64,000 nt of DNA, from positions 63,114 through 127,113 of the forward strand of contig JAKBMK010000025.1 of NCBI GenBank assembly GCA_021831595.1, in the 5' to 3' direction. The notes below the pieces were generated by a model, which was given only the letters and a program-made list of their open reading frames with translations, searched no databases and was not told where the DNA came from. Positions 1-64,000 of this stretch are shown in pieces. The translations under genes and the position numbers were made by a program. Positions within the stretch are counted from its first letter, which is position 1, and each line of letters opens with the position of its first letter. Source of the stretch: a bacterium. Lineage in GTDB: Bacteria; Patescibacteriota; Minisyncoccia; Phycocordibacterales; UBA9973.

Positions 1-1
1 G

Positions 2-700
2 GTGCACTTGTCTCTAGGAACTGTAGTACATGGCACTATCGAATATATCTTGAATAATAAAGGCTTACCAAGTGAAAAAGAGATTAAAGAAGAGATCAAA
101 TTACAATTTGAGAAGGAAGGGGTATCAGAAGAAAATGAATTGAAGAAATTGAGCACTGATGCATATCTCGCTGTGAAGAATTGGATAGATAACTATTATT
201 CTCATTTAGAGAAAGAATACAAATCAGAACGCTCTGTCTCATTTATTGACAGGAAGAATTTCCCAAATTTGCAAATGTACGGCAAGATTGACCTTACAGA
301 ATATCTTCCAAACGGCGAAATCTATGTGACTGATTTTAAGACGGGTTCTGTCAAAACAAAAGGAGTCATAGAAAAAATAAATGAAGAAGGCAAGATGTCC
401 GATTTGATGCGCCAGCTCGCAATGTACTCGTACCTCCTGAAGGGGGAAAGGGATGATATAAAGGTGACAAATTCTCGACTACTTTTTTTGGAATCAGAGA
501 CTGGGGACAAGAATGCGATGTACAAGACGAGAGTGGGAGACGAACAAATAGACTTACTCAAGAAAGATATCAAGGAATATGATGAATCTCTATCTTCTGG
601 ATCTTTCATAGAGAGAAAATGTAACTTTAAACCTTATGGCAGTGGTTCTAGAGAATGTGAATATTGCCAAATGGCGAAGAGACTCTTCAATAGTAATTAA
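2..700 (+). CDS. 5'-truncated ORF (continues upstream of window); RecB-family PD-(D/E)XK nuclease domain with C-terminal Cys cluster (Cas4/AddB-nuclease-like)
   Basis: Motifs GKIDLTEY / VTDFKTG (D..D/ExK) and QLAMYSYLL (QxxxY), plus C-terminal CNFKPYGSGSRECEYC cysteines typical of the Fe-S cluster in Cas4/AddB nuclease domains. No CRISPR array in the window. Confidence 0.45.
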   Translation: MHLSLGTVVHGTIEYILNNKGLPSEKEIKEEIKLQFEKEGVSEENELKKLSTDAYLAVKNWIDNYYSHLEKEYKSERSVSFIDRKNFPNLQMYGKIDLTEYLPNGEIYVTDFKTGSVKTKGVIEKINEEGKMSDLMRQLAMYSYLLKGERDDIKVTNSRLLFLESETGDKNAMYKTRVGDEQIDLLKKDIKEYDESLSSGSFIERKCNFKPYGSGSRECEYCQMAKRLFNSN

Positions 701-735
701 TTTGAAAAAAGGCATGAAAATGCTATATTCTATAT

Positions 736-1446
736 ATGGAAAATAACGAAAAAGGCAATTTGCATCCGCTTACTCTTATAATGAATGAGGCTGTTTCTAT
801 ATTTAAAGATTTCGGTTTTGTTGTTGAATCTGGTCCTGAAATGGAAGATGACTGGCACAATTTCGGTGCTCTGAATTTCCCGGATGATCACCCAGCTCGC
901 GACATGCAAGACACCTTTTTCATTAAAGGGCAGAAGGGAAAGGTTCTACGCACTCACACTTCGAATACTCAAGTAAGATTTATGGAGAAGCTAGTTGCTA
1001 TTGGTGGCAAACCTCCATTTGCTATTGTTGTACCAGGGAAAGTTTTCCGTAATGAGTCTACAGACACAGGGCATGAAATGCAGTTCTATCAACTTGAAGG
1101 ATTAATGATTGGTGAGGATATTTCTGTTGCCAATATGAAAGGTGTATTGCTTGAATTTTTCAAAAGATTTTTCGAAGGAGAAAATGTGGATATCAGACTT
1201 CGCCCAAGCTTCTTTCCATTCGTTGAGCCTGGATTTGAAATTGATTTGAAGAGAGGAGATAAGTGGATAGAACTTCTTGGAGCTGGAATGGTTCACCCCA
1301 ATGTCTTAGAGAATTGTGGAATCGATAGTAAAAAATACCAAGGATTTGCTTTTGGTATGGGGCTAGACCGTTTGATGAATATGAAGCTTCATACACCCGA
1401 TGTCAGGCTTTCTTATCAAGGAGATCTAAGACTTAATCAATTTTAG
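736..1446 (+). CDS. pheS: phenylalanine--tRNA ligase alpha subunit, catalytic core only; N-terminal ~100 aa of canonical PheS absent
   Basis: HPLT..FGF.V..GPE.EDDWHNFGALNFPDDHPARDMQDTFF, FRNE...THEMQFYQLEG, FPFVEP, GFAFGMGLDRL motifs. Only 35 bp upstream before the previous gene. Confidence 0.9.
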   Translation: MENNEKGNLHPLTLIMNEAVSIFKDFGFVVESGPEMEDDWHNFGALNFPDDHPARDMQDTFFIKGQKGKVLRTHTSNTQVRFMEKLVAIGGKPPFAIVVPGKVFRNESTDTGHEMQFYQLEGLMIGEDISVANMKGVLLEFFKRFFEGENVDIRLRPSFFPFVEPGFEIDLKRGDKWIELLGAGMVHPNVLENCGIDSKKYQGFAFGMGLDRLMNMKLHTPDVRLSYQGDLRLNQF

Positions 1447-1451
1447 GAGGA

Positions 1452-1538
1452 ATGAATCCCGTACGAAATAACGGGAATGAAATTATAAACTTAATAATTC
1501 TTTCTGAAAAAATAATGAGAGAATTTCGTACGGGATGA
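1452..1538 (+). CDS. 28-codon SD-led small ORF between pheS and pheT (MNPVRNNGNEIINLIILSEKIMREFRTG); its TGA overlaps the pheT ATG (ATGA)
   Basis: AGGAGG at 1445-1450 sits 1 nt before ATG 1452. The frame stays open to TGA 1536-1538, which overlaps the pheT start. Its two ends are encoded by the arms of a 14-bp inverted repeat. Confidence 0.25.
   Translation: MNPVRNNGNEIINLIILSEKIMREFRTG
1456..1536 (+). repeat. perfect 14-bp inverted repeat (ATCCCGTACGAAAT / ATTTCGTACGGGAT) with ~53-nt loop spanning the pheS-pheT junction; 3' arm ends at the pheT start codon
   Basis: Direct reading: 1456-1469 is the reverse complement of 1523-1536. Confidence 0.6.
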
Positions 1539-3316
1539 AAATTTCTTATAACTGGTTACAAAAATATTTTAAAGATAAACTTCCATCTCCAGAGGAAGTT
1601 GCTTCTGGTATAATTTTTCATTCATTTGAAGTTGAAGAGGTGAACGTAATGGGGAATGACACTATTTTTGAAATAAAAATTTTACCTGATAGAGCCCATG
1701 ATTGTCTTTCTCATTTTGGAATTGCCAAGGAGCTCTCTGTAATTTTCAGTAAACAAATGATTGTGGATGAGCCAACCAATATTATCGTTTGCCCCAAATC
1801 AGATTTGGAAATAGAAGTCAAAGATGCAAAGTGTCGTCGTTATATGGGGAGAGTTGTAAAGAATGTGAAAGTCTCTCCATCGCCAGAGTGGCTTCGCCAA
1901 GCACTCGTTTCTATCGGTCAGAAGTCTATCAACAATATAGTTGATGCGACGAACTATGTGATGTTCGATCTAGGCAACCCTATCCATGCTTTTGATCTAG
2001 ATAAGCTTGCCAGTCATAAAATCATTGTAGATAAAGCATTAAATGGCGAGAAATTGACCTTGCTAGATGATAGAGATGTGATCCTCGATGAATCAATCCT
2101 TACAATTCGTGATGAGACAGAAGCTCTAGTTGTCGCTGGAGTTAAGGGAGGCAAGAAGGCAGAGGTTGATAATAATACTAAAAATATAATGATCGAAGTA
2201 GCGAACTTTGAACCAGTTTCTACTCGCAAGGCAGCTCAAAAGCTTTCTATCTTTACTGATTCAGCCAAAAGATTCGAGAACGAAATTCATCCAAAATTAG
2301 CAGAGATAGCAATGGATAAAATCACAAAATTAATTCTTGAAATTGGAGGAGGGGAGGTGTGTGAAGTCGTAGATATTTATAACAATAAGCAAGAAGAATC
2401 CAAGTTAATTAACTTCAGTAGAGATTATATAGAGAAAATGCTAGGCATAGATATATCTTCTACTGTTATTGATGATATTTTAAACCGATTTGGTTATGAA
2501 TACAAAAATGAAAATGGTAATTATGAAGTGAAGATACCCCTACTTCGGTTTGATCTGAGTGGTCCACATGATATGGCCGAGGAGATAGGGCGAATCTATG
2601 GTTATGATAAAATCACTCCAGTTTTGCCTCATGAGGATTTCAATATAAATGAAGATGAGACTTGGTACAACATAAATCTAGCGAAAAGATATTTGGCTAG
2701 TCTTGGCTACAAAGAAGTGATGACTTACACTTTCGTCGACAAAGGGGAAGTAGAGCTCATGGCTTCTGCTTCTGACAAAAACTTTTTACGCACGAATTTG
2801 CTAGATGGAGTAAAGAAATCTTTTGAAATGAATAAACTTAACATGCCTCTCTTGGATTTGAAAGAGTTGAAAATTTTTGAAATCGGAAGTATTTTCTTGC
2901 ATGATGGAGAAGTTATGAATGTTTGCTTTATGAACAAAAAAGAATCTAAAGAAATGAGTCTTCTAGAATTTGTGAAAACAATCCCTTCAGATTTTTCTTC
3001 TGGAGAAATAAAAAATAATTCCAAAAATTATTTCAAAATGTGGTCTAACTATCCATTCATCTCTCGCGATATCGCCGTCTGGGTACCAGTAGAGGAAGGC
3101 AAAGAAAAATTAAAAAATATTTTAAAGGAGAATGGGACAGAGCTGCTAGTGAAGGAACCATATCTTTTCGATGAGTTCACAAAAGAAGGAAGAACTTCGT
3201 ATGCCTATCGTTTAGTCTTCCAATCATATGAAAAAACTTTGACAGATGAAGAGGTAAATCCTATCATGAATAAAATTACAGAAAAAATTTCATCACTAGG
3301 TTGGGAGGTGAGATAA
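1535..3316 (+). CDS. pheT: phenylalanine--tRNA ligase beta subunit (short form, 593 aa)
   Basis: N-terminus MKISYNWLQKYF is typical of PheT. B3/4 and B5-like regions and a C-terminal anticodon-binding region are present. Follows pheS. Confidence 0.9.
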   Translation: MKISYNWLQKYFKDKLPSPEEVASGIIFHSFEVEEVNVMGNDTIFEIKILPDRAHDCLSHFGIAKELSVIFSKQMIVDEPTNIIVCPKSDLEIEVKDAKCRRYMGRVVKNVKVSPSPEWLRQALVSIGQKSINNIVDATNYVMFDLGNPIHAFDLDKLASHKIIVDKALNGEKLTLLDDRDVILDESILTIRDETEALVVAGVKGGKKAEVDNNTKNIMIEVANFEPVSTRKAAQKLSIFTDSAKRFENEIHPKLAEIAMDKITKLILEIGGGEVCEVVDIYNNKQEESKLINFSRDYIEKMLGIDISSTVIDDILNRFGYEYKNENGNYEVKIPLLRFDLSGPHDMAEEIGRIYGYDKITPVLPHEDFNINEDETWYNINLAKRYLASLGYKEVMTYTFVDKGEVELMASASDKNFLRTNLLDGVKKSFEMNKLNMPLLDLKELKIFEIGSIFLHDGEVMNVCFMNKKESKEMSLLEFVKTIPSDFSSGEIKNNSKNYFKMWSNYPFISRDIAVWVPVEEGKEKLKNILKENGTELLVKEPYLFDEFTKEGRTSYAYRLVFQSYEKTLTDEEVNPIMNKITEKISSLGWEVR

Positions 3317-3463
3317 TATCCTTTATTTATAAGGCTAAAATTCCTTTTTAAACACTAGCTTAAAGAGGAATTTTTTGATATAATTAAAGGAGAATTGCCC
3401 ATTTATATAGGGGGCATTTATCATTGTTTAATTTAAGCATTATTATTAATTTCCAAATCAAAA

Positions 3464-5566
3464 ATGGCTAAAAAAGAAGAAGTAAAAAAGGTTAAAAAGG
3501 ATAGTTATGGAGCCGAGCAAATTTCCGTTTTAGAAGGGCTTGAGCCTGTCAGACGTCGTCCCGGCATGTATATCGGATCAACTGGCATAGATGGACTTCA
3601 TCATTTGATTTGGGAAATTTTTGATAACTCTCGCGATGAAGCGATGGGAGGATTCTGTGATCATATCGAAGTTACACTCTTGCCAGACAATTCTGTTCGA
3701 GTGGTAGACAATGGACGTGGTATTCCTGTTGATATACACCCAAAGACAAAAGTTTCTGCGCTTGAGACAGTTATGACGACTCTACACGCTGGAGGAAAAT
3801 TCGGAGGGGATGATAGTGGTTATAAAGTTTCAGGAGGACTTCATGGAGTTGGAGCTTCAGTCGTGAACGCCCTTTCTATCTATACCAAAGCCGAGGTTCA
3901 TAAAGATGGAGGTAAATATGTTCAAGAATATTCTCAGGGTAAGAGAAAAGCCGCTGTTAAGAAAGTAAGTAGTACGAAGAATCATGGAACGATTATATCT
4001 TTTCAACCAGATGAAGAAATTTTCAAGCAGGTTAGATTTGATCCTGATACAGTTATTGCTCATCTACGTCAACAGGCTTATTTAGTGAAAGGTCTTCGTA
4101 TTGATATTATCGACGCCCGCGAATGGGATCCGATAACAGGAGGCAAGGGCAAAAGTAGTGACTATGAAAATGCTTTTTGGTTCTCTGAACTCGAGTTGGA
4201 AGTTCCTTCAACAACATTTTATTTTGAAGGAGGACTGGTATCTCTCGTAAAGTTTTATAATAAATCTGAGAAGCCAATACACTCTACTGTATTTTATGTA
4301 GAGAAAGAGATAGACCAAGTTGGAGTTGAAGTGGCCTTGCAATATGTCGATGGTATTAATGGTGATATCATTCCTTTTGCAAACAATATTCACAATCCAG
4401 AAGGAGGTACTCATGTCACAGGATTCAAAACAGCGCTCACCAGAATACTCAATACCTATGGTAAGAAGAACAATCTGATCAAAGAAGCCGATGGAGGATT
4501 CACAGGAGATGATGTCCTAGAAGGACTCACGGCTGTGGTGTCTGTGAAGCTTCGTGAAATTCAATTCGAAGGTCAGACGAAAGCTAAGCTTGGATCAACG
4601 GAAGCTCAAGGTGCAGTTGCAACTGTCTTCGGAGATGCATTTAATGCTTTCTTGGAAGAGAATCCAGATGAAGCTAAAGCTATAATAAGTAAATCTCTTC
4701 TTGCTCTGCGAGCTCGTAAAGCTGCTAAAGCTGCGAAGGATTCCATATTGCGTAAAGGTGCTCTTGAAGGTATGACTCTTCCTGGAAAGCTTGCAGACTG
4801 CCAAGTCAAAGATGCTGAAAGTGGAGAACTCTTCATTGTGGAGGGAGATTCTGCTGGAGGTACTGCTAAAATGGGACGCGACAGAAAGACTCAAGCGATC
4901 TTGCCTCTTCGAGGTAAAATACTCAATGTCGAGAGAGCTCGTCTTGATAGAATGCTAGGATCTGAACAGATCAAGAACTTGGTGATAGCCATGGGTACAT
5001 CGATCGGAGATACTTTTGATATAAATAAAATGCGCTATCACAAAATAATTCTTGCGACAGATGCCGATGTGGACGGAGCGCATATCCGTACTCTTATACT
5101 CACTCTTATGTATCGTTATTTCAGACCAGTATTGGATGCAGGCTATGTCTATATCGCTCAGCCACCACTATTTAAAATAAAGAAAGGTAAAGAAATTTTG
5201 TACGCATATACAGACGAAGAGAGAGATAAAATTTTAGGTAAAGATGCACCTTCTCTCGAAGAATTGCTAGTAGAGTCTGCTAATGAAGAAGGAGGGCAAG
5301 AAGAACCAGAGGAAGAGGAAGAAGAAAATCCAAAAGCAAAGAAAACTCAAAAGATTCACGTCCAGAGATACAAGGGTCTCGGAGAAATGAATGCCGAAGA
5401 ACTCTGGGAGACAACCATGGATCCAGGCAGAAGAATTTTGAAACAAGTTTCTGTTGTGGATGCTGAAGATGCCAATAAAGTATTCGATATGCTTATGGGC
5501 TCGGAAGTTCCTCCTCGTAAATCATTCATCCAATCTCACGCCAAAATGGCAAATCTAGATATATAA
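3464..5566 (+). CDS. gyrB: DNA gyrase subunit B
   Basis: GHKL ATPase motifs (LHHLIWEIFDNSRDEA, GLHGVGASVVNALS), Toprim (EGDSAGG), C-terminal QRYKGLGEM, acidic insert EEEEEE. Confidence 0.95.
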   Translation: MAKKEEVKKVKKDSYGAEQISVLEGLEPVRRRPGMYIGSTGIDGLHHLIWEIFDNSRDEAMGGFCDHIEVTLLPDNSVRVVDNGRGIPVDIHPKTKVSALETVMTTLHAGGKFGGDDSGYKVSGGLHGVGASVVNALSIYTKAEVHKDGGKYVQEYSQGKRKAAVKKVSSTKNHGTIISFQPDEEIFKQVRFDPDTVIAHLRQQAYLVKGLRIDIIDAREWDPITGGKGKSSDYENAFWFSELELEVPSTTFYFEGGLVSLVKFYNKSEKPIHSTVFYVEKEIDQVGVEVALQYVDGINGDIIPFANNIHNPEGGTHVTGFKTALTRILNTYGKKNNLIKEADGGFTGDDVLEGLTAVVSVKLREIQFEGQTKAKLGSTEAQGAVATVFGDAFNAFLEENPDEAKAIISKSLLALRARKAAKAAKDSILRKGALEGMTLPGKLADCQVKDAESGELFIVEGDSAGGTAKMGRDRKTQAILPLRGKILNVERARLDRMLGSEQIKNLVIAMGTSIGDTFDINKMRYHKIILATDADVDGAHIRTLILTLMYRYFRPVLDAGYVYIAQPPLFKIKKGKEILYAYTDEERDKILGKDAPSLEELLVESANEEGGQEEPEEEEEENPKAKKTQKIHVQRYKGLGEMNAEELWETTMDPGRRILKQVSVVDAEDANKVFDMLMGSEVPPRKSFIQSHAKMANLDI

Positions 5567-5570
5567 TATA

Positions 5571-5608
5571 AACAAAATCTCCTTATTAATAATAAGGAGA
5601 TTTTGTTT
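5571..5608 (+). terminator. rho-independent terminator hairpin after gyrB
   Basis: aaacaaaatctcctta..taaggagattttgttt perfect stem followed by T-rich run. Confidence 0.6.
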
Positions 5609-5668
5609 ATGGTAGACAATTTTATTTAAACGGAGTACGATGAATAATAAATTTTAAACTTACAAGGT

Positions 5669-6106
5669 ATGATTTATAACGAAAAACCAAAAAACTTTTC
5701 TCCGGAAATAGAGGTAGTTGCTTGCTTGATGGAATTTAATGGAAAATTTGTTTTATTACATCGCCAAGACAACAAAATACACGGAGATAAGTGGGGTCAA
5801 CCTGCAGGGAAAGTAGATCTTTCAGATGCTGATATTTTCGATGCAATGACAAGAGAATTGAGAGAAGAAACGGGGATAGAAATAAAAAAAGAAGATTTAT
5901 CTTTCTATAAAACATTTTTTGTTTCTCATCCAGATAGAAATTTCCTTTATCATTATTTTGTTCTACATCTAAAGAGAAAGCCCAAAATTATTCTCTCAGA
6001 CAAAGAGCATAAAGATTTTTCCTGGAAAACCCCACTTGAAGCCTTAGAAATGCCACTTATACAAGATGAGGATCATTGCATAAAGCACTATTACGGTCTT
6101 AAATAA
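5669..6106 (+). CDS. Nudix hydrolase
   Basis: Nudix box GKVDLSDADIFDAMTRELREETGIEI (REx2EExGI). Confidence 0.8.
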   Translation: MIYNEKPKNFSPEIEVVACLMEFNGKFVLLHRQDNKIHGDKWGQPAGKVDLSDADIFDAMTRELREETGIEIKKEDLSFYKTFFVSHPDRNFLYHYFVLHLKRKPKIILSDKEHKDFSWKTPLEALEMPLIQDEDHCIKHYYGLK

Positions 6107-6142
6107 AAAATCCCCGCACACATTGAACGCGGGGATTTTTAT
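6105..6142. terminator. bidirectional terminator hairpin between convergent Nudix gene and thrS
   Basis: atccccgcacacattgaacgcggggat stem flanked by A-run and T-run. Confidence 0.6.
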
Positions 6143-6145
6143 TTA

Positions 6146-7885
6146 TTAATTTAGAATCCTTTCTTTAATTTCTTTTTGAAGTTTATTTAGGAATGCTTCG
6201 ACTGTTATTCCTTCGAGTTTCTCAGTGCGGCCTTCGACGGTTATAACACCTGATTCTTTTTCTTTATCGCCAATAACTATTACATAAGGCACCTTGCTCA
6301 TCTTGGCATTTCTTATTCTCTTGCCCAGAGATTCATTTGAGTCATCTAAGCCGGCTCTTATATTTATTTCTTTTAGAGATTCATATACAGAATTTGCATA
6401 TTCTTTCTGATGTTCGGAGATCGGCAACACGACGACTTGAACAGGAGAAAGCCAGAGAGGGAAATTACCCGAAGTGTGTTCTATGAGAATAGATAAGAAT
6501 CTTTCTATCGATCCCATAATAGCGGCATGGATCATCACAATTCTCTCTTTTTCTCCCTTTTCATTCATACAAGTGAGATCAAATCTTTCTGGCATATTCA
6601 TATCAAGTTGGATTGTGGCTACTTGCCATTCTCTACCTAGAGCGTCATTTGCCATAAAGTCGAGCTTTGGACCATAGAAAGCAGCTTCGCCTATGCCGTC
6701 ATATGTTGGTACGTTTTTGCTTTCTGCTATTTCTGTTAGCATTTTCTCTGCAAAACTCCATCTTTCCTGGTCTCCTAAATATTTTTCTATATGCTCGGGG
6801 TCGTGTTTTGATATTCTTACTTTTAATTCAAATCCAAAACTCTTATAGAACCCCTCGACAATTTCCCAAATATTTAAGAACTCTTTCTTTGCATCACTCA
6901 TTCTGCAGAAAACATGTGCATCATCTTGAGCGAAAGCTCTAACTCTTGAAAGTCCAGATAATTCACCGGATTGTTCGTCTCTGTAGCAAGTAGTAGTGTT
7001 GGCATATCTTTGTGGTAACTCTTTGTAACTCCACATTTTGCGATCATAGATCTGAGTGTGATGAGGACAATTCATTGGCTTCATCGCGAACTCATGTCCT
7101 TCACGTGTTGTAATGCGGAATAAATCATCTTTGTATTTTTCCCAATGACCACTTTTCTCATATAAATCTTTTTTAGTGATATGAGGAATTTCTACTTTTT
7201 GGTATCCTTTCATTTGACGGAATGACCATACATAATCGTCTAGCAAGTGTCTAACTAAAGTTCCTTTTGGAGTCCAAAGAGGAAGACCTGGTCCTACAAG
7301 TTCAGAAAATGTGAATAAATCTAATTCTAACCCAAGTTTCTTGTGATCTCTTTTCTTGGCTTCTTCTTGCATTTTTATATATGAATCAAGCTCATCTTTT
7401 GTTTCAAAAGCAAGTCCATATACACGTGTAAGCATTTTGTTCTTCTCGTCTCCACGCCAATAGGCTCCGGCAATACGTTCAATCTTCCAAGAACCATCCT
7501 TCACATCCTTCATATTTTTGATATGTCCGCCACGGCAAAGATCAGCAAAGTTACCAGATCTATAGACTGTAATTTCTTCTCCTTTTTCAACTATTCCATC
7601 TATTAATTCTTCTTTATAAGTATTTCCAGCAAACATAGAAAGAGCTTCTTCTTTTGAAAGAACTTCTTTTTCAAAAGAGGTCCAAGTCTTCATGAGTTCC
7701 TTCATCTTTTTTTCAATCTTTTCTATGTCGGCATCAGTGATTTTACCCTTAACATCTACATCGTAGTAAAAGCCGTTATCAATAGCCGGACCAAGAGTGA
7801 TCTGTGATCCAGGGTAAAGTTCTAGTATAGATGCTCCTAAGAGGTGAGCTAGAGAGTGACGGATATGTTCTAATTTATTTTCCAT
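6146..7885 (-). CDS. thrS: threonine--tRNA ligase (lacks N-terminal TGS/editing region; 579 aa)
   Basis: HIRHSLAHLLG (second additional domain), class II motifs, C-terminal anticodon-binding domain. A T-box leader upstream carries a plausible Thr ACC specifier. Confidence 0.95.
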   Translation of the reverse strand: MENKLEHIRHSLAHLLGASILELYPGSQITLGPAIDNGFYYDVDVKGKITDADIEKIEKKMKELMKTWTSFEKEVLSKEEALSMFAGNTYKEELIDGIVEKGEEITVYRSGNFADLCRGGHIKNMKDVKDGSWKIERIAGAYWRGDEKNKMLTRVYGLAFETKDELDSYIKMQEEAKKRDHKKLGLELDLFTFSELVGPGLPLWTPKGTLVRHLLDDYVWSFRQMKGYQKVEIPHITKKDLYEKSGHWEKYKDDLFRITTREGHEFAMKPMNCPHHTQIYDRKMWSYKELPQRYANTTTCYRDEQSGELSGLSRVRAFAQDDAHVFCRMSDAKKEFLNIWEIVEGFYKSFGFELKVRISKHDPEHIEKYLGDQERWSFAEKMLTEIAESKNVPTYDGIGEAAFYGPKLDFMANDALGREWQVATIQLDMNMPERFDLTCMNEKGEKERIVMIHAAIMGSIERFLSILIEHTSGNFPLWLSPVQVVVLPISEHQKEYANSVYESLKEINIRAGLDDSNESLGKRIRNAKMSKVPYVIVIGDKEKESGVITVEGRTEKLEGITVEAFLNKLQKEIKERILN

Positions 7886-7899
7886 ATATTTTTAAAAAT

Positions 7900-8100
7900 T
7901 ATTATTGATAAAATAAAATCGCCCCGACAAAAAATGAAAAATTCATTTCTTGTCGGGGCGAGTCTAATCGCGGTTCCACCCAACTTTGTGCTTTATTTAT
8001 AGATTAGCCGTTAGGTCCCGAAGGGGATTGTGGTTGGTAGCCACAACAATCTCTATAGGTACAATAGTACAATGTATAGATTCAAATAGCAATATTTGAC
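7900..8100 (-). ncRNA. T-box riboswitch leader of thrS (putative Thr specifier ACC), with terminator/antiterminator
   Basis: On the minus strand: GTTGGG-[TGGAACC]-GCG-attagact-CGC-CCCGAC forms a canonical antiterminator. The 7-nt bulge contains the T-box UGGN, where N=A matches the U discriminator of the tRNA-Thr in this window. The CCCCGAC strand is also the 5' arm of terminator cgccccgacaag..ttgtcggggcg plus U-tract, immediately before the thrS ATG. Upstream hairpin attgtgg-CTACCAA-ccacaat shows ACC followed by A. Confidence 0.75.
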
Positions 8101-8179
8101 AAAATAGTTTATTTATTATATTATTTGGCTGAAATTTATTGCTAAAATCATAAGATAACCCAAAAGGAGGGGGTTAAAA

Positions 8180-8725
8180 ATGTCAGTTTTAAAGTACATA
8201 AGGACCCGGGAGGAGATGGGGAAATATATAGAATCCCTACAAAAAAATGGTCCTGTAAGTGTGCGCCTCGTAGGAGGTACATCTAAAAATGGCAAAAATG
8301 CGGCTTTTGTTATTTTCAAGTTGAAGTTTTTAAATGAATATTATTTATTAGTTATTCCATACAATGATACATATCATTTGAAAGAAGAAGTGGAACTAAT
8401 TGATGAATATGAATCACCCAGAGAAACTGCTGCTCGTGAATTCTTCGAAGAAGTTGGGATTAGAATCAGATCCGATTCTAAATCTCTTAAACTTTTCGAT
8501 ATGATACGAGTCAGAAGTAATTTGAAAAAAGGGGCAATTCATAAAAAATATTTCTTTAGATACATAGAAGAGATTCCTGATTTTTGGGATTATTCAGTTC
8601 TCTTTGAAGAAAGAGAGGATGAAACCCAAACGCCGTTTTTTATAAAGGAATCACTGATCTCTGAATTTCTATATAAAGAGCACTATAAAGCTTTTAAAAG
8701 AAATTGGCGAAAAAGATTTAATTAA
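8180..8725 (+). CDS. hypothetical protein with degenerate Nudix box (ETAAREFFEEVGI)
   Basis: Strong SD AAAGGAGGGGG before the ATG. REFFEEVGI matches REx2EExGu of the Nudix box. Followed by terminator hairpin aaaccccgaa..ttcggggttt. Confidence 0.5.
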   Translation: MSVLKYIRTREEMGKYIESLQKNGPVSVRLVGGTSKNGKNAAFVIFKLKFLNEYYLLVIPYNDTYHLKEEVELIDEYESPRETAAREFFEEVGIRIRSDSKSLKLFDMIRVRSNLKKGAIHKKYFFRYIEEIPDFWDYSVLFEEREDETQTPFFIKESLISEFLYKEHYKAFKRNWRKRFN

Positions 8726-8757
8726 ACCCCGAAGCATGTATATGGTTTCGGGGTTTC

Positions 8758-8785
8758 TTGCTTTTTGGGCAAAAATCGGTATACT
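8758..8785 (+). promoter_or_regulatory. sigma70-like promoter TTGCTT-16-TATACT, -10 ends 7 nt before the rpmF ATG (leaderless candidate)
   Basis: Hexamers read directly. They lie downstream of the preceding terminator hairpin, inside the first part of the ORF-track call 8736. Confidence 0.45.
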
Positions 8786-8792
8786 ATTCAAT

Positions 8793-9008
8793 ATGGTAAT
8801 ACGAATGAGACATACACGAGCCCACACAGGGAATCGTCGATCACATCATGCTTTAAAAGCAAAGACTTTTGCGGTTTGTGCTAATTGTGCGCAACCAAAA
8901 GAGACTCATGTAGTTTGCAAAAACTGTGGCTTTTATCGTGGCCGTAAGGTAGTCGATGTGGTTAATAAAGTTGAAAAGAAACAAGCAAAGAAAAAAAGTG
9001 GTAAGTAG
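8793..9008 (+). CDS. rpmF: 50S ribosomal protein L32
   Basis: MRHTRAHTGNRRSHHALK...CANCAQPKETHVVCKNCGFYRGRKV zinc-ribbon L32 signature. Start moved to ATG 8793 because 8736-8760 is a terminator hairpin and a promoter lies at 8758-8785. Confidence 0.85.
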   Translation: MVIRMRHTRAHTGNRRSHHALKAKTFAVCANCAQPKETHVVCKNCGFYRGRKVVDVVNKVEKKQAKKKSGK

Positions 9009-9074
9009 TAAGCAGTAGGTAGTAAGGTTTAGGTCTTGCTACTTCCTACGTATTTCTTACACATAATTATAATT

Positions 9075-9980
9075 ATGGCAAATAGGCACCTTTCACGTTC
9101 AATTGTTCTTCAGACACTCTTTGAGTGGGATTTTGGAGTAGAAAAAGACACTAAGTCTGAAGACATGTTAGCTCGAAATATAGAAGAATTTGGACCAGGT
9201 CTTGATGACTCGCATTTTATGAGCGAGTTATTTTTAGGTGTTACAAAGAAGAAAGCGATTATCGATGAGATTATAGAGAAAGCTGCACCAGATTGGCCTA
9301 TCGATAAGATTTCTGCTATTGATAGAAATATTCTTCGTCTAGGATTGTACGAACTTCTTTTTGGAGATAGAGAGCAGGTGCCTCCTAAGGTTGCTATCAA
9401 TGAAGCTATAGAACTCGCCAAAAGTTTCGGCGGAGAGAATTCTAGCCGTTTTATAAACGGAGTACTCGGTGGTGTCTATAAAGAAATAGGTGAACCAGGC
9501 AAAGACGATGTAAGTTCTCATAAAAAGCATAAACATTTTGAAACAGATCCATCCAAGTTTCCAATAGAAAAGAAAGCCGGAGCCGTCGTATATGCAAAAC
9601 ATGACGGTGATATATATTTTGCTTTTGTTCATGATGTTTTTGGTTATTGGACCCTCTCAAAAGGTAGTATAGAAGATGGAGAAAATGAAGAGCAAGGCGC
9701 AGTACGTGAAATAAAAGAAGAAATGGGGGTTGATATAAAAATCAAAGAACTTCTTGGGCGTAGTGAATACATAGCAACGCACCCAGAGAATGGAAAGATC
9801 CGCAAGCAAGTAGTATTCTTCTTGGGAGAGACACAATATGGAGATTTGGTACTTGAAAAGGGTAGTGGTGGTCTTGATGACGCAAAGTGGTTTAAGATGG
9901 AAGAAGTTGCAGGACTCAAAATGTACGATAATATGGTGCCACTTCTCACAAAAGCTGTAGAAATTTTAACAAAAGAATAG
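9075..9980 (+). CDS. nusB: NusB (N-terminal) fused to a Nudix hydrolase domain (C-terminal)
   Basis: N-terminus: DRNILRLGLYELLF..VPPKVAINEAIELAKSFGGENSSRFINGVLGGV (NusB). C-terminus: GSIEDGENEEQGAVREIKEEMGVDI (perfect Gx5Ex7REUxEExGU). The ORF-track start 9036 is a TTG; ATG 9075 is preferred. Confidence 0.8.
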   Translation: MANRHLSRSIVLQTLFEWDFGVEKDTKSEDMLARNIEEFGPGLDDSHFMSELFLGVTKKKAIIDEIIEKAAPDWPIDKISAIDRNILRLGLYELLFGDREQVPPKVAINEAIELAKSFGGENSSRFINGVLGGVYKEIGEPGKDDVSSHKKHKHFETDPSKFPIEKKAGAVVYAKHDGDIYFAFVHDVFGYWTLSKGSIEDGENEEQGAVREIKEEMGVDIKIKELLGRSEYIATHPENGKIRKQVVFFLGETQYGDLVLEKGSGGLDDAKWFKMEEVAGLKMYDNMVPLLTKAVEILTKE

Positions 9981-10000
9981 TATAAGTTCTCACAAATTTT

Positions 10001-10696
10001 ATGATTGATTTTTCCTTATTTGAAAAAAAGACAAATATAGTTTTCAAAGATAAGAAGCTCTTAGAACAAGCTTTTATTCATCGTTCATATATAAATGAAA
10101 GTAGTGGCACCAAATTATCCCATAATGAGCGCTTAGAATTTTTGGGTGATGCAGTTTTAGAGCTCGTTGTTACGGATCATTTATATGGCAAATACCCTGA
10201 TCGTGACGAAGGTGAATTGACGGCCTATAGATCTGCTCTTGTGAACGCTGTGATTATCGGTGAAGTAGCTCTTGCTCTCGGAATGAATGATTATCTATTG
10301 TTATCGAAAGGTGAAGCAAAAGATATAGGCAAAGCTCGCAGCTATATATTGGCAAATACTTACGAAGCTTATGTAGGAGCAGTTTATTTAGACCAAGGAT
10401 ATAATGTTGCTCGTGATTTTATAGCAGAGTCTCTCTTTGGAAAGATAGATGGTATTGTAAAGCAAAAATTGTGGAGAGATGCAAAAAGTTTGGTTCAAGA
10501 AAAATCTCAAGAATATATAAATATTACACCCTCGTATAAGGTTATCAATGAAGCAGGTCCTGATCACGACAAGAATTTCACAGTTGGAATATTCTTTGGG
10601 GGAGACTTGATAGCAGAAGGTAAGGGTCACAGTAAGCAAGAAGCCGAACAATCTGCTGCGCGAAAAGCATTAGAAGTTAAAGAGTGGCTTGATTAA
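10001..10696 (+). CDS. rnc: ribonuclease III
   Basis: ERLEFLGDAVLELVVTDHLY RNase III signature plus C-terminal dsRBD. Confidence 0.9.
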   Translation: MIDFSLFEKKTNIVFKDKKLLEQAFIHRSYINESSGTKLSHNERLEFLGDAVLELVVTDHLYGKYPDRDEGELTAYRSALVNAVIIGEVALALGMNDYLLLSKGEAKDIGKARSYILANTYEAYVGAVYLDQGYNVARDFIAESLFGKIDGIVKQKLWRDAKSLVQEKSQEYINITPSYKVINEAGPDHDKNFTVGIFFGGDLIAEGKGHSKQEAEQSAARKALEVKEWLD

Positions 10697-12976
10697 ATGA
10701 CACTTAAATCTATAGAACTTATTGGTTTTAAATCATTTGGGAAGAAGAGCCCTCTAACTTTTTCAACACCTATAACTTGTATTGTGGGTCCAAACGGATC
10801 TGGAAAATCAAACATTGTAGAAGCTATTCGCTTCGTACTTGGAGAACAGTCTATGAAATCTCTTCGCGGAAAAGGTGGAGTGGATTTAATATTCAAAGGT
10901 TCAAAAAGTTTAGCGACTTCTAATAGAGCCGGAGTAATTATAACTTTTGATAATAGTAATAAAATATTTTCTTTTACCAATAGTGGTGTAGGAGTATCTC
11001 TCGACTATGATGAAGTTTCTATTGGACGTGAAGTATTTTCTGATGGGGCAAATCGTTATAGTATCAATGGGACAGAAGTTAGATTGAAGGATGTTATAGA
11101 TCTGCTTGCTTCGGTTAACATTGGTAGCTCGGGCCATCACATAATTTCCCAAGGGGAAGCTGATCGAGTTCTTAATGCTTCGAATAAAGACCGTCGAGGT
11201 ATGATTGAAGATGCTTTAGGACTTAAGATATATCAATACAGAATAAAAGAGTCTGAGAGAAAATTAGAGAAAACAATATTGAACATGAAAGAAGTTCAGG
11301 CTCTTCGTCGTGAAATAGCTCCACATCTATCATTCCTTAAGAAACAGGTTGAGAAGGTAGAGAAAGCTCGAGCAATGCGAGAGGACTTGAGAGATTTGTA
11401 CAAAACATATTTTAGTGGAGAGGCTACTTATATAGAGAAAGAGACTAGCCGCATTGGTGAATTAAGAGGGGAACTAGATAAAAAAGCTTTGTATTTGGAT
11501 GATAAGATAAAAGAATCAGAAAGTTTGAAAAATATAGATTATACAGAAAGTGAAAACGTAAAACAGATTAGAGAAAAAGAGAGTGAGATACATGAACTTC
11601 GTAGCAAGAAGGATAGCCTCGCTCGTTCCCTAGGACGTATCGAAGGTATAATCGAAGGGATTGAGAGGCAATATGCAAAAATTCCAGAAGTTAAAGAAAA
11701 AATAATAAAAGAATCAGAATGGAAGTCTCTTGTAGAAGACTTGGAATCTAAAATTAATGAAGCTATTAATTTTGAAGACTTACAAAGTGTCAAAAATATT
11801 TTGATAAACATCAAGGAAAAGCTTGGATCTTTTCTTCATAGCGGAACGGAGAGTGAATTTGAAAAGCCAAAGCTAGAAGATAATACAGAATATCTAGAGA
11901 TGGGAAAGGAAAAAGATAATATAATTTTAGAAATAAATAAAGTAAAATCTCAAGAAGAAGAGGTTCAAAATGCAATAAATATTTTGAAAGAAAAAGAAAA
12001 GGAAGGGGAATCATTATTGCGTGATAATGAACGTATGCACTATGAACTCTTGAGGGAGAGGAATGATGTCACTTCCTCTATACATACTCTTACTTTCCAA
12101 GAAGAAAAGTTAATGGCAATTAAGACAGCTTTTGAAATGGAACTTGCAGAAGGAGCAGTTCTAATAGGTAGAGATGTTGTAGCTTTTGCTCAAATTAGAG
12201 TAGAGGAAGAAGTTATCAGAAGTACCCAAGAAGAAATTCGTAGAAAAATTGAGCGCATAAAGATTAAATTAGAAGATGCCGGAGCATCAAATTCTTCTGA
12301 GATAATGAAAGAATATGATGACACAATGGAACGCGATGTTTTCCTTGGAAGAGAACTGGAAGATCTAAATAAGAGTATTGATTCACTTCGAATCCTTATA
12401 CAAGAGTTGAAAGAAACTTTAGATAAAGAATTTAAGAGTGGAGTTGAAAAAATAAACAAACAATTCCAGGAATTTTTTGCTTTGATGTTTGGTGGAGGTG
12501 GTGCTTTCCTTACTATTACTATGGAACACAAGAAGCCAAAAAAGAATGACGAGAAGGTAGGAGAAGAAGATATGGATGAAGAAGATGAGGAAGACGAAGA
12601 TAATAGCGAGCTTGGGTTTGAACGCGGAATTGAAATCAACGTCAATCTTCCTCAGAAGAAGGTGAAAGATTTGCATATGCTATCCGGAGGGGAGAGGTCA
12701 CTCACTTCTATTGCTCTTCTCTTTGCTGTCTCACAAGTAAATCCTCCTCCATTCCTAGTTCTCGATGAGACAGATGCCGCACTCGACGAAGCGAACTCTC
12801 GTAAATACGGTAATATGCTCGAGAATCTATCAAAATATTCACAACTTATCGTTGTCACGCACAATCGCGAGACAATGTCTCGAGCCCAAGTGCTTTATGG
12901 AGTCACAATGAGTGCCGAAGGGGCTTCTAAGCTTCTCTCCATACGTCTCGAAGACGCTACTTCTTACGCCAAATAA
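10697..12976 (+). CDS. smc: SMC-family ATPase (reduced, 759 aa; heads plus coiled coil, no recognisable hinge)
   Basis: N-terminal FKSF..GPNGSGKSNIVEAIRFVLG Walker A. C-terminal LSGGERSLTSIALLFA signature, LVLDETDAALD Walker B, FGGGGA motif. Sits immediately after rnc as in the rnc-smc operon. Confidence 0.7.
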   Translation: MTLKSIELIGFKSFGKKSPLTFSTPITCIVGPNGSGKSNIVEAIRFVLGEQSMKSLRGKGGVDLIFKGSKSLATSNRAGVIITFDNSNKIFSFTNSGVGVSLDYDEVSIGREVFSDGANRYSINGTEVRLKDVIDLLASVNIGSSGHHIISQGEADRVLNASNKDRRGMIEDALGLKIYQYRIKESERKLEKTILNMKEVQALRREIAPHLSFLKKQVEKVEKARAMREDLRDLYKTYFSGEATYIEKETSRIGELRGELDKKALYLDDKIKESESLKNIDYTESENVKQIREKESEIHELRSKKDSLARSLGRIEGIIEGIERQYAKIPEVKEKIIKESEWKSLVEDLESKINEAINFEDLQSVKNILINIKEKLGSFLHSGTESEFEKPKLEDNTEYLEMGKEKDNIILEINKVKSQEEEVQNAINILKEKEKEGESLLRDNERMHYELLRERNDVTSSIHTLTFQEEKLMAIKTAFEMELAEGAVLIGRDVVAFAQIRVEEEVIRSTQEEIRRKIERIKIKLEDAGASNSSEIMKEYDDTMERDVFLGRELEDLNKSIDSLRILIQELKETLDKEFKSGVEKINKQFQEFFALMFGGGGAFLTITMEHKKPKKNDEKVGEEDMDEEDEEDEDNSELGFERGIEINVNLPQKKVKDLHMLSGGERSLTSIALLFAVSQVNPPPFLVLDETDAALDEANSRKYGNMLENLSKYSQLIVVTHNRETMSRAQVLYGVTMSAEGASKLLSIRLEDATSYAK

Positions 12977-12978
12977 CC

Positions 12979-13001
12979 AGATAGGGGTTCAACCCCTATC
13001 T
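12979..13001 (+). terminator. palindromic hairpin AGATAGGGG-ttcaa-CCCCTATCT after smc (member of a 2-copy family, see 17358-17384)
   Basis: Read directly: 9-bp stem, 5-nt loop, followed by an A/T run. Confidence 0.5.
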
Positions 13002-13033
13002 AGAAAATTTTTATAATAGAAAGGTTATTTTTA

Positions 13034-13062
13034 TTGACTTTTATGTATTTTTATGATATAAT
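13034..13062 (+). promoter_or_regulatory. consensus sigma70 promoter TTGACT-17-TATAAT
   Basis: Exact hexamers with 17-nt spacer, ~55 nt upstream of the 13117 ORF. Confidence 0.55.
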
Positions 13063-13116
13063 ATGGCAAATTTAGATGCAAAATAAAAAAATTAAATCTA
13101 TAAAATAAATTTTAAA

Positions 13117-13590
13117 TTGGCAGTCATGAAAAAAATTATTTTGTTATTTGTTTTTATGGTTTTTTCTTTAACCTTCACTCGCGCACAACATGGTTATTAT
13201 AAATTTGACCAGAGAGCTACTTATGTCAGTGGCTTTGATGGCAAAAAACCACTGAAGAAGGATACAATGGTAGAAGTTACAGAAGTGTTCTCGAATGGTA
13301 TAAGAACTATTTCTGAACCATATCAGGCTTATAAAGGTGAGACTGAAAAAACTTTTTTGAAAAGAATTCATACAAAAGATTCTCTTGCTATAAGCAAAAA
13401 ACTTTCTGTTATGGATTCTCTTATAAAAGAAGTTTATGAGGAGGATCGCCTGGCTAAAAAAGTCAAAGAAAAAAAGGCCTTGGAGGGTACAGAAAATGTA
13501 TTGGTAGGTGCGGCTATAGTTTTCCTACTAATGTTCATTTTTGCATTAGCAGAAATTGTTCATCGTTTGATGAACCGTGGAAAGAAATAG
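13117..13590 (+). CDS. hypothetical secreted/membrane-anchored protein (N-terminal signal peptide, C-terminal TM helix)
   Basis: MKKIILLFVFMVFSLTFTRA signal-like N-terminus. C-terminal hydrophobic LVGAAIVFLLMFIFALAEIV then RLMNRGKK. Confidence 0.45.
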   Translation: MAVMKKIILLFVFMVFSLTFTRAQHGYYKFDQRATYVSGFDGKKPLKKDTMVEVTEVFSNGIRTISEPYQAYKGETEKTFLKRIHTKDSLAISKKLSVMDSLIKEVYEEDRLAKKVKEKKALEGTENVLVGAAIVFLLMFIFALAEIVHRLMNRGKK

Positions 13591-13623
13591 AAAAAGCCCG
13601 TGGAATAATCCGCGGGCCTCTTT

Positions 13624-14505
13624 TTATTCTGCTAAGAATTCAGTTATTGTTTGATTGTTTTTTAAAATTTGTTTTGCATTATCTATCCCTACATATCGAT
13701 AATGCCAAGGTTCATATATGTAGCCTGTGATATCTGTTTTATCTTTAGGATAACTCTCTATAAAACCATAATCACTAGCATGTTCCTCGAGCCATTTGGC
13801 TTCCTCTGTGTAGTTGAAAGCTCTGTCAGCACTTGAAAAGTTTATAGACTCGCCAGATAGATCAACCGCCGTACCGAGCTGGTGCTCTGAGTACCCAGGT
13901 TTTGCAATTGATAAATTTGCATCCGAATTTCCATTATCTGTTGCTGTTTGTAGAAGACCTGTCTGATAATCAAAGGTTCTAAAGGCAGAAGTAACTTTTA
14001 TTATATGCCCATCTATCTTTGCTTGCGAGAGCATTGCCTCGAGGTTTTCTAGTGTATCATGAGTAAGACAAATATTAGTTCGAGCACTATAAATATTTGG
14101 TATTTTTTCTAAGCCTTTTGGTATATATGTTGTGTCGGGCAAACTTATATTTTGACCCAAGTTAAAGAGCCACATATCATCATACTCTTTTTCTGAAGTA
14201 AGACAGGAAAATGGAATGACTTTTTTCTTTGGAGGATCTTCGTCTTTCTTTTCTGCTAAAGGAGTAATATCTTTTGTATTTTGGTCTTCTTGAATTATGT
14301 TTAAGTTCTGAGGATTTTGTTCTATGGGCCTGCTTGGCTCAAAACTTATTATTTTACCCTCTTCAGGATATACAACTTCCACCACAGAGGCTTTCCCCTG
14401 AGTTGAATTTAATTTTGAAAACTTTCTATCAAGAAGAGAACCACTGAACAACAAAGCAGTTGAAATTAAAATTACAGCAAATATGTAGAATTTTTTGGAA
14501 GGCAT
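13624..14505 (-). CDS. M15-family D-Ala-D-Ala carboxypeptidase (VanY-like), membrane-anchored
   Basis: SAFRTFDYQ...SEHQLGTAVDL...EPWHYRYVG matches the VanY/M15B zinc-peptidase signature. N-terminal TM. Confidence 0.7.
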   Translation of the reverse strand: MPSKKFYIFAVILISTALLFSGSLLDRKFSKLNSTQGKASVVEVVYPEEGKIISFEPSRPIEQNPQNLNIIQEDQNTKDITPLAEKKDEDPPKKKVIPFSCLTSEKEYDDMWLFNLGQNISLPDTTYIPKGLEKIPNIYSARTNICLTHDTLENLEAMLSQAKIDGHIIKVTSAFRTFDYQTGLLQTATDNGNSDANLSIAKPGYSEHQLGTAVDLSGESINFSSADRAFNYTEEAKWLEEHASDYGFIESYPKDKTDITGYIYEPWHYRYVGIDNAKQILKNNQTITEFLAE

Positions 14506-14506
14506 A

Positions 14507-15325
14507 TTATTCTATAATATCTTTTGGATCAATGAAGGTATAACCTTTTTCTTCTATAGCAGTTAGTAGTCCATCTAGATTAGCGACAGACCAAGGGTGT
14601 TCGTGTATGAGTAAGATAGATCCAGAATGTAGATTTAGAATTGCATTATTTATAAAAACGTCTTTTTCTATAGTAGATTTCTCCCAATCTTTAGCGGCAC
14701 CAGACCAATCCATAAAAATCATTCCATCTTCTTTGACTAGTTTTCTCACATAAGGATTACTTTCTCCATAAGGAGCTCGGAAAAATAATGGGGGAGTTTT
14801 TGTGAGATTTTTTATTAATTCTGTGTTTCTGTTTATTTCTTTTTCTATTGTAACTACATCCTTTTGTTTTTTAAGATCTATGTGACTCCAAGTATGGTTA
14901 CCAATCGCAAAACCTTCTTTGTATGTTTCTTCTATGACTCCTTTGTTGTGTTTTTCATTTATACCATTTATAAAAAATATCGCCTTGGCATTATGTTTGT
15001 TTAATATATCCAATATTTCTTTTGTTCTTTTGCTAGGACCATCATCGATGGTAAGTAATACAGCCTTTTGTTGATTCTTTGCGTCTATAGGAGTGACTAG
15101 GTCTCTATTTATAATTTTATATTTTGTAGAAATAGAACTATTGCTGTTTATAAAATTATCTTGTGGAGCCACTATTACACTGTCTTTTATGACAAATTCT
15201 TTATCTTCAACTATCAAAGGGACACCATTTAGTTTAGGTGCTTCTGTCTTCCTATAGAGAAAAACATAAGTGATTACTGTCATAATCAAGAATATTAATA
15301 TGGCCAACAGCTTTTTATTCTTCAT
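14507..15325 (-). CDS. polysaccharide deacetylase (NodB-homology, PgdA-like), membrane-anchored
   Basis: LTIDDGP, FFINGIN, GNHTWSH motifs. N-terminal TM. Confidence 0.85.
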   Translation of the reverse strand: MKNKKLLAILIFLIMTVITYVFLYRKTEAPKLNGVPLIVEDKEFVIKDSVIVAPQDNFINSNSSISTKYKIINRDLVTPIDAKNQQKAVLLTIDDGPSKRTKEILDILNKHNAKAIFFINGINEKHNKGVIEETYKEGFAIGNHTWSHIDLKKQKDVVTIEKEINRNTELIKNLTKTPPLFFRAPYGESNPYVRKLVKEDGMIFMDWSGAAKDWEKSTIEKDVFINNAILNLHSGSILLIHEHPWSVANLDGLLTAIEEKGYTFIDPKDIIE

Positions 15326-15334
15326 AAATAGAAT

Positions 15335-17347
15335 TTATATTATTTCGTAATCGATAGTTTTCTTGTTCATATCGGCTCCTTTTACTTTGAATTTCACCTT
15401 ATCTCCTAGGGTATACTTCTTGTGCGTCTTCTGGCCTTTTATACTCATAAATTTTTTATCAAATACATAATAATCATTTTTCATATCACGCATTCTGACC
15501 ATTCCTTCACATTTAGTTACTTTATCTTCTATATACAAACCCCATTCAGTAACTCCTGTAATTATACCCTCATAATTCTGGCCGACTCTTTTCGACATGT
15601 ATTCTACCTGTTTGTATTTGATTGAAGCTCTTTCTGCTTCGGCTGCTTCCTTTTCTTGGTTTGAAGCTTCTATACTCATATGTTCATATTCAAACCATTT
15701 TTCTTTAGGTATTGCTTTATCGGCAAGGAATTCTTTGAGGAGTCTATGAACTATAACATCAGGATATCTTCTGATTGGTGAAGTAAAATGTGTATAGAAT
15801 TTAAATCCAAGACCGTAATGGCCTATATTCTTTGTGGAGTAAATAGCCTTGGCCATTGTGCGAATTATTGCGGTATGGACTGTATCACGAAGGGGATTAT
15901 GCTCGAGCTTGCCGATAAGATCATTGATTTCCTCTGATGGTATGATACCGTCTTTAAGCTTCAAATGATATCCAAGTTTTTTTAAAAAGCTGGCTAAGTC
16001 ACTCATTTTATCTTTATTTGGAAGATCGTGAATTCTATACAAGAAGACTCCCTGGATTCCTTTCTTTTTACTGGACATGAATTCTGCGACGCGACGATTG
16101 GCAAGAAGCATGAATTCCTCTACAAGTTTATTCGTATCTCCACGAGTTTTAGTGTAAACAGAGACAGGGACACCCTTGTCATCTAATTTAAATTTTACTT
16201 CATCTTGTTCAAGGATTATAGCTCCTTCATCAAATCTTTTCTTCATTAACTTTTTGGCTATTAAATTCAAAGTATGAAGTTCTTGGTAGAAAGTGCCCTT
16301 TTTGTTATCTAAAATTTCTTGGGCATTTTCATAAGTAAATCTTTTGTTGGAGTTTATAACAGTTTCTCCGAACCACTCTTTGTGTATTTTGCCATCATGA
16401 TCAAGTTCAAATATGGCAGAAAAGGTAAGTCTATCAACTCCTTCATTTAGGCTACAAAGTCCATTGGAAAGTTCTTCTGGAAGCATTGGTATAGTACGGT
16501 CTACAAGGTAGACGGAAGTACCTCTACTTTGGGCTTCATCGTCGAGAGCTGTATGGAGTTTTACATAATGAGAGACATCTGCAATATGTACACCAATTTC
16601 AAAATGACCATTTGGAAGTTTTACAAACGATATAGCATCATCGAAGTCTTTTGCATCTATTGGGTCAATAGTGAAAGTTGTAACACTTCTCATATCTCGA
16701 CGGTTTTTCAAATCAGATTCTATAATTCCTATTTTTGCAATTTCTTTAGCTTCATTCTCTACGAGGGTAGGGAATAGAGCTGAGAATCCTTTTTCCAAAG
16801 CGATAGCTTCCATTTCAGCATTGTGTTCCATTGGTTGACCCAAAACTCTCTCTACTTTACCTATTGGTGCTTTCTTGGCATCTTTCCAGTCTGTGATAAC
16901 CACAAATATCTTTTGTCCGATTTTTGCTCCATTTAATTTATTCTCTGGTATCACGATATCGGCGTACATGCGGAGATCGCTAGGGATGAGGAAGTATGTA
17001 TCATTTTCTTTTTCTAAGATTCCGGCATATCCTTTTTTCGAACGGCGAAGAATTTCTACAACTTCACCAGTTTGTACTCCTCCTGATCTTTTAGGATGAA
17101 GAACAATCTTAACAGTGTCACCGTGGCAGGCAGTACGAAGGAAGCTATGGTCTATCTCTATTGGGTCATCTTGACCTTTGGTTCGGACACTACCAAAACC
17201 TTTATGAGATATGGTAATAATCCCTTCAATGAACCTATTTTGTTCTTTGCTCTTATGTTTTTGACCCCTATTATGAAAATGCCTTTTCTTACTATTCTGT
17301 TGGTATTTCTTCTTATTTTTCACAATGTCAGTATAGCACAAATACAT
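15335..17347 (-). CDS. rnr: ribonuclease R
   Basis: RNB domain (HIADVSHYV, ...DRTIPMLPE), cold-shock/OB N-terminal region, C-terminal S1 domain, basic N-terminus. Confidence 0.9.
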   Translation of the reverse strand: MYLCYTDIVKNKKKYQQNSKKRHFHNRGQKHKSKEQNRFIEGIITISHKGFGSVRTKGQDDPIEIDHSFLRTACHGDTVKIVLHPKRSGGVQTGEVVEILRRSKKGYAGILEKENDTYFLIPSDLRMYADIVIPENKLNGAKIGQKIFVVITDWKDAKKAPIGKVERVLGQPMEHNAEMEAIALEKGFSALFPTLVENEAKEIAKIGIIESDLKNRRDMRSVTTFTIDPIDAKDFDDAISFVKLPNGHFEIGVHIADVSHYVKLHTALDDEAQSRGTSVYLVDRTIPMLPEELSNGLCSLNEGVDRLTFSAIFELDHDGKIHKEWFGETVINSNKRFTYENAQEILDNKKGTFYQELHTLNLIAKKLMKKRFDEGAIILEQDEVKFKLDDKGVPVSVYTKTRGDTNKLVEEFMLLANRRVAEFMSSKKKGIQGVFLYRIHDLPNKDKMSDLASFLKKLGYHLKLKDGIIPSEEINDLIGKLEHNPLRDTVHTAIIRTMAKAIYSTKNIGHYGLGFKFYTHFTSPIRRYPDVIVHRLLKEFLADKAIPKEKWFEYEHMSIEASNQEKEAAEAERASIKYKQVEYMSKRVGQNYEGIITGVTEWGLYIEDKVTKCEGMVRMRDMKNDYYVFDKKFMSIKGQKTHKKYTLGDKVKFKVKGADMNKKTIDYEII

Positions 17348-17357
17348 AAATAGTCTT

Positions 17358-17384
17358 CTAGATAGAGGTTAAGCCTCTATCTAG
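17358..17384. repeat. palindromic hairpin CTAGATAGAGG-ttaag-CCTCTATCTAG in the rnr/rpsP divergent region; related to 12979-13001 with compensatory stem changes
   Basis: Direct reading. Differs from copy 1 by G->A and C->T changes that keep the stem paired. Confidence 0.5.
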
Positions 17385-17431
17385 TGATTCTATTGATTAA
17401 TAAACATATATATGTTAGTATGCTTTTACAT

Positions 17432-17737
17432 ATGTTAAAGATAAGATTACAAAGAATAGGGCGCAAGAATGATCCAGCTTTTCGCGTACTTTTGACAGAT
17501 TCTAAAAACTCTGCAAAAAGTGGAAAGTTCAAGGAAATTCTAGGCTCATATAATTTAAAGAAAGGAGAAGTTTTATTCAAAGCTGATCGCATTAAATACT
17601 GGATGAGTAATGGAGCACAAGCTTCAGATACAGTTCATAACTTTTTGGTTAGTCAGAAATTGATAGAAGGAAAGAAGAAGAATGTATTATCAAAGAAGTC
17701 TAAGACTGTAGCTCGTAAAGAACTTAAAAAAGCGTAA
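17432..17737 (+). CDS. rpsP: 30S ribosomal protein S16
   Basis: MLKIRLQRIGRKNDPAFRVLLTDSKNSAKSGKFKEILGSYN matches S16. Start placed at ATG 17432, inside ORF-track call 17384. Confidence 0.9.
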   Translation: MLKIRLQRIGRKNDPAFRVLLTDSKNSAKSGKFKEILGSYNLKKGEVLFKADRIKYWMSNGAQASDTVHNFLVSQKLIEGKKKNVLSKKSKTVARKELKKA

Positions 17738-17740
17738 ATA

Positions 17741-17775
17741 AAAATGCCCCGCAGGCTTCGCCTGCGGGGCATTTT
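17741..17775 (+). terminator. rho-independent terminator after rpsP
   Basis: aaaatgccccgcaggcttcgcctgcggggcatttt. Confidence 0.65.
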
Positions 17776-17869
17776 CCTTGTTGCACTTAAAAAGCAAAAT
17801 ATGATATATTATAAGGAATAGTGTAGTCGGTACACTAGAATATTAAGATTAATTACTAAATACTATTAT

Positions 17870-18229
17870 ATGGCAGACGACAAAGCATTTCTAGAATATA
17901 TTGTTAAGGCATTGGTTGATAATCCAAACGATGTGAAGATTGATAGAACTGTAGACGAAATGGGCGTTCTTATTACAATGACAGTAAACAGTGCAGATAT
18001 GGGTAAAATAATTGGCCGTCAAGGCAACACAGCTAAAGCTATCCGTACACTACTACGCGTTATTGGTATGAAGAATAATGCTCGCGTAAATCTAAAGATC
18101 AATGAACCAGAAGGTGGCAGAATTATGCCTGAACATACAGAAAGAGCAGAAGCTCCTGTTTCAACAATGTCAGCAAGTGAAGCATCAAAGTCAGTAGATG
18201 CAGCACTCGAGGACCTTAAAGGTATCTAA
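17870..18229 (+). CDS. khpA: KH-domain RNA-binding protein (KhpA/YlqC-like) with C-terminal extension
   Basis: IVKALVDNPNDVKI...MGKIIGRQGNTAKAIRTLL matches UPF0109/KhpA. Position between rpsP and trmD. Confidence 0.8.
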   Translation: MADDKAFLEYIVKALVDNPNDVKIDRTVDEMGVLITMTVNSADMGKIIGRQGNTAKAIRTLLRVIGMKNNARVNLKINEPEGGRIMPEHTERAEAPVSTMSASEASKSVDAALEDLKGI

Positions 18230-18304
18230 ATAAAACAAACAAAACGACCCCATCTGTTTGGGGTCTTTTTGTTTGTTTTACGGAATTCATGGTATAGTAA
18301 TTTT

Positions 18305-18997
18305 ATGAAATTTCATGTAATTACACTTTTCCCTGAAATGTTCGACTCTTATTTGAAAGAGTCTATTTTGGGTCGCGCCATAAAAGAGAAGAAGATCTCT
18401 GTCTCTTTTGTAAACCCTCGTAAATTTGTGACTGGTAAGTATAGGAAAGTTTGGCCAGATGGAAATGTTTCCGCTCAAGTAGACGAACGTCCTTATGCTG
18501 GGGGTCCTGGAATGGTGATGATGGCTGAGCCGATAATCAGAGCAGTAGAATCTGTATCCAAAAAACTTTCCAAAAGTAAAAAAGCAAAAATTCTCACAAT
18601 AAATTTTGTTCCTTCTGCCGAAAAGTTTACTACTGAAGTTGCCAAGAAGATTTCAAAGAAATATACAGACATAATTTTAATTTGCGGACGTTACGAAGGT
18701 ATCGATGCTAGGGTAGATAAAATTCTTAAAACTACGAAATATTCAGTAGGGGATTATGTGCTGACTGGAGGGGAAATTCCAGCAATGATTTTGATAGATT
18801 CTACATCTCGACAAATCGAAGGGGTCCTTGGCAATTTTGACTCTCGCGAAGAAGAACGAGTCTCTAGTAGCGAAGTCTACACCCGTCCAGAAGTCTTAAT
18901 TCACAACAAAAAGAAGTATAAAGTCCCTGCTGTCCTTCTCTCTGGGGATCATAAGAAAATAGAGGAATGGAAAGAATTGACAAAAAAGGCAAAATAG
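18305..18997 (+). CDS. trmD: tRNA (guanine37-N1)-methyltransferase
   Basis: MKFHVITLFPEMF N-terminus and SPOUT-fold motifs. Start at ATG 18305, after terminator hairpin 18233-18280. Confidence 0.9.
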   Translation: MKFHVITLFPEMFDSYLKESILGRAIKEKKISVSFVNPRKFVTGKYRKVWPDGNVSAQVDERPYAGGPGMVMMAEPIIRAVESVSKKLSKSKKAKILTINFVPSAEKFTTEVAKKISKKYTDIILICGRYEGIDARVDKILKTTKYSVGDYVLTGGEIPAMILIDSTSRQIEGVLGNFDSREEERVSSSEVYTRPEVLIHNKKKYKVPAVLLSGDHKKIEEWKELTKKAK

Positions 18998-19119
18998 TAT
19001 AGGATAAGGCCCAGATTGAATAGATTGAGTTATGGCAAATCAATCCTCGTTTACTAATGTTTTAGCATAAAAAAGTGTTAAAAAATATCATTGCCAGTAA
19101 TTATAAATAAAAATTAATA

Positions 19120-19156
19120 CCGTGGTTTGGTCACCTCGGGATTTTTCTGTTTTTTA
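19120..19156 (+). terminator. possible attenuator hairpin (ccgtgg..cctcgg) plus T-run in the rpoB leader
   Basis: Imperfect 6-bp stem followed by gatttttctgtttttt, ~20 nt upstream of rpoB ATG. Confidence 0.3.
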
Positions 19157-19174
19157 GTGTTTTTATATTTTATT

Positions 19175-22100
19175 ATGAAAAAATCAGATACAGTTGTGAA
19201 GAAGTATTTCTCGCATTACAAGAAGCCGTTAGTAGAGTTTCCAAATCTAATCGAAGATCAATTGAATTCATTCAATTGGTTGGTAGAAAAAGGTATCAAA
19301 GAAGTTTTCAAAGAATTTTCTCCGATAAATGATTACTCAGAGAAAAAGTTTCAACTTGATTTTACTTCCTTCTCTCTTGGAGAACCAAAATTCGATGAAG
19401 AATATACCAAGCTCAACAAGCTTACTTACGAAGGACCACTAAAGGCCCGTGTTAAGCTCTTGAACAAGAGTATTGGAACTTCTAAAGAACAGGAAATATT
19501 TATGGCAGATGTACCGCTCATGACCAAGCACGGTACTTTTATCATAAATGGTGTTGAACGTGTTATCGTTGCTCAGCTTACTCGTTCATTCGGAGTATTT
19601 TTCACAGAGCAAGAAATGAAAGGCAAGCGTTATTTTGGAGCAAAGATAATTCCAGCTCGTGGTGTATGGATAGAAGTTGAGTCAGACACAGATGGTGCTG
19701 TATATGTACGTATCGACAAGAAACGCAAATTCTCTGTTGCTTCACTTCTACGCGTACTTGGACTTACTACAGATGAAGCCATGCTTAAAGCTTTTGGAGA
19801 CAATGAAGAAATATTGAAAGTTATCAAGACTTCTATAGAGAAAGATCCAGCTAAAAGTCTGCAGGATTCATACATAGAAATATACAAGCGTCTCCGTGAC
19901 GGCGATCTAGCTACTTCTGAAAATGCTAAGGAATTTATGAATATTTTGCTTTCAGAAGAGAGATATGACCTTTCTCCAGTTGGAAGATTCCGTTTCAATA
20001 AGCGTTTCGATAAGAATATGGATGAGAAAGAAATGGAACGTCGTACTATTTCAGTAGACGATGTTGTAACCATTGTAAAGAACATAATTGATCTAAATAA
20101 TGACCCTCATGCTAAAGGCGATGATATCGATCACTTGGGTCAACGCCGTGTTAGATATGTCGGAGAAATGTTCCAACAAAAAATCCGCACAGGTATGGCT
20201 CAGATCAAGAGAAATGTCCAAGACCGTATGTCGACAATAGATGTCGGTACGACAATGCCTATCCAGATAATAAACCAGCGACCACTTCAGGCTCGTATCA
20301 AGGAATTCTTCACTGCGAACCAGCTTTCTCAATTCATGAACCAAGAAAACGTAATGGCAGAAGTAGAGCACCTACGTATTCTCTCTGCTCTTGGTCCTGG
20401 AGGACTTACTCGTGAAAGAGCAGGTCTTGAAGTTCGTGACGTACACACTTCTCACTATGGAAGAGTTTGTCCTATACATACACCGGAAGGTCCAAACATT
20501 GGTCTTATTCTCCACTTATCAACTTATGCCAAAATAAACGAGTTTGGAATTATCGAGACTCCATATGTGAAAGTAAAGAACGGAAAGATTACAGGTGAAG
20601 TTGTATATATGAATGCTCTTGAAGAAGAGAGATACAATATTGCTCATGCTGGAACCGACTATGATGAGAATGGAAATATCAAAGAAGAAAAAGTAGAAGC
20701 TAGATTAAAGACAAAGCCTGGAATGGTTTCAAAAAATGAAGTTGACTTCATTGATGTAGCTACAAACCAAGCTTTCTCAGTGGCGACTTCTATGATTCCT
20801 TTCCTAGAACACGATGATGCTCACAGAACACTCATGGGAAGTAACATGCAGAAACAAGCACTTCCTTGTATTATTCCAGAAATACCACTTGTATCTACTG
20901 GTATGGAAGAACTTGCAAGTAAAGATTCTGGACGTTTAATTTTGTCAGAAGTATCAGGTGTCGTTTCCTATGTAGATGCAAAGAAAATATCAGTTAAAGA
21001 TGATAAAGGGAAAGAGCACCACTATCCACTCATTACTTTCTCTCGTACGAACAACTTCTCTATATTCCATCAACGCCCATCAGTTTCTCTTGGAGACAAA
21101 ATAAAGAAGGGTCAAGTATTGGCAGATACAAGTACAACAGACCATGGGCAAATATCACTAGGTCAGAATGCCTTGGTAGCATTTATGTCATGGGGTGGAG
21201 CAAACTACGAAGATGCGATTATTCTTTCTGAGAGATTGGTCAAAGATAGTAAATTTACAAGTATTTATGTTACTGAATTTATCTGCAATGTTCGTGATAC
21301 AAAGCTAGGTCCAGAGATAACAACTCGCGATATACCAAACGTTGGTGAGAATAAACTTAAAGATTTGGATGAGGATGGTATTATCGTTGTCGGAGCAGAA
21401 GTCACTGAAAATGATATATTGGTAGGTAAAATTACACCAAAAGGTGAGACAGAACTTACTCCAGAAGAAAGATTGCTTCGTTCTATCTTTACCGAAAAAG
21501 CTCGTGATGTGAAGGATACATCACTACGTCTTGAACATGGTAAGAAGGGTAGAGTTGTCGGTGTGAAGATATTCTCACGCGATCAAGGTCACAATCTAGA
21601 ATCAGGAATTATAAAGAAAATTATTGTTGAGATTGCACAGATTAGAAACATTTCAGTAGGAGACAAGCTTGCTGGACGTCACGGTAACAAAGGTGTTATC
21701 TCTGTTATCTTACCTGAAGAAGAAATGCCATTCATGGCCGATGGTACACCTGTAGATATTATTCTTACTCCACTTGGAGTTCCATCTCGTATGAACTTGG
21801 GACAGATTCTAGAAATGCATCTAGGTTATGCTGCTCACACACTTGGCTATCAAGCTATTGTACCTACCTTCTCTGGAGCAACAGTTCCAGAAATTAAAGC
21901 TGAACTTGTAAAAGCAGGAATGCCAGAATCAGGAAAGGTTACTCTATATGATGGACGAACAGGAGATGCTTTCGAGCAAGATATTGCTATTGGATACATG
22001 TATATGTTGAAACTTCACCACATGGTGGAAGACAAACTTCACATGCGTTCTATCGGTCCTTACTCACTTATTACTCAACAGCCACTCGGAGGTAAAGCTC

Positions 22101-22345
22101 AAGGTGGAGGTCAGAGATTCGGAGAAATGGAGGTCTGGGCTCTCGAAGGTCATGGTGCTGCTTACTCTCTACGTGAAATGCTTACAATCAAGTCTGATGA
22201 TATTATGGGTCGTTCACAGACATTCGACGCTATTATCAAGGGCAAACCAATCGGTGAACCAAATATTCCTGCTTCATTTAATGTTCTATTAAATTACTTG
22301 CGTGGATTATCTCTTGATGTGGATCTTAAAAAGTCGAAAGAATAA
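19175..22345 (+). CDS. rpoB: DNA-directed RNA polymerase subunit beta
   Basis: Conserved beta-subunit blocks throughout (GPGGLTRERAG, HYGRVCPIHTPEG, NMQKQALP, GRHGNKGV, EMEVWALE). Start at ATG 19175 (MKKSDTVV). Confidence 0.95.
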   Translation: MKKSDTVVKKYFSHYKKPLVEFPNLIEDQLNSFNWLVEKGIKEVFKEFSPINDYSEKKFQLDFTSFSLGEPKFDEEYTKLNKLTYEGPLKARVKLLNKSIGTSKEQEIFMADVPLMTKHGTFIINGVERVIVAQLTRSFGVFFTEQEMKGKRYFGAKIIPARGVWIEVESDTDGAVYVRIDKKRKFSVASLLRVLGLTTDEAMLKAFGDNEEILKVIKTSIEKDPAKSLQDSYIEIYKRLRDGDLATSENAKEFMNILLSEERYDLSPVGRFRFNKRFDKNMDEKEMERRTISVDDVVTIVKNIIDLNNDPHAKGDDIDHLGQRRVRYVGEMFQQKIRTGMAQIKRNVQDRMSTIDVGTTMPIQIINQRPLQARIKEFFTANQLSQFMNQENVMAEVEHLRILSALGPGGLTRERAGLEVRDVHTSHYGRVCPIHTPEGPNIGLILHLSTYAKINEFGIIETPYVKVKNGKITGEVVYMNALEEERYNIAHAGTDYDENGNIKEEKVEARLKTKPGMVSKNEVDFIDVATNQAFSVATSMIPFLEHDDAHRTLMGSNMQKQALPCIIPEIPLVSTGMEELASKDSGRLILSEVSGVVSYVDAKKISVKDDKGKEHHYPLITFSRTNNFSIFHQRPSVSLGDKIKKGQVLADTSTTDHGQISLGQNALVAFMSWGGANYEDAIILSERLVKDSKFTSIYVTEFICNVRDTKLGPEITTRDIPNVGENKLKDLDEDGIIVVGAEVTENDILVGKITPKGETELTPEERLLRSIFTEKARDVKDTSLRLEHGKKGRVVGVKIFSRDQGHNLESGIIKKIIVEIAQIRNISVGDKLAGRHGNKGVISVILPEEEMPFMADGTPVDIILTPLGVPSRMNLGQILEMHLGYAAHTLGYQAIVPTFSGATVPEIKAELVKAGMPESGKVTLYDGRTGDAFEQDIAIGYMYMLKLHHMVEDKLHMRSIGPYSLITQQPLGGKAQGGGQRFGEMEVWALEGHGAAYSLREMLTIKSDDIMGRSQTFDAIIKGKPIGEPNIPASFNVLLNYLRGLSLDVDLKKSKE

Positions 22346-22377
22346 TTAATCATAATATCAAAATCTAAAAAATATAT

Positions 22378-25300
22378 ATGAAAATAATAGATACAACAGA
22401 TTTCGACTCAATAACACTCAAACTAGCTAGTCCTGAGAGAATTAAAGAGTGGTCATATGGAGAAGTTACAAAACCTGAAACAATAAACTATCGTACAGGT
22501 CGCTCTGAAAGAAGTGGTTTGTTCGACGAAAGAATATTCGGTCCAGAAAAGGATTATGAATGTTACTGTGGAAAATACAGAAGAATTCGTTATAAAGATA
22601 TTGTCTGTGAGAAATGTGGAGTGGAAGTTACTCGCTCTATAGTTCGTCGCGACAGAATGGGGCACATTGAGCTAGCTTCTCCTGTATCACACATCTGGTT
22701 CCTACGTGGAGTTCCGTCTCGCATGTCTACACTCCTAAATATTTCAGTTTCAGATTTAGAAAAAGTTATTTACTTTGCTGGTTATATAATCATAAAAGTA
22801 TCAGCTGAAGAAAAGGAAACTATTACCAAGAATCTAGAAAGTGAATTTAAATCAAAAATTAAAAGTGCTGCTAGTGAAGAAGAAAAAGAAAAGCTAAAAG
22901 AATTACTTCTAAATACAAAGAGAGAAATAGCTGAAATCGTTCCAGGAAAAGTTCTAAATGAAATAGCATATCATCACTTTGGACTTAAATATGGAAGTTG
23001 TTTTGAAGCTAGTATCGGAGCAGAGGCTATCTACACTATCTTTAAGAACTTAGATTTGGAAAAGATTAAAGATGAAACGGCCGCAATGCTTCCAAAGGCT
23101 TCCAGTATTGATAAAGAGAAATTGGAGAAGAGAATGTCTCTCATTCGTTCTATGATACACTCAGGAATTCGTCCGGAATGGATGTTCCTTACAGCTATCC
23201 CAGTTATTCCTCCAGCACTTCGTCCTATGGTGGCTCTTGATGGTGGACGTCATGCTACATCAGATCTAAACGACCTATATCGCCGTGTTATTAATCGTAA
23301 CAATCGTTTGAAGAAACTTAAAGAGATAGGAGCTCCAGATGTAATTCTCCGTAACGAAAAAAGAATTCTGCAAGAAGCTGTAGATGCTCTTATAGACAAC
23401 TCAATCGCAAAACAAAATGATTCTCAAGCTACTTCTGCTTCTCAGAAGCGTGCTCTTAAATCACTTTCAGATAACCTAAAATCAAAACAAGGTTTGTTCC
23501 GTCAAAACTTGCTTGGTAAGCGTGTGGACTATTCAGGACGTTCAGTTATCGTTGTAGGACCTGGTCTTAAACTTAATCAGTGTGGTTTACCAAAACACAT
23601 GGCTCTTGAGCTCTTCCGTCCTTTCGTGATTTCAAAAATTCTTGAGACAGAACTTGCTTTCAACATCCGTGGTGCTAATAGACTTATAGAAGAAGGGGTG
23701 CCTGAAGTTTGGGCAATTCTCGAAGAAGTAATTCGTGGTAAATACGTTCTCTTAAACCGTGCTCCTACTCTTCACAGATTAGGTATTCAAGCTTTCAATC
23801 CTATTCTTATTGAAGGACATGCTATTCAAGTACACCCACTTGTTTGTGCAGGATTCAACGCTGACTTCGACGGTGACCAGATGGCTGTATATGTACCACT
23901 AGGAGACATGGCGCAAACAGAAGCTCGCGAATACATGGCTTCAAACAAGAACTTGCTCAAGCCTCAAGACGGTTCTCCTATCGTAATGCCAAAGATGGAT
24001 ATTGTTCTCGGTTGTTACTGGATGACAAAGTCTGTTGATGGTGAAAGAGGTGAGGGTATGGCCTTCTCAAGTCCAAACCAAGCTATCACAGCTTTTGACT
24101 TGGGTATAATTACTTTCCGCGCAAAGATTAAAGTTCTAGGTACTGATAAGGCTCGCTATTCTCGTTTTGAAAATAAGCCATTTGAAACGACAGTTGGAAG
24201 ACTTTTCTTCAACACTATTTTCCCGGATGATTTCCCATACTTAAATGAAGAAATTACAATCAAGCGTATGTCTCTTCTTGTAGATGAGCTTATAGTTCAC
24301 TATGGTATTGATGCGACACCAAAATTCCTAGATAAAATTAAAGATTTCGGTTATCAGTATGCTACTTATTCTGGAGTAACTTGGGGTATAGACAACTTGA
24401 AAGTTCCAGAAGGTAAGAAAGAAATTGTTGCTAAATTTAGAAAAGAAGAAGAAGTTGTTCGTGGCCAATTCGCTGATGGACTTCTATCTGAAGATGAACA
24501 ATATCAAAAAGTTATAGAGATATGGGAACATGCCAAGAAAGAAATTGAAAAGGAAATTCCTGCAACTCTTGATCCAAAAGGTTCAACTTACGACCTTATA
24601 ACATCTGGTGCTCGTGGAAGTATGGGATCTCTAATACAGATGTGTGGAATGAAAGGACTCATTGTGAATACATCAGGAGCAACTCTAGATTTCCCAATTA
24701 TTCCTTCATATATCGAAGGCCTCTCACCACTCGAATACTTCATTACAACTCACGGTTCACGTAAAGGTGCTGCCGATACGGCCCTAAACACAGCGAAGGC
24801 AGGTTATCTTACACGTCGTCTAGTAGACGTCGCTCAAGACGTTGTTGTGACAGAAGAAGATTGTGGTACTAAGAATGGAAAGAAAATCGTTGCAGTCGAA
24901 AATGCTTTTGCCAAGTATATCCACGGCCGAGTATTGCTCGCAGATATAAAAGATACTGATGGAACAGTTGTTTACAAAAAAGGAACTCTTATAATGAAAG
25001 AAGACGCAAGACGTCTAGAGAAAATGGGTATCAAAGAAGCTTTAGTTCGTACACCTCTTTCTTGTGAGACAACACATGGAATCTGTCGAGTATGTTATGG
25101 ACTAGATTTGGGAAGAAACTGTATGGTAGAGCTAGGTCAAGCTGTCGGTATTATTGCAGCGCAAGCTATCGGTGAGCCAGGAACACAGCTTACACTTCGT
25201 ACTTTCCACGCCGGTGGAGTCGCTACTGTCGACATTACTACAGGTCTACCTCGTGTTGAAGAAATTTTTGAAAGAAGAATTCCAAAGAATCCTGCAATTA

Positions 25301-25998
25301 TTTCACAAACTGATGGAGAAGTTATTGATATAACCGACAATGGAAAAGAAAAGATAGTTAAAGTTCTCTCTGATTCAAAATCAGATGGAAAGAAGAACGA
25401 AATGGAATATATAGTTGCCAATCGTCGTCAGCCTGTGGTTAAAATAGGATCACATGTTAAGAAAGGAGAATTAATAACTGATGGTTCTGCTGATATTAAC
25501 GAAATTGTTAAATATGGAGGTAAAGATATGGCAGAGGAATACATTGTAGATGAGATCAATAAGGTTTATGACCTACAAAGTGCTTCAATCTCACGTAAAC
25601 ATATTGAAATAATTATTCGTCAAATGTTCTCAAGAAAGAGAATTAAAGATGCAGGTGATACTACATTCTCTCCAGGAGAAATAGTAGAAAATATTGAACT
25701 TATAGAAGAGAACAAGCGTCTCGAGGAAGAAGGAGGTGGAACAGGAGCTACAGCAGGAACTATCGTTCTTGGTATTACCGAAGTATCTCTCACAACAAAG
25801 AGTTGGTTATCAGCTGCTTCCTTCCAAAACACAAATCGTGTCTTGATAAATAATGCTATACGTGGAGGAGTAGATAATCTAAGAGGGCTAAAAGAAAATG
25901 TTATCATCGGAGGTTTGATACCAGCTGGAACAGGTTTCGGTGTAGAACGTCCAACAAAAGAAGAGGAAGAAGTGAACGAAGAAAGTAGTGTTGCTTAA
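22378..25998 (+). CDS. rpoC: DNA-directed RNA polymerase subunit beta'
   Basis: Zn-finger [31 protein letters not shown] catalytic motif, bridge helix, trigger loop. Confidence 0.95.
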
Positions 25999-26069
25999 CA
26001 ACCGGCATTAGTAATTAGGCTTTGGATCACACCTAAAGCCTAATATACTAGGGCTTAAAATCTAATAAT

Positions 26070-27827
26070 ATGTCATCATCAGTTCCGAAAATCAAAGAAA
26101 GGCTTTCTATTGTTGATGTAATCTCTTCATATATCCAAGTAGAACAATCAGGAAAGAATTTCAAAGCTAGGTGTCCATTTCATAATGAGAAAACACCATC
26201 TTTTTTCGTATCACCTGATAGAGGTACATACTATTGTTTTGGTTGTGGAGAAAAAGGCGACATTTTTTCTTTTGTTGAAAAATTTGAAGGGACTGATTTT
26301 ATGGGAGCACTCAAGTTACTAGCTGAAAGAGCTGGAGTTAAACTTGAATATGAAAAGGGCGATAAGGATAAAGACAAGAAGGAACTATATTTTGAAATAT
26401 TAGAAGAAGCTACAAAATTTTTCGAAATTAATTTTGAGAAAGATCCAAAGCCGCGTGCATATTTACTCTCTAGGGGTTTAAATGATACTAGTATAAAGAA
26501 TTTTCGTATAGGATTTGTCAGAGATGAATGGAGATCAACCTCTGATTATTTACTAGGCAAGGGTTATAAAGTTGAAGACTTGGAAGCAGTTGGGCTTGTG
26601 AAGAGAACAGAAAAAGGAACATATGATAGATTCCGTTCTCGTATAATGTTTCCTATAAGTGACTCTAGTGGTAGAATTATCGCTTTCTCTGGAAGAATAT
26701 TTGGCAAAGAAGATGCAGCCGAAGCGAAATATCTTAATTCTCCAGATACAATACTTTTTAATAAATCAAATGTTTTATTTGGTATAGATAAAGCTAAAAC
26801 TTCAATAAGAACTAGAGGATACAGTATTGTAGTTGAAGGACAGATGGATTTGATACTTTCTCATCAGATTGGTTTTACTAATACTGTTGCAGTTTCGGGT
26901 ACAGCTTTTACTGACAATGTTGTTGATAGTGAATCAAAAATAAACAACCTAGGGCTTATCAGACGTCTATCTCCAAATATTATTTTTGCTTATGATGGAG
27001 ATTCGGCTGGAATTCGTGCTGCCAGCCGTTCATCTATGATCGCTCTCTCACTAGACATGCAAGTAAAGATTGCTGTCCTACCAGAAGGGAAAGATCCAGC
27101 TGATACTATAATGGAAAATAATGATGCCTGGAAAGAAATAATAAAGAATGCGAAAGATACAATAACTTTTCATGTAGATAGAATTTGTCAGAATACAAGT
27201 GATATAAGACAAAGAGGAAAACAAGTTCGAGATATTATTTTTCCATTCTTAATGGTTATAAAAAGTTCAATAGATAAATCTTCATATATTTCTCTTATTC
27301 ATTCCAAGACTGGAATTCCTTCTAGTGCCATAATTGAAGATTTTGAAGTGTATGAGAAAACTCATCAAGTGAGTATTGGTAATGAAATGAATGTAAACAA
27401 TTTAGATAAGAAAAAAGATATAATTTCTAGACGAGAACATTTAGAAAAGAGATTATTTGGAATTATATTCTGGCAAGAAAAAGGAAATTTAGGTATTGAT
27501 ATAAACAATGCATATAAAATATTAGAAGAAAAGATAGGGAAGGAGACATTCCTGAAAATATGTGAAGTTCATGAACCCTGGAAAGATGCTCTCGCACAAG
27601 AGGCCGAAATGTGGTATGGTAACAGAATAAAAGATATCCCTAGGGATTTAGAGGAAATGATGCTTTCTTTAGAGGAAGAAATTCTAAATGAACGTTTAAT
27701 TTTATTATTAGATAAAATAAATCAGAGGGGGGATATGGTTGAAAATTTTGACCCTGGTCCAATCCTTAAAGATTATCAGAAAACAGTCGAACGTATAGAA
27801 GAAATAAAAGGATATAGATTTAAATAA
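26070..27827 (+). CDS. dnaG: DNA primase
   Basis: Zinc ribbon [30 protein letters not shown]. Toprim (VVEGQMD...YDGDSAG). Confidence 0.9.
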
Positions 27828-27831
27828 TTTT

Positions 27832-29169
27832 ATGATAAAAAAACTTAAACAAAAAACAAAAAAGATTGTATTGAAAAAGAAAGCTGTTGTGAAAAAAGCA
27901 GTTAAAAAATCTGTAGCTAAAAAGCCAGTTAAGAAAGCTCTCAAGATGAAAAAAATTGCTAAAAAAACTACCAAGAAGGTGATAAAAAAAGTGGCAAAAA
28001 AGATAACTAAAAACAATAAGAGTAAGGCTAAAAAGGTAGTTTCCAAACCAAAAGTAAGACGAATGTCTGCTTCTAAGAAAGAGCAACTAGAAAAGAAACA
28101 ATTAGATCAAGAAGCAAAGTCTCTACAAATGATAGAGAAGGGTAAGAAGAGAGGCTTTGTGACGTATGATGAAATAATAAAAGAATTTCCTGATATAGAA
28201 ACAGATATACTTTTCCTCGACGAATTATATGAGCGTTTTGCTGTCGCTGGAATCGATGTTCTAGAAGGTGGTAATTTGCTCGATGTGACTGGAGATGTAG
28301 AGAAATTAGCTCTCAAATATAGTAAAGATGCCAAGACCTATGATTCTATTCAAATGTATTTGAAGGAGATAGGTCAGTATCCTCTAATTGCTGCAAATGA
28401 AGAGAGGGATTTGGCAAAGAGAATTGAGAAGGGGGATGTCGAAGCCAAGAATCTTCTTGCTCGTGCAAACTTGCGTTTGGTTGTCTCTATTGCTAAAAAA
28501 TATGTAGGGAGAAGTTCTGATTTAACACTACTTGATCTGATACAAGAAGGTAATTTAGGTTTGTTTAAGGCTGTTGAAAAATTTGACTGGACAAAAGGAT
28601 ATAAGTTTTCAACTTATGCTACCTGGTGGATTCGCCAATCAATCACTCGTGCTCTAGCCGACCAGTCTCGAACAATTCGTATCCCTGTTCACATGGTAGA
28701 AACTATTTCTAAATATAAACAAGTAGTACGTCGTCTTTCTCAAGATTTGGGACGTGAACCGTTAGTAGAAGAGATTGCAATGGAAATGAATTTGGAAGTA
28801 GAGAAAATCCATGTTATCGAGCAGATTAATCAGGAAACCGTCTCTCTAGAGCAACCAATAGGAGATGATGACGATAAGTCAACAAGAGGAGAATTCATTC
28901 CGGATGACAAGATTCTTCGTCCAGATCAAGACTCTTCTCGTAGAATTCTGTCTGATCAAATTAAAGAAGTACTCGATACTCTATCTCCAAAGGAAAGAAA
29001 AATATTGGAACTTCGTTATGGTCTTACAGATGGAGTGCAACACACTCTTGAAGAAGTAGGACAAGATTTTGGGGTCACTCGTGAGCGTATTCGTCAGATT
29101 GAAGCCAAGGTCCATGAGAAGCTTCGTAATAATGAAAAGATAGCGAGATTAAAGAATTATTTTGATTAA
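27832..29169 (+). CDS. rpoD: RNA polymerase sigma-70 factor with ~95-aa lysine-rich histone-H1-like N-terminal tract
   Basis: Regions 1.2-4.2 conserved ([54 protein letters not shown]). N-terminus [23 protein letters not shown]... Classic dnaG-rpoD order. Confidence 0.9.
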
Positions 29170-29216
29170 ACTAAAATAATAAAACACCCACATTGTGGGT
29201 GTTTTATTATTTTAGT
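29170..29216. terminator. bidirectional terminator between rpoD and convergent dsbA-like gene
   Basis: aaaacacccacattgtgggtgtttt stem with flanking A/T runs. Confidence 0.6.
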
Positions 29217-29218
29217 TT

Positions 29219-29941
29219 TTATAGATTGCTTGCTGGAGGTGTTGGTTTTGGATCCATAAGTCCAAATACTAGTTCTATGTATTTCCAGAATGCATCATTT
29301 CCTTTAAGTTTTGCAACACATTCAGATGCGACTAGCTTGTCCATTGAACCAGCATGTATAGGCCAGTGGCGGTACATCCAAGCAACTTGTCCATTTGATT
29401 CATCTACAACTTGCTTCATAGTTGTCTGGAAAGCTTTACAGTAAGGACATTCTAAATCTGAATATTCTATGACTACAACTGGAGCATTAGCATCTCCGTA
29501 TACATGATCTCCTTCTTCACTTAATACAACTTCACCTTTATAAGGAGCTGTAACCTTACCAGAGGCAACTTCAGAAATTGTTTTCTTTACCTGATCGATA
29601 GGGTAGGCTCCTTTAATCTCAGATTTAGAACCATTCTTTCCAATTACAATAGCGTAAGGGGTTCCTCTTTCTTCTGGCTTAAGAGCTTTCATTGCACTCT
29701 CTACACTTGCTGTTATTTTTGCTTGTAATGCTGTCTTGTCTGTACCAGAGACACAGGCATCAAAGTCTGCCTTTTTGACTCCTACTTGTTCAGACAAAGT
29801 TTTGTCTTTGTTACTTTCTGTTTTATTTTTACTTAAACCACTTCCTCCTCCGTTAGTTATTAATATACCTAACATGATAATAAATCCTGCAACTATTATA
29901 GCTGTAGGTGTGTTAATACTTAATTTTTTATCGTTTTCCAT
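29219..29941 (-). CDS. DsbA/BdbD-family thiol:disulfide oxidoreductase, N-terminally membrane-anchored
   Basis: CPYC active site (DLECPYCKAF), thioredoxin fold, N-terminal TM helix. Confidence 0.75.
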   Translation of the reverse strand: MENDKKLSINTPTAIIVAGFIIMLGILITNGGGSGLSKNKTESNKDKTLSEQVGVKKADFDACVSGTDKTALQAKITASVESAMKALKPEERGTPYAIVIGKNGSKSEIKGAYPIDQVKKTISEVASGKVTAPYKGEVVLSEEGDHVYGDANAPVVVIEYSDLECPYCKAFQTTMKQVVDESNGQVAWMYRHWPIHAGSMDKLVASECVAKLKGNDAFWKYIELVFGLMDPKPTPPASNL

Positions 29942-29987
29942 TCGCTTATTATATCACATTATCAAATTAAGCAAGTAAAATTTCATA

Positions 29988-30016
29988 TTGAAATGATTGG
30001 GTATTTGTGATATAAT
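29988..30016 (+). promoter_or_regulatory. sigma70 promoter TTGAAA-17-TGaTATAAT (extended -10) ending 10 nt before the GT2 ATG
   Basis: Hexamers and TG element read directly. ORF-track ATG 29997 lies inside the spacer, so it is unlikely to be the real start. Confidence 0.5.
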
Positions 30017-30026
30017 GCTTGTGTTT

Positions 30027-31301
30027 ATGGAGCAGGTATATAGTGTGATATTTTATGGGTTTGCTTTCGTCTCTGTCTACGTACAGGTGTTTTTTTTATT
30101 GACATTTTTTGATAAACGTCGCCATATATCATGGAGCCCTAAGGAAATAGAACTAAAAAGATATCCTACTATAACCATTGCTGTCCCTTGTTATAACGAA
30201 GAGAAGACTATAACAAAGACAATGGAATCACTCCTTGCTCTCGATTATCCTAAAGATAAATTGACTCTAATCATAGTAGATGATGGAAGTACCGATAATA
30301 CTTGGGAACTTGTTAAGACATTTGATAATGGTAGTAATGTACTTGCATTTCGTAAGGAGAATGGAGGAAAACATACAGCAGTGAATTTCGCTCTTGAAAA
30401 GAGTACTGCTGAATTCTTTGGATGTCTTGACGCTGATTCTTTTGTAGATAATCAGGCAATGAAAAGAATCATGAGGTATTTTGAAAATGATCCGAGAAAT
30501 ATGGCTGTCATACCTTCAGTTCTTAGTTATAATCCCAAGAATATGATTCAAAAAGCACAGAAAGTTGAATATGATATGGGAGTTTATATAAAGAAAATGT
30601 TGGGTCTCATTGGTGGAATCCAGGTTACTCCAGGGCCTCTATCAACATTTAGGAAAAAAGTCTTTGATGATTTGGGGCCATACAGGAAAGCTCATAATAC
30701 TGAAGATCAAGAAATAGCTCTTCGAATGCAGGAACATGGGTACAAGATAGATTATTGTCCTGATGCTTATATCTATACAAATACACCAAATTCTGTGGTT
30801 AAGCTTTACAGACAAAGACTAAGATGGATTTATGGTTTTATTAAAAATTTAGTTGATTACCGTCATTTATTGTTTAGGAAGAAATATGGTACAGTAGCCT
30901 TGTTTACTTTACCAACAGGAATGATCTCTATCTTTGGTATATTGTTTATGTTTTTTACTGTTATCTATAATCTTCTAAGAGTTATATACGAAAAGACTAT
31001 CCAGATAAATACTATAGGATTTCATAATTTCTTTAGCTTGAATTATAAGTTTGATTGGTTCTTTATAGATACTAGGGCAATGTTGTTCTTATCTATTATT
31101 TTGTATATACTAGTCATTACATCGGTATTGTTAGGCAGAAAGATGTCAACAGGAAAGGCTAATTTTACCGTTTCAATTATTTATTTTATTATTATTTATA
31201 GTATTGTAGCGCCGTTTTGGATGCTTAGAGCAATATTTAATTCTCTAATTTCCAAAGAATCTAGTTGGACATTTGAACGACGAGTTACAACAAGCAATTA
31301 A
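30027..31301 (+). CDS. processive family-2 glycosyltransferase (membrane-integrated synthase with QRLRW motif; PgaC/IcaA/NodC/cellulose-synthase-like)
   Basis: DDGSTD, DAD (DxD), QRLRW motifs. TM helices at both ends. Start set to ATG 30027 (MEQVYS) from promoter placement; the ORF-track alternative is 29997. Confidence 0.8.
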   Translation: MEQVYSVIFYGFAFVSVYVQVFFLLTFFDKRRHISWSPKEIELKRYPTITIAVPCYNEEKTITKTMESLLALDYPKDKLTLIIVDDGSTDNTWELVKTFDNGSNVLAFRKENGGKHTAVNFALEKSTAEFFGCLDADSFVDNQAMKRIMRYFENDPRNMAVIPSVLSYNPKNMIQKAQKVEYDMGVYIKKMLGLIGGIQVTPGPLSTFRKKVFDDLGPYRKAHNTEDQEIALRMQEHGYKIDYCPDAYIYTNTPNSVVKLYRQRLRWIYGFIKNLVDYRHLLFRKKYGTVALFTLPTGMISIFGILFMFFTVIYNLLRVIYEKTIQINTIGFHNFFSLNYKFDWFFIDTRAMLFLSIILYILVITSVLLGRKMSTGKANFTVSIIYFIIIYSIVAPFWMLRAIFNSLISKESSWTFERRVTTSN

Positions 31302-31305
31302 TTAT

Positions 31306-32040
31306 ATGCATCAACACGAACCCAATGATTGGAAAAAATATGTGATCGTATTGTTTATAACAGCAACTCTTTTTGCTATAGGAATTTGGACTTCTAGTTA
31401 TTTTACTAATAAAAAAATGACAGAACTTAAATCAATTGAAGATAAAATATCTCTAGACCTAATGTCTTCAGAAACTCAATTTTCTTTGCTTCAAGAATTA
31501 TCATGTAAAGATATCTCAAATACGGTATTGTCTTCAGAGCTCAATTCTCTTGCAGAAAAGATTTCTTATAGTGAAGGCAATCTAGGAAATGACAATAGTA
31601 ATGTTGTAAGCCTCAAGAGATATTATTCTCTTCTAGAAATTAAAGATTATCTCTTAATGAAAAAAATAACTGAGAGATGTGGAGAAAAATCAATATTCGT
31701 CCTTTACTTCTATAAAAATGAGAAGTGTGATGATTGTACCAAGCAGGGATATGTCTTAACCTCTCTTCGTGAAAAATATCCAAACCTAAGAGTTTATTCC
31801 TTTGATTATAATCTAGATCTTTCGGCTATACGGGCTATGACTTCTATATATAAAGTTCCAGATGATTTACCAGCTATTGTTATAAACGGAAAGGTTCATA
31901 GTGGTTTCCAAAGTATTGAAGATATAGAAAAAACGTTTCCTGAGCTTGAAGCAATGAGAAAAGAAGAAGAGGCTGCTGCTAAAAAGGCTGCTACAACTAA
32001 GACAAAGACCTCTACTCCAGTAGGTACGACAAATAATTAA
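31306..32040 (+). CDS. membrane-anchored thioredoxin-like protein (CDDC active-site motif) with Thr/Lys-rich C-terminal tail
   Basis: N-terminal TM (YVIVLFITATLFAIGIW). IFVLYFYKNEKCDDCTK ... PAIVINGKVHSGFQSIEDIE matches the thioredoxin-fold layout. Start moved to ATG 31306 to avoid overlap with the GT2 gene. Confidence 0.5.
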   Translation: MHQHEPNDWKKYVIVLFITATLFAIGIWTSSYFTNKKMTELKSIEDKISLDLMSSETQFSLLQELSCKDISNTVLSSELNSLAEKISYSEGNLGNDNSNVVSLKRYYSLLEIKDYLLMKKITERCGEKSIFVLYFYKNEKCDDCTKQGYVLTSLREKYPNLRVYSFDYNLDLSAIRAMTSIYKVPDDLPAIVINGKVHSGFQSIEDIEKTFPELEAMRKEEEAAAKKAATTKTKTSTPVGTTNN

Positions 32041-32092
32041 TTGAGGACAGACTTGGCCCGACGGCCTCCATCTTTCAAGTCTGAGTGCCCAT

Positions 32093-32128
32093 AAAACAAT
32101 ACCACCCTGTATAGGGTGGTATTGTTTT
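32093..32128. terminator. 14-bp-stem bidirectional terminator hairpin
   Basis: aaaacaataccaccctgtatagggtggtattgtttt. Confidence 0.65.
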
Positions 32129-32129
32129 A

Positions 32130-32205
32130 TGGAGCCGCTTCTCAGACTTGAACTGAGGACCTTCGCTTTACAAAAGCGTTGCTCTACCAACTGAGCTAAA
32201 GCGGC
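32130..32205 (-). tRNA. tRNA-Thr (anticodon UGU), CCA encoded
   Basis: Minus-strand GCCGCTTTAGCTCAGTTGGTAGAGCAACGCTTTTGTAAAGCGAAGGTCCTCAGTTCAAGTCTGAGAAGCGGCTCCA. Cloverleaf folds, anticodon loop TTTGTAA, discriminator U. Confidence 0.85.
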
Positions 32206-32265
32206 GTATGCTTTTTGTTTACCAAACAGCCAAAGCGGCGTGTTTATAATGCTATACTAGCATTT

Positions 32266-32739
32266 TTAAACGATTTTATCAACTTCTTCTTGTTTGATCT
32301 CGCTCTCTGCATTTTCTGTCATTTGTGCTTCTATTTTCTCTTCATGTTCTTGCTTTATTTTCTCTTTAACCTTTTTTATCTTTATTTTTGATTCCATTAC
32401 AGCTCTTTCCACAAAAGATATTTTTCTTGGGTCAGTTACATTATTTTCCTTTTTACTAAAGAGTTTATTTAACTTAGGTAATTTGTTCTGTATTAACGTT
32501 TTCAATTTTGTGATTGTTGTGAACCATAATTTCACAACAGACAAAACTATCCATTGCACGATATGCTTTGTAGTATAGAGAATTATTTTCTCTACATATC
32601 TGAAGGATAGTTTTGGTGTGAAAGCTTTAACTTCTTCTTTTACTACTAGTCTATTGGTTCTTATCTCCCAAGCACGATACATTAGCATGCCAAAGGCTGC
32701 TATTATTGTTACTAGAAAGATAATAATAGATATAGTCAT
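32266..32739 (-). CDS. hypothetical membrane protein with charged C-terminal coiled region
   Basis: N-terminal TM helices. C-terminal KKVKEKIKQEHEEKIEAQMTENAESEIKQEE. Confidence 0.4.
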   Translation of the reverse strand: MTISIIIFLVTIIAAFGMLMYRAWEIRTNRLVVKEEVKAFTPKLSFRYVEKIILYTTKHIVQWIVLSVVKLWFTTITKLKTLIQNKLPKLNKLFSKKENNVTDPRKISFVERAVMESKIKIKKVKEKIKQEHEEKIEAQMTENAESEIKQEEVDKIV

Positions 32740-32742
32740 AAT

Positions 32743-33525
32743 TTAGCGAATTGATTCTGAAACAGAACTTACAAAAGTAGCCCCTTTTTCTTTCAATAGA
32801 TTTCCTACTGTAACATCAGGGTTCTTAATAAAAGCTTGATCCATAAGAGTTTGTTCTTTGAAGTATGTAGAAATCTTACCGTCTAGCATTTTCTTTTTAA
32901 TCTCTTCTGGCTTGTCTGACTCTGCTACCTCTTTCTCGAAAACTTCAACAACTTTAGATTTGTCATCTTCTGTAATATCATCTGCTTTTATGAAAGCAGG
33001 CTTCATAGCTGCTATATGCATTGCTATGTCCTTTGCGAGTTCCGATGTTCCTCCTTTGAGAGACACTATAACAGCACTTTTACTACCATGAACATAACTT
33101 CCCAAAACTTCTCCTTCAACTATTTCAACTTTTCCTAATTCAATCTTCTCACCAACTTTTTGAACTATAGGATTTATCATGTCGAGAGATTTTGCTTTCA
33201 TGGCCTCTACTCCTTCTTTCACAGCCAAATCTGCTAGTCCATTTGCTAACGTTACGAAATCTTCATTTCTTGCTACGAAGTCAGTTTCTGAATGTAGAGT
33301 TACGAGCAAGCATTTACCTGCCATTTCTCTGACGACAATTATTCCGTCCTGGGCATTTCTGTCGGCTTTTTTCATAGCGATACTACTTGATTTCTTTTTC
33401 AATATAACAAGAGCCTTTTCCATGTCTCCATCGGCTTCTTCTAATGCATTTTTACATTGCATTACAGATACTCCTGTACCATCTCTTAACTCTTTAACTA
33501 ATTCTGCAGTTATTTTAATAGACAT
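32743..33525 (-). CDS. tsf: elongation factor Ts
   Basis: MSIKITAELVKELRDGTGVSVMQCKNALEEADGDMEKA UBA-like N-terminus. Downstream of rpsB. Confidence 0.95.
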   Translation of the reverse strand: MSIKITAELVKELRDGTGVSVMQCKNALEEADGDMEKALVILKKKSSSIAMKKADRNAQDGIIVVREMAGKCLLVTLHSETDFVARNEDFVTLANGLADLAVKEGVEAMKAKSLDMINPIVQKVGEKIELGKVEIVEGEVLGSYVHGSKSAVIVSLKGGTSELAKDIAMHIAAMKPAFIKADDITEDDKSKVVEVFEKEVAESDKPEEIKKKMLDGKISTYFKEQTLMDQAFIKNPDVTVGNLLKEKGATFVSSVSESIR

Positions 33526-33580
33526 AATTTACTATAGATTGGCCAATTGGCCTTAATTAATAAATAATTCAAAACTACTT

Positions 33581-34279
33581 TTATTTCTTTTCGCCCACGA
33601 TGCCTTTGTTGTAAGCACTTTTTATCTGAGAAAGGAAGAAGCTGATACTAGATACAGATGCATCGTTAGCAACAATAGGGAAGTCTGCTTTTTTCATATT
33701 GCAGTCTGTATTCATAAGGGCGATAACTGGTAAGTTCATCTTGTGAGCTTCTGTAACAGCGATATGTTCTTTCTTTGGATCAACAACGAAAATAGCATCA
33801 GGAGTACGAGTAATACCAGTAAGACCCTGGAAGTTCTTTGTCATGTCATTCATTTCACGGTCTATTAATAATTTTTCTTTCTTAGTATATTTATCAAGAC
33901 CTCCTTTTTCTTTTTGTTCACGTAATTCAAGAAGTTTAACAATGCGCTTCTTTATTTCAGGGAAGTTTGTAAGAGATCCTCCAACCCAACGCTCAGAAAC
34001 ATAAGGCATGTTTAGGGCCAAGGCGGTTTCAATTATTTGTTGTTTAGCTTCAGCTTTTGTTCCTACGAAAAGAATAATCTTTCCGGCAGCGGCAAGAGAA
34101 GTAACTTTCTCCATAGCTTTTTCAAAAAGCATGTGAGTTTTTTCTGTATTTATAATATCTACGCCATTCTTTGTCGCAAAGATATAAGGAGTAGTAGATG
34201 GGTGACGGCGACTTTTTGAGTACCCGTAATGAGTACCATTAGCAAACATTTCTTCTATAACACTGTTTTGTATATTCAT
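33581..34279 (-). CDS. rpsB: 30S ribosomal protein S2
   Basis: FANGTHYGYSKSRRHP...LNMPYVSERWVGG S2 signature. Confidence 0.95.
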   Translation of the reverse strand: MNIQNSVIEEMFANGTHYGYSKSRRHPSTTPYIFATKNGVDIINTEKTHMLFEKAMEKVTSLAAAGKIILFVGTKAEAKQQIIETALALNMPYVSERWVGGSLTNFPEIKKRIVKLLELREQKEKGGLDKYTKKEKLLIDREMNDMTKNFQGLTGITRTPDAIFVVDPKKEHIAVTEAHKMNLPVIALMNTDCNMKKADFPIVANDASVSSISFFLSQIKSAYNKGIVGEKK

Positions 34280-34507
34280 ACTATATTTTGTCTTTGATTT
34301 CGTCTCAGACTTTATGATTAATTATAATACTATCCGTTTTTAAGCATTCCAGCTTGCCCCGCTTTTTAGCGCGACTCACGACTACCATAGTAGGGTGAAT
34401 TTACAAGGGTCTTTTGAGTCTTTTAAACAAAAAAGCTCCTCACGGAAAGTACTCGTATAATACCAGAAAAACCATTATTTTGCAACCTGTAAGAATCACC
34501 TTATTTT

Positions 34508-34536
34508 TTGACCTTATGCTTATTTTAGAGTAGTAT
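34508..34536 (+). promoter_or_regulatory. promoter TTGACC-17-TAGTAT ending 6 nt before the proS ATG (leaderless candidate)
   Basis: Hexamers read directly. Confidence 0.4.
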
Positions 34537-34542
34537 GTGGGT

Positions 34543-35805
34543 ATGAAGCAATCAAAACTATTTACTAAAACAAAGAAAGAAAGTCCAGCAGATGAAGTCT
34601 CTCTGAACGCTGAACTTCTTATAAGAGCTGGATTTATAAGTAAGGAAATGGCCGGGGTGTACTCGTATCTGCCACTTGGTCTACGAGTAGTAAAGAAGAT
34701 AGAAAATATTATAAGAGAAGAGATGGACAATATTGGTGGTACAGAAATGAGAACCAGTGTTTTCCAAACCAAGGAAGTTTGGGAGAAATCAAACAGATGG
34801 GACGATGAGGTTGTAGATGTCTGGTTTAAAACGAAATTAAAAAATGGCGGAGAGATTGGTCTGTCTTTTACTAACGAAGAAGCTTACTCAGATATTCTAA
34901 AGCAATACATAAATTCCTACAAAGACCTTCCTGTCTATCCTTATGATTTTAAAAGTATTTTTAGAAATGAAACGAGAAGTAAGTCTGGAATTTTGAGAGG
35001 TAGAGAGTTCTACTGGAAAGCTTTATATTCTTTTTCAAGAGATGAATCAGAACATAATGAGTTTTATGAAAAAGCAAAACAAGCATATAAAAATATCTTT
35101 CAAAAGGTGGGTATTGGGCATTTAACTTATATGACCTTTGCTTCTGGTGGAAGTTTCTCGAAATTTTCCCATGAATTCCAAACTATTACAGGGGCGGGGG
35201 AAGACCTTATTTATGTTGATCCAAATAAAGGCATTGCTATAAACAAAGAGGTTTATAATGATGAGGTTATAGAAAGTTTGGGGCTTAAAAAGGAAGATTT
35301 GGTTGAGAATAAAGCCGTCGAAGTAGGAAATATCTTTTCATTAGGTACAAAATTCTCAGCGCCGTTTGATTTGAAGTATAAAGATGAAAATGGGGAGGAG
35401 AAATTAGTCATAATGGGTAGCTATGGTATAGGTTTGGGTAGATTGATGGGTACTGTAGTAGAAGTATTATCTGACGATAAAGGTATAATCTGGCCAGAAA
35501 GTATTGCCCCATTTAAAGTTCATCTGTTAGTACTAGGAAGCGATGAAAATATTAAAAATAGTGCAGAGGATCTCTATAACAATCTGAAAGAAAAAGGGAT
35601 AGAAGTACTGTTTGATGATCGGGCTGACCTAAGTGCAGGGGAGAAATTTGCTGATTCTGATCTTATTGGTATACCTTATAGAGTTGTTGTTTCGAAGAGA
35701 AGTTTGGCAGATGGTGGTTTTGAAATGAAAAAAAGAACAGAACAGAATGGAAAAATTATTACAAAAGAAAAATTAATAGATGTTCTATTGGAAACTAATC
35801 GTTAG
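34543..35805 (+). CDS. proS: proline--tRNA ligase (short form without INS editing domain)
   Basis: N-terminal LLIRAGFISKEMAGVYSYLPLGLRVVKKIENIIREEM is the ProRS signature. Class II motifs and anticodon-binding domain present. ATG 34543 preferred over GTG 34537. Confidence 0.9.
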   Translation: MKQSKLFTKTKKESPADEVSLNAELLIRAGFISKEMAGVYSYLPLGLRVVKKIENIIREEMDNIGGTEMRTSVFQTKEVWEKSNRWDDEVVDVWFKTKLKNGGEIGLSFTNEEAYSDILKQYINSYKDLPVYPYDFKSIFRNETRSKSGILRGREFYWKALYSFSRDESEHNEFYEKAKQAYKNIFQKVGIGHLTYMTFASGGSFSKFSHEFQTITGAGEDLIYVDPNKGIAINKEVYNDEVIESLGLKKEDLVENKAVEVGNIFSLGTKFSAPFDLKYKDENGEEKLVIMGSYGIGLGRLMGTVVEVLSDDKGIIWPESIAPFKVHLLVLGSDENIKNSAEDLYNNLKEKGIEVLFDDRADLSAGEKFADSDLIGIPYRVVVSKRSLADGGFEMKKRTEQNGKIITKEKLIDVLLETNR

Positions 35806-35825
35806 AACCTAATCACCAACTCAAG

Positions 35826-36872
35826 ATGTTTAAAAAATTCTACCAAATGTTTTCTAATGATATCGGTATCGATCTAGGCACAGCCAACACGCTGGTATAT
35901 TTGAAGGGTCACGGTATTGTTATAAACGAGCCCTCAGTGGTAGTGGTAAATCAAAAGACAGGTCAGATTATTGCTGTTGGAGCAGAAGCTAAACAAATGC
36001 TTGGACGTACGCCAGGGCATGTCCGTGCAGTTCGTCCAATTGTAGACGGAGTTATCTCGGACTTTGAAGTTACAGAAGAAATGCTTGCTTATCTAATAAA
36101 TAAAGCAGAAAAAATTTCGAAAAAGTTTATTCGACCTCGTGTTGTCGTAGGGGTGCCTACTGGAATTACAAATGTCGAGATTCGTGCTGTCGAAGATGCT
36201 GCCCGTTCAGCTGGAGCTCGCGAAGTTTATATTATCGAGGAACCAATGTCTGCGGCAATTGGTATTCGTCTCCCTGTGAATGATGCTGTCGGTTCTGTGA
36301 TTGTAGACATAGGGGGAGGAACGACAGACGTAGCAGTCATTTCTCTTTCAGGTGTTGTAAGATCAAAAAATTTAAAGATTGCTGGAGATCTACTAAATAC
36401 AGATATTATTAATTATATGAAGGATGAGTTTAAATTACTTATCGGAGAGAGAACAGCTGAAAATGTAAAAATAGCGATAGGAAGTGTTGCTGAAGGGGAA
36501 TCTATGGAGGCTGAGGTAAGGGGCCGAGACTTAGTCACAGGTCTTCCTCGTCAGGTTATAGTAACTGATTCAGATATAAGAGAAGCTATTCTACCTTCAA
36601 TTTTAAGCCTGGTGGATGGCGTCAAAGAGGTTCTAGAAACTACACCACCAGAACTTCTCTCTGATATTATGCATAGAGGTTTAGTTCTATCAGGTGGAGG
36701 AGCGATGATAAGGGGTCTCGATGTTTTATTGAAAAATACCTTGAAAATCCCTATTTATATAGCCGAAGATCCTCTAACGGCTGTTGCTAGAGGTACTGGA
36801 GTTCTACTCGATGATTTTGATACTTATAAAGAAGTTTTATTAAATACAGATGATTCATCAGTTCCGAGATAA
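35826..36872 (+). CDS. mreB: rod shape-determining protein MreB
   Basis: IGIDLGTANTLVY, actin-fold phosphate 1/2 motifs. Confidence 0.95.
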   Translation: MFKKFYQMFSNDIGIDLGTANTLVYLKGHGIVINEPSVVVVNQKTGQIIAVGAEAKQMLGRTPGHVRAVRPIVDGVISDFEVTEEMLAYLINKAEKISKKFIRPRVVVGVPTGITNVEIRAVEDAARSAGAREVYIIEEPMSAAIGIRLPVNDAVGSVIVDIGGGTTDVAVISLSGVVRSKNLKIAGDLLNTDIINYMKDEFKLLIGERTAENVKIAIGSVAEGESMEAEVRGRDLVTGLPRQVIVTDSDIREAILPSILSLVDGVKEVLETTPPELLSDIMHRGLVLSGGGAMIRGLDVLLKNTLKIPIYIAEDPLTAVARGTGVLLDDFDTYKEVLLNTDDSSVPR

Positions 36873-37647
36873 AAACCAAATAGCTAAAAGAAAAAGATTA
36901 ATAAAAAATATTATTTTATTAATGACTTTTTTGTTGCTTGCTCTGTTGGGGGTATATACATATTTTAGTGGAGCAATTCATTTTTTGGGTAGACCTTTTT
37001 GGAAAGCTAAAACCACTGTTGTAAATAATATAGGAGCTATTGGATATGTCGTTCGCACCAAGACTTCTGTCTATAAAGAAAACGAAAATCTTTTGAAGGA
37101 GAATACTGATCTTAAAACTTCCATGATAGATTATCAAGTTCTCAAGAATGAAAATATAGCACTCAAAGAATCCTTGGGGCGAATACAACCGAATACTGAT
37201 ATGATCCTATCAAATATTTTGACGAAGCCTGCTTATTCACCATACGATACAATTATTATTGATGTTGGTAAGGATAATAATATAGTAGTCGGAGATCAAG
37301 TTTATAGTAATGTTATTACTCCTATTGGAGAAGTAAGTGCTGTCTATGACAATACTTCTTTGGTTGTTTTGTATTCAAACCCAGGGAAAACGACGGAAGC
37401 CATAATTAGCAATAATAATACAAGCGTAGAACTTGTGGGCCGTGGGGGTGGAAACTTTGAGATGACTATTCCTATAGACTTACCTTTTGAAAAAGGAGCT
37501 CTTGTTTTGTTGCCAAATCTACAATCTGAAGTTGTTGCAATAATGCAAGATGTTATTTCTTCACCGAATGATCCTGTAAAGAAGGTCCTTCTAAGTTCAC
37601 CTATAAATGTACAAAGTCTCAAATGGGTTTTTGTTAAAAGGAATTAA
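36850..37647 (+). CDS. mreC: rod shape-determining protein MreC
   Basis: N-terminal TM, coiled coil, C-terminal beta-rich domain. Follows and overlaps mreB. Confidence 0.7.
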   Translation: MIHQFRDKNQIAKRKRLIKNIILLMTFLLLALLGVYTYFSGAIHFLGRPFWKAKTTVVNNIGAIGYVVRTKTSVYKENENLLKENTDLKTSMIDYQVLKNENIALKESLGRIQPNTDMILSNILTKPAYSPYDTIIIDVGKDNNIVVGDQVYSNVITPIGEVSAVYDNTSLVVLYSNPGKTTEAIISNNNTSVELVGRGGGNFEMTIPIDLPFEKGALVLLPNLQSEVVAIMQDVISSPNDPVKKVLLSSPINVQSLKWVFVKRN

Positions 37648-38868
37648 ATGAAGAAAGCAATTGATTTTAAAATTGAAAAGAAATTAGAAGGGTATTTGGG
37701 TAGAGCTGGAATTCTAAAGACATCACACGGAGAAATACTTACTCCGTCTTTTGTTGTTGTGGGAACTAAAGGGACAGTTAAGTCGCTTACTCCAGAGCAA
37801 TTAAAAGATCTCGGTACTCCTGTTGTGCTTGCAAATACTTATCATCTTTATTTGCAACCTGGTGATGAACTTGTACGTGACGCTGGAGGACTTCACAAAT
37901 TCATGAATTGGGATGGGCCTATGATGACTGACTCTGGAGGATTCCAAGTTTTCTCTTTAGGAGTGGCTTATGGGAAGGAACTTTCAAAAGTGGTTTCTGT
38001 GACAGATCCGAGCCTACTTATACCTGAGAGATCAACAGTAGAAGATGGGGTGCCTAGGCTTGCAACAATCGGAAATGATGGAGTGTCCTTCCGTTCTCAT
38101 ATAGATGGGTCTCTCCATTATATAACCCCAGAAAAATCTATAGAAATACAACACAACCTGGGAGCTGATATAATTTTTGCTTTTGATGAATGTACTTCTC
38201 CTACTGAGAACGATAGATATCAAGAAGAAGCACTTTCACGTACGCACGCTTGGGCCAAGAGAAGCTTGATTAAGCATAAAGAATTGGAAGAAAATAAAAC
38301 AGAATTTCCTCAAGCTCTATTTGGTATTGTTCAAGGTGGACGCAAAGAAGAACTTCGAAGAAAGTCAGCACAAGTGATAGGAGCAATGGATTTTGATGGG
38401 TTTGGTATTGGCGGTTCTTTTGCTAAGGAGGACATGTCGAGTGCTGTGAAGTGGGTAAACGAAGAGCTCCCAGAAGGAAAGCCCCGACATTTGCTTGGTA
38501 TTGGTGAGCCAGAAGATTTATTCTCTGGAGTAGAAAACGGTGTAGATCTTTTTGATTGTGTAGGTCCTACTCGCATTGCCCGCAATGGAACACTTTTTAC
38601 AAAGAGTGGTAAAATAAATATATTAAATGCAAAATTTGTAAATGATTTTAATAATATAGAAAAAGATTGTGGTTGCTATACATGCAAGAATTACACAAAA
38701 GCATATCTCTCACATTTATTCAGAGCCAAGGAGATGCTCGGAGCAACTCTCTCTTCTATTCACAATGTTTATTTTATAACTGAGCTTGTAAAGAAAATGC
38801 GTCAGGCTATAATAGATGGTACTTTTGAAGAATATAAAAAAGAATTTTTCCATGAATACAAAAAATAA
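37648..38868 (+). CDS. tgt: queuine tRNA-ribosyltransferase
   Basis: LANTYHLYLQPG, DSGGFQ, Zn site CGCYTCKNYTKAYLSHL. Confidence 0.9.
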   Translation: MKKAIDFKIEKKLEGYLGRAGILKTSHGEILTPSFVVVGTKGTVKSLTPEQLKDLGTPVVLANTYHLYLQPGDELVRDAGGLHKFMNWDGPMMTDSGGFQVFSLGVAYGKELSKVVSVTDPSLLIPERSTVEDGVPRLATIGNDGVSFRSHIDGSLHYITPEKSIEIQHNLGADIIFAFDECTSPTENDRYQEEALSRTHAWAKRSLIKHKELEENKTEFPQALFGIVQGGRKEELRRKSAQVIGAMDFDGFGIGGSFAKEDMSSAVKWVNEELPEGKPRHLLGIGEPEDLFSGVENGVDLFDCVGPTRIARNGTLFTKSGKINILNAKFVNDFNNIEKDCGCYTCKNYTKAYLSHLFRAKEMLGATLSSIHNVYFITELVKKMRQAIIDGTFEEYKKEFFHEYKK

Positions 38869-40969
38869 AGTATTTAAATTAAAGAGCAATTATAAGCCTG
38901 GTGGTGATCAACCAAAGGCAATTTCACAGTTGATAGAAGGGCTTGGGAAGGGGATGAAGAAACAAACCCTTCTAGGTGCAACTGGTACTGGGAAAACTTT
39001 TACTATTGCCAATGTCATAGCAGAGTGGGATAGACCAACTCTTGTTATTGCTCATAACAAAACTCTCGCTGCTCAACTTGCTCAAGAATTTCGTGAATTT
39101 TTTCCTGATGCGGCTGTTCACTACTTTGTTTCTTATTATGATTACTACCAACCAGAAGCGTATATGCCTGTGACAGATACATATATAGAAAAAGATGCAC
39201 AAATAAACAAAGAAATAGATAGACTTCGTCATGCGACGACACAATCTCTTTTAACTCGCCCTGATGTGATTATTGTGGCTTCTGTATCTTGTATATATGG
39301 ACTTGGAAGTCCAGAGGAATATGAAAAAGTGAATTTGAAATTAGAAATTGGGTCTAAAATCGAAAGGACTGATCTAATGAGAAAATTACTCGAGATTCAT
39401 TTTGAAAGAACTAATTCAGATCTAAATCCTGGAACCTTTCGGTCTATTGGAGATAGAGTTGAAGTCATGCCAATATCTGAGACTTTTGTCTATCAAATAG
39501 AATTTGAGAAAGGTAAAATATCTAAAATTTTAAAAGTAGATCCTGTGTCAGCTCATGTTTTGAAAGAAGAGAATAGCATTTTTCTTTTTCCATCAAAACA
39601 TTTTATTACAGACGAAGAGAATGTTAAAAGAGCTTTGAAAAATATTAAGTTAGAACTTGCAGGGCAGTTAAAGAAGTTTGAAAAGGAAGGCAAGCTGCTA
39701 GAAGCAGAGAGAATAAAAAGGCGAACGAATTATGACTTGGCAATGATTAAAGAAGTTGGGTATTGTAATGGGATAGAAAATTATTCTAGACAGTTTTCGG
39801 GAAAGAAAGAAGGAGAGGCCCCAGATACTCTATTGTCTTATTTTAAAGAAGATTTTCTTACTATTATCGATGAATCTCATGTGACACTACCACAGCTAGG
39901 CGGAATGTACGCCGGAGATGCTTCAAGAAAAAATACTTTGGTAGAATTTGGTTTTCGTCTTCCTTCTGCGAAGGATAATCGTCCTCTAAAATATAATGAA
40001 TTTGAAGAGAGGATTGGGGATGTTATTTATGTTTCTGCCACACCAAGCGAATTAGAAAGAAGTACTAGCGATCAGATAGTCGAGCAAATAATTCGTCCGA
40101 CTGGATTGATAGACCCAGAGATTTTAGTTAAGCCAGTATCTGTACAGAATACGTATCCTGGTCAGATTGAAGATTTTATAAAAGAAGCGGATAGAGTTAT
40201 CAAGAAAGGTTTCCGTGCTATTGCGACAACTCTGACAAAGAAAATGGCCGAAGATTTAACTTTATTCCTAAAAGAGAAAGGATATAAGGCCGAATATCTT
40301 CATAGTGATATCAAAACAATTGAAAGAATTCAGATACTAACTGCCTTTCGAAAAGGAGACTTTGATATTCTAATTGGAGTTAATTTGCTTCGAGAGGGTC
40401 TTGATCTCCCCGAGCTTGCATTGATCGGAATTCTTGATGCAGACAAGGAAGGATTCTTGCGTTCTACTACATCTCTTATTCAGATTATAGGACGTGCAGC
40501 TCGTAACGTAGAAGGACGAGTTGTTTTGTATGCTGATAATATTACAGGGTCTCTTGAAAGCGCTATAAATGAAACAACAAGAAGAAGAGATATACAGATA
40601 GCTTATAACAAGAAACATGGTATTACTCCAGCTACTATAATTAAAAAGATTAAAGATATCACAGAGGAACTTGAAAACAAACATGAAAAAGCTGTAAATG
40701 CTGAACTTGATTTAGATGTGGAATTATTCAAGAAGGTGTTTAGTAAGAGCAAGAGTAATCGTGGAAAAGGGGAGAGAGAGTCTATCAAGAATCTACTTCT
40801 TTCAGACGAAGATAGAAATAAAAATGTTTATGAGAAAATAATTAAAATAAAAGAAAAGGAAATGAATAAGGCGGTCAAAGAGTTGGACTTCGAATCAGCT
40901 GCTATCATCCGAGATGAAATTATTGTATTAAAAAACAAAATGGATAATATGAATAAAGATAAAAAATAA
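38852..40969 (+). CDS. uvrB: excinuclease ABC subunit B
   Basis: GDQPKAI, GATGTGKTFT Walker A, helicase motifs, C-terminal UVR domain (ESAAIIRDEIIVLK). Start at ATG 38852, overlapping tgt by 17 nt. Confidence 0.95.
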   Translation: MNTKNKVFKLKSNYKPGGDQPKAISQLIEGLGKGMKKQTLLGATGTGKTFTIANVIAEWDRPTLVIAHNKTLAAQLAQEFREFFPDAAVHYFVSYYDYYQPEAYMPVTDTYIEKDAQINKEIDRLRHATTQSLLTRPDVIIVASVSCIYGLGSPEEYEKVNLKLEIGSKIERTDLMRKLLEIHFERTNSDLNPGTFRSIGDRVEVMPISETFVYQIEFEKGKISKILKVDPVSAHVLKEENSIFLFPSKHFITDEENVKRALKNIKLELAGQLKKFEKEGKLLEAERIKRRTNYDLAMIKEVGYCNGIENYSRQFSGKKEGEAPDTLLSYFKEDFLTIIDESHVTLPQLGGMYAGDASRKNTLVEFGFRLPSAKDNRPLKYNEFEERIGDVIYVSATPSELERSTSDQIVEQIIRPTGLIDPEILVKPVSVQNTYPGQIEDFIKEADRVIKKGFRAIATTLTKKMAEDLTLFLKEKGYKAEYLHSDIKTIERIQILTAFRKGDFDILIGVNLLREGLDLPELALIGILDADKEGFLRSTTSLIQIIGRAARNVEGRVVLYADNITGSLESAINETTRRRDIQIAYNKKHGITPATIIKKIKDITEELENKHEKAVNAELDLDVELFKKVFSKSKSNRGKGERESIKNLLLSDEDRNKNVYEKIIKIKEKEMNKAVKELDFESAAIIRDEIIVLKNKMDNMNKDKK

Positions 40970-41244
40970 AAAAAGCCCAGCGCGAAGCATAGGCCTTTTC
41001 GTGAGTGATAGAAACTAAGAAAGGATTAGAAAATTAATCTCTATCTATTTTGAGAAAAACCGTACAGAACGGAATTGAGGCACCAGGCTGCCAACTAACC
41101 AGTTTGGACCTTGTCTCAATTAATTCGTTGTTATATTAGCTTAAATTATCATATTTGTCAAATGTGCCGTTTAGTGTTAGAATTAAGACAGTTAAATATA
41201 GATATACACCCCCTATGGCAAATGGGAGGTGTGAAATTTGTTAT

Positions 41245-43926
41245 ATGAGCAAAATCGATAAAAATCAAAGCAAAATAGTCATAAAAGGAGCTAGAACACA
41301 CAATCTGAAAAACATAAATGTGGAAATGCCTCGAAATAAAATGATAAGTATCACCGGAATGTCTGGTTCTGGGAAGTCTTCTTTGGCATTTGATACTATC
41401 TTTGCAGAAGGACAGAGACGCTATGTAGAAAGTCTTTCGGCTTATGCTCGTCAATTCCTTAATCAAATGCCAAAGCCTGATATAGATGAAATCTCGGGTC
41501 TTTCTCCGGCTATATCTATCGATCAGAAATCAAGATCAAACAATCCTCGCTCGACGGTTGCCACCATCACCGAGATATATGACTATCTTCGTGTTCTTTA
41601 TGCACGAGTGGGTCATCCACATTGTCCACTTTGTGGAGAAGAAATAAAAAAATTATCAAATGACGAGATACTTCATTTTGCAATAGACAAGATAAAAAAT
41701 TTTCAGAAGGATACAAAAAAGAAAAAAGTTATGGGGGTTGAATGGAATGAAGCTCCTATCTCAATCCTTTCACCTGTTGTTCGGGGCAGAAAGGGTGAAT
41801 ACTATCAACTTCTATATGATTTACTCAATAAAGGTTTTGCACAAGTAAGACTCGATGGTGAAATAAAGAAATTGAGAGAAAGAATAGATATAGCAAAAAC
41901 CAAAACTCATAATATTGAAGTAGTGGTTGATACTTTTGCCATACATGAATTTAAAGACAACGAAAAAGATTCTTACTCACGACTCGCAGAGAGTGTCGAG
42001 AGGGCACTCCTTGAATCCGATGGTCTAGTTATCATAAAAGTAGATGAAGATGAATATCTTATGTCTTCAAAGTTCTCATGTGCCAATGATGGATTTGCTT
42101 TCCCTGAGATAGAGCCTAGGCTTTTCTCTTTCAATTCTCCATATGGAGCATGTCCAACATGTAATGGTTTGGGTACTAAATACTTTGGAGGAGAAGAAGT
42201 TTGCGAAGATTGTAAGGGCCTCCGTCTTCGAACCGAGGCACTCCATGTATATCTTGGTAGTGATAAAAAAAGTATCGTTTCGCAGAAATATGCGAATTCT
42301 TCGCGCTTTACCCTAAAGGGCTCCGACGCGACTCAGAATTCGCATATTTCTGCTTCGCTTAATATTGTAGACGTTACAAAACTTTCTATATCTGATGTTG
42401 CGGATTATTTTATTCAATTAGAATTAACTGAACAAGAAAAAGAAATATCAAAAGTGGTAATTAGGGAGATAGAATCACGTATTCAATTTCTACTTAACGT
42501 AGGATTAGACTATTTGTCTTTAGATAGAAAGGCAAATACTCTTTCTGGTGGTGAGGCTCAAAGAATCAGGCTTGCTTCTCAGCTGGGGTCTAGACTTGTA
42601 GGAGCCTTGTATGTACTCGACGAACCGACAATAGGATTGCATCAGAGAGATAATGATAAACTTATAAAAACACTAGAAGATTTGAGGGATTTGGGGAATA
42701 CCATCATTGTTGTAGAACACGATGAGGATACTATATATGCCTCTGATTATATTGTTGATATAGGTCCCAAGGCTGGTGTTCACGGAGGAGAGGTCATTGT
42801 TTCTGGGTATCTAGATGAATTACTAGATGCTCCGACAAATGCTTCAAAATCTAGAACTTTGGCTTATTTGAGAAATGAAACTAGAATTGAAATTCCAGAA
42901 AAAAGGAGAACTAATGATAAAGGAAGTCTAAAAATAATTGGAGGGAAAATTTTTAATATTGATAATCTCAATGCTGAAGTGCCGCTTGGTAAACTTGTAA
43001 CCATCACTGGAGTATCTGGTTCTGGTAAAAGTTCTTTTATGTATGAAATTTTACACAAGAATTTACAAGCTAGATATGAGAGGAAATTTCGAACAGCTAA
43101 AACTTTTAACTGTGCATCTTTTACTGGTACTGAATATTTATCTCGTGTGGTCTTGATAGATCAGTCTCCAATAGGTAGGACTCCTCGTTCAAATATTGCT
43201 ACTTATGTAGGAGCATTTACTCATATAAGAGATTTATTCGCTTTAAGTGATGAAGCACGGCTAAAAGGATGGAAGTCTAATAGATTCTCTTTTAATGTGA
43301 AAGGGGGACGTTGCGAGGCCTGTGAAGGTAACGGAGAGGTGGCAGTTGAGATGCACTTCTTGCCGACGGTCTATGTGACTTGTGATGTCTGTAATGGAAA
43401 GAGATTTGATAAAGAGACATTGACTGTAAAATATAAAAAGAAAAACATATATGATGTCTTGCAGATGACAATAGAAGAAGGCTTGAAATTTTTTGAAGAT
43501 ATTCCTGCTATTTACGACAGAATGAAAACTCTAATGGATGTCGGCCTTGGCTATGTGAAGCTTGGTCAATCTGCGACGACACTCTCTGGAGGTGAAGCTC
43601 AGCGTGTAAAAATTTCAACAGAACTTTATAAACCATACTGGGAAAAGACTATTTATCTACTAGATGAACCAACGGTTGGATTGCACTATGATGATGTGGC
43701 CAAGCTTCTCGATGTTCTCAATAGACTTGTAGACAAAGGGAATAGTGTAGTGGTTATTGAACACAACATGGATATTATTAAATGTTCTGACCACATTATT
43801 GATATAGGACCTGAAGGTGGGCTTGGTGGTGGAAAAATTGTAGCAAAGGGAACCCCTGAAGAGATAGCAAATACACCTGGAAGTTATACTGGGAAATATC
43901 TTAAAAAGGTTTTGAAGAAGAAATAA
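41245..43926 (+). CDS. uvrA: excinuclease ABC subunit A
   Basis: [12 protein letters not shown], two ABC modules ([12 protein letters not shown]; LSGGEAQR x2), zinc fingers. SD GGAGGTG 14 nt upstream of ATG 41245. Confidence 0.95.
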
Positions 43927-43928
43927 AA

Positions 43929-43966
43929 AAGAAGCTTCCAGTTTAATCCAAAAGCTTCTCTTTTCC
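43929..43966. terminator. terminator hairpin after uvrA (agaagctt..aagcttct + T-run)
   Basis: Direct reading. Confidence 0.55.
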
Positions 43967-43982
43967 TTTCTTTTTGATGTTA

Positions 43983-44288
43983 CTACGCAGCAAACGCTTC
44001 TTTTACAGAAGAGATAACCTTTTTAGCAATTTCACTTGCCTCGTCGATTTTATCTTCCAGCTTCTTTTCAAAGTAAAGCTTGTTTAATTCACAGATACCT
44101 CTCTCTGTGAATATGCTCTTTACTAAATCTTCAGGTTTTTTAATAAAATAAAAACCCTCGGATTCATCAAAGAACAAATCAAAGAAATGTTTGTTGATGA
44201 TCACCTTTTTTGAAACTCCCAATAGAGTTTTTAGGAAATTGTAGGCACCAGTTTTTGAATAGGCACCACTCGTCTGTGTGTCAATCAT
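43983..44288 (-). CDS. hypothetical protein (101 aa) antisense-oriented between uvrA and uvrC
   Basis: Open frame with no recognisable motif: acidic, no TM. Confidence 0.35.
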   Translation of the reverse strand: MIDTQTSGAYSKTGAYNFLKTLLGVSKKVIINKHFFDLFFDESEGFYFIKKPEDLVKSIFTERGICELNKLYFEKKLEDKIDEASEIAKKVISSVKEAFAA

Positions 44289-44350
44289 AAGCTCGATTTT
44301 TAATTGTTTAGTATTTGTACAAATATCATTTTTAATCTAATATAAACTAT

Positions 44351-45541
44351 ATGAATAGTCAACAGCTAAAAAAGATAGGCTTACCAGACAAGCCGGGTGT
44401 TTATTTCTTCAAAATGGGAGAAAAGATACTTTATATAGGTAAAGCCACATCGCTTCGTGACAGAGTAAGGAGCTATTTCTCTAAGGATCTTATAAGTACT
44501 CGTGGTCCTGCTGTTTTGGATATGACTGTTAAGTCAGATAATATTGATTGGCAAGAAACAGATAGCGTTCTCGAAGCTTTAATATTAGAAGCTAATCTCA
44601 TAAAGAAATATAAACCCAAATATAATACAAAAGAGAAAGATAATAAAAGCTTTAATTATGTTTGCACTAATAAAGAAACCCCGGCTAAGGTTTTAATTGT
44701 TCGGGGTAGGAATTTAGATAAAAGTTTATATAAAAATATTTTTGGACCTTTTCCAAATGGAGCACTTTTAAAAGATGCGATGAAAATAATCAGAAGAATT
44801 TTCCCATATTTTGATAATGATTCGAATAAAAAAAATAATAGAGAATTTTACAAACAGATAGGGCTTGTTCCTAAGGATGAGTATAATGAAAATATAAAAA
44901 ATATTAAACTTCTTTTTAGTGGTAAGAAGAAAAGTATAATTAAAAATCTTAAGATTAGAATGACGGCATTTTCAAAATCAAAAGATTTTGAAAATGCCGC
45001 TAGAATTCGAGACCAGATTTTTGCGCTTGATCATATTAATGATGTATCTCTCATAAAAGATGATTTATTAGAAGATAAAAATTCTAAATTAGAATCTAGC
45101 AGAATTGAAGCTTATGACATAGCTCATATGGGAGGCAAAAATATGGTGGGAGTTATGACTGTGGTTCTCAATGGAGAAGTAAATAAGAATGAATATAGGA
45201 AATTTATAATACGTACACAAGATAATGCCAATGATACGGGTGCACTCGAAGAGATTCTTTCTCGTCGTCTAAGACATACAGAATGGGGATTACCTAGCTT
45301 GATTGTGGTAGATGGTAGTACTGCTCAGGTGGGTATTGCGAAGAGAGTTCTTGATCGCTATCAATTTGATATACCGATAGTCGGAGTTGTAAAAGATGAA
45401 CGTCATAAGCCGAAGGCGATAATAGGAGATGAGAAAACAATAAAGACATACAAAAAGTATATTTTACTTGCTAATAATGAGGCCCATAGATTTGCGATAA
45501 CATTCCATAAACGAAAGAGAAGTAAAAGCTTTTTAAAATAA
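44351..45541 (+). CDS. uvrC: excinuclease ABC subunit C (short form lacking C-terminal HhH domain)
   Basis: GIY-YIG (GVYFFKMGEKILYIGKATSLRDRVRSY), UvrBC-interaction motif (AARIRDQIFALDHI), RNase H-like endonuclease region (YDIAHMGG...DEAHRFAITFH). Confidence 0.85.
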   Translation: MNSQQLKKIGLPDKPGVYFFKMGEKILYIGKATSLRDRVRSYFSKDLISTRGPAVLDMTVKSDNIDWQETDSVLEALILEANLIKKYKPKYNTKEKDNKSFNYVCTNKETPAKVLIVRGRNLDKSLYKNIFGPFPNGALLKDAMKIIRRIFPYFDNDSNKKNNREFYKQIGLVPKDEYNENIKNIKLLFSGKKKSIIKNLKIRMTAFSKSKDFENAARIRDQIFALDHINDVSLIKDDLLEDKNSKLESSRIEAYDIAHMGGKNMVGVMTVVLNGEVNKNEYRKFIIRTQDNANDTGALEEILSRRLRHTEWGLPSLIVVDGSTAQVGIAKRVLDRYQFDIPIVGVVKDERHKPKAIIGDEKTIKTYKKYILLANNEAHRFAITFHKRKRSKSFLK

Positions 45542-45566
45542 TTATTACTTGGTATAATGCACAGAT

Positions 45567-46565
45567 ATGATAAAAGTAGGGGTAATCCGTGGGGGAACAA
45601 GCTCTGAATATGAAGTATCTCTTAAAACGGGAGCCAATGTTCTTTCTCATTTAAGAGGAGATAAATTGAACAAAACTTATAAAGCTATCGATATATTTAT
45701 AGATAAAGAAGGTACCTGGCATATAAATGGCAAGCCAGTATCTATAGAGCAAGTATTTCATTCCGTCGATGTTATATTTAATGCACTTCATGGGGATTTT
45801 GGCGAGGACGGCAAGGTTCAGCAAATACTTGACCAATGGAAGATTCCTTATACTGGTTCTGGAGCTTTTGCTTCAGCTCTCGGATACAACAAAGTTTTAG
45901 CTAAAGAGCAATTCACTTCTTTGGGAGTAAAAACGCCCGGCCATATAGTAGTTCCTAAGTATGAAGAAGAAGCTGGTGTAGACATGGAATCTTATGCAAA
46001 GAAGATTGCAAAAGAGATTCATTCCAAGCTTGCTCCGTCTTGGATAGCCAAGCCTCTTTCTGGTGGTTCTTCTGTTGGTATGAAAATGTGTAAAACATAT
46101 CCAGAGTTAATTAGCGCCTTTTTAGAAGGAGTTAATAGAGAAGTTGATGTTCTTGTAGAAGAGATGATAGAAGGGAAAGAAGCAACGGTAGGAGTAGTTG
46201 ATAATTTCAGAGGCAAGAAAGTATACGTATTGCCTTCAACTGAAATACAACTTCCAAAAGGAAAAGATTTTTTTGATTATGAAGCAAAATATGTTTCAGC
46301 TGAATATATTTGCCCTGGTAATTTTTCAAGAAAAGAAAAAGAAGAGTTAGAAAAGTTGGCGACTCTAATACATGAAGGTCTTAGTCTTAGTCACTATTCT
46401 CGAAGTGATTTTATTATTCATCCAAAAAAGGGGATATATGCGCTAGAAGTGAATACGTTGCCTGGTTTGACTGATCATTCTCTTATCCCTAAGATGCTTC
46501 ATGCGGTGGGATCTGATGTTCCTACTTTTATAGATCATATAATTAAGCTTGCTTTAAAAAAATAA
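45567..46565 (+). CDS. ddl: D-alanine--D-alanine ligase
   Basis: ATP-grasp. N-terminal VGVIRGGTSSEYEVSL, HGDFGEDGKVQQILD, C-terminal EVNTLPGLT. Confidence 0.9.
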   Translation: MIKVGVIRGGTSSEYEVSLKTGANVLSHLRGDKLNKTYKAIDIFIDKEGTWHINGKPVSIEQVFHSVDVIFNALHGDFGEDGKVQQILDQWKIPYTGSGAFASALGYNKVLAKEQFTSLGVKTPGHIVVPKYEEEAGVDMESYAKKIAKEIHSKLAPSWIAKPLSGGSSVGMKMCKTYPELISAFLEGVNREVDVLVEEMIEGKEATVGVVDNFRGKKVYVLPSTEIQLPKGKDFFDYEAKYVSAEYICPGNFSRKEKEELEKLATLIHEGLSLSHYSRSDFIIHPKKGIYALEVNTLPGLTDHSLIPKMLHAVGSDVPTFIDHIIKLALKK

Positions 46566-46567
46566 AT

Positions 46568-47407
46568 ATGAAAATCTCAATCCTAGGTCATGGTGTTTTT
46601 GGTTCTGCTATTGCTTCACGTTTGGTTTTAAATAAACATACAATTATAAAAGAAAAAATAAAAGATAGTGATGCGATTTTGGTTTCTGTACCTTCTTATG
46701 CTGTAGTTGGGGTACTTACGTCTCATAAAGACGAAATTACAGATCAAAGAATAATTATTTGCTCAAAAGGTTTTGATAAGGATGGTGGTTTGTTTTCGTA
46801 TGCACTAGAGAAAGAATTTCCTAATAATAAAATATACTTTTTGTATGGTCCGACTTTGGCAGAAGAGTTAAGAGCTGGGGTCTTTTCTGTAATGGTACTA
46901 GCTGGAGGCGAAGGAAAAGAAAAATTGAAAGAAGAAATAGAACTCGAAAATCTACGCATTCAATTATCTGAAGATATAGTAGGAGTCCAAGTAGGGGCTG
47001 CTCTCAAGAATACTGTAGGTATATTCGTAGGACTTGTAGAAGGAGCGGGTTATGGAGAAAACACACAAGGTTTTGTTTATTCTAAAGGATTACAAGAAAT
47101 ACAAAAAATAGGCATATATATGGGGGCAAAGCCTGAAACATTTTTAGGATTTACTTGTGCTGGTGATTTATTCTTGCGATCACGAAGCCGTATGTTGGGG
47201 ATTGAGATAGGGAAGGGTAGATCTTTTGATGAGGTTTCTAAGGAAATGACATATCCTAAAGAAGGTATTTCATCTCTAAATAATATACTCAAAATGGCCA
47301 ATACTTTGGAGGGTGTTGATTTGAGATTTTTTAGATTAATACATGCAGTTGTATTTGAAGGCATGTCCGTTCATGATGCGGTTAGAAAATTGGCCGAAAT
47401 AATCTAA
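46568..47407 (+). CDS. gpsA: NAD(P)H-dependent glycerol-3-phosphate dehydrogenase (short form)
   Basis: N-terminal GHGVFG dinucleotide fold, GPTLAEEL, GAALKNTVGIFVGLVEG. Confidence 0.7.
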   Translation: MKISILGHGVFGSAIASRLVLNKHTIIKEKIKDSDAILVSVPSYAVVGVLTSHKDEITDQRIIICSKGFDKDGGLFSYALEKEFPNNKIYFLYGPTLAEELRAGVFSVMVLAGGEGKEKLKEEIELENLRIQLSEDIVGVQVGAALKNTVGIFVGLVEGAGYGENTQGFVYSKGLQEIQKIGIYMGAKPETFLGFTCAGDLFLRSRSRMLGIEIGKGRSFDEVSKEMTYPKEGISSLNNILKMANTLEGVDLRFFRLIHAVVFEGMSVHDAVRKLAEII

Positions 47408-47409
47408 TC

Positions 47410-48057
47410 TTATTTTTTACGGAATAAATCTATTATATAAAAGACGTAACGAGTGCCATTTTTTGAGAGGTTGAACAATATCGCAAGAGTGAAGAGCACA
47501 ATGGCAAGATTGATACTTATAAATGAGACGAAGATAGCAAGTATAGCAGAAATGATAGGGAAGATGACATGCATAAGAGCGTGTTCGTTTTCAGTTTTGG
47601 TGAAAGGTGTATTCTCAATAGTTTGGGATTTTATAGCATATCTACGCATTGCAAAAAGAGAAAATCCAATAAGAATAATATTCAATGCGAAAACCACAAC
47701 AGCTGTTTCTGAATAAATGTAAGTTCCTAGAAAATGAGAAGAGAATGGTACAAGTCCAACTAGAAAGAAAAATATACCATTTAAATTTGCAAAGCTAGTA
47801 TCGATGTTTTTGACTAAAACAGAGGCAATAAAATGATGGCTTCTCCAGTATGTAAAAATGAGAGAGAAGCTTAGTAGGTAACTTAAGAAAAGAGGATATA
47901 TGTTAATCAGGGAATTTATTAAAACTCTTTCAGATATTATCCCCGCATATTCTGGAACTCGTATTTCAAAAACGAGAATGGTCATAACTATAGCAAAAAT
48001 GCTATCTGCTAACTGATCTAATCTAAATTGTTTCATCATATGTATATATTCTATCAT
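47410..48057 (-). CDS. TMEM175/DUF1211-family membrane protein (putative K+ channel homolog)
   Basis: FRLDQLADSIFAIVMTILVFEI matches the RxxxFSDGVFAIAITLLVLEI signature, with a downstream YWRSHH motif. Six hydrophobic segments. Confidence 0.65.
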   Translation of the reverse strand: MIEYIHMMKQFRLDQLADSIFAIVMTILVFEIRVPEYAGIISERVLINSLINIYPLFLSYLLSFSLIFTYWRSHHFIASVLVKNIDTSFANLNGIFFFLVGLVPFSSHFLGTYIYSETAVVVFALNIILIGFSLFAMRRYAIKSQTIENTPFTKTENEHALMHVIFPIISAILAIFVSFISINLAIVLFTLAILFNLSKNGTRYVFYIIDLFRKK

Positions 48058-48435
48058 ATTAGCTGTTTAAACAAAATGAAAAGCCTGTATTTGTAACAGG
48101 CTTTCAAGATAATAGTACGAAGATAATAATTAAATTATCTAAGGTATAGTACAAGGTATCTTAAAAGCTAATCCTCCGTTATCAAGATAATCATGGATTA
48201 TCATAATTATCATCTTTGGTGATAGCTTAAGACTAGGACAACATTCTCAGTCGTCATACCAGGGCAAATTAGTTTAATGGAACTCCGGGCAGGATACCAG
48301 TTAAAACTTCTTTTGTTTCGGATGTGTCTGGGTATCCAACAGGAGCCCAATCATGTATATGCATAAATATCAAAATTGATTTCCTCTACCTTATCATAAT
48401 GATTATTTTAAGGCAAGGAATGGTATTCCATGTCT

Positions 48436-49017
48436 TTATTTGAAGATTTCTTCTATAAGTTCGGTAAGGTTCTTTTTATTCTTGTTTGAGAATGGGATTA
48501 TTTTGCAATTACCGTGGACCATTTCCTCTAAATCTTTTATCTTTTTGTGATATTCACTTTGGGTTAGTTTATCTGTCTTGTTTGCGACGATTACAAAATC
48601 TTTATCGTGATTTATAAGTTCGTTCAGCATAAGTATATCTTTGTCTGTCATACCAACGTTCGCATCTATTATCATTACTAGTTTTTTCTGAGGGTAGATA
48701 GAGTTGAATAAATATGAGTCTATGAGTTCTCCTATTTTCTCTCGCCCTATGCCAGATGCACGAGCAAAACCGTATCCAGGTAAATCTACAAAGTAATAAG
48801 AATCATTCAAATCGTTTTTAACTAGAAAAATATTTATTTCTTGAGTTCTACCTGGGAATGAACTAGTACGAGAAGAGCTACTCTGAGTGATAGTATTAAT
48901 AAGACTTGATTTGCCGACATTTGAACGTCCAACAAAAGCTATTTGAGGTGTGCCATCACCCAAAATACTGTCGTCTCCAACGAGCCCCTTTATAAACTTG
49001 GTAGAAGTTATTTTCAT
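48436..49017 (-). CDS. engB: ribosome-biogenesis GTPase EngB/YsxC
   Basis: IAFVGRSNVGKSSLIN (G1), DLPGYGFA (G3), NKTDK (G4). Confidence 0.9.
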   Translation of the reverse strand: MKITSTKFIKGLVGDDSILGDGTPQIAFVGRSNVGKSSLINTITQSSSSRTSSFPGRTQEINIFLVKNDLNDSYYFVDLPGYGFARASGIGREKIGELIDSYLFNSIYPQKKLVMIIDANVGMTDKDILMLNELINHDKDFVIVANKTDKLTQSEYHKKIKDLEEMVHGNCKIIPFSNKNKKNLTELIEEIFK

Positions 49018-49025
49018 TTAATTTG

Positions 49026-49099
49026 TGGACCCTACAGGACTCGAACCTGCCACCTCCTCATTGCAAATGAGGCGCTCTAGCCAGATGAGCTAAGGGCCC
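49026..49099 (-). tRNA. tRNA-Ala (anticodon UGC), no encoded CCA
   Basis: GGGCCCTTAGCTCATCTGGCTAGAGCGCCTCATTTGCAATGAGGAGGTGGCAGGTTCGAGTCCTGTAGGGTCCA. G3:U70 identity pair present. Confidence 0.9.
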
Positions 49100-49151
49100 G
49101 GCTAAACACCTCTATATATTACCTTATTTTTTATTTTTTGCAACTCTTATT

Positions 49152-50597
49152 TTAAAACAAAGAATAAATGGCGGCGATAGCAGTAACTCCCATAAATATA
49201 GTTGTGACCCATCCGATAATATTGCTAATGCGTGAATTTTTGTAGTGGCCCATTATTTTATGGTTACTACTTATATGGACAATGAAGATAAGAATTACAG
49301 GAGCGACTATTCCATTTGCTATAGCAGAATATATTAGAGCCTTTATAGGATCAATACCTATAAGATTTATGAGTATCCCTATAATAACTGAAATTGCGAT
49401 GATACCATAGAAAGCTCTTGCTTCTTTGAGTTTGTGATAAAGACCTTCTTTCCATCCGAAACTTTCAGATATAGCATATGAAGCTGATCCAGCGAGGACG
49501 GGGATAGCAAGCATACCTGTGCCTATAATACCAATAGCAAAGAGTGTGGTGGCCCAACGGCCTGCAAATGGAGCAAGAGCGAGAGCCGCATCATTGGCCG
49601 TCCCTATATTTGTAATTCCATTTTTAAATAGAACACTTGAACAGACAGCTATAATGAAGAACATTACGAGATTTGAAAGAAACATTCCTGTCCAGACATC
49701 TTTTCTCATTTGTTTTATTTCCATAGGGTTTGTTCCTCTTCTTTGGTGTACAGTTTTTTTACCTTCTTTAATTTCTTCTTCTACTTCTTGTGATGTCTGC
49801 CAGAAGAATAAGTAAGGGGAGATAGTTGTTCCCAAGATTCCAGTAATTAGAAGTATTTGAGTTTTAGAAAAAGTTATATCGGGAATGATCAAACTTTTTG
49901 CTAAGCTAGACCAGTCCATGTTAATTATCAAACCAGTAATAATGTATGAGAAGAGAGATATGACTAACCACTTCAGATACTTACTATATTCTTGATATGG
50001 TACGAATATTTGCAAAACTAAACCTAAGATACCGAACCCTATAACAAGGGTAAAGAATGGAAAAGATGGGATTATAAGTTGTAATTCTTTTGCCATAGCA
50101 CCTAAGTCTGCTCCTATGTTTAAAGTATTGGCTGTGAATAAGAGTATTGTACAGATATATAATATTTTTCTTGAGTATAAATGTTTTATATTAGCGGCAA
50201 GTCCTTTACCTGTAACGAGGGCTATACGAGCACACATTTCCTGGATGACTGCCATAAGAGGGAAAGTCCAAGCCGCGAGCCATATCAGAGAATTACCATA
50301 CTGGGCTCCTGTTTGTGAGTATGTGGCTATGCCAGAAGGATCATCGTCTGCAGCCCCTGTCACAAGACCTGGCCCTAGCTTCTCTATATATTCTTCTCCT
50401 TCTCTTATATATTTTTCACCTTTTTCAAGTAGAGATTCTTTTTTCTCTATTAGTTTTTCTTCCTCTTCTAATAGTGTTTCTTTCTGATCTATTAGTTTTT
50501 CTTCTTGTTTAATTACCGATTCTTTTTCTTCGATTAATTTCTTCTCTTCTATTAAAGTTTCCTGTAGGTCTTTTGGACTTATTGGTTTTTTTGTCAT
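49152..50597 (-). CDS. mntH: Nramp-family divalent metal transporter (MntH-like) with repetitive acidic coiled N-terminal extension
   Basis: GPGLVTGAADDDPSGIATYSQTGAQYG (Nramp TM1 DPGN-type motif) and about 11 TM segments. N-terminal ~70 aa EEKKLIEEKESVIKQEEKLIDQKETLLEEEEKLIEKKESLLEKGEKYIREGEEYIEK. Confidence 0.75.
   Translation of the reverse strand: MTKKPISPKDLQETLIEEKKLIEEKESVIKQEEKLIDQKETLLEEEEKLIEKKESLLEKGEKYIREGEEYIEKLGPGLVTGAADDDPSGIATYSQTGAQYGNSLIWLAAWTFPLMAVIQEMCARIALVTGKGLAANIKHLYSRKILYICTILLFTANTLNIGADLGAMAKELQLIIPSFPFFTLVIGFGILGLVLQIFVPYQEYSKYLKWLVISLFSYIITGLIINMDWSSLAKSLIIPDITFSKTQILLITGILGTTISPYLFFWQTSQEVEEEIKEGKKTVHQRRGTNPMEIKQMRKDVWTGMFLSNLVMFFIIAVCSSVLFKNGITNIGTANDAALALAPFAGRWATTLFAIGIIGTGMLAIPVLAGSASYAISESFGWKEGLYHKLKEARAFYGIIAISVIIGILINLIGIDPIKALIYSAIANGIVAPVILIFIVHISSNHKIMGHYKNSRISNIIGWVTTIFMGVTAIAAIYSLF
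50395..50597 (-). repeat. imperfect ~36-bp tandem repeats encoding the EEKxLIExKES heptad/dodecad repeats of the Nramp N-terminus
   Basis: Plus-strand ctattagtttttcttc(c/t)t.. units seen 4-5 times. Confidence 0.5.
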
Positions 50598-50687
50598 ACA
50601 GACACATTATAACTCGTAGCTATTTTTTAACAAAATTATAGGGGTTATAATTTTTGTTTTAATTTGATACAATAATGAAGTATCTCT

Positions 50688-52070
50688 ATGGCACTAAACA
50701 AACCAAACAAAATTCAAATAATCAAATATGCTCCGCCACCACCAGATCTCCCAACTCTGGGTCGTGTTGATCCGAGCGATGTTGTTTTTATCGGGCGTAC
50801 TAATTATGTAGCTTCTCTTGAAGAGAAGAGATTTGTCTTTGGTATCAAGCGTATAGATCGTAGGCGCCACATGTATATAATAGGCAAGTCTGGTATAGGC
50901 AAGTCTAAACTTCAAGAATTAATGATTCGCCAAGATATCGCTTATGGTCATGGTGTTTGCGTTATAGACCCTCATGGAGAACTCATAGAAGATATATTGA
51001 ATTTTATTCCAGAAGACAGGATTAACGATGTTTGTATAATAGACCCAGGAGATGTTGAATATCCTTCATCTTTTAATTTACTATCAAATATAGACTCAAC
51101 GTTCAAGCATCAGCTAACACAAGGACTCATAGAAGTTTTACGAAAACAGTTTGGTTCAAACTGGACCCCGCGATTGGAACACGTTTTCCGTTTTACCGTA
51201 TTAGCCTTACTCGACTATCCTGATGCTACTATGCGTGGAATGATTTCTATGCTTACTGATCGTAATTATCGTCAGAAGGTAGTGGAATATATAGAGGACG
51301 ATATGGTCAAGAGATTCTGGGCTGTCGAATTCGCTGATTGGTCTGAGAAATTTGATACTGATGCAATTATCCCTTTGGTCAACAAGCTTGGGCAGTTCCT
51401 TTCTGATCCGATGCTTCGAAATATTTTTGGACAAAAAGAAAACAAAATAGATTTAGAAAAAATAATGAATGAACAAAAAATTCTTTTAATTAATCTTTCG
51501 AAAGGGAAGATTGGCGAGGAGAATTCTTCTTTCCTTGGATCAATGATTCTAACAAAGATAAAACAAGCAGGAATGGCTCGTGCTAAAAGTGAATCTAAAG
51601 ATCTTGTGGATTTCTATCTATATATAGATGAATTCCACAATATAGTGACCGATACTTTTGAAAATATTTTATTAGAAGCTCGTAAATACGGGATCAATCT
51701 TATTATTGCTCACCAGTACATGGCACAACTTCTACCTAAAATTCAACAATCAGTACTTGGGAATGTGGGCTCGATAGTCACATTTAGAGTTGGAGGGGAT
51801 GATGCCACAAAACTAAAACCAGAGTTTGCTCCAGTTTTTGATGTCAAAGACATGATTAATCTTGGTGTAGGTGAATTTTATCTGAAGATGACAATAGACG
51901 GAGAAAGCTATGATCCATTCTCTGGTGAGACTCTTCGTGTTCTTCCTGCAACTCATCCTTCTTATAAAGATAAAGTAGTAGCAGCCTCACGTAGCAAATA
52001 TTCTATAAAAGCAGAAGAAGCCACTAGATTAATCGCCGAAGAAGAATCTAATAGTATCAAGAATTCTTAG
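50688..52070 (+). CDS. soluble FtsK/HerA-superfamily P-loop ATPase, type-IV coupling protein (TraD/VirD4/TraG)-like, paralog 1
   Basis: Walker A IIGKSGIGKS, VIDPHGEL, Walker B YLYIDEFHN, ARKYGINLIIAHQYMAQL (resembles T4CP R-YG---Q----QL). No N-terminal TM. Confidence 0.55.
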   Translation: MALNKPNKIQIIKYAPPPPDLPTLGRVDPSDVVFIGRTNYVASLEEKRFVFGIKRIDRRRHMYIIGKSGIGKSKLQELMIRQDIAYGHGVCVIDPHGELIEDILNFIPEDRINDVCIIDPGDVEYPSSFNLLSNIDSTFKHQLTQGLIEVLRKQFGSNWTPRLEHVFRFTVLALLDYPDATMRGMISMLTDRNYRQKVVEYIEDDMVKRFWAVEFADWSEKFDTDAIIPLVNKLGQFLSDPMLRNIFGQKENKIDLEKIMNEQKILLINLSKGKIGEENSSFLGSMILTKIKQAGMARAKSESKDLVDFYLYIDEFHNIVTDTFENILLEARKYGINLIIAHQYMAQLLPKIQQSVLGNVGSIVTFRVGGDDATKLKPEFAPVFDVKDMINLGVGEFYLKMTIDGESYDPFSGETLRVLPATHPSYKDKVVAASRSKYSIKAEEATRLIAEEESNSIKNS

Positions 52071-52199
52071 ATATATTTTAATATTTGAGGAAATAAAAAT
52101 TTATTGAGCTTAAGTCTCTCTTTGGCTTTTCTATTTACAAAACGGCTAAAGATAGTAGAATTATGGGGTAGGTCGTTTAATTAATTTTCTCATATATTT

Positions 52200-52505
52200 A
52201 TGGTATTTATATACACAACATGTGAAAATATGGACGAAGCAAAGAAGCTTGGAAGCCTTATTATTGGTAAGAAAATAGCGGCTTGTGTTGACTTTTGGCC
52301 TATCTCATCTTGCTATAACTGGAAAGGGGGTCTTCAGTGTGTAGAACAAGCGATGCTTTTAATTACCACCTTTGAGGCTAAACTAGAAGATGTGAATCAG
52401 ATTATTTCTGAGAATCATACTTATAGTGTTCCTCTTATTGCTGGCGTTGACGTTCGTCGTATAAATCATCCATATAAGGAGTGGATGATGAAGGAGATTA
52501 TATAA
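52200..52505 (+). CDS. cutA: divalent-cation tolerance protein CutA
   Basis: MVFIYTTCEN..EAKKLGSLIIGKKIAACVDFWPISSCYNWKGGLQ...LLITTFEAKLEDVNQIISENHTYSVPLIAG matches the CutA1 family. Confidence 0.75.
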   Translation: MVFIYTTCENMDEAKKLGSLIIGKKIAACVDFWPISSCYNWKGGLQCVEQAMLLITTFEAKLEDVNQIISENHTYSVPLIAGVDVRRINHPYKEWMMKEII

Positions 52506-52506
52506 T

Positions 52507-52923
52507 ATGAATTCAAAAAAAATTTTAATCTTTGGAGTATTTGATGGTATACACGAAGGTCACAACCATTTCATAAACGAAGCAAAAACACATGGCAATC
52601 ATCTTGTGGCTATTGTCGCACGTGATAGTATTGTAGAAAAAATCAAAGGCAAAGTTCCAGTAGAAAATGAAGTTGAACGAATCAAAAATCTTTTAGAAAA
52701 TAAAGAGGTTGATTTAGTGCTATTAGGTGATGCAGAATTGGGCACTTATAATGTACTGAGGGAAGTAGCACCAGATCTTATATTTCTAGGTTATGACCAG
52801 AATGAACTACATAAAGATTTGAAAAATAAAATGAAAAGTGGATATTTAAAAGAAGTAGAGATAAAAGTAGGAGCTCCTTATAAGGGAGATGAATTACATT
52901 CTTCAATTTTAAACAAAAAATAA
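52507..52923 (+). CDS. cytidylyltransferase-fold nucleotidyltransferase, archaeal-type FAD synthetase (RibL)-like
   Basis: GVFDGIHEGH (HxGH), AIVARDSIVEKIKGK, LIFLGYDQNE resemble RibL/TagD-family motifs. Confidence 0.55.
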   Translation: MNSKKILIFGVFDGIHEGHNHFINEAKTHGNHLVAIVARDSIVEKIKGKVPVENEVERIKNLLENKEVDLVLLGDAELGTYNVLREVAPDLIFLGYDQNELHKDLKNKMKSGYLKEVEIKVGAPYKGDELHSSILNKK

Positions 52924-52949
52924 CAGGGCCAATGCTAGCCCTGTATTTT

Positions 52950-53423
52950 TTATTCTCGCCATTTACGCAGTAATGGAATTATCGTAATAGAGGTTATGAT
53001 AACCTCGCTCAGAGAATAGCCAACTTCTGGCCAGCTCCAATCTTTTGCGTCACAAGTTGCAATAATACTAGCAGCTAGAAAAAATGAGTATCCTACTAAA
53101 TTATATTTTGCAACAGGATTCAGAAATGTTTTTATTGCTAAGTAAATTCCCACTATAGATTCAGATACAACTCCTAAAACTACAGCTTCGTAGGGGCCTT
53201 CTATGACCCAAGCTCCACCACTTATCATGATGAGGATGATTATCATAACCTCCAACCATTTTAAGGTGTTTCTTTTTTGATATAGAAGAATGATAAACAT
53301 CAAGAATGAGCAGATAGCAGACCCGAATAATATTTGATATCCACCACCACCCTTTTTCAAACTAGCTTCTATCGTAGCAAACATGAGAATTGTATCTAAT
53401 AGGAAATACAAGAACCATGTCAA
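52950..53423 (-). CDS. hypothetical polytopic membrane protein (about 5 TM)
   Basis: Hydrophobic segments only. Confidence 0.4.
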   Translation of the reverse strand: MTWFLYFLLDTILMFATIEASLKKGGGGYQILFGSAICSFLMFIILLYQKRNTLKWLEVMIIILIMISGGAWVIEGPYEAVVLGVVSESIVGIYLAIKTFLNPVAKYNLVGYSFFLAASIIATCDAKDWSWPEVGYSLSEVIITSITIIPLLRKWRE

Positions 53424-53659
53424 AGCTACCTGGCTTTCATCATTCTTTGTTTTAAGAATTCCTTTGATAAGGAATCCAAAAGAAGTAATTGTCAGTCAGA
53501 AAATAGTCCAGTCAACTAATGACATTTCTAAAATTGTTTTCATGGTACAAAATTTAATGATTATTCATATAAACGATAATCCTATAAGTATAGATTGTCA
53601 ATATTATAGTATTTAACCCTTTTTTATTTGAAAGATTTAGGGTACAATAGGATTAATAT

Positions 53660-55747
53660 ATGGAAAATGAAATTCCACACAATAGGGACATAACTTATTT
53701 TGCTAAGACGAACTTTCGTAGTAGTAATGCTATTTTTGGCATAAAAAGAAAGGACCGCCGCCAGCATATGTATGTTCTCGGGAAATCAGGTACTGGTAAA
53801 TCTGTACTTCTCTCTAACCTTATTGTTCAAAATATTCAAAATGGAGAAGGTGTCTGTGTTGTTGACCCGCACGGTGAACTTGTAGAAGAAATTCTTCATC
53901 TTATTCCTGATCATAGAGCTAAAGATGTTATCTACTTTAATCCAGCCGATACAGACTTTCATATTGGGTTCAATGTTATTCAACTCGATGATCCAAAGTA
54001 CAAACACTTGGTGGCTTCAGGCCTCATGGGAATCTTTACAAAGATTTGGGCTAACGCTTGGAGTTCTCGTATGGAGTACATTTTGAACAACGCTATTCTT
54101 GCCTTGCTTGATACACCAGGGACGACTCTTCTAGGAATCCCTCGTCTTCTTGTCGACAAGGATTATCGTCAGATGATAATAGGTAACTTGAAGGATCCTG
54201 TGGTCAAAGCTTTCTGGGTACATGAGTATGAGCAATGGCGTGAGCAATTCAGAAATGAAGCTATCGCTCCTATTCAGAACAAGGTTGGTCAATTCCTTTC
54301 AACTTCTATTATTCGTAATGTTGTTGGTCAACCAAAATCCACCATTGATATCTTCAAAATAATGAACGAAGGAAAAATTTTCCTTGTGAATGTTTCAAAA
54401 GGACGTATTGGTGAGGATAACTCTGCACTTCTTGGAGGTATGATTATTACGAAGATTCAGCTTGCTGCCATGGAACGTGTGCGTATACCTGAAGAAGAAA
54501 GAAAAGACTTTTATCTATATGTCGACGAATTCCAAAATTTTGCAACTGACTCTTTTGCCAATATTCTTTCTGAAGCTCGAAAGTATCGTCTGAACCTTAC
54601 TGTTGCTCACCAGTACACAGCTCAGCTTGAAAACAAAGATGGTTCTAAAGTTCGCGATGCTGTCTTTGGTAACGTGGGGACAATGATTATATTCAGGGTT
54701 GGAGCTGATGATGCAGATTTCTTGGAAAAAGAATTTGAACCGGAATTTATGGCTCAGGATTTAGTTAATTTGCCGAACTACAATGTCTATCTAAAACTTA
54801 TGATTGATGGTGTAACTAGTCGACCTTTTTCTGCTATTACTTTGCCGCCAATAAAAGTTGATGCGACTTCGGGCGTGAAAGATAAAATTATCGAATCATC
54901 TCGTAAGCTTTATACTCGTTCTAGAAAAGAAGTAGAGGATGATATTGCCAAATGGAGTGGAATGCTTCAAATAGGAGAGGGCGAAGCTAAATACAAGGCT
55001 GATTGTTCTAACTGTAAGAAAAGTACGATGGTTCCTTTTGAACCAAAAGATGGTCGTCCTGTCTATTGCAAAGAATGTATGTTTAAAATCAAGAATGGTG
55101 AATTGAAGCCTGAAAGTGGATTTATCGCTTCGCGATCTTCTCGCCAAGAAGAAAAAGCTTCTACTGCACCACTTGCAGCTCTTGGTATTGAATTTGGAGT
55201 TACAGATAATGATTTTAGAATCTCAAAAAATCACGATCAAGTTAAATCTTCCAACGGTAACCACAATCACAATCATAATAGTCATAACCACAATAACCAT
55301 TCTGTAAAAAATGACAAGAAACATGCAGGCCCCTCACCACTTCTCAAGGGATTACTTGAAAAGATAGGTATAAACAACAGGGGAAGTATTTCGACAGATA
55401 AGATAGAGGCAAAGGAAGTAAAGAAAGAAGTTCCAGCTCCTATCTCTCTTTCTTCTCTTAAAAAAGATACACATGATAATCATAAAGTTGATCATACAAT
55501 TCCAACAAAAGAAGCTTCAGATGAGAAGAAAGCTTCATTGAAAGATTTACTTACAAAAACAGCGCATAATCATAATCATGAGATTAAAGAAGAAAAAACT
55601 CCAATAGTTAAAACCGAAGAGAAGGACCCTGAATCAAAAGTTATTACACCACAGGAACCAGATACAAAAACCAATACTGATTCTTGGCAAAAGCATAAAA
55701 CAAAGAAAGAAGTTCCTGAGGATGTACTCCGTAAAGTCTTAGAATAA
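53660..55747 (+). CDS. FtsK/HerA-superfamily ATPase paralog 2 (T4CP-like) with C-terminal CxxC..CxxC zinc ribbon and His/Lys-rich low-complexity tail
   Basis: Same motif set as 50688 (VLGKSGTGKS, VVDPHGEL, YLYVDEFQN, ARKYRLNLTVAHQYTAQL). Then CSNCKKSTMVPFEPKDGRPVYCKECMF and NGNHNHNHNSHNHNNH / HNHNHE tracts. Confidence 0.55.
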   Translation: MENEIPHNRDITYFAKTNFRSSNAIFGIKRKDRRQHMYVLGKSGTGKSVLLSNLIVQNIQNGEGVCVVDPHGELVEEILHLIPDHRAKDVIYFNPADTDFHIGFNVIQLDDPKYKHLVASGLMGIFTKIWANAWSSRMEYILNNAILALLDTPGTTLLGIPRLLVDKDYRQMIIGNLKDPVVKAFWVHEYEQWREQFRNEAIAPIQNKVGQFLSTSIIRNVVGQPKSTIDIFKIMNEGKIFLVNVSKGRIGEDNSALLGGMIITKIQLAAMERVRIPEEERKDFYLYVDEFQNFATDSFANILSEARKYRLNLTVAHQYTAQLENKDGSKVRDAVFGNVGTMIIFRVGADDADFLEKEFEPEFMAQDLVNLPNYNVYLKLMIDGVTSRPFSAITLPPIKVDATSGVKDKIIESSRKLYTRSRKEVEDDIAKWSGMLQIGEGEAKYKADCSNCKKSTMVPFEPKDGRPVYCKECMFKIKNGELKPESGFIASRSSRQEEKASTAPLAALGIEFGVTDNDFRISKNHDQVKSSNGNHNHNHNSHNHNNHSVKNDKKHAGPSPLLKGLLEKIGINNRGSISTDKIEAKEVKKEVPAPISLSSLKKDTHDNHKVDHTIPTKEASDEKKASLKDLLTKTAHNHNHEIKEEKTPIVKTEEKDPESKVITPQEPDTKTNTDSWQKHKTKKEVPEDVLRKVLE

Positions 55748-55751
55748 TTTT

Positions 55752-57191
55752 ATGATTAACTTTTTTAAAAAACACTTTTATATTTTCACTATAATTGTGT
55801 TTTTTATTTTTGGAGTTTTTAGATTTGCTAATGCGGAGGTGGTTTTTAGCGAAATCGCATGGATGGGTAATTCTGAAAATATAAATGCTGAGTGGTTTGA
55901 GATATATAATAATGGAGAATCTGAAATTGATTTATCAGATTGGTCAATTTCTGGGCTTTTATCTTTTGAAATTCCTTCTGGAAAAACTATCCCTGCTGGC
56001 AAATATTTTATTTTTGGTAGACAGCCAGTAAGTGGGGTTTATACTTATATACCAAATTTTACACCTGATTTAATATATAAAGGAGCACTCAGTAACTCTG
56101 GAGGAACTTTAAACTTAAATGATAAAAATGGCAATCAAAAAAGTAGTGTAACTTATGATGGCAAAATAGGCGATAATGAAACAAAGGAAACGATGCAGTG
56201 GGATGGTAGCAAGTGGTTTACTGCTTCGCCAACTCCAGGAGGAGGAAGTATTTCTAATAATACCGAAAAAGTACAAGATAATAATATTGGTGCAGAGAAT
56301 AATACTTCAAACATATCAACTTCAAGTTCCAGCAATGAAAAATCTCAAGTAGAATATAAAATAGCTACCAAAATTATTTCTCCGAAAATAGTTACTGCTG
56401 GAGTGCCTTTTGATGTGGATCATAATACTACAGGGCTCAAGAAAGAGAAGATAATTTTAGGAAAATTTATTTGGAACTTTGGAGATGGTAGACAAAAACA
56501 ATTATCGGTATCAGATCCATTTATTTATGTTTACGATTATCCAGGAGAATATGTTTTAACTCTTTCGTATTATGATTCTAATTTTGATACAAAACCAGAT
56601 GCGACGGATAGAGTGACGATAAAGGTCGTTCCTTCAGGGGTTGTTATAAGTTCAGTGGGGACATCTTCAGACCCGTATGTAGAAGTAGAAAATAAATCTG
56701 GGTATGAGATGCTACTTTCTGGGTGGGTATTAAAGGGAAGTGCACATTCTTTCGTTGTCCCAGATGGTATGATTCTTCTTCCAAACAAGAAATTAAAATT
56801 GTCTCCCAAAATTACTGGTTTTGACTTTAATGATTTGAATTTTATTGAGATTGTAGATCAACAAGGGCAAGTATTTACAACTTATCCAAACAAGAAGACA
56901 AATATCTATAGATATTCTGAAAATAAAAATATAGATGAGAACGTAATTAAAAGTAATTATATAGAAAATAAGGAGATAAAAGAAGGGAAGGAAATTATAA
57001 ACTTGAATGATCTTTCAGCTAGTGTTGGTGGAGCAGATAGTGGTTTATACAATAAAACTTTAATATACTTTGGCCTTGCAGGAATAATAATAATTGGGGT
57101 CTTAAGCATAATTTTCATTCGCAAGAAAACTGATTACCCAGACTATATCGAGAAAGAAATTTCTGTGGGTGATATGACGATTATAGAATAA
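55752..57191 (+). CDS. secreted, C-terminally membrane-anchored protein with two lamin-tail domains (LTD) flanking a PKD-like domain
   Basis: Signal peptide. EIAWMGNSENINAEWFEIYNNGESEIDLSDWSI...SNSGG (LTD). WNFGDGRQ...YVYDYPGEYVLTLSYYD (PKD-like). Second LTD (YVEVENKSGYEMLLSGWVLKG). C-terminal TM IIIIGVLSIIFIRKK. Confidence 0.6.
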   Translation: MINFFKKHFYIFTIIVFFIFGVFRFANAEVVFSEIAWMGNSENINAEWFEIYNNGESEIDLSDWSISGLLSFEIPSGKTIPAGKYFIFGRQPVSGVYTYIPNFTPDLIYKGALSNSGGTLNLNDKNGNQKSSVTYDGKIGDNETKETMQWDGSKWFTASPTPGGGSISNNTEKVQDNNIGAENNTSNISTSSSSNEKSQVEYKIATKIISPKIVTAGVPFDVDHNTTGLKKEKIILGKFIWNFGDGRQKQLSVSDPFIYVYDYPGEYVLTLSYYDSNFDTKPDATDRVTIKVVPSGVVISSVGTSSDPYVEVENKSGYEMLLSGWVLKGSAHSFVVPDGMILLPNKKLKLSPKITGFDFNDLNFIEIVDQQGQVFTTYPNKKTNIYRYSENKNIDENVIKSNYIENKEIKEGKEIINLNDLSASVGGADSGLYNKTLIYFGLAGIIIIGVLSIIFIRKKTDYPDYIEKEISVGDMTIIE

Positions 57192-57209
57192 TCTGCTATA
57201 CTCAAGAAC

Positions 57210-57980
57210 ATGAATAATAAGAATAAAAAAGATACTTCATGGAATAGTGTGGCGAGCTGGTATGATGAATTGCTTAAGGAGGACGATAGCTATCAAGCAA
57301 AAGTTGTACTTCCAAATTTGCTTCGTGTGCTTGATTTAAAAAAAGGGGAGAAAGTTTACGATCTTGCTTGTGGGCAAGGATACTTCGCAAATGTTTTTGC
57401 GCATATGGGAGCAGAAGTTACTGCTTCTGATCTTTCTAAGAATCTTATAGAAACTGCAAAGAAAAATTCAAAAGAGAAAGTTAATTTCTATATAACTCCT
57501 GCACATAGAGCGCAATTCTTGAAAGATAATACTATTGATACTATTGTGATTGTTTTGGCGGTTCAAAACATAGAGAATGTAAATGAAGTACTAGTAGAAT
57601 GTAAAAGAGTATTGAAAAAGGAAGGAAGGATAGTTCTGGTACTTAATCATCCAGCATTTAGAATTCCGCAAGCAAGCGATTGGTACTTTGCAGATGGGGT
57701 GCAGTCTCGTATTATCAGCCAGTATCTTTCTCCTTCAAAGATTTATATAGACATGACTCCAGGAGAGAAGAATCCAAAGAAAAAGATAAAAACAATTTCT
57801 TTCCATCGTTCACTTCAGGACTATATGAAAGTCTTTTCCAAGAATGGATTTGCTATTACACGTCTCGAAGAGTGGATTTCGCACAAGCAAAGCGGTGCAG
57901 GTCCCAGACAGCTTGCCGAAGACAAAGCCCGCAAAGAAATACCAATGTTTATGTGTGTGGAAATTAAAAAATTAGGATAA
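57210..57980 (+). CDS. class I SAM-dependent methyltransferase
   Basis: VYDLACGQGYF (motif I), acidic residue, VIVLAVQNI. Confidence 0.8.
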   Translation: MNNKNKKDTSWNSVASWYDELLKEDDSYQAKVVLPNLLRVLDLKKGEKVYDLACGQGYFANVFAHMGAEVTASDLSKNLIETAKKNSKEKVNFYITPAHRAQFLKDNTIDTIVIVLAVQNIENVNEVLVECKRVLKKEGRIVLVLNHPAFRIPQASDWYFADGVQSRIISQYLSPSKIYIDMTPGEKNPKKKIKTISFHRSLQDYMKVFSKNGFAITRLEEWISHKQSGAGPRQLAEDKARKEIPMFMCVEIKKLG

Positions 57981-58553
57981 TTTTTCTAGTGCTTTTGGAA
58001 TTTTGTTGAAATCTTTTATGAGAGTTTCTCTCATTCCGCCATTATATAAAGCAGCAGCTGGATGATAGAGAGGGAGAAAGGCTTGCTTTTTCTCAAGTTC
58101 GGGGATATTTTTTAAAAGTAATTTTCCGTGTATCTCGGAAATTTTTTCCGTAGGGAAGAATCTCGTCATAGAATGTCTGCCTAGAAAGACGATTAATTTG
58201 GGGTTTATTATTTTGAGTTCATTTATGAGCCACTCATTACAATCTTCCTTTTCTTTTGGCTCTGGATCGCGATTGTTTGGCGGGCGGTATTTTACAATGT
58301 TTGTGATGTATATATCTTCACGCTTTCGTCCTATTCCTTCGAGCATTTCGTTTAAAAATTTACCTGCTGCACCGATAAAAGGCTTGCCTCCCGCGTCTTC
58401 ATTTTTGCCTGGGGCTTCGCCAATGAAGACTATCTCTGCTTCGGCATTTCCATCACCAAAAACTGCTTGTTTTGCTGTCTTGCGAAGTTCACACTGGCAA
58501 TTCTCTTGCCAATACTTATTAAGCTCATCCAATTGTTCTCTTTTTGAAGCCAT
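57972..58553 (-). CDS. uracil-DNA glycosylase, family 4
   Basis: GEAPGKNEDAGGKPFIGAAGKFL, HPAAALYN motif, Cys residues for an Fe-S cluster. Confidence 0.85.
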   Translation of the reverse strand: MASKREQLDELNKYWQENCQCELRKTAKQAVFGDGNAEAEIVFIGEAPGKNEDAGGKPFIGAAGKFLNEMLEGIGRKREDIYITNIVKYRPPNNRDPEPKEKEDCNEWLINELKIINPKLIVFLGRHSMTRFFPTEKISEIHGKLLLKNIPELEKKQAFLPLYHPAAALYNGGMRETLIKDFNKIPKALEKLS

Positions 58554-58598
58554 TTGATTATTATAGTACAGAATTCTACTATTTGGTATAATCAGATT

Positions 58599-58835
58599 AT
58601 GAAAAAATATATTACAGAAATTGTTGGATGGTATGGAGTTGTAGCAATATTATCTGCATATGCTTTGATGAGTTTAGGTATTTTATCTTCTCATAATATC
58701 TATTATCAATTATTAAACTTATCTGGGGCATTAGGTATTGTTTATGATTCATTTAAAGACAAGGATTATCAACCAGTTGTTCTAAACATTATCTGGGCTG
58801 TGATTGCACTAATAGCAATAGTTAATATTATATAA
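58599..58835 (+). CDS. small 2-TM membrane protein
   Basis: Hydrophobic. Start uncertain: ORF-track 58554 versus MKKYI at 58599. Confidence 0.3.
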   Translation: MKKYITEIVGWYGVVAILSAYALMSLGILSSHNIYYQLLNLSGALGIVYDSFKDKDYQPVVLNIIWAVIALIAIVNII

Positions 58836-58842
58836 ATGATAC

Positions 58843-59406
58843 ATGGAAACAAAATATAAAAGTTCAAAATTTGCTACATATTCTCAATATATTGCTGCAC
58901 CAATAATAGTAGGAACTCTTTTATATTATTTATATCTACTTTTTATAGGAGTAAATCTCACAGAAGAAGAATTATTCTTTTTCCCATTTTGGTTTTGGGC
59001 TTCAATCGTGGTAATTATAAATTCTATTAAATTAAGATATGTAAATATAACAGAAAATAATATTTTAATGAAATCTTTGTTAGAGAAAGAGATTCTTTTG
59101 TATAAAGACATAGAATGGATTAATCAAAACATTTTTGGTTCAAACTGGTATATCATTACTATAAAATATAAGGATATTAAAAAAGGAAAATCAAAAATTA
59201 TCTTTGTTTTTCCTGAAATGTATATAGCAAGAGAAAACCTTTCTTTTTATAAAGAGCTTAATATGACAAAATACATAAGAGAGCAAATACTCAAAGTAAA
59301 TACATCTTATCGGGTAGAGGACGAGCCTTCTCGCTGGTATTTAACTAAGTGGATATTTTTATCTTTTTTGCCATTTATTATTATTTCATTTCTGTTAATT
59401 GTTTAA
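58843..59406 (+). CDS. membrane protein with bacterial PH-like (YdbS/DUF304-like) region
   Basis: Two N-terminal TM, a soluble beta-rich segment, C-terminal TM. Confidence 0.35.
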   Translation: METKYKSSKFATYSQYIAAPIIVGTLLYYLYLLFIGVNLTEEELFFFPFWFWASIVVIINSIKLRYVNITENNILMKSLLEKEILLYKDIEWINQNIFGSNWYIITIKYKDIKKGKSKIIFVFPEMYIARENLSFYKELNMTKYIREQILKVNTSYRVEDEPSRWYLTKWIFLSFLPFIIISFLLIV

Positions 59407-59453
59407 ACGAAAAACTGCACAAGCAAGACCTGTGCAGTTTTTAATTTGGGTAG

Positions 59454-60971
59454 CTATTTCAATATTTTTATATCTGCTCCAATTTTGTTTAGACGTTCGG
59501 CGATTTCTTCATATCCGCGATTGATCATGTAGACATTGCGAAGGATAGAAGTACCATTTGCTCCGAGCATGCCAATAAGAATTATCATGGCCGGACGGAG
59601 AGCTGGAGGGCAGACAACTTGAGCTGGCTTTAATGTTGTGCCGCCCTGGATATAAACTCTGTGTGGGTCGGCGAGGGTGATGCTTGCTCCTAAACGATTA
59701 AGCTCGGTAAAATATATTGCACGATTCTCATATACCCAGTCATGGATCATTGTCTGACCTTTAGCTTTTATGGCGATAGGTACGAAGAACGGAAGATTAT
59801 CCATATTTATACCAGGATATGGGAGAGCATGAATTTTATCTTCTAATGCTGTGAGTTTTGATGGGAGGATTTTGATATCCACTAGGTTTGTCCTACCATT
59901 ATATGATTTGTAGATTTTAGATAATTTATATTTAAGTCCCATTCTCTTCAATTTTTCAAGTTCTAGTGAAAGGAAGTCGATAGGCGAGCGGGTAATAGTG
60001 AGCTCTGAGTCTGTAGTTATAGCAGCCGATATGAACATCATAGATTCGATAGGGTCCTCACTATTCGTATACTCAACATCTATATTGATATCTTTCACTC
60101 CATGGATGATAAGTGTACTTGTGCCTATACCATCAATTTTCACACCAAGCTTTTCAAGGAAAAAGCAGATTTCTTGCACCATGTAGTTGGCACTTGCAAA
60201 TCTGATAGTTGTTGTGTCGTTTATTCTTGCTACTGCAGTGAGTATATTTTCGCAGGCTGTATCTCCAGCTTCGTACATGACAATGTCAGCTCCCTTTAAT
60301 TTTTTACTTTCTATTTGATAGGCACTATTTGTTGTTTTGATCTTTACCCCTAAATCCTCTAGTGCATAAGTATGAGCAGAAATAGTACGCTTACCAAGCT
60401 TACACCCAGAAGCATGAGGGATCGAAAATGAAGGCAAGAGATGAATAAGTGGGCCAATAAGCATTATGACTGAGCGGGTCTTGATTGCAGATTCGACATT
60501 TATCTTATCCATTTTAAACTCTTTAGGTGGAGTTATTATCAAAGAGTTTTTATCAATCCACTTCACAGAAACGCCGATACTTTCTATTATTTCTATGACT
60601 CTGTTTACTTCTTCGATACGAGCGATACCATGGAGAGTTGTCTTGCCACGATTGAGCAGGGAAGCGCATAGGAGTCCTACTGCTCCATTTTTAGAGAAGT
60701 TGGTGGCTATACTTCCATGCAATTTCTTGCCACCATTTATCTGGAAATCGATGGAATTATTTATTGATACTATCTGGTGTTCGAGCACTTCACTTATCTT
60801 GCTTAATATCTCAGTACTGAAATTCTGTTCACCTTTCTCCATTCTTGCGACAGCTGATTGCGACGTCTCAAGTGCCTTAGCGAAAGAGTCTTGGGTCATT
60901 CCTCTGCGTTCACGAAGTTCCTTTATAAAAATACCTATTTTTTGTTGATCTGTTTGTTTCATACTAGTCAT
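59454..60971 (-). CDS. murA: XRE-family HTH domain fused to UDP-N-acetylglucosamine 1-carboxyvinyltransferase (MurA)
   Basis: Residues 1-70: LRERRGMTQDSFAKALETSQSAVARMEKGEQN (HTH_XRE). Remainder aligns along full-length MurA (INGGKKLHGSIATNFSKNGAVGLL..., Cys loop HASGCKLGKRTISAH, C-terminal NRGYEEIAERLNKIGADI). Confidence 0.85.
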   Translation of the reverse strand: MTSMKQTDQQKIGIFIKELRERRGMTQDSFAKALETSQSAVARMEKGEQNFSTEILSKISEVLEHQIVSINNSIDFQINGGKKLHGSIATNFSKNGAVGLLCASLLNRGKTTLHGIARIEEVNRVIEIIESIGVSVKWIDKNSLIITPPKEFKMDKINVESAIKTRSVIMLIGPLIHLLPSFSIPHASGCKLGKRTISAHTYALEDLGVKIKTTNSAYQIESKKLKGADIVMYEAGDTACENILTAVARINDTTTIRFASANYMVQEICFFLEKLGVKIDGIGTSTLIIHGVKDINIDVEYTNSEDPIESMMFISAAITTDSELTITRSPIDFLSLELEKLKRMGLKYKLSKIYKSYNGRTNLVDIKILPSKLTALEDKIHALPYPGINMDNLPFFVPIAIKAKGQTMIHDWVYENRAIYFTELNRLGASITLADPHRVYIQGGTTLKPAQVVCPPALRPAMIILIGMLGANGTSILRNVYMINRGYEEIAERLNKIGADIKILK

Positions 60972-60973
60972 TA

Positions 60974-60991
60974 TATATCATATATGATATA
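60974..60991. promoter_or_regulatory. perfect 18-bp palindrome TATATCATATATGATATA in the 33-bp murA/murB divergent spacer; overlaps murB -10 TATAAT (60988-60993)
   Basis: Sequence equals its own reverse complement. It sits 3 bp from the murA start and 14 bp from the murB start. Confidence 0.6.
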
Positions 60992-61004
60992 ATAGCAAAT
61001 AGTT

Positions 61005-62024
61005 ATGGAAATAAAGGAATATATAAATATAAAGCCATTTTCGAGCCTTAAAGTAGGCGGGCAGTTTCGATATTTTTCTGTTATATCTAAAATAGAAGAT
61101 TTAAAAGAAGCTATTAATTTTGCCAAAGAGAAAAATGTAAAAATTTTTGTTCTTGGTGGAGGTTCAAACATTGTCTTTTCAGATGGAATTATAGATGTGC
61201 TAGCTCTCAAAATTGAGATGAAAGGTTTCGCAGTAGTTTTAGAGAGTGATGGCTATACAGATATCAAAGTTGGTGCTGGAGAAATTTGGGATGAAGTTGT
61301 TTCTCGTACGGTAGATATGGGTTTATCAGGGATAGAATCGTTATCCGCAATTCCTGGAACAGTTGGGGCAAGTCCAGTGCAGAATATCGGAGCATATGGG
61401 TCTGAAATTAAAGACACAGTAACAGAAGTAGAAGTCTACGAAATTACAACAGGTAAGATTTTTAATATTGAAAACAAAGATTGTAGATTTGGCTACAGAG
61501 ATAGTGTTTTCAAGAATGAAGCTAGGGGTAGATACATCATAGCGAATGTTATCTATAGATTGACCAAATCAAATCCATCTATACCCAAGTATCCAGATGT
61601 TTTAAAATACTTTGAAGAAAGAGAAATATATGGCCCCACATTGTCTCAAATTAGAGAAGCTATCATTTTTATACGCAGAAACAAACTTCCAAATCCAAAT
61701 GAAATTCCAAACGTTGGTTCATTCTTCAAGAATCCAATAGTTCAGAATGGAGTTGCAGATAATATTAAAAGAGATTTTCCTAATGCAAAATTCTTCGCGC
61801 TAGATGATGGGTTTACCAAGGTTCCAGCTGGTTGGCTCATAGAGAATGCAGGGCTTAAAGGCAAGGTCTTTGGCAACGTCTCTGTTTATGACAAGAATGC
61901 TTTAGTCTTAGTAAACAGTGGAGAAGCAACAAGCGAGGATGTAGTAAATGCTCGTAATGAAATAGTAAAAGTAGTGAAAGAAAAATTTGGCATTACGCTT
62001 GAACAAGAGCCAGAGATTGTATAA
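61005..62024 (+). CDS. murB: UDP-N-acetylenolpyruvoylglucosamine reductase
   Basis: FAD-binding VLGGGSNIVF, C-terminal MurB motifs. Confidence 0.9.
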   Translation: MEIKEYINIKPFSSLKVGGQFRYFSVISKIEDLKEAINFAKEKNVKIFVLGGGSNIVFSDGIIDVLALKIEMKGFAVVLESDGYTDIKVGAGEIWDEVVSRTVDMGLSGIESLSAIPGTVGASPVQNIGAYGSEIKDTVTEVEVYEITTGKIFNIENKDCRFGYRDSVFKNEARGRYIIANVIYRLTKSNPSIPKYPDVLKYFEEREIYGPTLSQIREAIIFIRRNKLPNPNEIPNVGSFFKNPIVQNGVADNIKRDFPNAKFFALDDGFTKVPAGWLIENAGLKGKVFGNVSVYDKNALVLVNSGEATSEDVVNARNEIVKVVKEKFGITLEQEPEIV

Positions 62025-62061
62025 TTGATTTTATGTGAATTTCTAGTATACTTGTTCTATT

Positions 62062-62142
62062 GCCGGGGTGGCGTAATGGTAGCCGCGCTCGACTCAAAAT
62101 CGAGTCTCGCAAGAGGTGGAAGTTCAAGTCTTCTCCCCGGCA
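62062..62142 (+). tRNA. tRNA-Leu (anticodon CAA), long variable arm, no encoded CCA
   Basis: GCCGGGGTGGCGTAATGGTAGCCGCGCTCGACTCAAAATCGAGTCTCGCAAGAGGTGGAAGTTCAAGTCTTCTCCCCGGCA. Confidence 0.9.
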
Positions 62143-62145
62143 CAG

Positions 62146-63276
62146 ATGAATAATTCGCTTTCATATATAGAAATCTCAAAAGAGAATTTGATGCACAATA
62201 TCAAGCAATTTAAGGGTTTGCTTAAGAAGGATACAAAAGTAGCAGCTGTTATCAAGGCCAATGCTTATGGCCACGGCGATAAAGAAGTGGCTAAAATAGC
62301 TAGTCCTTATGTGGATTATTTTCAAGTAGATAGTATAGAAGAAGCAAAGAGGGTACGAAGTGTCAGTAAAAAATCAATACTTATATTTGGATATACAAAT
62401 CAAGATGGCATAAGGCAGGCAATAAAACTCAATGCTATTCTTTCTGGTTTTGATCTTGTGCACTTGCTTCTGATAAATCACGTAGCAGGGTCTTTGAAAA
62501 AGAAAGTGAAGGTTCACCTGGCTATAGATTCTTATTTGGGGAGAGAAGGAGTAATGCCTTCACAAGTAGAGAATATAATTAAAGAAATAAAAAATCTGAA
62601 GAATATTATTCTTGATGGAGTGTATTCACACTTTGCGAACATTGAAGATACGATGAATACGACTCACGCTAACAGGCAGATAGATACATACCATAAATGC
62701 GTCGAAATATTCAGAACAAATGGATACAAGAATATAAATACTCACATATCTGCAACTTCTGGAATTCTTGTGTATGAAAAAGGGGAGAATCTGCACAGCA
62801 TCGTTCGTCTTGGTATTGGGCTCTATGGTATGTGGCCAAGTGAACACCTAGAGTATTTGAATAAAAAGAAAATAAATTTGAAACCAGTTCTAAAGTGGGT
62901 GACTCACATCGCTCAGGTAAAGATTATTCCTGCCAATCATCCTATTGGCTATGGACTTACATATATAACAAAGAAAAACACGAAGATTGCTGTAGTACCG
63001 CAAGGGTACTTTGACGGACTAACTCGTACAATGTCGAATAACGGCGAATTCCTTATAAAGGGAAAGAAAGCTAAAATACTTGGCAGAGTCGCGATGAATA
63101 TGACGGTTGTAGACGTCTCAAATATCAAAGATGTAATACCAGGAGATGAAGTGGTGATAATCGGAGCCCAAGGTAAGATTCAAATAACCGCCGAAGATGT
63201 AGCCAAAAAGATGGATACTATAAACTACGAGGTAACTACCAAGATTAGTGCGCTGCTCCCTAGGATTATTGCTTAA
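62146..63276 (+). CDS. alr: alanine racemase
   Basis: AVIKANAYGHG PLP-lysine motif, C-terminal MNMTVVDVS. Start at ATG 62146, after the tRNA; ORF-track 62116 overlaps the tRNA. Confidence 0.9.
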   Translation: MNNSLSYIEISKENLMHNIKQFKGLLKKDTKVAAVIKANAYGHGDKEVAKIASPYVDYFQVDSIEEAKRVRSVSKKSILIFGYTNQDGIRQAIKLNAILSGFDLVHLLLINHVAGSLKKKVKVHLAIDSYLGREGVMPSQVENIIKEIKNLKNIILDGVYSHFANIEDTMNTTHANRQIDTYHKCVEIFRTNGYKNINTHISATSGILVYEKGENLHSIVRLGIGLYGMWPSEHLEYLNKKKINLKPVLKWVTHIAQVKIIPANHPIGYGLTYITKKNTKIAVVPQGYFDGLTRTMSNNGEFLIKGKKAKILGRVAMNMTVVDVSNIKDVIPGDEVVIIGAQGKIQITAEDVAKKMDTINYEVTTKISALLPRIIA

Positions 63277-63303
63277 ATTATAAAAATATGTTATATATAA
63301 AGC

Positions 63304-63462
63304 ATGTCACAAGATAGACTTTTCAAATTGGGCTGTACTAAATGCAAGCGCATTAACTACTGGTCAAGCAAAAACAAGAAACTCGTCACTAAGAAGATCG
63401 AGCTTAAAAAGTATTGCAAATGGTGCAAAATTAACACTAAACACAAAGAAATGAAAAAATAA
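63304..63462 (+). CDS. rpmG: 50S ribosomal protein L33 (52 aa; below ORF-track size cut-off)
   Basis: MSQDRLFKLGCTKCKRINYWSSKNKKLVTKKIELKKYCKWCKINTKHKEMKK has the C-x2-C...C-x2-C L33 zinc-ribbon pattern. Terminator follows. Confidence 0.8.
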   Translation: MSQDRLFKLGCTKCKRINYWSSKNKKLVTKKIELKKYCKWCKINTKHKEMKK

Positions 63463-63492
63463 AAAATCCCCTCTGGGGATTTTTTATTTTTT
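63463..63492 (+). terminator. terminator aaaaaatcccctctggggatttttt
   Basis: Direct reading. Confidence 0.6.
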
Positions 63493-63514
63493 ATGCTATA
63501 GTGTCTACGTTATT

Positions 63515-63585
63515 GGGCGATTAGTTTAGTGGTAGAACAACGGTCTCCAAAACCGTTGGTGGGGGTTCGATTCCTCCATCGCCCG
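63515..63585 (+). tRNA. tRNA-Trp (anticodon CCA), no encoded 3' CCA
   Basis: GGGCGATTAGTTTAGTGGTAGAACAACGGTCTCCAAAACCGTTGGTGGGGGTTCGATTCCTCCATCGCCCG. Confidence 0.9.
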
Positions 63586-63588
63586 CAT

Positions 63589-64000
63589 TTATTTCAAAAA
63601 GTCTTTTACTTGCTTTAAAGCGAATGCTTTTTCGTGGATTTCGAGAGGGTTAATCCATATGGTGGCTTTATCTCTTTTGAACCATGTCTTCTGGCGTTTA
63701 GCGAAATGCCAAATCTCAGTATTTAATTTTTCTATCATTTCTTCTTTGCTTAATTTATTTTGTAAATGGAGTGAGACGTATCGATACTCGAGTCCGAACG
63801 CTTCAAGCCTCTTCCATGAGACTTTTTCTTTTTCATGTAAGTCCTTTATTTCTTTTATCATCCCTTTCTTTATACGAGCAGATAGGCGAGTCTTAATTCT
63901 CTCTTTTAGAATTTCAGGAGGTAGCTCTAGTCCGATTTTTAAAACTTCTAATTTATTATTACCGGCAACATTTTCTGCAGGTGCAGAAAATGTTGCCGTA
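63589..64000 (-). CDS. miaA: tRNA dimethylallyltransferase, C-terminal part (gene continues beyond window end)
   Basis: WHFAKRQKTWFKRD matches MiaA YAKRQxTWFR. Frame stays open upstream of ORF-track M 63861 to position 64000 (...GLELPPEILKERIKTRLSARIKKGMIKE). Confidence 0.7.
   Translation of the reverse strand, partial: TATFSAPAENVAGNNKLEVLKIGLELPPEILKERIKTRLSARIKKGMIKEIKDLHEKEKVSWKRLEAFGLEYRYVSLHLQNKLSKEEMIEKLNTEIWHFAKRQKTWFKRDKATIWINPLEIHEKAFALKQVKDFLK

What the first reader, a model, noticed from the sequence alone, without database searches (positions are those of the whole stretch)
5669..9980. Nudix-rich neighbourhood including a NusB-Nudix fusion protein
Three Nudix-box proteins lie within about 4.3 kb: a standalone at 5669-6106, a degenerate one at 8180-8725, and 9075-9980. 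In the last, a complete NusB domain is fused in-frame to a Nudix domain with a perfect catalytic box (GSIEDGENEEQGAVREIKEEMGV). NusB acts at rRNA/antitermination complexes. A fused pyrophosphohydrolase could process 5'-triphosphate or NAD-capped RNA ends, or alarmone/nucleotide signals, at the transcription complex.
Basis: seen in the sequence. Interest (0 to 1): 0.55.

Follow-up and report, generated by a model that had tools for sequence, protein, structure and literature searches.

The report
NusB fused to Ap4A-hydrolase-like Nudix domain
In this ultra-small (Patescibacteria) bacterium the rRNA-transcription factor NusB carries a built-in nucleotide-binding Nudix module, a real and widespread but undescribed fusion whose conserved property across relatives is ligand binding rather than catalysis; the two other Nudix genes nearby are variable extras.

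Summary
ORF 9075-9980 encodes a 301-aa protein with a canonical NusB domain (aa 1-138), a disordered ~25-aa linker and a complete Nudix domain with a perfect Nudix box (aa 197-219). It is not an artefact. The same full-length protein occurs in at least 80 species-level Patescibacteria genomes, almost always in the order rpmF - nusB::nudix - rnc - smc.

The Nudix domain belongs to the NUDT2/Aquifex Ap4A-hydrolase type (profile E 1e-24, TM 0.86-0.89).

Across the wider fusion family the metal-binding glutamates are intact in only about 20-30% of sequence clusters, with at least 27 state changes on a tree. The phosphate-binding Lys, the adenine-stacking Tyr pair and a neighbouring Trp are kept in about 90-98%. 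The conserved role is therefore ligand binding at NusB complexes. In this genome's clade the box is intact and under purifying selection (dN/dS ~0.04), so hydrolysis is probably retained here.

The 'Nudix-rich neighbourhood' is not a conserved unit. The two standalone Nudix genes lie in variable gene slots and occur in only 7 and 11 of the 80 related loci.

The proposed mechanism, 5'-end or Ap4A-type ligand capture or hydrolysis at the antitermination complex, is inferred and not shown.

The parts
9075..9980 (+). nusB::nudix fusion gene (301 aa plus stop). The start is ATG 9075, not the upstream in-frame TTG at 9036.
   Evidence: ORF list. Pfam NusB plus NUDIX and TIGR01951 above its cut-off. 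Homologues start at MANRH and are about 300 aa long.
9075..9488 (+). NusB domain (aa 1-138), all-helical
   Evidence: Pfam NusB aa 7-136. PDB sequence hits to T. maritima, E. coli, M. tuberculosis and Aquifex NusB, E 3e-20 to 7e-14. The stretch KVAINEAIELAKSFGxExSxxFxNGVL is nearly identical to E. coli. The AF2 model has seven helices.
9489..9560 (+). Charged, variable linker (aa ~139-162), predicted to be disordered
   Evidence: pLDDT below 50 for aa 141-155 and pTM 0.53. This region has the highest column entropy of the protein across family representatives.
9561..9977 (+). Nudix domain (aa ~163-301), NUDT2/Aquifex Ap4A-hydrolase type
   Evidence: Family profile against PDB: 3i7u E 1.2e-24, followed by CT771, 1kt9, NUDT2 and Ndx1. 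Foldseek: 3i7u TM 0.86-0.89, rmsd 2.0-2.4.
9663..9731 (+). Nudix box GSIEDGENEEQGAVREIKEEMGV (aa 197-219), a perfect match to the consensus
   Evidence: Sequence. dN/dS 0.039 in the genome's own clade.
9648..9662 (+). W192-T193-L-S-K196 motif. It aligns with WTPPK of NUDT2 (phosphate-binding Lys42). Together with Y232 (nt 9768-9770) and Y284 (nt 9924-9926) it forms the conserved ligand pocket.
   Evidence: Alignments to human and C. elegans Ap4A hydrolases. Residue roles from PMC4734340. Conservation 89-93% in 56 representatives and 118 of 120 in a second sample.
8805..9008 (+). rpmF (ribosomal protein L32), first gene of the conserved block
   Evidence: Pfam Ribosomal_L32p, E 2.4e-16. Found immediately upstream of the fusion in 78 of 80 loci.
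10001..10696 (+). rnc (RNase III), 20 nt downstream of the fusion
   Evidence: Pfam Ribonuclease_3 plus dsrm. Adjacent in 78 of 80 loci, and also next to a dead-box fusion.
10697..12976 (+). Short SMC-like ATPase (759 aa) that starts at the base after the rnc stop codon
   Evidence: Pfam SMC_N spans both head halves and there is no hinge hit. Present in 78 of 80 loci.
5669..6106 (+). Standalone Nudix A, a MutT/NudG (E. coli ORF135)-like house-cleaning enzyme. It is an accessory gene in the variable gyrB-thrS slot.
   Evidence: Pfam NUDIX E 1.9e-16. PDB 2rrk CTP pyrophosphohydrolase E 2.8e-8. Present in 7 of 80 loci.
8180..8725 (+). Standalone Nudix B, a divergent Nudix with an extra N-terminal ~45 aa. 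It is an accessory gene in the variable thrS-rpmF slot.
   Evidence: Pfam NUDIX 24.4 bits. Family alignment A3 has E90, E91 invariant and R86 nearly invariant. hhalign against the fused Nudix profile: probability 91%. Present in 11 of 80 loci.
8724..8756 (+). Terminator-like hairpin (AAACCCCGAA, 13-nt loop, TTCGGGGTTT) followed by a T-run. It separates Nudix B from the rpmF operon.
   Evidence: Read directly from the sequence. The consensus scan did not list it because its loop exceeds 8 nt.

Best explanation
Gene 9075-9980 encodes the organism's NusB, the boxA-RNA/NusE-binding subunit of the rRNA antitermination complex. It is extended by a flexible ~25-residue linker and a C-terminal Nudix domain of the NUDT2/Aquifex Ap4A-hydrolase type.

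Shown:
- the architecture;
- its presence in many Patescibacteria (Paceibacteria/Nomurabacteria-type) genomes, in a fixed rpmF - nusB::nudix - rnc - smc block;
- strong purifying selection on both domains in this clade;
- across the whole fusion family, near-invariance of the residues that bind the polyphosphate (K196) and stack the adenine ring (Y232, Y284, with W192) in characterised Ap4A hydrolases, together with repeated loss of the Mg2+-binding glutamates.

Inferred:
- The Nudix module gives NusB-containing transcription complexes a binding site for a purine nucleoside polyphosphate. The ligand could be free Ap4A/ApnN/ATP-like molecules or the 5'-triphosphate or Np4-capped end of the nascent boxA-containing transcript.
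- In lineages with an intact box, including this genome, the bound ligand is probably also hydrolysed (Ap4A-hydrolase or RNA 5'-pyrophosphohydrolase-like activity).
- In the many dead-box lineages the domain acts as a non-catalytic sensor or anchor.
For: - Architecture.
- Not an artefact: 120 homologues at 80% identity or more, all carrying PF01029 plus PF00293, on contigs up to 360 kb. 119 GTDB species matched; all but three of the 80 kept (partial genes at contig ends) cover query residue 1 to 295-301 at 57-95% identity. About 57 full-length representatives down to 31% identity among 1.84 billion cluster representatives.
- Synteny: rpmF, rnc and smc flank the fusion in 78 of 80 loci. The same holds for a dead-box member.
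- Canonical NusB: TIGR01951 124.9 bits against 88.35, with near-identity to the E. coli C-terminal helix region.
- Ap4A-hydrolase type: profile E 1.2e-24 to 3i7u, then CT771, 1kt9, NUDT2 and Ndx1. Foldseek TM 0.86-0.89.
- Pocket against catalysis: W192 93%, K196 93%, Y232 aromatic 89%, Y284 91%, compared with E212 23% and a complete core in only 10 of 56 representatives. In the second sample, WKYY is present in 118 of 120 and the full core in 36 of 120.
- Repeated loss: at least 27 state changes on a tree of 187 fusions.
- Residue roles: PMC4734340.
- Own clade: box intact in 55 of 80 loci; dN/dS is 0.046 for NusB, 0.043 for Nudix and 0.039 for the box.
- Precedents for enzyme-fold proteins used non-catalytically in RNA machines: CFIm25 binds but does not hydrolyse Ap4A (PMC2425470); SuhB is part of the E. 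coli rrnTAC (PMC6614797, PMC6614801).
Against: - No biochemical data exist for any member, and the ligand is inferred only from homology to Ap4A hydrolases.
- The HHW histidines of NUDT2-type enzymes are FGYW here.
- AF2 gives no confident inter-domain arrangement (pTM 0.53), so nothing shows that the Nudix domain contacts RNA or other Nus factors.
- No rRNA operon or boxA lies in the window, so the distance between the 5' end and boxA could not be examined.
- Whole genomes could not be scanned for a second nusB, suhB, rppH or apaH.
- Closely related lineages manage with a plain 144-152-aa NusB in the same rpmF-nusB-rnc context, so the module is not essential to NusB function in general.
- dS is close to saturation, so the dN/dS values are approximate.
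Confidence: 0.5

Rival explanations
1. One reading: the fusion exists to deliver a catalytic pyrophosphohydrolase to the antitermination complex. The enzyme would be RppH-like (5'-ppp to 5'-p), an NAD or Np4 decapping enzyme, or an alarmone hydrolase. Catalysis would be the selected function.
For: The window's box is perfect and under purifying selection. The box is intact in 55 of 80 related species. The domain type includes enzymes that act on Ap4A and, for human NUDT2, on ppp-RNA (PMC8616924). RppH and ApaH decap Np4-RNA in E. coli (PMC7044304, PMC8833179). The adjacent, probably co-transcribed rnc fits an RNA-processing theme.
Against: About 70-80% of diverged fusion clusters lack at least one essential glutamate. 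The RE glutamate is replaced by V, I, K or A, yet these proteins keep full length, the ligand pocket and the synteny. Even among homologues at 80% identity or more there are RE to RA, EE to KE and E203 to I/D variants. RppH, NudC and MutT equivalog models score far below their cut-offs.
Confidence: 0.25
2. A functionally neutral 'hitch-hiker' fusion. An ordinary house-cleaning Ap4A hydrolase gene became fused to nusB, and the two domains act independently. The degenerate boxes would reflect slow decay of a dispensable appendage.
For: A flexible linker and no predicted domain interface. Sister lineages have plain NusB in the same context. Catalytic residues are lost repeatedly.
Against: The domain is never truncated in the roughly 290 full-length members examined. 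The non-catalytic pocket residues (W192, K196, Y232, Y284) are more conserved than the catalytic ones, in 118 of 120 sequences, which decay would not produce. dN/dS for the Nudix domain equals that of NusB. Dead-box lineages are themselves diversified, with a dozen 90% clusters at 62-82% identity that retain a length of 291-304 aa.
Confidence: 0.15
3. The three Nudix genes form a cooperating nucleotide-sanitation or RNA-decapping gene cluster (a 'Nudix island').
For: They are the only three Nudix-box ORFs in 64 kb and all lie within 4.3 kb. The same variable slots in other genomes hold another Nudix (L029) and other small accessory genes.
Against: Nudix A occurs in 7 of 80 loci and Nudix B in 11 of 80. 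All three genes co-occur only in the nearest relatives (L002, L007, L067). The slots otherwise hold unrelated genes: a PaaX-like regulator, an IS200-like transposase and DUF4406. Nudix B is followed by its own terminator-like hairpin. The three belong to different Nudix subtypes.
Confidence: 0.05
4. Assembly or frameshift artefact that joins separate nusB and nudix genes.
For: None found.
Against: The same continuous ORF occurs in hundreds of independent assemblies from NCBI, JGI, ENA and Logan. Apparent 'standalone' Nudix relatives are truncated fusions at contig ends; for example, L083 begins with a Nextera adapter.
Confidence: 0.01

Closest known systems
NusB (transcription antitermination factor; TIGR01951 / PF01029), e.g. 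E. coli NusB in the rrnTAC and lambda N complexes
   Same: The N-terminal 138 aa are a full-length NusB that scores above the equivalog cut-off. The C-terminal helix region is almost identical to that of E. coli (F16 = Y18, N122 = D118, as in the NusB101 D118N variant, and F126 = F122). The gene lies in a ribosome-biogenesis context (rpmF, rnc).
   Different: It carries a 160-aa C-terminal linker plus Nudix domain that is absent from all characterised NusB proteins. The only well-known NusB-domain fusion is RsmB/Sun, where the NusB-like domain sits N-terminal to a methyltransferase.
NUDT2 / Aquifex aq_158 / C. elegans / Chlamydia CT771 Ap4A hydrolases and Thermus Ndx1 (Ap6A hydrolase)
   Same: These are the best sequence-profile and structural matches (E 1e-24; TM 0.86-0.89). 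They share the W-T/S-x-P/S-K-G motif directly before the Nudix box, the adenine-stacking Tyr and Tyr/Phe, and a similar size of about 135 aa.
   Different: Here the domain is tethered to NusB. The HHW histidines are not conserved. Most family members have lost catalytic glutamates. No activity has been measured.
CFIm25 / NUDT21 (non-catalytic Nudix subunit of eukaryotic pre-mRNA 3'-processing factor)
   Same: It is a Nudix fold within an RNA-processing or transcription-coupled machine. It lacks two box glutamates and binds but does not hydrolyse Ap4A/ATP (PMC2425470). This is functionally analogous to the dead-box fusion members.
   Different: It is not closely related and binds UGUA RNA as a dimer. 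The window's own protein still has an intact box.
SuhB in the E. coli rRNA antitermination complex
   Same: It is an enzyme-fold protein (inositol monophosphatase) recruited as a structural or regulatory subunit of the NusB/NusE/NusA/NusG complex (PMC6614797, PMC6614801).
   Different: It has an unrelated fold and is a separate polypeptide that binds NusA and RNAP. There is no evidence here that the Nudix domain replaces it.
RppH / BsRppH / BdRppH RNA 5'-pyrophosphohydrolases
   Same: They belong to the Nudix superfamily. E. coli RppH also hydrolyses ApnA and removes Np4 caps, so the activity proposed for intact-box members overlaps.
   Different: RppH NCBIfam models score 29 bits or less against cut-offs of 116-259. 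BdRppH ranks only 41st in Foldseek.

Membership tests
NusB (TIGR01951 equivalog / PF01029) | Sequence reaches the curated equivalog score over the full domain | tested here: met
   TIGR01951 scores 124.9 bits against a cut-off of 88.35 (aa 4-137). Pfam NusB E 3.8e-34.
NusB (TIGR01951 equivalog / PF01029) | All-helical ~130-140-aa fold, with the conserved C-terminal helices that form the boxA RNA/NusE surface | tested here: met
   The AF2 model has seven helices. The alignment to E. coli, T. maritima and Aquifex NusB shows KVAINEAIELAKSFG..S..F.NGVL conserved, with F16 = Y18 and F126 = F122. F126, G129 and E93 are 100% conserved in the family.
NusB (TIGR01951 equivalog / PF01029) | Binds NusE (S10) and boxA RNA; supports antitermination | not testable with these tools
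   This needs biochemistry or complementation. No rRNA leader or boxA lies in the window.
NusB (TIGR01951 equivalog / PF01029) | It is the genome's only (housekeeping) nusB | tested here: inconclusive
   There is no second NusB in the 64-kb window. Plain NusB orthologues in sister lineages occupy the same rpmF-nusB-rnc position.
Nudix hydrolase superfamily (PF00293) | Nudix box GX5EX7REUXEEXGU | tested here: met
   GSIEDGENEEQGAVREIKEEMGV at aa 197-219 is an exact match. The feature is not met in about 70-80% of diverged family clusters.
Nudix hydrolase superfamily (PF00293) | Alpha/beta/alpha Nudix fold of about 130 aa | tested here: met
   In the AF2 model most 10-residue blocks of the Nudix domain have mean pLDDT 83-96, with two loop blocks lower (58 and 66). 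The strands and the box helix (aa 205-217) are present. The top 50 Foldseek hits are all Nudix proteins.
NUDT2 / Aquifex-type Ap4A (ApnA) hydrolases | Closest sequence and structure relatives are characterised ApnA hydrolases | tested here: met
   Profile E values: 3i7u 1.2e-24, CT771 1.9e-16, 1kt9 1.8e-14, NUDT2 8.9e-14, Ndx1 2.2e-13. Foldseek rank 1 is 3i7u, TM 0.86-0.89.
NUDT2 / Aquifex-type Ap4A (ApnA) hydrolases | Substrate-binding residues: Lys of WTPPKG (human K42), adenine-stacking Tyr (Y82) and Tyr/Phe (F128), and a phosphate-binding His preceding the Trp | tested here: inconclusive
   K196, Y232 and Y284 align to K42, Y82 and F128 and are conserved. The HHW histidines are replaced by G-Y/K/H-W.
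NUDT2 / Aquifex-type Ap4A (ApnA) hydrolases | Hydrolyses Ap4A or related dinucleoside polyphosphates | not testable with these tools
   This needs an enzyme assay. The catalytic residues are present in the window's protein only.
RppH (RNA pyrophosphohydrolase equivalogs) | Reaches a curated RppH model cut-off | tested here: not met
   The best RppH model, NF001936, scores 29.1 bits against a cut-off of 118. The others score 20 bits or less against cut-offs of 116-259.
Non-catalytic (pseudo-enzyme) Nudix domains, CFIm25-like in function | Loss of metal-binding box glutamates with retention of the fold and ligand-binding residues | tested here: not met
   The feature is not met by the window's protein, whose box is intact. 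It is met by most other fusion-family members. This is an analogy of function, not family membership.

The most novel reading that the evidence does not exclude
The NusB-tethered Nudix module is a nucleotide or 5'-end sensor built into the rRNA antitermination complex of Patescibacteria. It would bind Ap4A/Np4N alarmones, or the (poly)phosphorylated or Np4-capped 5' end of the nascent boxA transcript. This would couple rRNA transcription, folding and processing to nucleotide or stress status, either as an enzyme (intact-box lineages such as this one) or as a pure receptor (dead-box lineages). In role it would be a lineage-specific accessory subunit analogous to SuhB.
Probability: 0.2. Interest if true: 0.8.

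Novelty: new variant of a known kind. Interest (0 to 1): 0.58.

Why it matters
NusB is a universal core factor of bacterial rRNA transcription, and no enzymatic or ligand-sensing extension of it has been characterised.

This work found a conserved fusion, spread across a major Patescibacteria class, to an Ap4A-hydrolase-type domain. The ligand pocket of that domain is kept more faithfully than its active site. This suggests a direct link between dinucleoside-polyphosphate or RNA-5'-end chemistry and the antitermination and ribosome-biogenesis machinery in organisms with minimal genomes.

The family also offers a natural series of active and inactive forms that could be used to separate binding from catalysis. 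Public annotation labels these proteins simply 'NusB', and the full-text searches run here found no description of the fusion.

Tried and rejected
- **Assembly or frameshift artefact:** rejected.
- **Conserved three-gene Nudix cluster:** rejected by synteny in 80 loci.
- **Origin by fusion with a neighbouring standalone Nudix gene:** the apparent standalone relative P0229 is a truncated fusion whose contig starts with a Nextera adapter. Plain-NusB relatives have no adjacent Nudix. The origin remains unknown.
- **boxA consensus search in the window:** 12 matches against 11.4 expected, and none near the operon. There is no rRNA in the window.
- **PADLOC and PHROGs scans:** only generic Nudix similarity, with no defence or phage signal.
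- **The listing of cluster members for the taxonomy of distant members:** almost no names returned.
- **Literature searches:** 'NusB + Nudix + fusion' and 'NusB + Candidate Phyla Radiation' gave nothing relevant, and the Nudix-clan review does not mention NusB.
- **Promoter and terminator scan:** no more sites than the shuffled controls.
- **First tree script:** timed out and was redone with UPGMA.

Full report
**1. What is in the window**

The region has about 36% G+C and encodes pheT, gyrB, a 145-aa Nudix protein (5669-6106), thrS on the minus strand, a 181-aa protein (8180-8725), rpmF (8805-9008), a 301-aa protein (9075-9980), rnc (10001-10696) and a short SMC-like ATPase (10697-12976). Named homologues come from Candidatus Nomurabacteria, Paceibacterota and the Parcubacteria group, so this is a Patescibacteria (CPR) genome.

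**2. The observation checked**

- The 301-aa protein matches Pfam NusB (aa 7-136, E 3.8e-34) and NUDIX (E 4.6e-14). It exceeds the curated cut-off of the NCBIfam nusB equivalog TIGR01951 (124.9 bits against 88.35).
- The quoted motif GSIEDGENEEQGAVREIKEEMGV is at aa 197-219 and fits GX5EX7REUXEEXGU exactly.
- Nudix A (5669-6106) is a clear Nudix (E 1.9e-16). It is closest to E. coli ORF135/NudG-type CTP pyrophosphohydrolase (2rrk, E 2.8e-8).
- Nudix B (8180-8725) only just passes the Pfam threshold, over 30 residues. A 12-sequence family alignment keeps E-x7-R-E-U-x-E-E-x-G, and its profile aligns to the fused-domain profile over 125 columns (hhalign probability 91%). It is a real but divergent Nudix with an extra N-terminal segment.
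- These three are the only Nudix-box ORFs in the 64 kb.

**3. The fusion is real, old and widespread**

- A search of 5.8 billion proteins returned at least 120 clusters at 80% identity or more. All are about 300 aa, all carry both Pfam domains, they come from four independent data sources, and they sit on contigs up to 360 kb.
- In one-genome-per-species GTDB contigs, 119 species matched. All but three of the 80 kept loci (partial genes at contig ends) cover query residue 1 to 295-301 at 57-95% identity.
- An exhaustive HMMER scan of 1.84 billion 50%-identity representatives gave 161 hits below 1e-30. About 57 of the best 150 are full-length fusions, down to 31% identity.
- Gene order is fixed: rpmF lies directly upstream and rnc and smc directly downstream in 78 of 80 loci.
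- The fusion is therefore not an assembly or frameshift artefact.
- Sources annotate these proteins simply as 'NusB'. Full-text searches found no paper that mentions the fusion, and a comprehensive review of the Nudix clan does not mention NusB.

**4. The 'Nudix-rich neighbourhood' is not conserved**

Nudix A is found in 7 of the 80 loci and Nudix B in 11. All three genes co-occur only in the closest relatives. The gyrB-thrS and thrS-rpmF gaps are variable slots. In other genomes they hold a PaaX-like regulator, an IS200-like transposase, a DUF4406 protein, another Nudix and other genes. Nudix B is followed by its own hairpin and T-run (8724-8766, read). The three Nudix proteins belong to different subtypes. 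The clustering is best read as lineage-specific accessory content next to a conserved operon.

**5. Anatomy of the fusion protein**

AlphaFold2 gives mean pLDDT 81.6. It predicts a helical NusB domain (aa 4-138), a disordered segment (aa 141-155, pLDDT below 50) and a complete Nudix alpha/beta/alpha domain (aa 164-299). pTM is only 0.53, so there is no confident fixed orientation between the domains, which fits a flexible tether.

The NusB part aligns end to end with solved NusB structures (T. maritima 2.9e-20, E. coli 2e-16). It shares an almost identical KVAINEAIELAKSFG-E-S--F-NGVL stretch with E. coli. F16 corresponds to E. coli Y18, N122 to D118 (Asn as in the NusB101 variant 3imq) and F126 to F122.

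**6. What kind of Nudix domain it is**

- By single sequence, the best solved relatives are Aquifex Ap4A hydrolase, Thermus Ndx1 (Ap6A hydrolase), C. elegans Ap4A hydrolase and human NUDT2.
- A 32-member family profile raises these to E values of 1.2e-24 (3i7u), 1.9e-16 (CT771), 1.8e-14 (1kt9) and 8.9e-14 (NUDT2). Dcp2 and MutT1 rank lower, and RppH is marginal.
- Foldseek with the model puts 3i7u first (TM 0.86-0.89, rmsd 2.0-2.4 Å). It is followed by MutT1/Rv2985 (a diadenosine polyphosphatase), Ndx1, CT771 and C. elegans Ap4A hydrolase. BdRppH ranks 41st.
- RppH, NudC, MutT and other NCBIfam equivalogs are far below their cut-offs.

**7. Key comparative result: pocket kept, catalysis often lost**

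The alignments map query K196 to human NUDT2 K42 (the WTPPKG lysine), Y232 to Y82 and Y284 to F128 (C. elegans Y121). According to PMC4734340, K42 and Y82 bind the P1 phosphate, and the adenine ring is stacked between the loop-5 Tyr and a second Tyr/Phe.

| Sample | Ligand-pocket residues | Catalytic residues |
|---|---|---|
| 56 full-length 50%-identity representatives | W192 93%, K196 93%, aromatic at 232 89%, Y284 91% | E212 (Glu of 'RE') 23%, replaced by I/V/K/A; E215 54%; E203 63%; whole E-RE-EE core in 10 of 56 |
| 120 fusions centred on a dead-box member | W-K-Y-Y in 118 of 120 | full core in 36 of 120 |

- In about a dozen clusters the domain is so altered that Pfam no longer calls NUDIX, although the length stays at 291-304 aa.
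- One such protein, P0278 (box region ...NIKKVINKEFGI), lies in the same rpmF-fusion-rnc arrangement on a 21.7-kb NCBI contig and on an independent Logan contig.
- On a distance tree of 187 fusions built without the box columns, the intact or degenerate state needs at least 27 changes, against a mean of 51 when the states are shuffled.
- Even among homologues at 80% identity or more there are RE to RA, EE to KE and E203 to I/D variants.
- What selection preserves across the family is therefore the fold and the nucleotide/polyphosphate pocket, not hydrolysis.

**8. The window's own clade**

The box is intact in 55 of 80 related species. Among the window and ten of its close relatives (88-95% identical to it), dN/dS is about 0.046 for NusB, 0.069 for the linker, 0.043 for the Nudix domain and 0.039 for the box itself. 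dS is 1.2-1.6, close to saturation, so these values are approximate. In this organism the domain is clearly functional and probably still catalytic.

**9. Origin**

Apparent standalone relatives of the Nudix domain are fragments. P0229 is the 3' half of a fusion on a contig that begins with a Nextera adapter. Plain 144-152-aa NusB proteins up to 58% identical to the NusB domain occur in related lineages. Some sit in the same rpmF-nusB(-rnc) position, and none has an adjacent Nudix gene. The Nudix domain was therefore acquired, or in those lineages lost, at the 3' end of nusB within Patescibacteria. Its source is unresolved.

**10. Mechanism (inferred)**

NusB with NusE binds boxA on nascent rRNA leaders and stays with the elongating polymerase in the rrnTAC; this is established knowledge (PMC6614797, PMC6614801, PMC4807359). 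A nucleotide-polyphosphate-binding domain on a ~25-residue tether would sit near the 5' part of the transcript. Two ligand classes fit the homology:

- free Ap4A/ApnN or ATP-type molecules;
- the 5'-triphosphate or Np4-capped end of the RNA.

NUDT2 trims ppp-RNA (PMC8616924). Np4 caps exist in bacteria and are removed by Nudix RppH and by ApaH (PMC7044304, PMC8833179). Intact-box proteins such as this one would hydrolyse the ligand, and dead-box ones would only bind it. CFIm25 offers a parallel: it is a Nudix protein in an RNA-processing factor that binds but does not hydrolyse Ap4A (PMC2425470). None of this is shown for any member. No boxA or rRNA leader is in the window.

**11. Verdict**

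The substrate class is plausible, but catalysis is not the conserved function, and the three-gene 'neighbourhood' is incidental.
- The fusion is a new variant of known kinds (NusB plus an Ap4A-hydrolase-type Nudix). It is present in public data but undescribed.
- Interest is moderate to good, because it gives a concrete, testable link between nucleotide or 5'-end chemistry and the antitermination machinery, together with a natural series of active and inactive forms.

Noticed in passing
window 10697-12976 (+): The SMC-like protein is only 759 aa. Pfam SMC_N covers both head halves, but no hinge domain is detected and the coiled coil is short. The same short form follows rnc in 78 of 80 related loci.
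   Followed up: partly
window 5567-6145 and 7886-8804; loci L001-L080, gaps gyrB-thrS and thrS-rpmF: These two intergenic slots are hypervariable between related genomes. They hold Nudix A, Nudix B, a third Nudix type (L029:2445-2990), a PaaX/Cas2-like regulator (L002:949-1494), an IS200-like Y1 transposase (L011:3202-3882), a DUF4406 protein (L011:2696-3151) and several ORFs with no Pfam match.
   Followed up: partly
window 7919-7961 and 5568-5610: Two long, perfect 20-bp-stem hairpins with flanking T/A runs lie between convergent or tandem genes, at the start of thrS and after gyrB. They look like bidirectional terminators.
   Followed up: no
proteins P0242, P0246, P0269: Some related NusB proteins (338-345 aa) carry a ~200-aa Lys/Glu-rich, low-complexity C-terminal tail with no Pfam match in place of the Nudix domain. 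P0126 is a NusB-Nudix with an additional weak Rho_N/SAP-like C-terminal segment. C-terminal elaboration of NusB therefore seems recurrent in this group.
   Followed up: no
L083:1-38: A public Logan contig begins with a Nextera transposase adapter remnant (it translates as ...RCV*ETG). This makes a truncated fusion gene look like a standalone 149-aa Nudix protein.
   Followed up: yes
L081:6363-7225 and 11230-11569: In the genome of a dead-box fusion, rnc is followed by an RRM_1 RNA-binding protein and a HicA toxin instead of smc. A RelA/SpoT-family (HD + RelA_SpoT + TGS) gene lies about 5 kb away, so at least that lineage has (p)ppGpp metabolism.
   Followed up: no
window 8180-8320 (Nudix B N-terminus) and alignment A3: The Nudix B family has a conserved N-terminal motif (G-F-D-S-I-x-L-P-G-G-T-S-K-x-G) that precedes the Nudix core. 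It has no match in PDB or Pfam and its function is unknown.
   Followed up: no

What the first reader, a model, noticed from the sequence alone, without database searches (positions are those of the whole stretch)
7900..8100. Canonical T-box antiterminator upstream of a reduced thrS, consistent with the local tRNA-Thr
On the minus strand the leader shows helix A1 (GTTGGG/CCCGAC), the 7-nt bulge UGGAACC, helix A2 (GCG/CGC), and a mutually exclusive terminator. Within the bulge, UGGA would pair with the ACCU 3' end of the tRNA-Thr at 32130-32205. A hairpin loop CUACCAA offers an ACC specifier followed by purine, though as a terminal loop rather than the usual internal Stem I loop. A textbook T-box next to a minimal ThrRS in a streamlined genome is a useful phylogenetic and regulatory marker.
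Basis: partly seen in the sequence, partly recalled or inferred. Interest (0 to 1): 0.5.

Follow-up and report, generated by a model that had tools for sequence, protein, structure and literature searches.

The report
Stripped-down tRNA-sensing switch before thrS
Upstream of the threonyl-tRNA synthetase gene of this ultra-small (Patescibacteria) bacterium sits a real but unusually reduced T-box riboswitch that shows the threonine codon ACC in a small anticodon-loop-like hairpin, lacks most parts thought necessary for this RNA class, and is missed by the standard database model.

Summary
On the minus strand, 8057-7909 holds a T-box antiterminator (A1 GUUGGG/CCCGAC, bulge UGGAACC, A2 GCG/CGC). 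A 20-bp terminator with a U tract overlaps it, and upstream is a hairpin with the loop CUACCAA. thrS starts at 7885.

It is not a textbook T-box. Rfam RF00230 scores 22.7 bits against a gathering score of 93. Only the 3' core aligns. There is no K-turn, internal specifier loop, AG bulge/distal loop platform, Stem II S-turn or Stem III.

Seventeen further thrS leaders from Patescibacteria share the architecture:
- an outer helix P1;
- a 6-bp hairpin with a 7-nt loop that carries ACC in 18 of 18 sequences;
- an optional P2 and a short P3;
- a purine-rich linker, the antiterminator and a strong terminator.

Across these leaders 97% of pair cells form standard pairs, and 11 pairs show compensatory changes.

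The bulge UGGA matches the UCCA end of the window's tRNA-Thr. That tRNA's UGU anticodon mismatches the third base of ACC, so the expected ligand is a tRNA-Thr(GGU) not found in the window.

Best reading: a transcription-attenuating tRNA-Thr T-box of a new reduced architecture. The closest known kind is the "ultrashort"/class III ileS T-box of Actinobacteria, which is translational and depends on Stem II. I found no prior report.

The parts
8064..8092 (-). Putative sigma-70-type promoter of the thrS leader: -35 TTGCTA (8092-8087), 17-nt spacer, -10 TACTAT (8069-8064). The predicted start is about 8057, the first base of P1.
   Evidence: Inferred. It is below the threshold of the simple scan, but the cTTGt-17 nt-TAtTAT block is conserved at the same distance from P1 in 13 related leaders.
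8047..8057 (-). 5' strand of outer helix P1 (UAUAG 8057-8053), followed by the invariant junction nucleotides AG (8052-8051), AUU (8050-8048) and G (8047).
   Evidence: P1a pairs covary (U-A to C-G in 5 sequences, A-U to G-C in 1). The AUU/AAU pairing involves invariant bases and is inferred. The minimum-free-energy fold of the isolated domain gives P1 plus three hairpins.
8028..8046 (-). Specifier hairpin SL1: 6-bp stem (UUGUGG/CCACAA) and 7-nt loop CUACCAA (8040-8034). The Thr codon ACC is 8038-8036, followed by A. The loop has the layout of an anticodon loop (Y-U-NNN-R-N).
   Evidence: Five of the 6 stem pairs show compensatory changes and 99% of cells are paired. RNAalifold predicts the hairpin independently. 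ACC is at loop positions 3-5 in 18 of 18 leaders. Apical ACC loops also occur on other scaffolds in L004, L054, L019 and L020.
8016..8027 (-). P2, a variable hairpin (UCCC-CUUC-GGGA).
   Evidence: It varies in length and sequence but pairs in most relatives. It is absent in L081, L086 and L110.
8008..8015 (-). P3, a short hairpin (CC-UAAC-GG) directly before the invariant CU.
   Evidence: The helix is kept with different sequences in relatives: CC/GG, CU/AG, GGAG/CUCC, GGAA/UUCC, GCA/UGC.
7998..8007 (-). Invariant CU (8007-8006), AAU (8005-8003) and the 3' strand of P1 (CUAUA 8002-7998). CUAAUC is invariant in all relatives.
7985..7997 (-). Single-stranded purine-rich linker AAUAAAGCACAAA. It keeps the purine flanks (AAAGCA..AA) that surround Stem III in other T-boxes, but has no Stem III hairpin.
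   Evidence: The linker does not fold (0.0 kcal/mol) in the window and in 11 other close relatives. More distant relatives (L003, L008, L010, L014, L085) carry RRRxG-Stem III-AA at this position, and L087 keeps a weak hairpin there. The motif definition is from PMC7583486.
7952..7984 (-). Antiterminator (T-box proper): A1 7984-7979/7957-7952, bulge UGGAACC 7978-7972, A2 7971-7969/7960-7958.
   Evidence: (aligned to RF00230 with high posterior probability). A1 covaries: GUUGGG/CCCGAC versus GCUCGG/CCGAGC, with 3 pairs changed on both sides. RNAalifold predicts it. Its energy is -10.4 kcal/mol.
7909..7961 (-). Intrinsic terminator: a 20-pair hairpin (7961-7919) plus U tract (7918-7909). Its 5' arm contains the 3' strands of A2 and A1.
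   Evidence: The fold of the discriminator region containing it is -36.8 kcal/mol, against -10.4 for the antiterminator. All 18 family members have an equivalent long hairpin followed by U-rich sequence.
6146..7885 (-). thrS, threonyl-tRNA synthetase, 579 aa, without the N-terminal TGS domain.
32130..32205 (-). tRNA-Thr(UGU) with discriminator U73 and an encoded CCA. Its 3' end matches the bulge, but its anticodon mismatches ACC at the third codon position.

Best explanation
This is a transcription-attenuating T-box riboswitch for thrS with a reduced, non-canonical architecture that recurs in Patescibacteria.

Inferred sequence of events:
1. Transcription starts at about 8057.
2. The first ~60 nt fold into a four-way junction. 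Helix P1 closes it, hairpin SL1 displays the threonine codon ACC in a 7-nt anticodon-loop-like apical loop, and hairpins P2 and P3 complete it.
3. The anticodon of tRNA-Thr (expected GGU) pairs loop-to-loop with ACC.
4. If the tRNA is uncharged, its 3' UCCA pairs with UGGA of the T-box bulge. This stabilises the weak antiterminator (-10.4 kcal/mol), so RNA polymerase reads through into thrS.
5. If the tRNA is charged or absent, the far more stable overlapping terminator forms and transcription stops at the U tract 7918-7909.

Shown here: the sequence elements, their conservation and covariation, the mutual exclusivity of the two folds, their exclusive position upstream of thrS, and the match of UGGA to a tRNA-Thr 3' end.

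Inferred: tRNA binding itself, which isoacceptor binds, the transcription start, the AUU/AAU pairing, and how the complex is stabilised without the usual elbow, Stem II and Stem III contacts.
For: - The T-box core matches the consensus perfectly and is unique in the window. RF00230 aligns the antiterminator with high posterior probability.
- Seventeen other thrS leaders share the architecture. A model built from 16 sequences scores these at 82-130 bits and found two new ones, L161 and L164, at 119-125 bits.
- 97.3% of cells are paired, against 34-40% when partners are slid. Eleven pairs show compensatory change, and 0 of 500 shuffles reach the observed covariation score.
- RNAalifold recovers SL1 and the antiterminator on an unfitted alignment.
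- ACC occupies loop positions 3-5 in 18 of 18 leaders, and the loop is CUACCAA in 16 of 18.
- Other CPR (candidate phyla radiation, i.e. Patescibacteria) thrS leaders show ACC either in apical loops on different scaffolds (L004, L054, L019, L020) or in a canonical internal specifier loop (L103, L104, L112, L117).
- All family members have UGGA, and the window's tRNA-Thr ends in UCCA.
- All 18 have a long terminator overlapping A1/A2.
- In 714 kb of fetched loci, every antiterminator-like site lies upstream of thrS on the sense strand.
- A specifier in an apical loop has precedent in class III/ultrashort T-boxes (bioRxiv 10.1101/2023.02.28.530422; PMC10482949).
Against: - RF00230 fails its gathering score here and in the 16 CPR thrS loci scanned (22.7-50.4 bits against 93; several gave no hit at E <= 0.01).
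- Parts reported as essential in studied T-boxes are missing: the elbow-binding platform for transcriptional T-boxes, Stem II for short-Stem-I T-boxes, and Stem III for the discriminator (PMC7583486; PMC10482949). Function therefore cannot be assumed from homology alone.
- The only tRNA-Thr in the window has anticodon UGU, a mismatch with ACC. A tRNA-Thr(GGU) was not seen.
- The leader is absent from some close relatives, L162 and L163, so it is dispensable.
- There are no experimental data.
Confidence: 0.8

Rival explanations
1. It is an ordinary class I T-box, that merely looks short. On this reading the canonical Stem I, Stem II and Stem III exist but were overlooked.
For: The antiterminator and terminator are canonical. 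The thrS T-boxes of Firmicutes are class I, and thrS is T-box-controlled in almost all Firmicutes (PMC2494555).
Against: Only about 72 nt lie between the predicted start and A1. RF00230 aligns nothing 5' of the antiterminator with confidence and scores 22.7 bits. No K-turn, AGUA/GAA S-turn or distal-loop motif appears in the alignment of 18 leaders. The linker does not fold. Canonical long-Stem-I thrS leaders do exist in other CPR loci (L103, L117) and look quite different.
Confidence: 0.03
2. The antiterminator and terminator work as a T-box discriminator, but the CUACCAA hairpin is not the specifier. It could be a structural remnant of the distal part of Stem I (AGAGA plus hairpin) or a protein site. 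The switch would then sense any uncharged tRNA ending in UCCA, or would use another triplet.
For: 'AGAGAUUG' plus a hairpin resembles the AG bulge plus distal hairpin ('ACAGGGAUUG...') of the long-Stem-I CPR leaders. A second ACC lies at the P2/P3 boundary in the window-type leaders.
Against: The second ACC is base-paired within P3 and is absent from the distant members L085, L010 and L003. The loop ACC followed by A is invariant in 18 of 18 leaders while the stem covaries. A 7-nt loop cannot form the 11-nt distal-loop T-loop platform (my own structural inference). ACC in an apical loop recurs on unrelated scaffolds. ACC is also the specifier of the canonical CPR thrS leaders.
Confidence: 0.08
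3. The hairpin is an operator for ThrRS itself, as in E. coli thrS, where leader hairpins mimic the tRNA-Thr anticodon arm and bind the enzyme. Regulation would then be protein-mediated.
For: The hairpin has anticodon-arm geometry (a 7-nt loop of the form Y-U-NNN-R-N) and sits in a thrS leader.
Against: The loop carries the codon ACC, not a Thr anticodon (GGU, UGU or CGU). By established knowledge of the E. coli system, ThrRS reads G35 and U36, which are C and C here. The leader also has a complete T-box bulge and a terminator, which such an operator does not need.
Confidence: 0.03
4. It is a decaying, non-functional relic of a T-box, or simply a constitutive terminator or attenuator.
For: The distribution is patchy: 47 of 75 CPR-type thrS loci with enough upstream sequence lack any T-box core, including the close relatives L162 and L163. 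Stem III is lost and the A2 G.U pair is replaced by G-C.
Against: Core motifs are invariant and helices change by compensation across ThrRS identities from about 57% to 100%. A relic would not maintain P1, SL1, A1 and the terminator together. An unregulated -36.8 kcal/mol terminator before an essential gene would be harmful (inference).
Confidence: 0.05

Closest known systems
Class III ('ultrashort Stem I') ileS T-boxes of Actinobacteria (Mycobacterium, Nocardia)
   Same: The specifier codon is displayed in the apical loop of a short hairpin. There is no elbow-binding double T-loop platform. The T-box bulge/NCCA sensing core is the same (bioRxiv 10.1101/2023.02.28.530422; PMC10482949).
   Different: The known ones all regulate ileS and respond to tRNA-Ile. 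They act on translation by sequestering the Shine-Dalgarno sequence. They have 5-6 nt loops, a K-turn, a Stem II S-turn they depend on, a IIA/B pseudoknot and Stem III. Here the gene is thrS and the output is an intrinsic terminator. The loop has 7 nt with anticodon-loop layout. The hairpin is enclosed with P2 and P3 by a closing helix P1. No S-turn or K-turn motif is present, and Stem III is absent in the window. The phylum is Patescibacteria.
Class II glyQS T-boxes (Bacillus, Geobacillus, Oceanobacillus)
   Same: They act by transcription attenuation, are compact, lack Stem II, and have a single-stranded linker between the decoding domain and the discriminator.
   Different: glyQS has a long Stem I with K-turn, internal specifier loop and an elbow-binding platform that is essential for rapid tRNA capture, plus Stem III (PMC7583486). 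None of these is present here.
Class I thrS T-box of Bacillus subtilis and other Firmicutes (Rfam RF00230)
   Same: Same regulated gene, same logic, and the same antiterminator, bulge and terminator arrangement. The use of ACC as the Thr specifier there is from my own recollection, not checked here.
   Different: It has the full Stem I, II, IIA/B and III architecture and scores above the Rfam threshold. The window's leader scores 22.7 bits against 93.
Long-Stem-I thrS T-boxes in other Patescibacteria-like contigs (L103, L104, L112, L117, L122)
   Same: Same gene, ACC specifier and UGGAACC bulge.
   Different: These keep the K-turn (GCGAUGA...GAGC), AG bulge, distal loop, internal specifier loop and Stem III. 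They score 35-50 bits with RF00230, which is also below threshold.

Membership tests
T-box leader (RF00230, general definition) | Conserved T-box sequence forming an antiterminator with helices A1 and A2 and a 7-nt bulge 5'-UGGNACC-3' | tested here: met
   AAAGUUGGGUGGAACCGCG at 7987-7969 with 0 mismatches to the consensus. A1 covaries in 18 leaders. RNAalifold predicts the structure.
T-box leader (RF00230, general definition) | Mutually exclusive intrinsic terminator that uses the 3' strands of A1 and A2 | tested here: met
   Twenty-pair hairpin 7961-7919 plus U tract. The fold containing it is -36.8 kcal/mol against -10.4 for the antiterminator. Present in all 18 relatives.
T-box leader (RF00230, general definition) | Specifier triplet that matches the amino acid of the downstream gene, followed by a purine | tested here: met
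   ACC followed by A at 8038-8035, upstream of thrS, invariant in 18 of 18 leaders. It lies in an apical loop rather than an internal loop.
T-box leader (RF00230, general definition) | The fourth bulge base is complementary to the discriminator base of the cognate tRNA | tested here: met
   UGGA pairs with U73-CCA of the window's tRNA-Thr(UGU). The expected GGU isoacceptor was not available to check.
T-box leader (RF00230, general definition) | Score at or above the Rfam gathering threshold (93 bits) | tested here: not met
   No hit at the gathering score. 22.7 bits in permissive mode. Among 16 CPR thrS loci scanned, the six that gave a hit scored 30-50 bits.
T-box leader (RF00230, general definition) | Long Stem I with K-turn, internal specifier loop, and AG bulge plus distal loop (the tRNA elbow platform) | tested here: not met
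   There is no room for it and no such motifs. The 5' domain is P1/SL1/P2/P3. Rfam aligns nothing there with confidence.
T-box leader (RF00230, general definition) | Stem III with its flanking purine string (RRRxG-Stem III-AA) | tested here: not met
   The window's linker AAUAAAGCACAAA does not fold. The purine flanks are kept but the hairpin is missing. It is present in the distant relatives L003, L008, L010, L014 and L085.
T-box leader (RF00230, general definition) | Readthrough depends on uncharged cognate tRNA | not testable with these tools
   This needs in vitro transcription or reporter assays.
Class III / ultrashort T-box | Short Stem I without an elbow platform, with the specifier in the apical loop | tested here: met
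   SL1 has a 6-bp stem and a 7-nt loop. The known class has 5-6 nt loops (PMC10482949).
Class III / ultrashort T-box | Stem II with an S-turn (purine string), joined through a K-turn, plus a IIA/B pseudoknot | tested here: not met
   P2 varies in sequence and is absent in three members. No AGUA/GAA or K-turn motif is present. P3 followed by CUAA loosely resembles Stem IIA followed by the F box, but its loops are not conserved, so a pseudoknot is not supported.
Class III / ultrashort T-box | Regulates ileS, with tRNA-Ile as ligand | tested here: not met
   The downstream gene is thrS and the specifier is ACC.
Class III / ultrashort T-box | Translational output (sequestrator and antisequestrator of the Shine-Dalgarno sequence) | tested here: not met
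   The output element is a terminator hairpin with a U tract, about 24 nt before the AUG. No Shine-Dalgarno sequence is involved.

The most novel reading that the evidence does not exclude
These leaders define a further architectural class of T-box, widespread in Patescibacteria. It would be the most reduced natural tRNA-sensing riboswitch so far, about 105 nt from P1 to the end of the antiterminator. tRNA identity would be read by a loop-loop 'kissing' contact between the tRNA anticodon loop and an anticodon-loop mimic held in a four-way junction. The switch would control transcription without the elbow platform, the Stem II S-turn or Stem III. That would contradict the current view that co-transcriptional T-boxes need the elbow contact and that Stem III is indispensable for sensing the tRNA 3' end.
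Probability: 0.5. Interest if true: 0.75.

Novelty: new variant of a known kind. Interest (0 to 1): 0.6.

Why it matters
T-boxes are the model system for RNA-RNA recognition of a whole tRNA. Current reviews state three requirements. Transcriptional T-boxes need a long Stem I with the elbow-binding platform. [quoted passage not shown] A conserved, covarying, terminator-linked thrS leader that lacks all three would set a new lower limit on what is needed to sense tRNA identity and charging during transcription. It would also be an attractive minimal scaffold for engineering.

It further shows that Patescibacteria, for which almost no RNA regulation is described, use tRNA-sensing attenuation. Standard annotation based on the Rfam RF00230 threshold, and databases derived from it, miss these elements. 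The practical yield is a covariance model (R1) and 18 aligned examples that could seed a new family.

Tried and rejected
- **Rfam.** Nothing but four tRNAs passes the gathering score in the window. The other permissive hits on 7850-8200 (rli60, snoRNA and miRNA families) merely align to the terminator hairpin and were dismissed as chance.
- **Other T-boxes in the window.** A motif scan found none. pheS has only 35 nt of upstream spacer.
- **The same scaffold with another codon before another gene.** This would prove the specifier assignment. None was found in the 714 kb of fetched loci, which are all thrS-centred, or in a viral-contig pattern scan.
- **A tRNA-Thr(GGU).** None lies in the window or in 23 related loci.
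- **The second ACC at the P2/P3 boundary as specifier.** Rejected because it is paired and not conserved.
- **A pseudoknot from the P3 loop.** Rejected because the loops are not conserved (GAAA, GUAA, UAAC, UUCC).
- **P1 register.** The minimum-free-energy fold prefers a continuous UAUAGA/UCUAUA helix. Covariation supports the five outer pairs in either register. The AUU/AAU pairs are invariant, so they remain unresolved.
- **Literature.** No paper in the library links T-boxes to Patescibacteria/CPR or describes a thrS apical-loop T-box. Sherwood et al. 2015 and 2018 are not held.

Full report
**1. What is there**

Read on the minus strand, the 295-nt spacer between a divergent NUDIX-like ORF (8180-8725, + strand) and the ORF 7885-6146 contains these elements, in order:
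- UAUAG-AG-AUU-G (8057-8047);
- hairpin UUGUGG-CUACCAA-CCACAA (8046-8028);
- hairpin UCCC-CUUC-GGGA (8027-8016);
- hairpin CC-UAAC-GG (8015-8008);
- CU-AAU-CUAUA (8007-7998);
- an unstructured purine-rich stretch AAUAAAGCACAAA (7997-7985);
- GUUGGG-UGGAACC-GCG-AUUAGACU-CGC-CCCGAC (7984-7952);
- a 20-pair hairpin (7961-7919) that reuses CGCCCCGAC as its 5' arm, followed by UUUUAUUUUA.

The ORF is ThrRS. It has 579 aa with tRNA_SAD, class II core and anticodon-binding domains, and no TGS domain. Its closest database relatives are annotated as Paceibacteria/Patescibacteria and are mostly of the same short length.

The T-box consensus AARnnnGGGUGGnACCGCG matches without mismatch. Only 0.01 matches are expected by chance in the window even when 2 mismatches are allowed. 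No second site exists in the 64 kb.

**2. The proposed database test fails, for an informative reason**

RF00230 gives no hit at its gathering score. On the 351-nt region alone it reaches 22.7 bits (gathering score 93, E = 0.0034). Only the antiterminator is aligned with high posterior probability, and the model's Stem I, II and III positions are deleted or forced onto promoter sequence.

The same holds across related leaders. Of 16 CPR (candidate phyla radiation, i.e. Patescibacteria) thrS loci scanned, six gave an RF00230 hit, at 30-50 bits. The comparative evidence below shows that the element is real and that the model simply does not cover this architecture.

**3. Comparative evidence**

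thrS loci were fetched from genome and metagenome collections and through exact-protein look-ups. Sixteen leaders, including the window's, aligned well.

I wrote a structure by eye: P1, SL1, A1 and A2. It gave 97% paired cells, against 34-40% when the 3' partners are slid. Eleven of 23 pairs carry changes on both sides, and no shuffle of 500 reached the observed covariation score.

A covariance model built from this alignment (R1) scores the seeds at 82-130 bits. It also found two independent new members, L161 and L164, at 119 and 125 bits. The statistics hold on the 18-sequence alignment. RNAalifold, run on the unfitted MAFFT alignment, independently predicts SL1 with its 7-nt loop and the A1/bulge/A2 antiterminator.

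Further points:
- P1 is supported by U-A to C-G exchange in 5 sequences and A-U to G-C in 1. The inner AUU/AAU pairs are invariant and remain an inference. The minimum-free-energy fold uses a slightly different register.
- P2 varies in length and is missing in three members.
- P3 is kept with different sequences: CC/GG, CU/AG, GGAG/CUCC, GGAA/UUCC.
- The bases AG, G and CU at the junction are invariant.
- A conserved -35/-10 pair sits at a fixed distance, which places the transcription start at the first base of P1.
- All 18 leaders end in a long hairpin followed by U-rich sequence that overlaps A1 and A2.
- In 714 kb of fetched DNA, every antiterminator-like site lies upstream of thrS on the sense strand.

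**4. The specifier**

The SL1 loop is CUACCAA in 16 of 18 leaders. The exceptions are UUACCAG and CAACCAA. ACC is at loop positions 3-5 in all 18, while five of the six stem pairs change by compensation. ACC is a threonine codon and is followed by the purine that T-box specifiers require.

The loop has the layout of an anticodon loop: pyrimidine, U, triplet, purine, N. The contact with the tRNA would therefore be a loop-loop pairing of two anticodon-type loops. That kind of complex is known from classical tRNA-tRNA studies to be far more stable than a free trinucleotide duplex (my own knowledge, not tested here).

Three further facts support the assignment:
- Other CPR thrS leaders on unrelated scaffolds also present ACC(A) in an apical loop: L004, L054, L019 and L020.
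- CPR thrS leaders with a canonical long Stem I carry ACC in the internal specifier loop: L103, L104, L112 and L117.
- The only other recurrent ACC, at the P2/P3 boundary, is base-paired and absent from distant members.

**5. The tRNA**

All family members have UGGA in the bulge. The window's tRNA-Thr ends GGC-U-CCA, so the acceptor-end match holds.

Its anticodon is UGU, which leaves U34 opposite the third C of ACC. The expected ligand is tRNA-Thr(GGU). None lies in the window or in 23 related loci.

ACU and ACC together make up 51% of Thr codons in the window's ORFs. A GGU isoacceptor is therefore likely to be encoded elsewhere in the genome, but this is not shown. A U34-C mismatch is tolerated by at least one studied T-box: the S. 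aureus glyS T-box responds to tRNA-Gly isoacceptors with GCC or UCC anticodons (abstract of PMC4574755, listed).

**6. Mechanism**

The fold containing the terminator has -36.8 kcal/mol, against -10.4 for the antiterminator. Termination is therefore the default state. Readthrough needs stabilisation of the antiterminator, which in T-boxes comes from the uncharged tRNA 3' end stacking and pairing with the bulge. Nothing in the sequence suggests a translational output: the terminator is followed by about 24 A/U-rich nucleotides and then the AUG.

**7. Comparison with known classes**

The literature read here describes four classes (PMC10482949):
- Classes I and II are transcriptional and have a long Stem I with an elbow platform.
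- Classes III and IV are mostly translational, actinobacterial ileS leaders without the platform. Class III carries the specifier in a 5-6 nt apical loop and requires Stem II.

All 'ultrashort' T-boxes known regulate ileS (bioRxiv 10.1101/2023.02.28.530422). A review states that transcriptional T-boxes generally require the elbow platform. It also states that the antiterminator alone, without Stem III, does not bind tRNA appreciably (PMC7583486).

The window's leader shares the apical-loop specifier with class III and the terminator output with classes I and II. It has none of the auxiliary modules: no K-turn, no platform, no S-turn, and in this subgroup no Stem III. The RRRxG...AA purine flanks remain. 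More distant members still have the hairpin, and L087 keeps a weak one. The A2 closing pair is G-C rather than G.U. A closing helix P1 that packs the specifier hairpin into a multi-helix junction is not part of any described class.

I therefore file it as a T-box by mechanism and by its core. It is not a member of the Rfam-defined family as modelled, nor of class III.

**8. Distribution and novelty**

Of 75 CPR-type thrS loci with enough upstream sequence, about 27 carry a UGGAACC antiterminator. Eighteen of them, counting the window, are of the type described here. Close relatives can lack it entirely, as L162 and L163 do.

No paper in the searchable library connects T-boxes with Patescibacteria or describes a thrS apical-loop T-box. 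The library is incomplete, so prior description cannot be excluded.

**9. Verdict**

- Observation: confirmed.
- Interpretation: partly right. It is a T-box with an ACC terminal-loop specifier. It is not canonical, and the local tRNA is not the best-matching isoacceptor.
- Novelty: a new variant of a known kind.
- Interest: moderate to high for RNA specialists, because it challenges the stated requirements for co-transcriptional tRNA sensing. Function remains untested.

Noticed in passing
window 9036-9980 (+); also L161, L162, L164, L165: NusB is fused to a C-terminal NUDIX hydrolase domain. The fusion is conserved next to rpmF and thrS in several related genomes.
   Followed up: partly
window 59454-60971 (-): A 505-aa protein combines an N-terminal HTH_3 DNA-binding domain with a full EPSP-synthase-fold (MurA/AroA-like) domain.
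   Followed up: no
window 736-1446 and 1535-3316 (+): pheS is only 236 aa and pheT 593 aa, both much shorter than usual. Only 35 nt separate pheS from the preceding helicase ORF, and no T-box is present.
   Followed up: partly
L162 1115-1200; L163 1115-1200: Close ThrRS relatives (78% and 74% identity) have only about 86 nt upstream of thrS and no T-box. The leader is therefore gained or lost on short evolutionary distances.
   Followed up: yes
L103 931-1119; L104; L112; L117 950-1148; L122: Other Patescibacteria-like thrS leaders keep a long Stem I (K-turn GCGAUGA..GAGC, AG bulge, distal loop, internal ACC specifier) and Stem III. L103 lacks Stem II. All are still below the Rfam threshold at 35-50 bits.
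   Followed up: partly
L004 1335-1375; L054 1360-1385; L019 1270-1295; L020 1140-1165: Further thrS leaders present ACC(A) in apical loops (CUACCAA, ACUACCAAC, UCACCAA) on scaffolds different from the window's. L019 may be translational, since it has a clear Shine-Dalgarno sequence and no obvious terminator.
   Followed up: partly
window 8057-8041 versus L103 970-990: 'AGAGAUUG' plus a hairpin in the window type resembles 'ACAGGGAUUG' plus the distal hairpin (the AG-bulge region) of the long-Stem-I type. The reduced form may descend from the distal part of a canonical Stem I, with the specifier relocated to the loop. This is speculation.
   Followed up: no
window 8096-8124 (+): A near-consensus promoter, TTGACA-17-TATTAT (11 of 12 matches), lies on the + strand for the divergent NUDIX-like ORF 8180-8725. 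It is back to back with the predicted thrS promoter.
   Followed up: no
window 53660-55747 (+): A type IV secretion coupling-protein-like ATPase (TrwB/TraG-type domains) with a treble-clef zinc finger.
   Followed up: no
window 62062-62143 and 62116-63276 (+): The mechanically listed ORF 62116-63276 (386 aa, GTG start) overlaps the 3' part of tRNA-Leu(CAA) at 62062-62143, so its true start is probably further downstream.
   Followed up: no

Follow-up and report, generated by a model that had tools for sequence, protein, structure and literature searches.

The window analysed here, a 64-kb stretch of DNA with a GC content of about 36%, carries on its plus strand a sigma-factor gene of the rpoD/sigA type (27832..29169), identified from the open reading frame list and from Pfam and NCBIfam matches, that encodes 445 amino acids followed by a stop codon. 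The protein is already public as an identical entry in NCBI and ENA (P0001), and its named homologs come from metagenome-assembled genomes of Candidatus Nomurabacteria, Paceibacteria and Parcubacteria. Upstream on the same strand, rpoB (19127-22345; Pfam Rpb2 domains) and rpoC (22378-25998; Pfam Rpb1 domains) lie directly 5' of a dnaG-rpoD arrangement, in which the primase gene dnaG (26070..27827; Pfam Zn_ribbon_DnaG, DNAG_N and Toprim) ends only 4 nt before the ATG of the sigma gene. The dnaG-rpoD order is also found in the relative L001, where the context of the sigma start is conserved. A promoter scan inside dnaG returned 10 promoter-like sites, no excess over the 12.3 expected from shuffled sequence. 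Directly 3' of the sigma stop codon, a terminator scan located a terminator-like hairpin on the plus strand (29170..29216) with a perfect 20-bp stem and a T run. This hairpin separates the sigma gene from a convergent DsbA/thioredoxin-like gene on the minus strand (29219-29941), and is probably a bidirectional terminator.

The conserved regions of a housekeeping sigma factor are all recognisable in the protein. Region 1.2 (28342..28440, aa 171-203; PF00140, 53.1 bits), region 2 (28456..28674, aa 209-281; PF04542, 78.5 bits), region 3 (28699..28929, aa 290-366; PF04539, 70.3 bits) and region 4 (28969..29130, aa 380-433; PF04545, 60 bits), together with the region 1.1 considered below, all exceed their Pfam gathering cutoffs, which bears out the earlier description, in a first-pass annotation of this DNA, of an RpoD/SigA-type sigma with regions 1.2-4 intact. 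The top NCBIfam matches are RpoD models, of which PRK09210 spans aa 85-445. The RpoD equivalog cutoffs themselves are not reached (435 bits against 572 for PRK09210, and 336.7 against 354 for TIGR02393), as would be expected for a divergent CPR lineage. A check for other sigma factors had also been suggested; an HMM of regions 2-4, run over the 64-kb window, found no second one. A region 1.1 and the dnaG-rpoD neighbourhood are both in keeping with a primary sigma. On sequence grounds, the gene product is best read as a group 1-type, housekeeping sigma from the Candidatus Nomurabacteria (Patescibacteria/CPR).

Three other proteins of the window have segments of unusual composition. An Nramp-family transporter (49152-50597, minus strand) has a Glu/Lys-rich, repetitive N-terminal extension of about 90 residues (LIEEKKLIEEKESVIKQEEKLIDQKETLLEEEEKLIEKKE) before its Pfam Nramp match at aa 90-456. 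The window is at its most acidic in two places: a run, EEPEEEEEE, near the C-terminal part of GyrB (3464-5566, plus strand), and a patch, DEEDEEDED, in a 759-aa SMC/RecN-like ATPase (10697-12976, plus strand).

Composition and disorder of the N-terminal tail

The first 84 residues of the sigma protein (27832..28083, plus strand) form a lysine-rich tail of KKxx repeats, delimited by composition and by the disorder predicted with AF2. It contains 37 K, 2 R, no D and a single E (K 44%, K+R 46%), giving a net charge of +38, and is the most basic stretch of the 64-kb window: the best 60-aa segment of the sigma has 29 K+R, compared with 18 in the next-best open reading frame, and the background Lys content is 9.3%. 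The lysine-rich N-terminus had been described before, with its sequence quoted exactly, and that observation stands. The length given then, about 95 residues, does not, and the K-rich part proper covers about 84; residues 85-99 are a helix of mixed charge and can already be aligned with the N-terminal end of firmicute SigA.

Within the tail, the lysines are paired (KK) and recur every four residues, seen as a lag-4 autocorrelation of 0.23 in the window protein and of 0.31 as the mean of 120 homologs. Runs of K are separated mostly by 1-3 residues, among which V, I and A are prominent. The pooled composition of the tails (%) is K 45, V 17, I 7.5, A 6.7, S 5, T 5 and P 4. This goes well beyond what the A-rich DNA of the tract would supply. 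When that DNA is shuffled, 16.6 +/- 2.7 Lys are expected where 37 are present, and 7.6 D+E where there is one (P = 0.003); across the pooled tails, D+E amount to 0.6%, compared with about 9% predicted from the nucleotide composition of the tract. In the AF2 model, built on a 59-sequence alignment, aa 1-77 have pLDDT values below 50, about 29 over most of their length, and no secondary structure.

Two features of the underlying DNA can be mentioned here. The Phe-rich open reading frames on the opposite strand at 27708-28046 (112 aa) and 27820-28086 (88 aa) are not genes but artefacts, the mirror image of the A-rich DNA that encodes the lysine tract. Long poly(A) runs are known to cause slippage of the ribosome or polymerase, and A-runs in 27832-28083 never exceed 7 nt despite the 37 Lys codons (AAA:AAG = 25:12). 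The spacing of the KKxx units may hold poly(A) short of the lengths at which slippage occurs.

The tail had been likened to histone H1, a comparison that is apt for its lysine content and fails for the repeat itself, which is a K/V/I-based KKxx. The C-terminal domain of histone H1 and Chlamydia Hc2 are likewise about 40% lysine, disordered and repetitive, and the repeat number of Hc2 varies between strains, according to an excerpt of the Hc2 study (PMC2848022). In contrast to these proteins, the window tail has no S/TPKK motif, A+P make up only about 11% of the pooled residues, and residues 1-99 match no Pfam model (Linker_histone and HC2 included) apart from a noise hit with an E-value of 2.6, no NCBIfam model, and no PDB sequence by phmmer. 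Given the missing model match, the zero count of S/TPKK and the low Ala/Pro content, we reject membership of the H1 family, and the description "H1-like" fits only in the sense of lysine content, disorder and repetitiveness.

Probable translation of the tail

A start codon downstream of the lysine tract, the objection foreseen in the first-pass annotation itself, would have removed the tail from the protein altogether, and we considered this in a comparison of 77 loci, comprising 75 species representatives from a genome collection, L001 and the window itself. In 76 of the 77, the frame 5' of region 1.1 stays open and an ATG lies close to the stop before it; L078, the only one to deviate, is truncated by the end of its contig. 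The resulting N-terminal extension has a median length of 83 aa (range 50-153) and a median K fraction of 0.39 (interquartile range 0.37-0.42). The codon equivalent to Met100 is ATG in 17 loci and TTG in 8, and in the other 52 it is a non-start codon (CTT, ATA, ATT, CTG and others), ATA being the codon in L001; Met39 and Met78 of the window sigma are not conserved among relatives. Alignment with sigma70 homologs, which the first-pass annotation had proposed as a check, gave a similar result from the protein side, as a comparable tail stands at the start of all of the best 120 database homologs (423-456 aa), whose N-termini measure 81-114 aa up to a conserved KGKKRGF motif and have about 40% K+R. 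The alignable cores of the tail-bearing relatives are 70-100% identical, and no complete locus that we examined lacks the tail.

The tail changes length while remaining in frame. P0002 and P0006 differ by one substitution and a 12-aa in-frame indel in the tail, and P0007 and P0013 by a 20-aa in-frame indel and no substitution. These differences could reflect true variation in the number of repeats, for which Chlamydia Hc2 offers a parallel, or the collapse of repeats in assemblies of short reads. Taken over the family, the tail gains and loses whole KKxx units without a change of frame, and it is under selection for an open frame, a high Lys content and almost no Asp or Glu.

The alternative, that the tract is an untranslated, A-rich dnaG-rpoD spacer and that the real start is one of the internal methionines (Met100, Met39 or Met78), draws on the sequence around the ATG at 27832, which has no Shine-Dalgarno motif nearby, the sole AGGA lying at -23. 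SD-like motifs are found in only 3 of the 44 long open reading frames of the window, so that, in a genome that hardly uses them, the missing motif at 27832 is uninformative. This alternative can also appeal to gene annotation. NCBI gives a Lloydbacteria homolog the shorter N-terminus, 360 rather than 454 aa, and the authors of a study of ribosomal proteins in CPR caution that an N-terminal extension may stem from the way in which the start codon was called (PMC9297842). Against it stand the non-start codons at the Met100 position in 52 of the 77 loci and the lack of conservation of Met39 and Met78, the open frame in every complete locus, the fact that the indels are all in frame, and the enrichment of K and depletion of D/E beyond the expectation from nucleotide composition. 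Across the tail there are no in-frame stops where shuffles predict 7.3 (P values of 0.0006 and 0.0012, about 0.001), whereas the other two frames of the same DNA contain 11 and 10. We therefore regard an untranslated spacer as hardly credible; on the comparative evidence from the 77 loci, L001 among them, we reject a downstream start codon. From the pattern of codons and indels, the lysine tract is very probably translated, and the architecture described here, with a translated tail, is almost certainly correct.

Two observations on gene starts go beyond this gene. In about a dozen open reading frames of the window a TATAAT-like box ends 3-14 nt before the ATG, examples being those starting at 29941 (minus strand), 45567, 50597 (minus strand), 53660, 57210, 58553 (minus strand) and 61005; the scarcity of SD motifs and these boxes near the ATG suggest that the genome uses leaderless or very short-leader mRNAs. 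The Lloydbacteria RpoD cluster P0122/P0271 (90% identity) is given as 360 aa in NCBI and as 452-454 aa by other gene callers, which indicates that the start of tail-bearing sigma genes is inconsistently annotated.

An acidic region 1.1 behind the tail

In textbook accounts, region 1.1 is acidic, imitates DNA and prevents free sigma from binding to DNA. The first-pass annotation placed the lysine tract in its stead, a view that the sequence following the tail contradicts. Pfam Sigma70_r1_1 (PF03979) matches aa 98-147 with 41.7 bits against a cutoff of 22.5 (E-value 1.1e-10), and AF2 folds aa 80-144 with block-mean pLDDT values of 67-82 and helices at 80-107, 112-118 and 126-138, so that region 1.1 as a whole can be placed at 28069..28272 on the plus strand. 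The closest solved relatives, the SigA proteins of B. subtilis and S. aureus (PDB 7ckq_F and 8x6f_E), align end to end, at full length, with aa 89-445 of the window sigma (E-values 1e-104 to 1e-105); they differ from it in having no N-terminal tail and in a more acidic region 1.1 and linker. Region 1.1 of the window protein has a net charge of -6 to -7. With the linker included the figure is -7, and the corresponding segment has -12 in S. aureus and -18 in B. subtilis. Since region 1.1 is present and net acidic, the tail is an addition and not a replacement: the acidic module is kept, somewhat weakened, with a +38 tail ahead of it.

A basic segment next to an acidic one invites comparison with M. 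tuberculosis SigA (PDB 5uh5_F), whose N-terminus, aa 1-103, is also basic and of low complexity (15 K, 8 R, net +19), and is followed by an acidic segment and then by region 1.2. The mycobacterial tract differs from the window tail in having 22% K+R and being rich in A, P, T and S, and its acidic segment (aa 104-206, net -44) has no Pfam r1.1 match. The tracts of this protein and of the Streptomyces sigma discussed below were checked on the sequences deposited in the PDB.

The same arrangement is the basis of a different account of the tail, in which it would not bind nucleic acid but pair electrostatically with the acidic region 1.1, the linker or acidic surfaces of RNA polymerase and so modulate autoinhibition, core binding or sigma release. 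The tethering of a +38 segment beside a net-acidic region 1.1, and the joining of basic and acidic segments in M. tuberculosis SigA, are what one would look for in such a case. The charges in the window protein are badly mismatched, however, at +38 against -7, and tail charge and region 1.1 acidity are uncorrelated among 41 representatives (rho 0.17, p 0.28), a weak test in that the anchors could be placed in only 41 of 150 sequences. This result gives no sign of tuned intramolecular pairing. Nor do the rpoB and rpoC genes of the window encode an unusual acidic patch, and no acidic partner patch was found in either of them or in the neighbouring genes. We consider electrostatic pairing unlikely as the explanation of the tail.

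Precedents and proposed role of the tail

Lysine-rich tracts on housekeeping sigma factors are not new in themselves. The principal sigma HrdB of S. coelicolor (PDB 8k60_F, 7vpz_F) has a lysine-repeat tract of about 90 residues (aa 73-161, net +20), and lysine repeats are over-represented in DNA-binding proteins, which include HrdB and B. pertussis RpoD (PMC5714199). In HrdB, however, the basic tract follows a region 1.1-like segment (a weak match at aa 18-78) and precedes an acidic stretch, where the window tract precedes region 1.1; it is A/T-rich (AKKxx) with 28% K+R and passes the Pfam HC2 model (40.8 bits against a cutoff of 40), where the window tract is V/I-rich, has 46% K+R and matches no model. 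Other lysine tracts are appended to proteins of different function. Streptomyces DdbA, a predicted RNA polymerase factor, carries a lysine-rich, H1-like N-terminal extension of about 93 aa that binds and condenses DNA in vitro (PMC3643593); its partner domain is DksA-like, not a sigma, and its repeats are S/T-A-A-K-K pentapeptides. Actinobacterial TopA is a DNA enzyme with a repetitive lysine tract, and in Streptomyces these repeats have been shown by experiment to give DNA binding and processivity (PMC5714199). They are C-terminal, of the form K1-2(A/T/N)3-5 with longer neutral spacers, and the window repeat is denser and more hydrophobic.

To the protein already known publicly as a sigma factor, and to the lysine-rich tracts already known on the housekeeping sigmas HrdB, Bordetella RpoD and M. 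tuberculosis SigA, the present case adds several differences. The tail stands before an intact, firmicute-type region 1.1; its K+R content is 46%, compared with 22-28% in the actinobacterial tracts; and it consists of a K/V/I KKxx repeat, in an AT-rich CPR host, carried by every complete locus of the clade that we examined. A literature search found no paper directly on a lysine-rich sigma N-terminus in CPR, or on region 1.1 together with "lysine-rich".

A wider survey took in 129 of the best 150 representatives at 50% identity, each with at least 150 aa before region 2. A 40-aa stretch with at least 40% K+R lies N-terminal of region 2 in 28 of them, many at the extreme N-terminus, and a basic tail stands ahead of a Pfam r1.1 match in P0195, P0127, P0126, P0122 (the Lloydbacteria protein) and P0128. 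One representative with both tail and r1.1 comes from a cluster whose members, where named, carry the labels Bacilli/Clostridia.

These data bear on the possibility that the tail, though translated, is nearly neutral: slippage of repeats in an AT-rich genome would have expanded a stretch of low complexity, and a permissive N-terminus would tolerate it. Its rapid turnover would fit such an origin, the tails being mostly unalignable between relatives and ranging from 50 to 153 aa, and so would the repeat-unit indels between near-identical alleles and the disorder modelled by AF2. A nearly neutral tail is harder to reconcile with its presence in every complete locus examined, in proteins with cores 70-100% identical, with the narrow interquartile range of the K fraction and the near-loss of D+E described above, or with the finding that no other protein of the 64-kb window has such a tract. 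Basic tails before region 1.1 are moreover seen again in other sigma clusters, which are about 50% identical, and this recurrence, together with the basic tracts of GC-rich Actinobacteria, implies that AT bias alone is an insufficient explanation. A nearly neutral expansion thus appears doubtful to us, at about the same low level as electrostatic pairing.

On balance, we lean slightly towards a reading of the tail as a lineage-typical, polycationic and disordered extension of about 84 residues, set before an intact acidic region 1.1 and acting as a DNA-binding arm. That DNA tethering is its main role, a proposal made by analogy, we would put at an even chance. The tail may act as a sequence-nonspecific arm for polyanions, chiefly DNA, in the manner of the lysine repeats of TopA, HupS, DdbA and HrdB. 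In the holoenzyme, region 1.1 occupies the downstream-DNA channel, from which open-complex formation expels it. With region 1.1 so placed, a flexible +38 tail at its N-terminus would project from the mouth of the channel. Such a tail could raise the nonspecific affinity for DNA, hold the sigma or the holoenzyme on the nucleoid and aid promoter search, and it could also stabilise promoter complexes or help to displace region 1.1. It would add to the autoinhibition exerted by region 1.1 and would not substitute for it. For mycobacterial sigma-B, an excerpt of a report likewise places region 1.1 in the channel, which it leaves at the open complex (PMC12000874).

Because the tract matches no family model, the analogy with DNA-binding repeats is one of composition, and even there the K/V/I residues and two-residue spacers of the tail differ from the K(A/T)3-5 repeats tested by experiment. 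The wide length range and fast turnover would also fit a loosely constrained appendage. Binding to RNA or to another polyanion such as polyphosphate, with contacts to nascent RNA or rRNA or the formation of condensates, is a further alternative to an arm for DNA. Lysine-rich disordered regions generally bind polyanions, the ribosomal protein uS19 of Parcubacteria also has an Ala/Lys-rich tail (PMC9297842), and an association with polyphosphate granules is reported for AlgP, which is an H1-like protein (PMC9239181). Sigma acts on DNA, however, and the lysine repeats studied experimentally bind DNA, so that we consider RNA or polyphosphate as the target very unlikely.

These results have consequences at several levels. 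For gene annotation, the comparison fixes the start codon of a gene family whose start is inconsistently annotated in at least one related cluster. Lysine repeats on DNA-binding proteins have been proposed as a trait of GC-rich genomes (PMC5714199), and this genome of about 36% GC is a counter-example. Several lineages have acquired a basic tail on their housekeeping sigma. In CPR, the attachment to region 1.1 of a segment of opposite and far larger charge raises the question of how autoinhibition, promoter search and open-complex formation proceed. CPR bacteria have tiny genomes and few regulators. A bolder version of the proposal is that the housekeeping sigma of Nomurabacteria and Paceibacteria doubles as a nucleoid-associated protein, its tail holding free sigma and holoenzyme on DNA and overriding the autoinhibition of free sigma by region 1.1, and that in such minimal cells it could replace missing nucleoid or initiation accessory factors. 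We hold this to be quite unlikely; were the sigma to double as a nucleoid protein in this way, it would mean that sigma cycling follows a different logic across a large radiation of uncultured bacteria.
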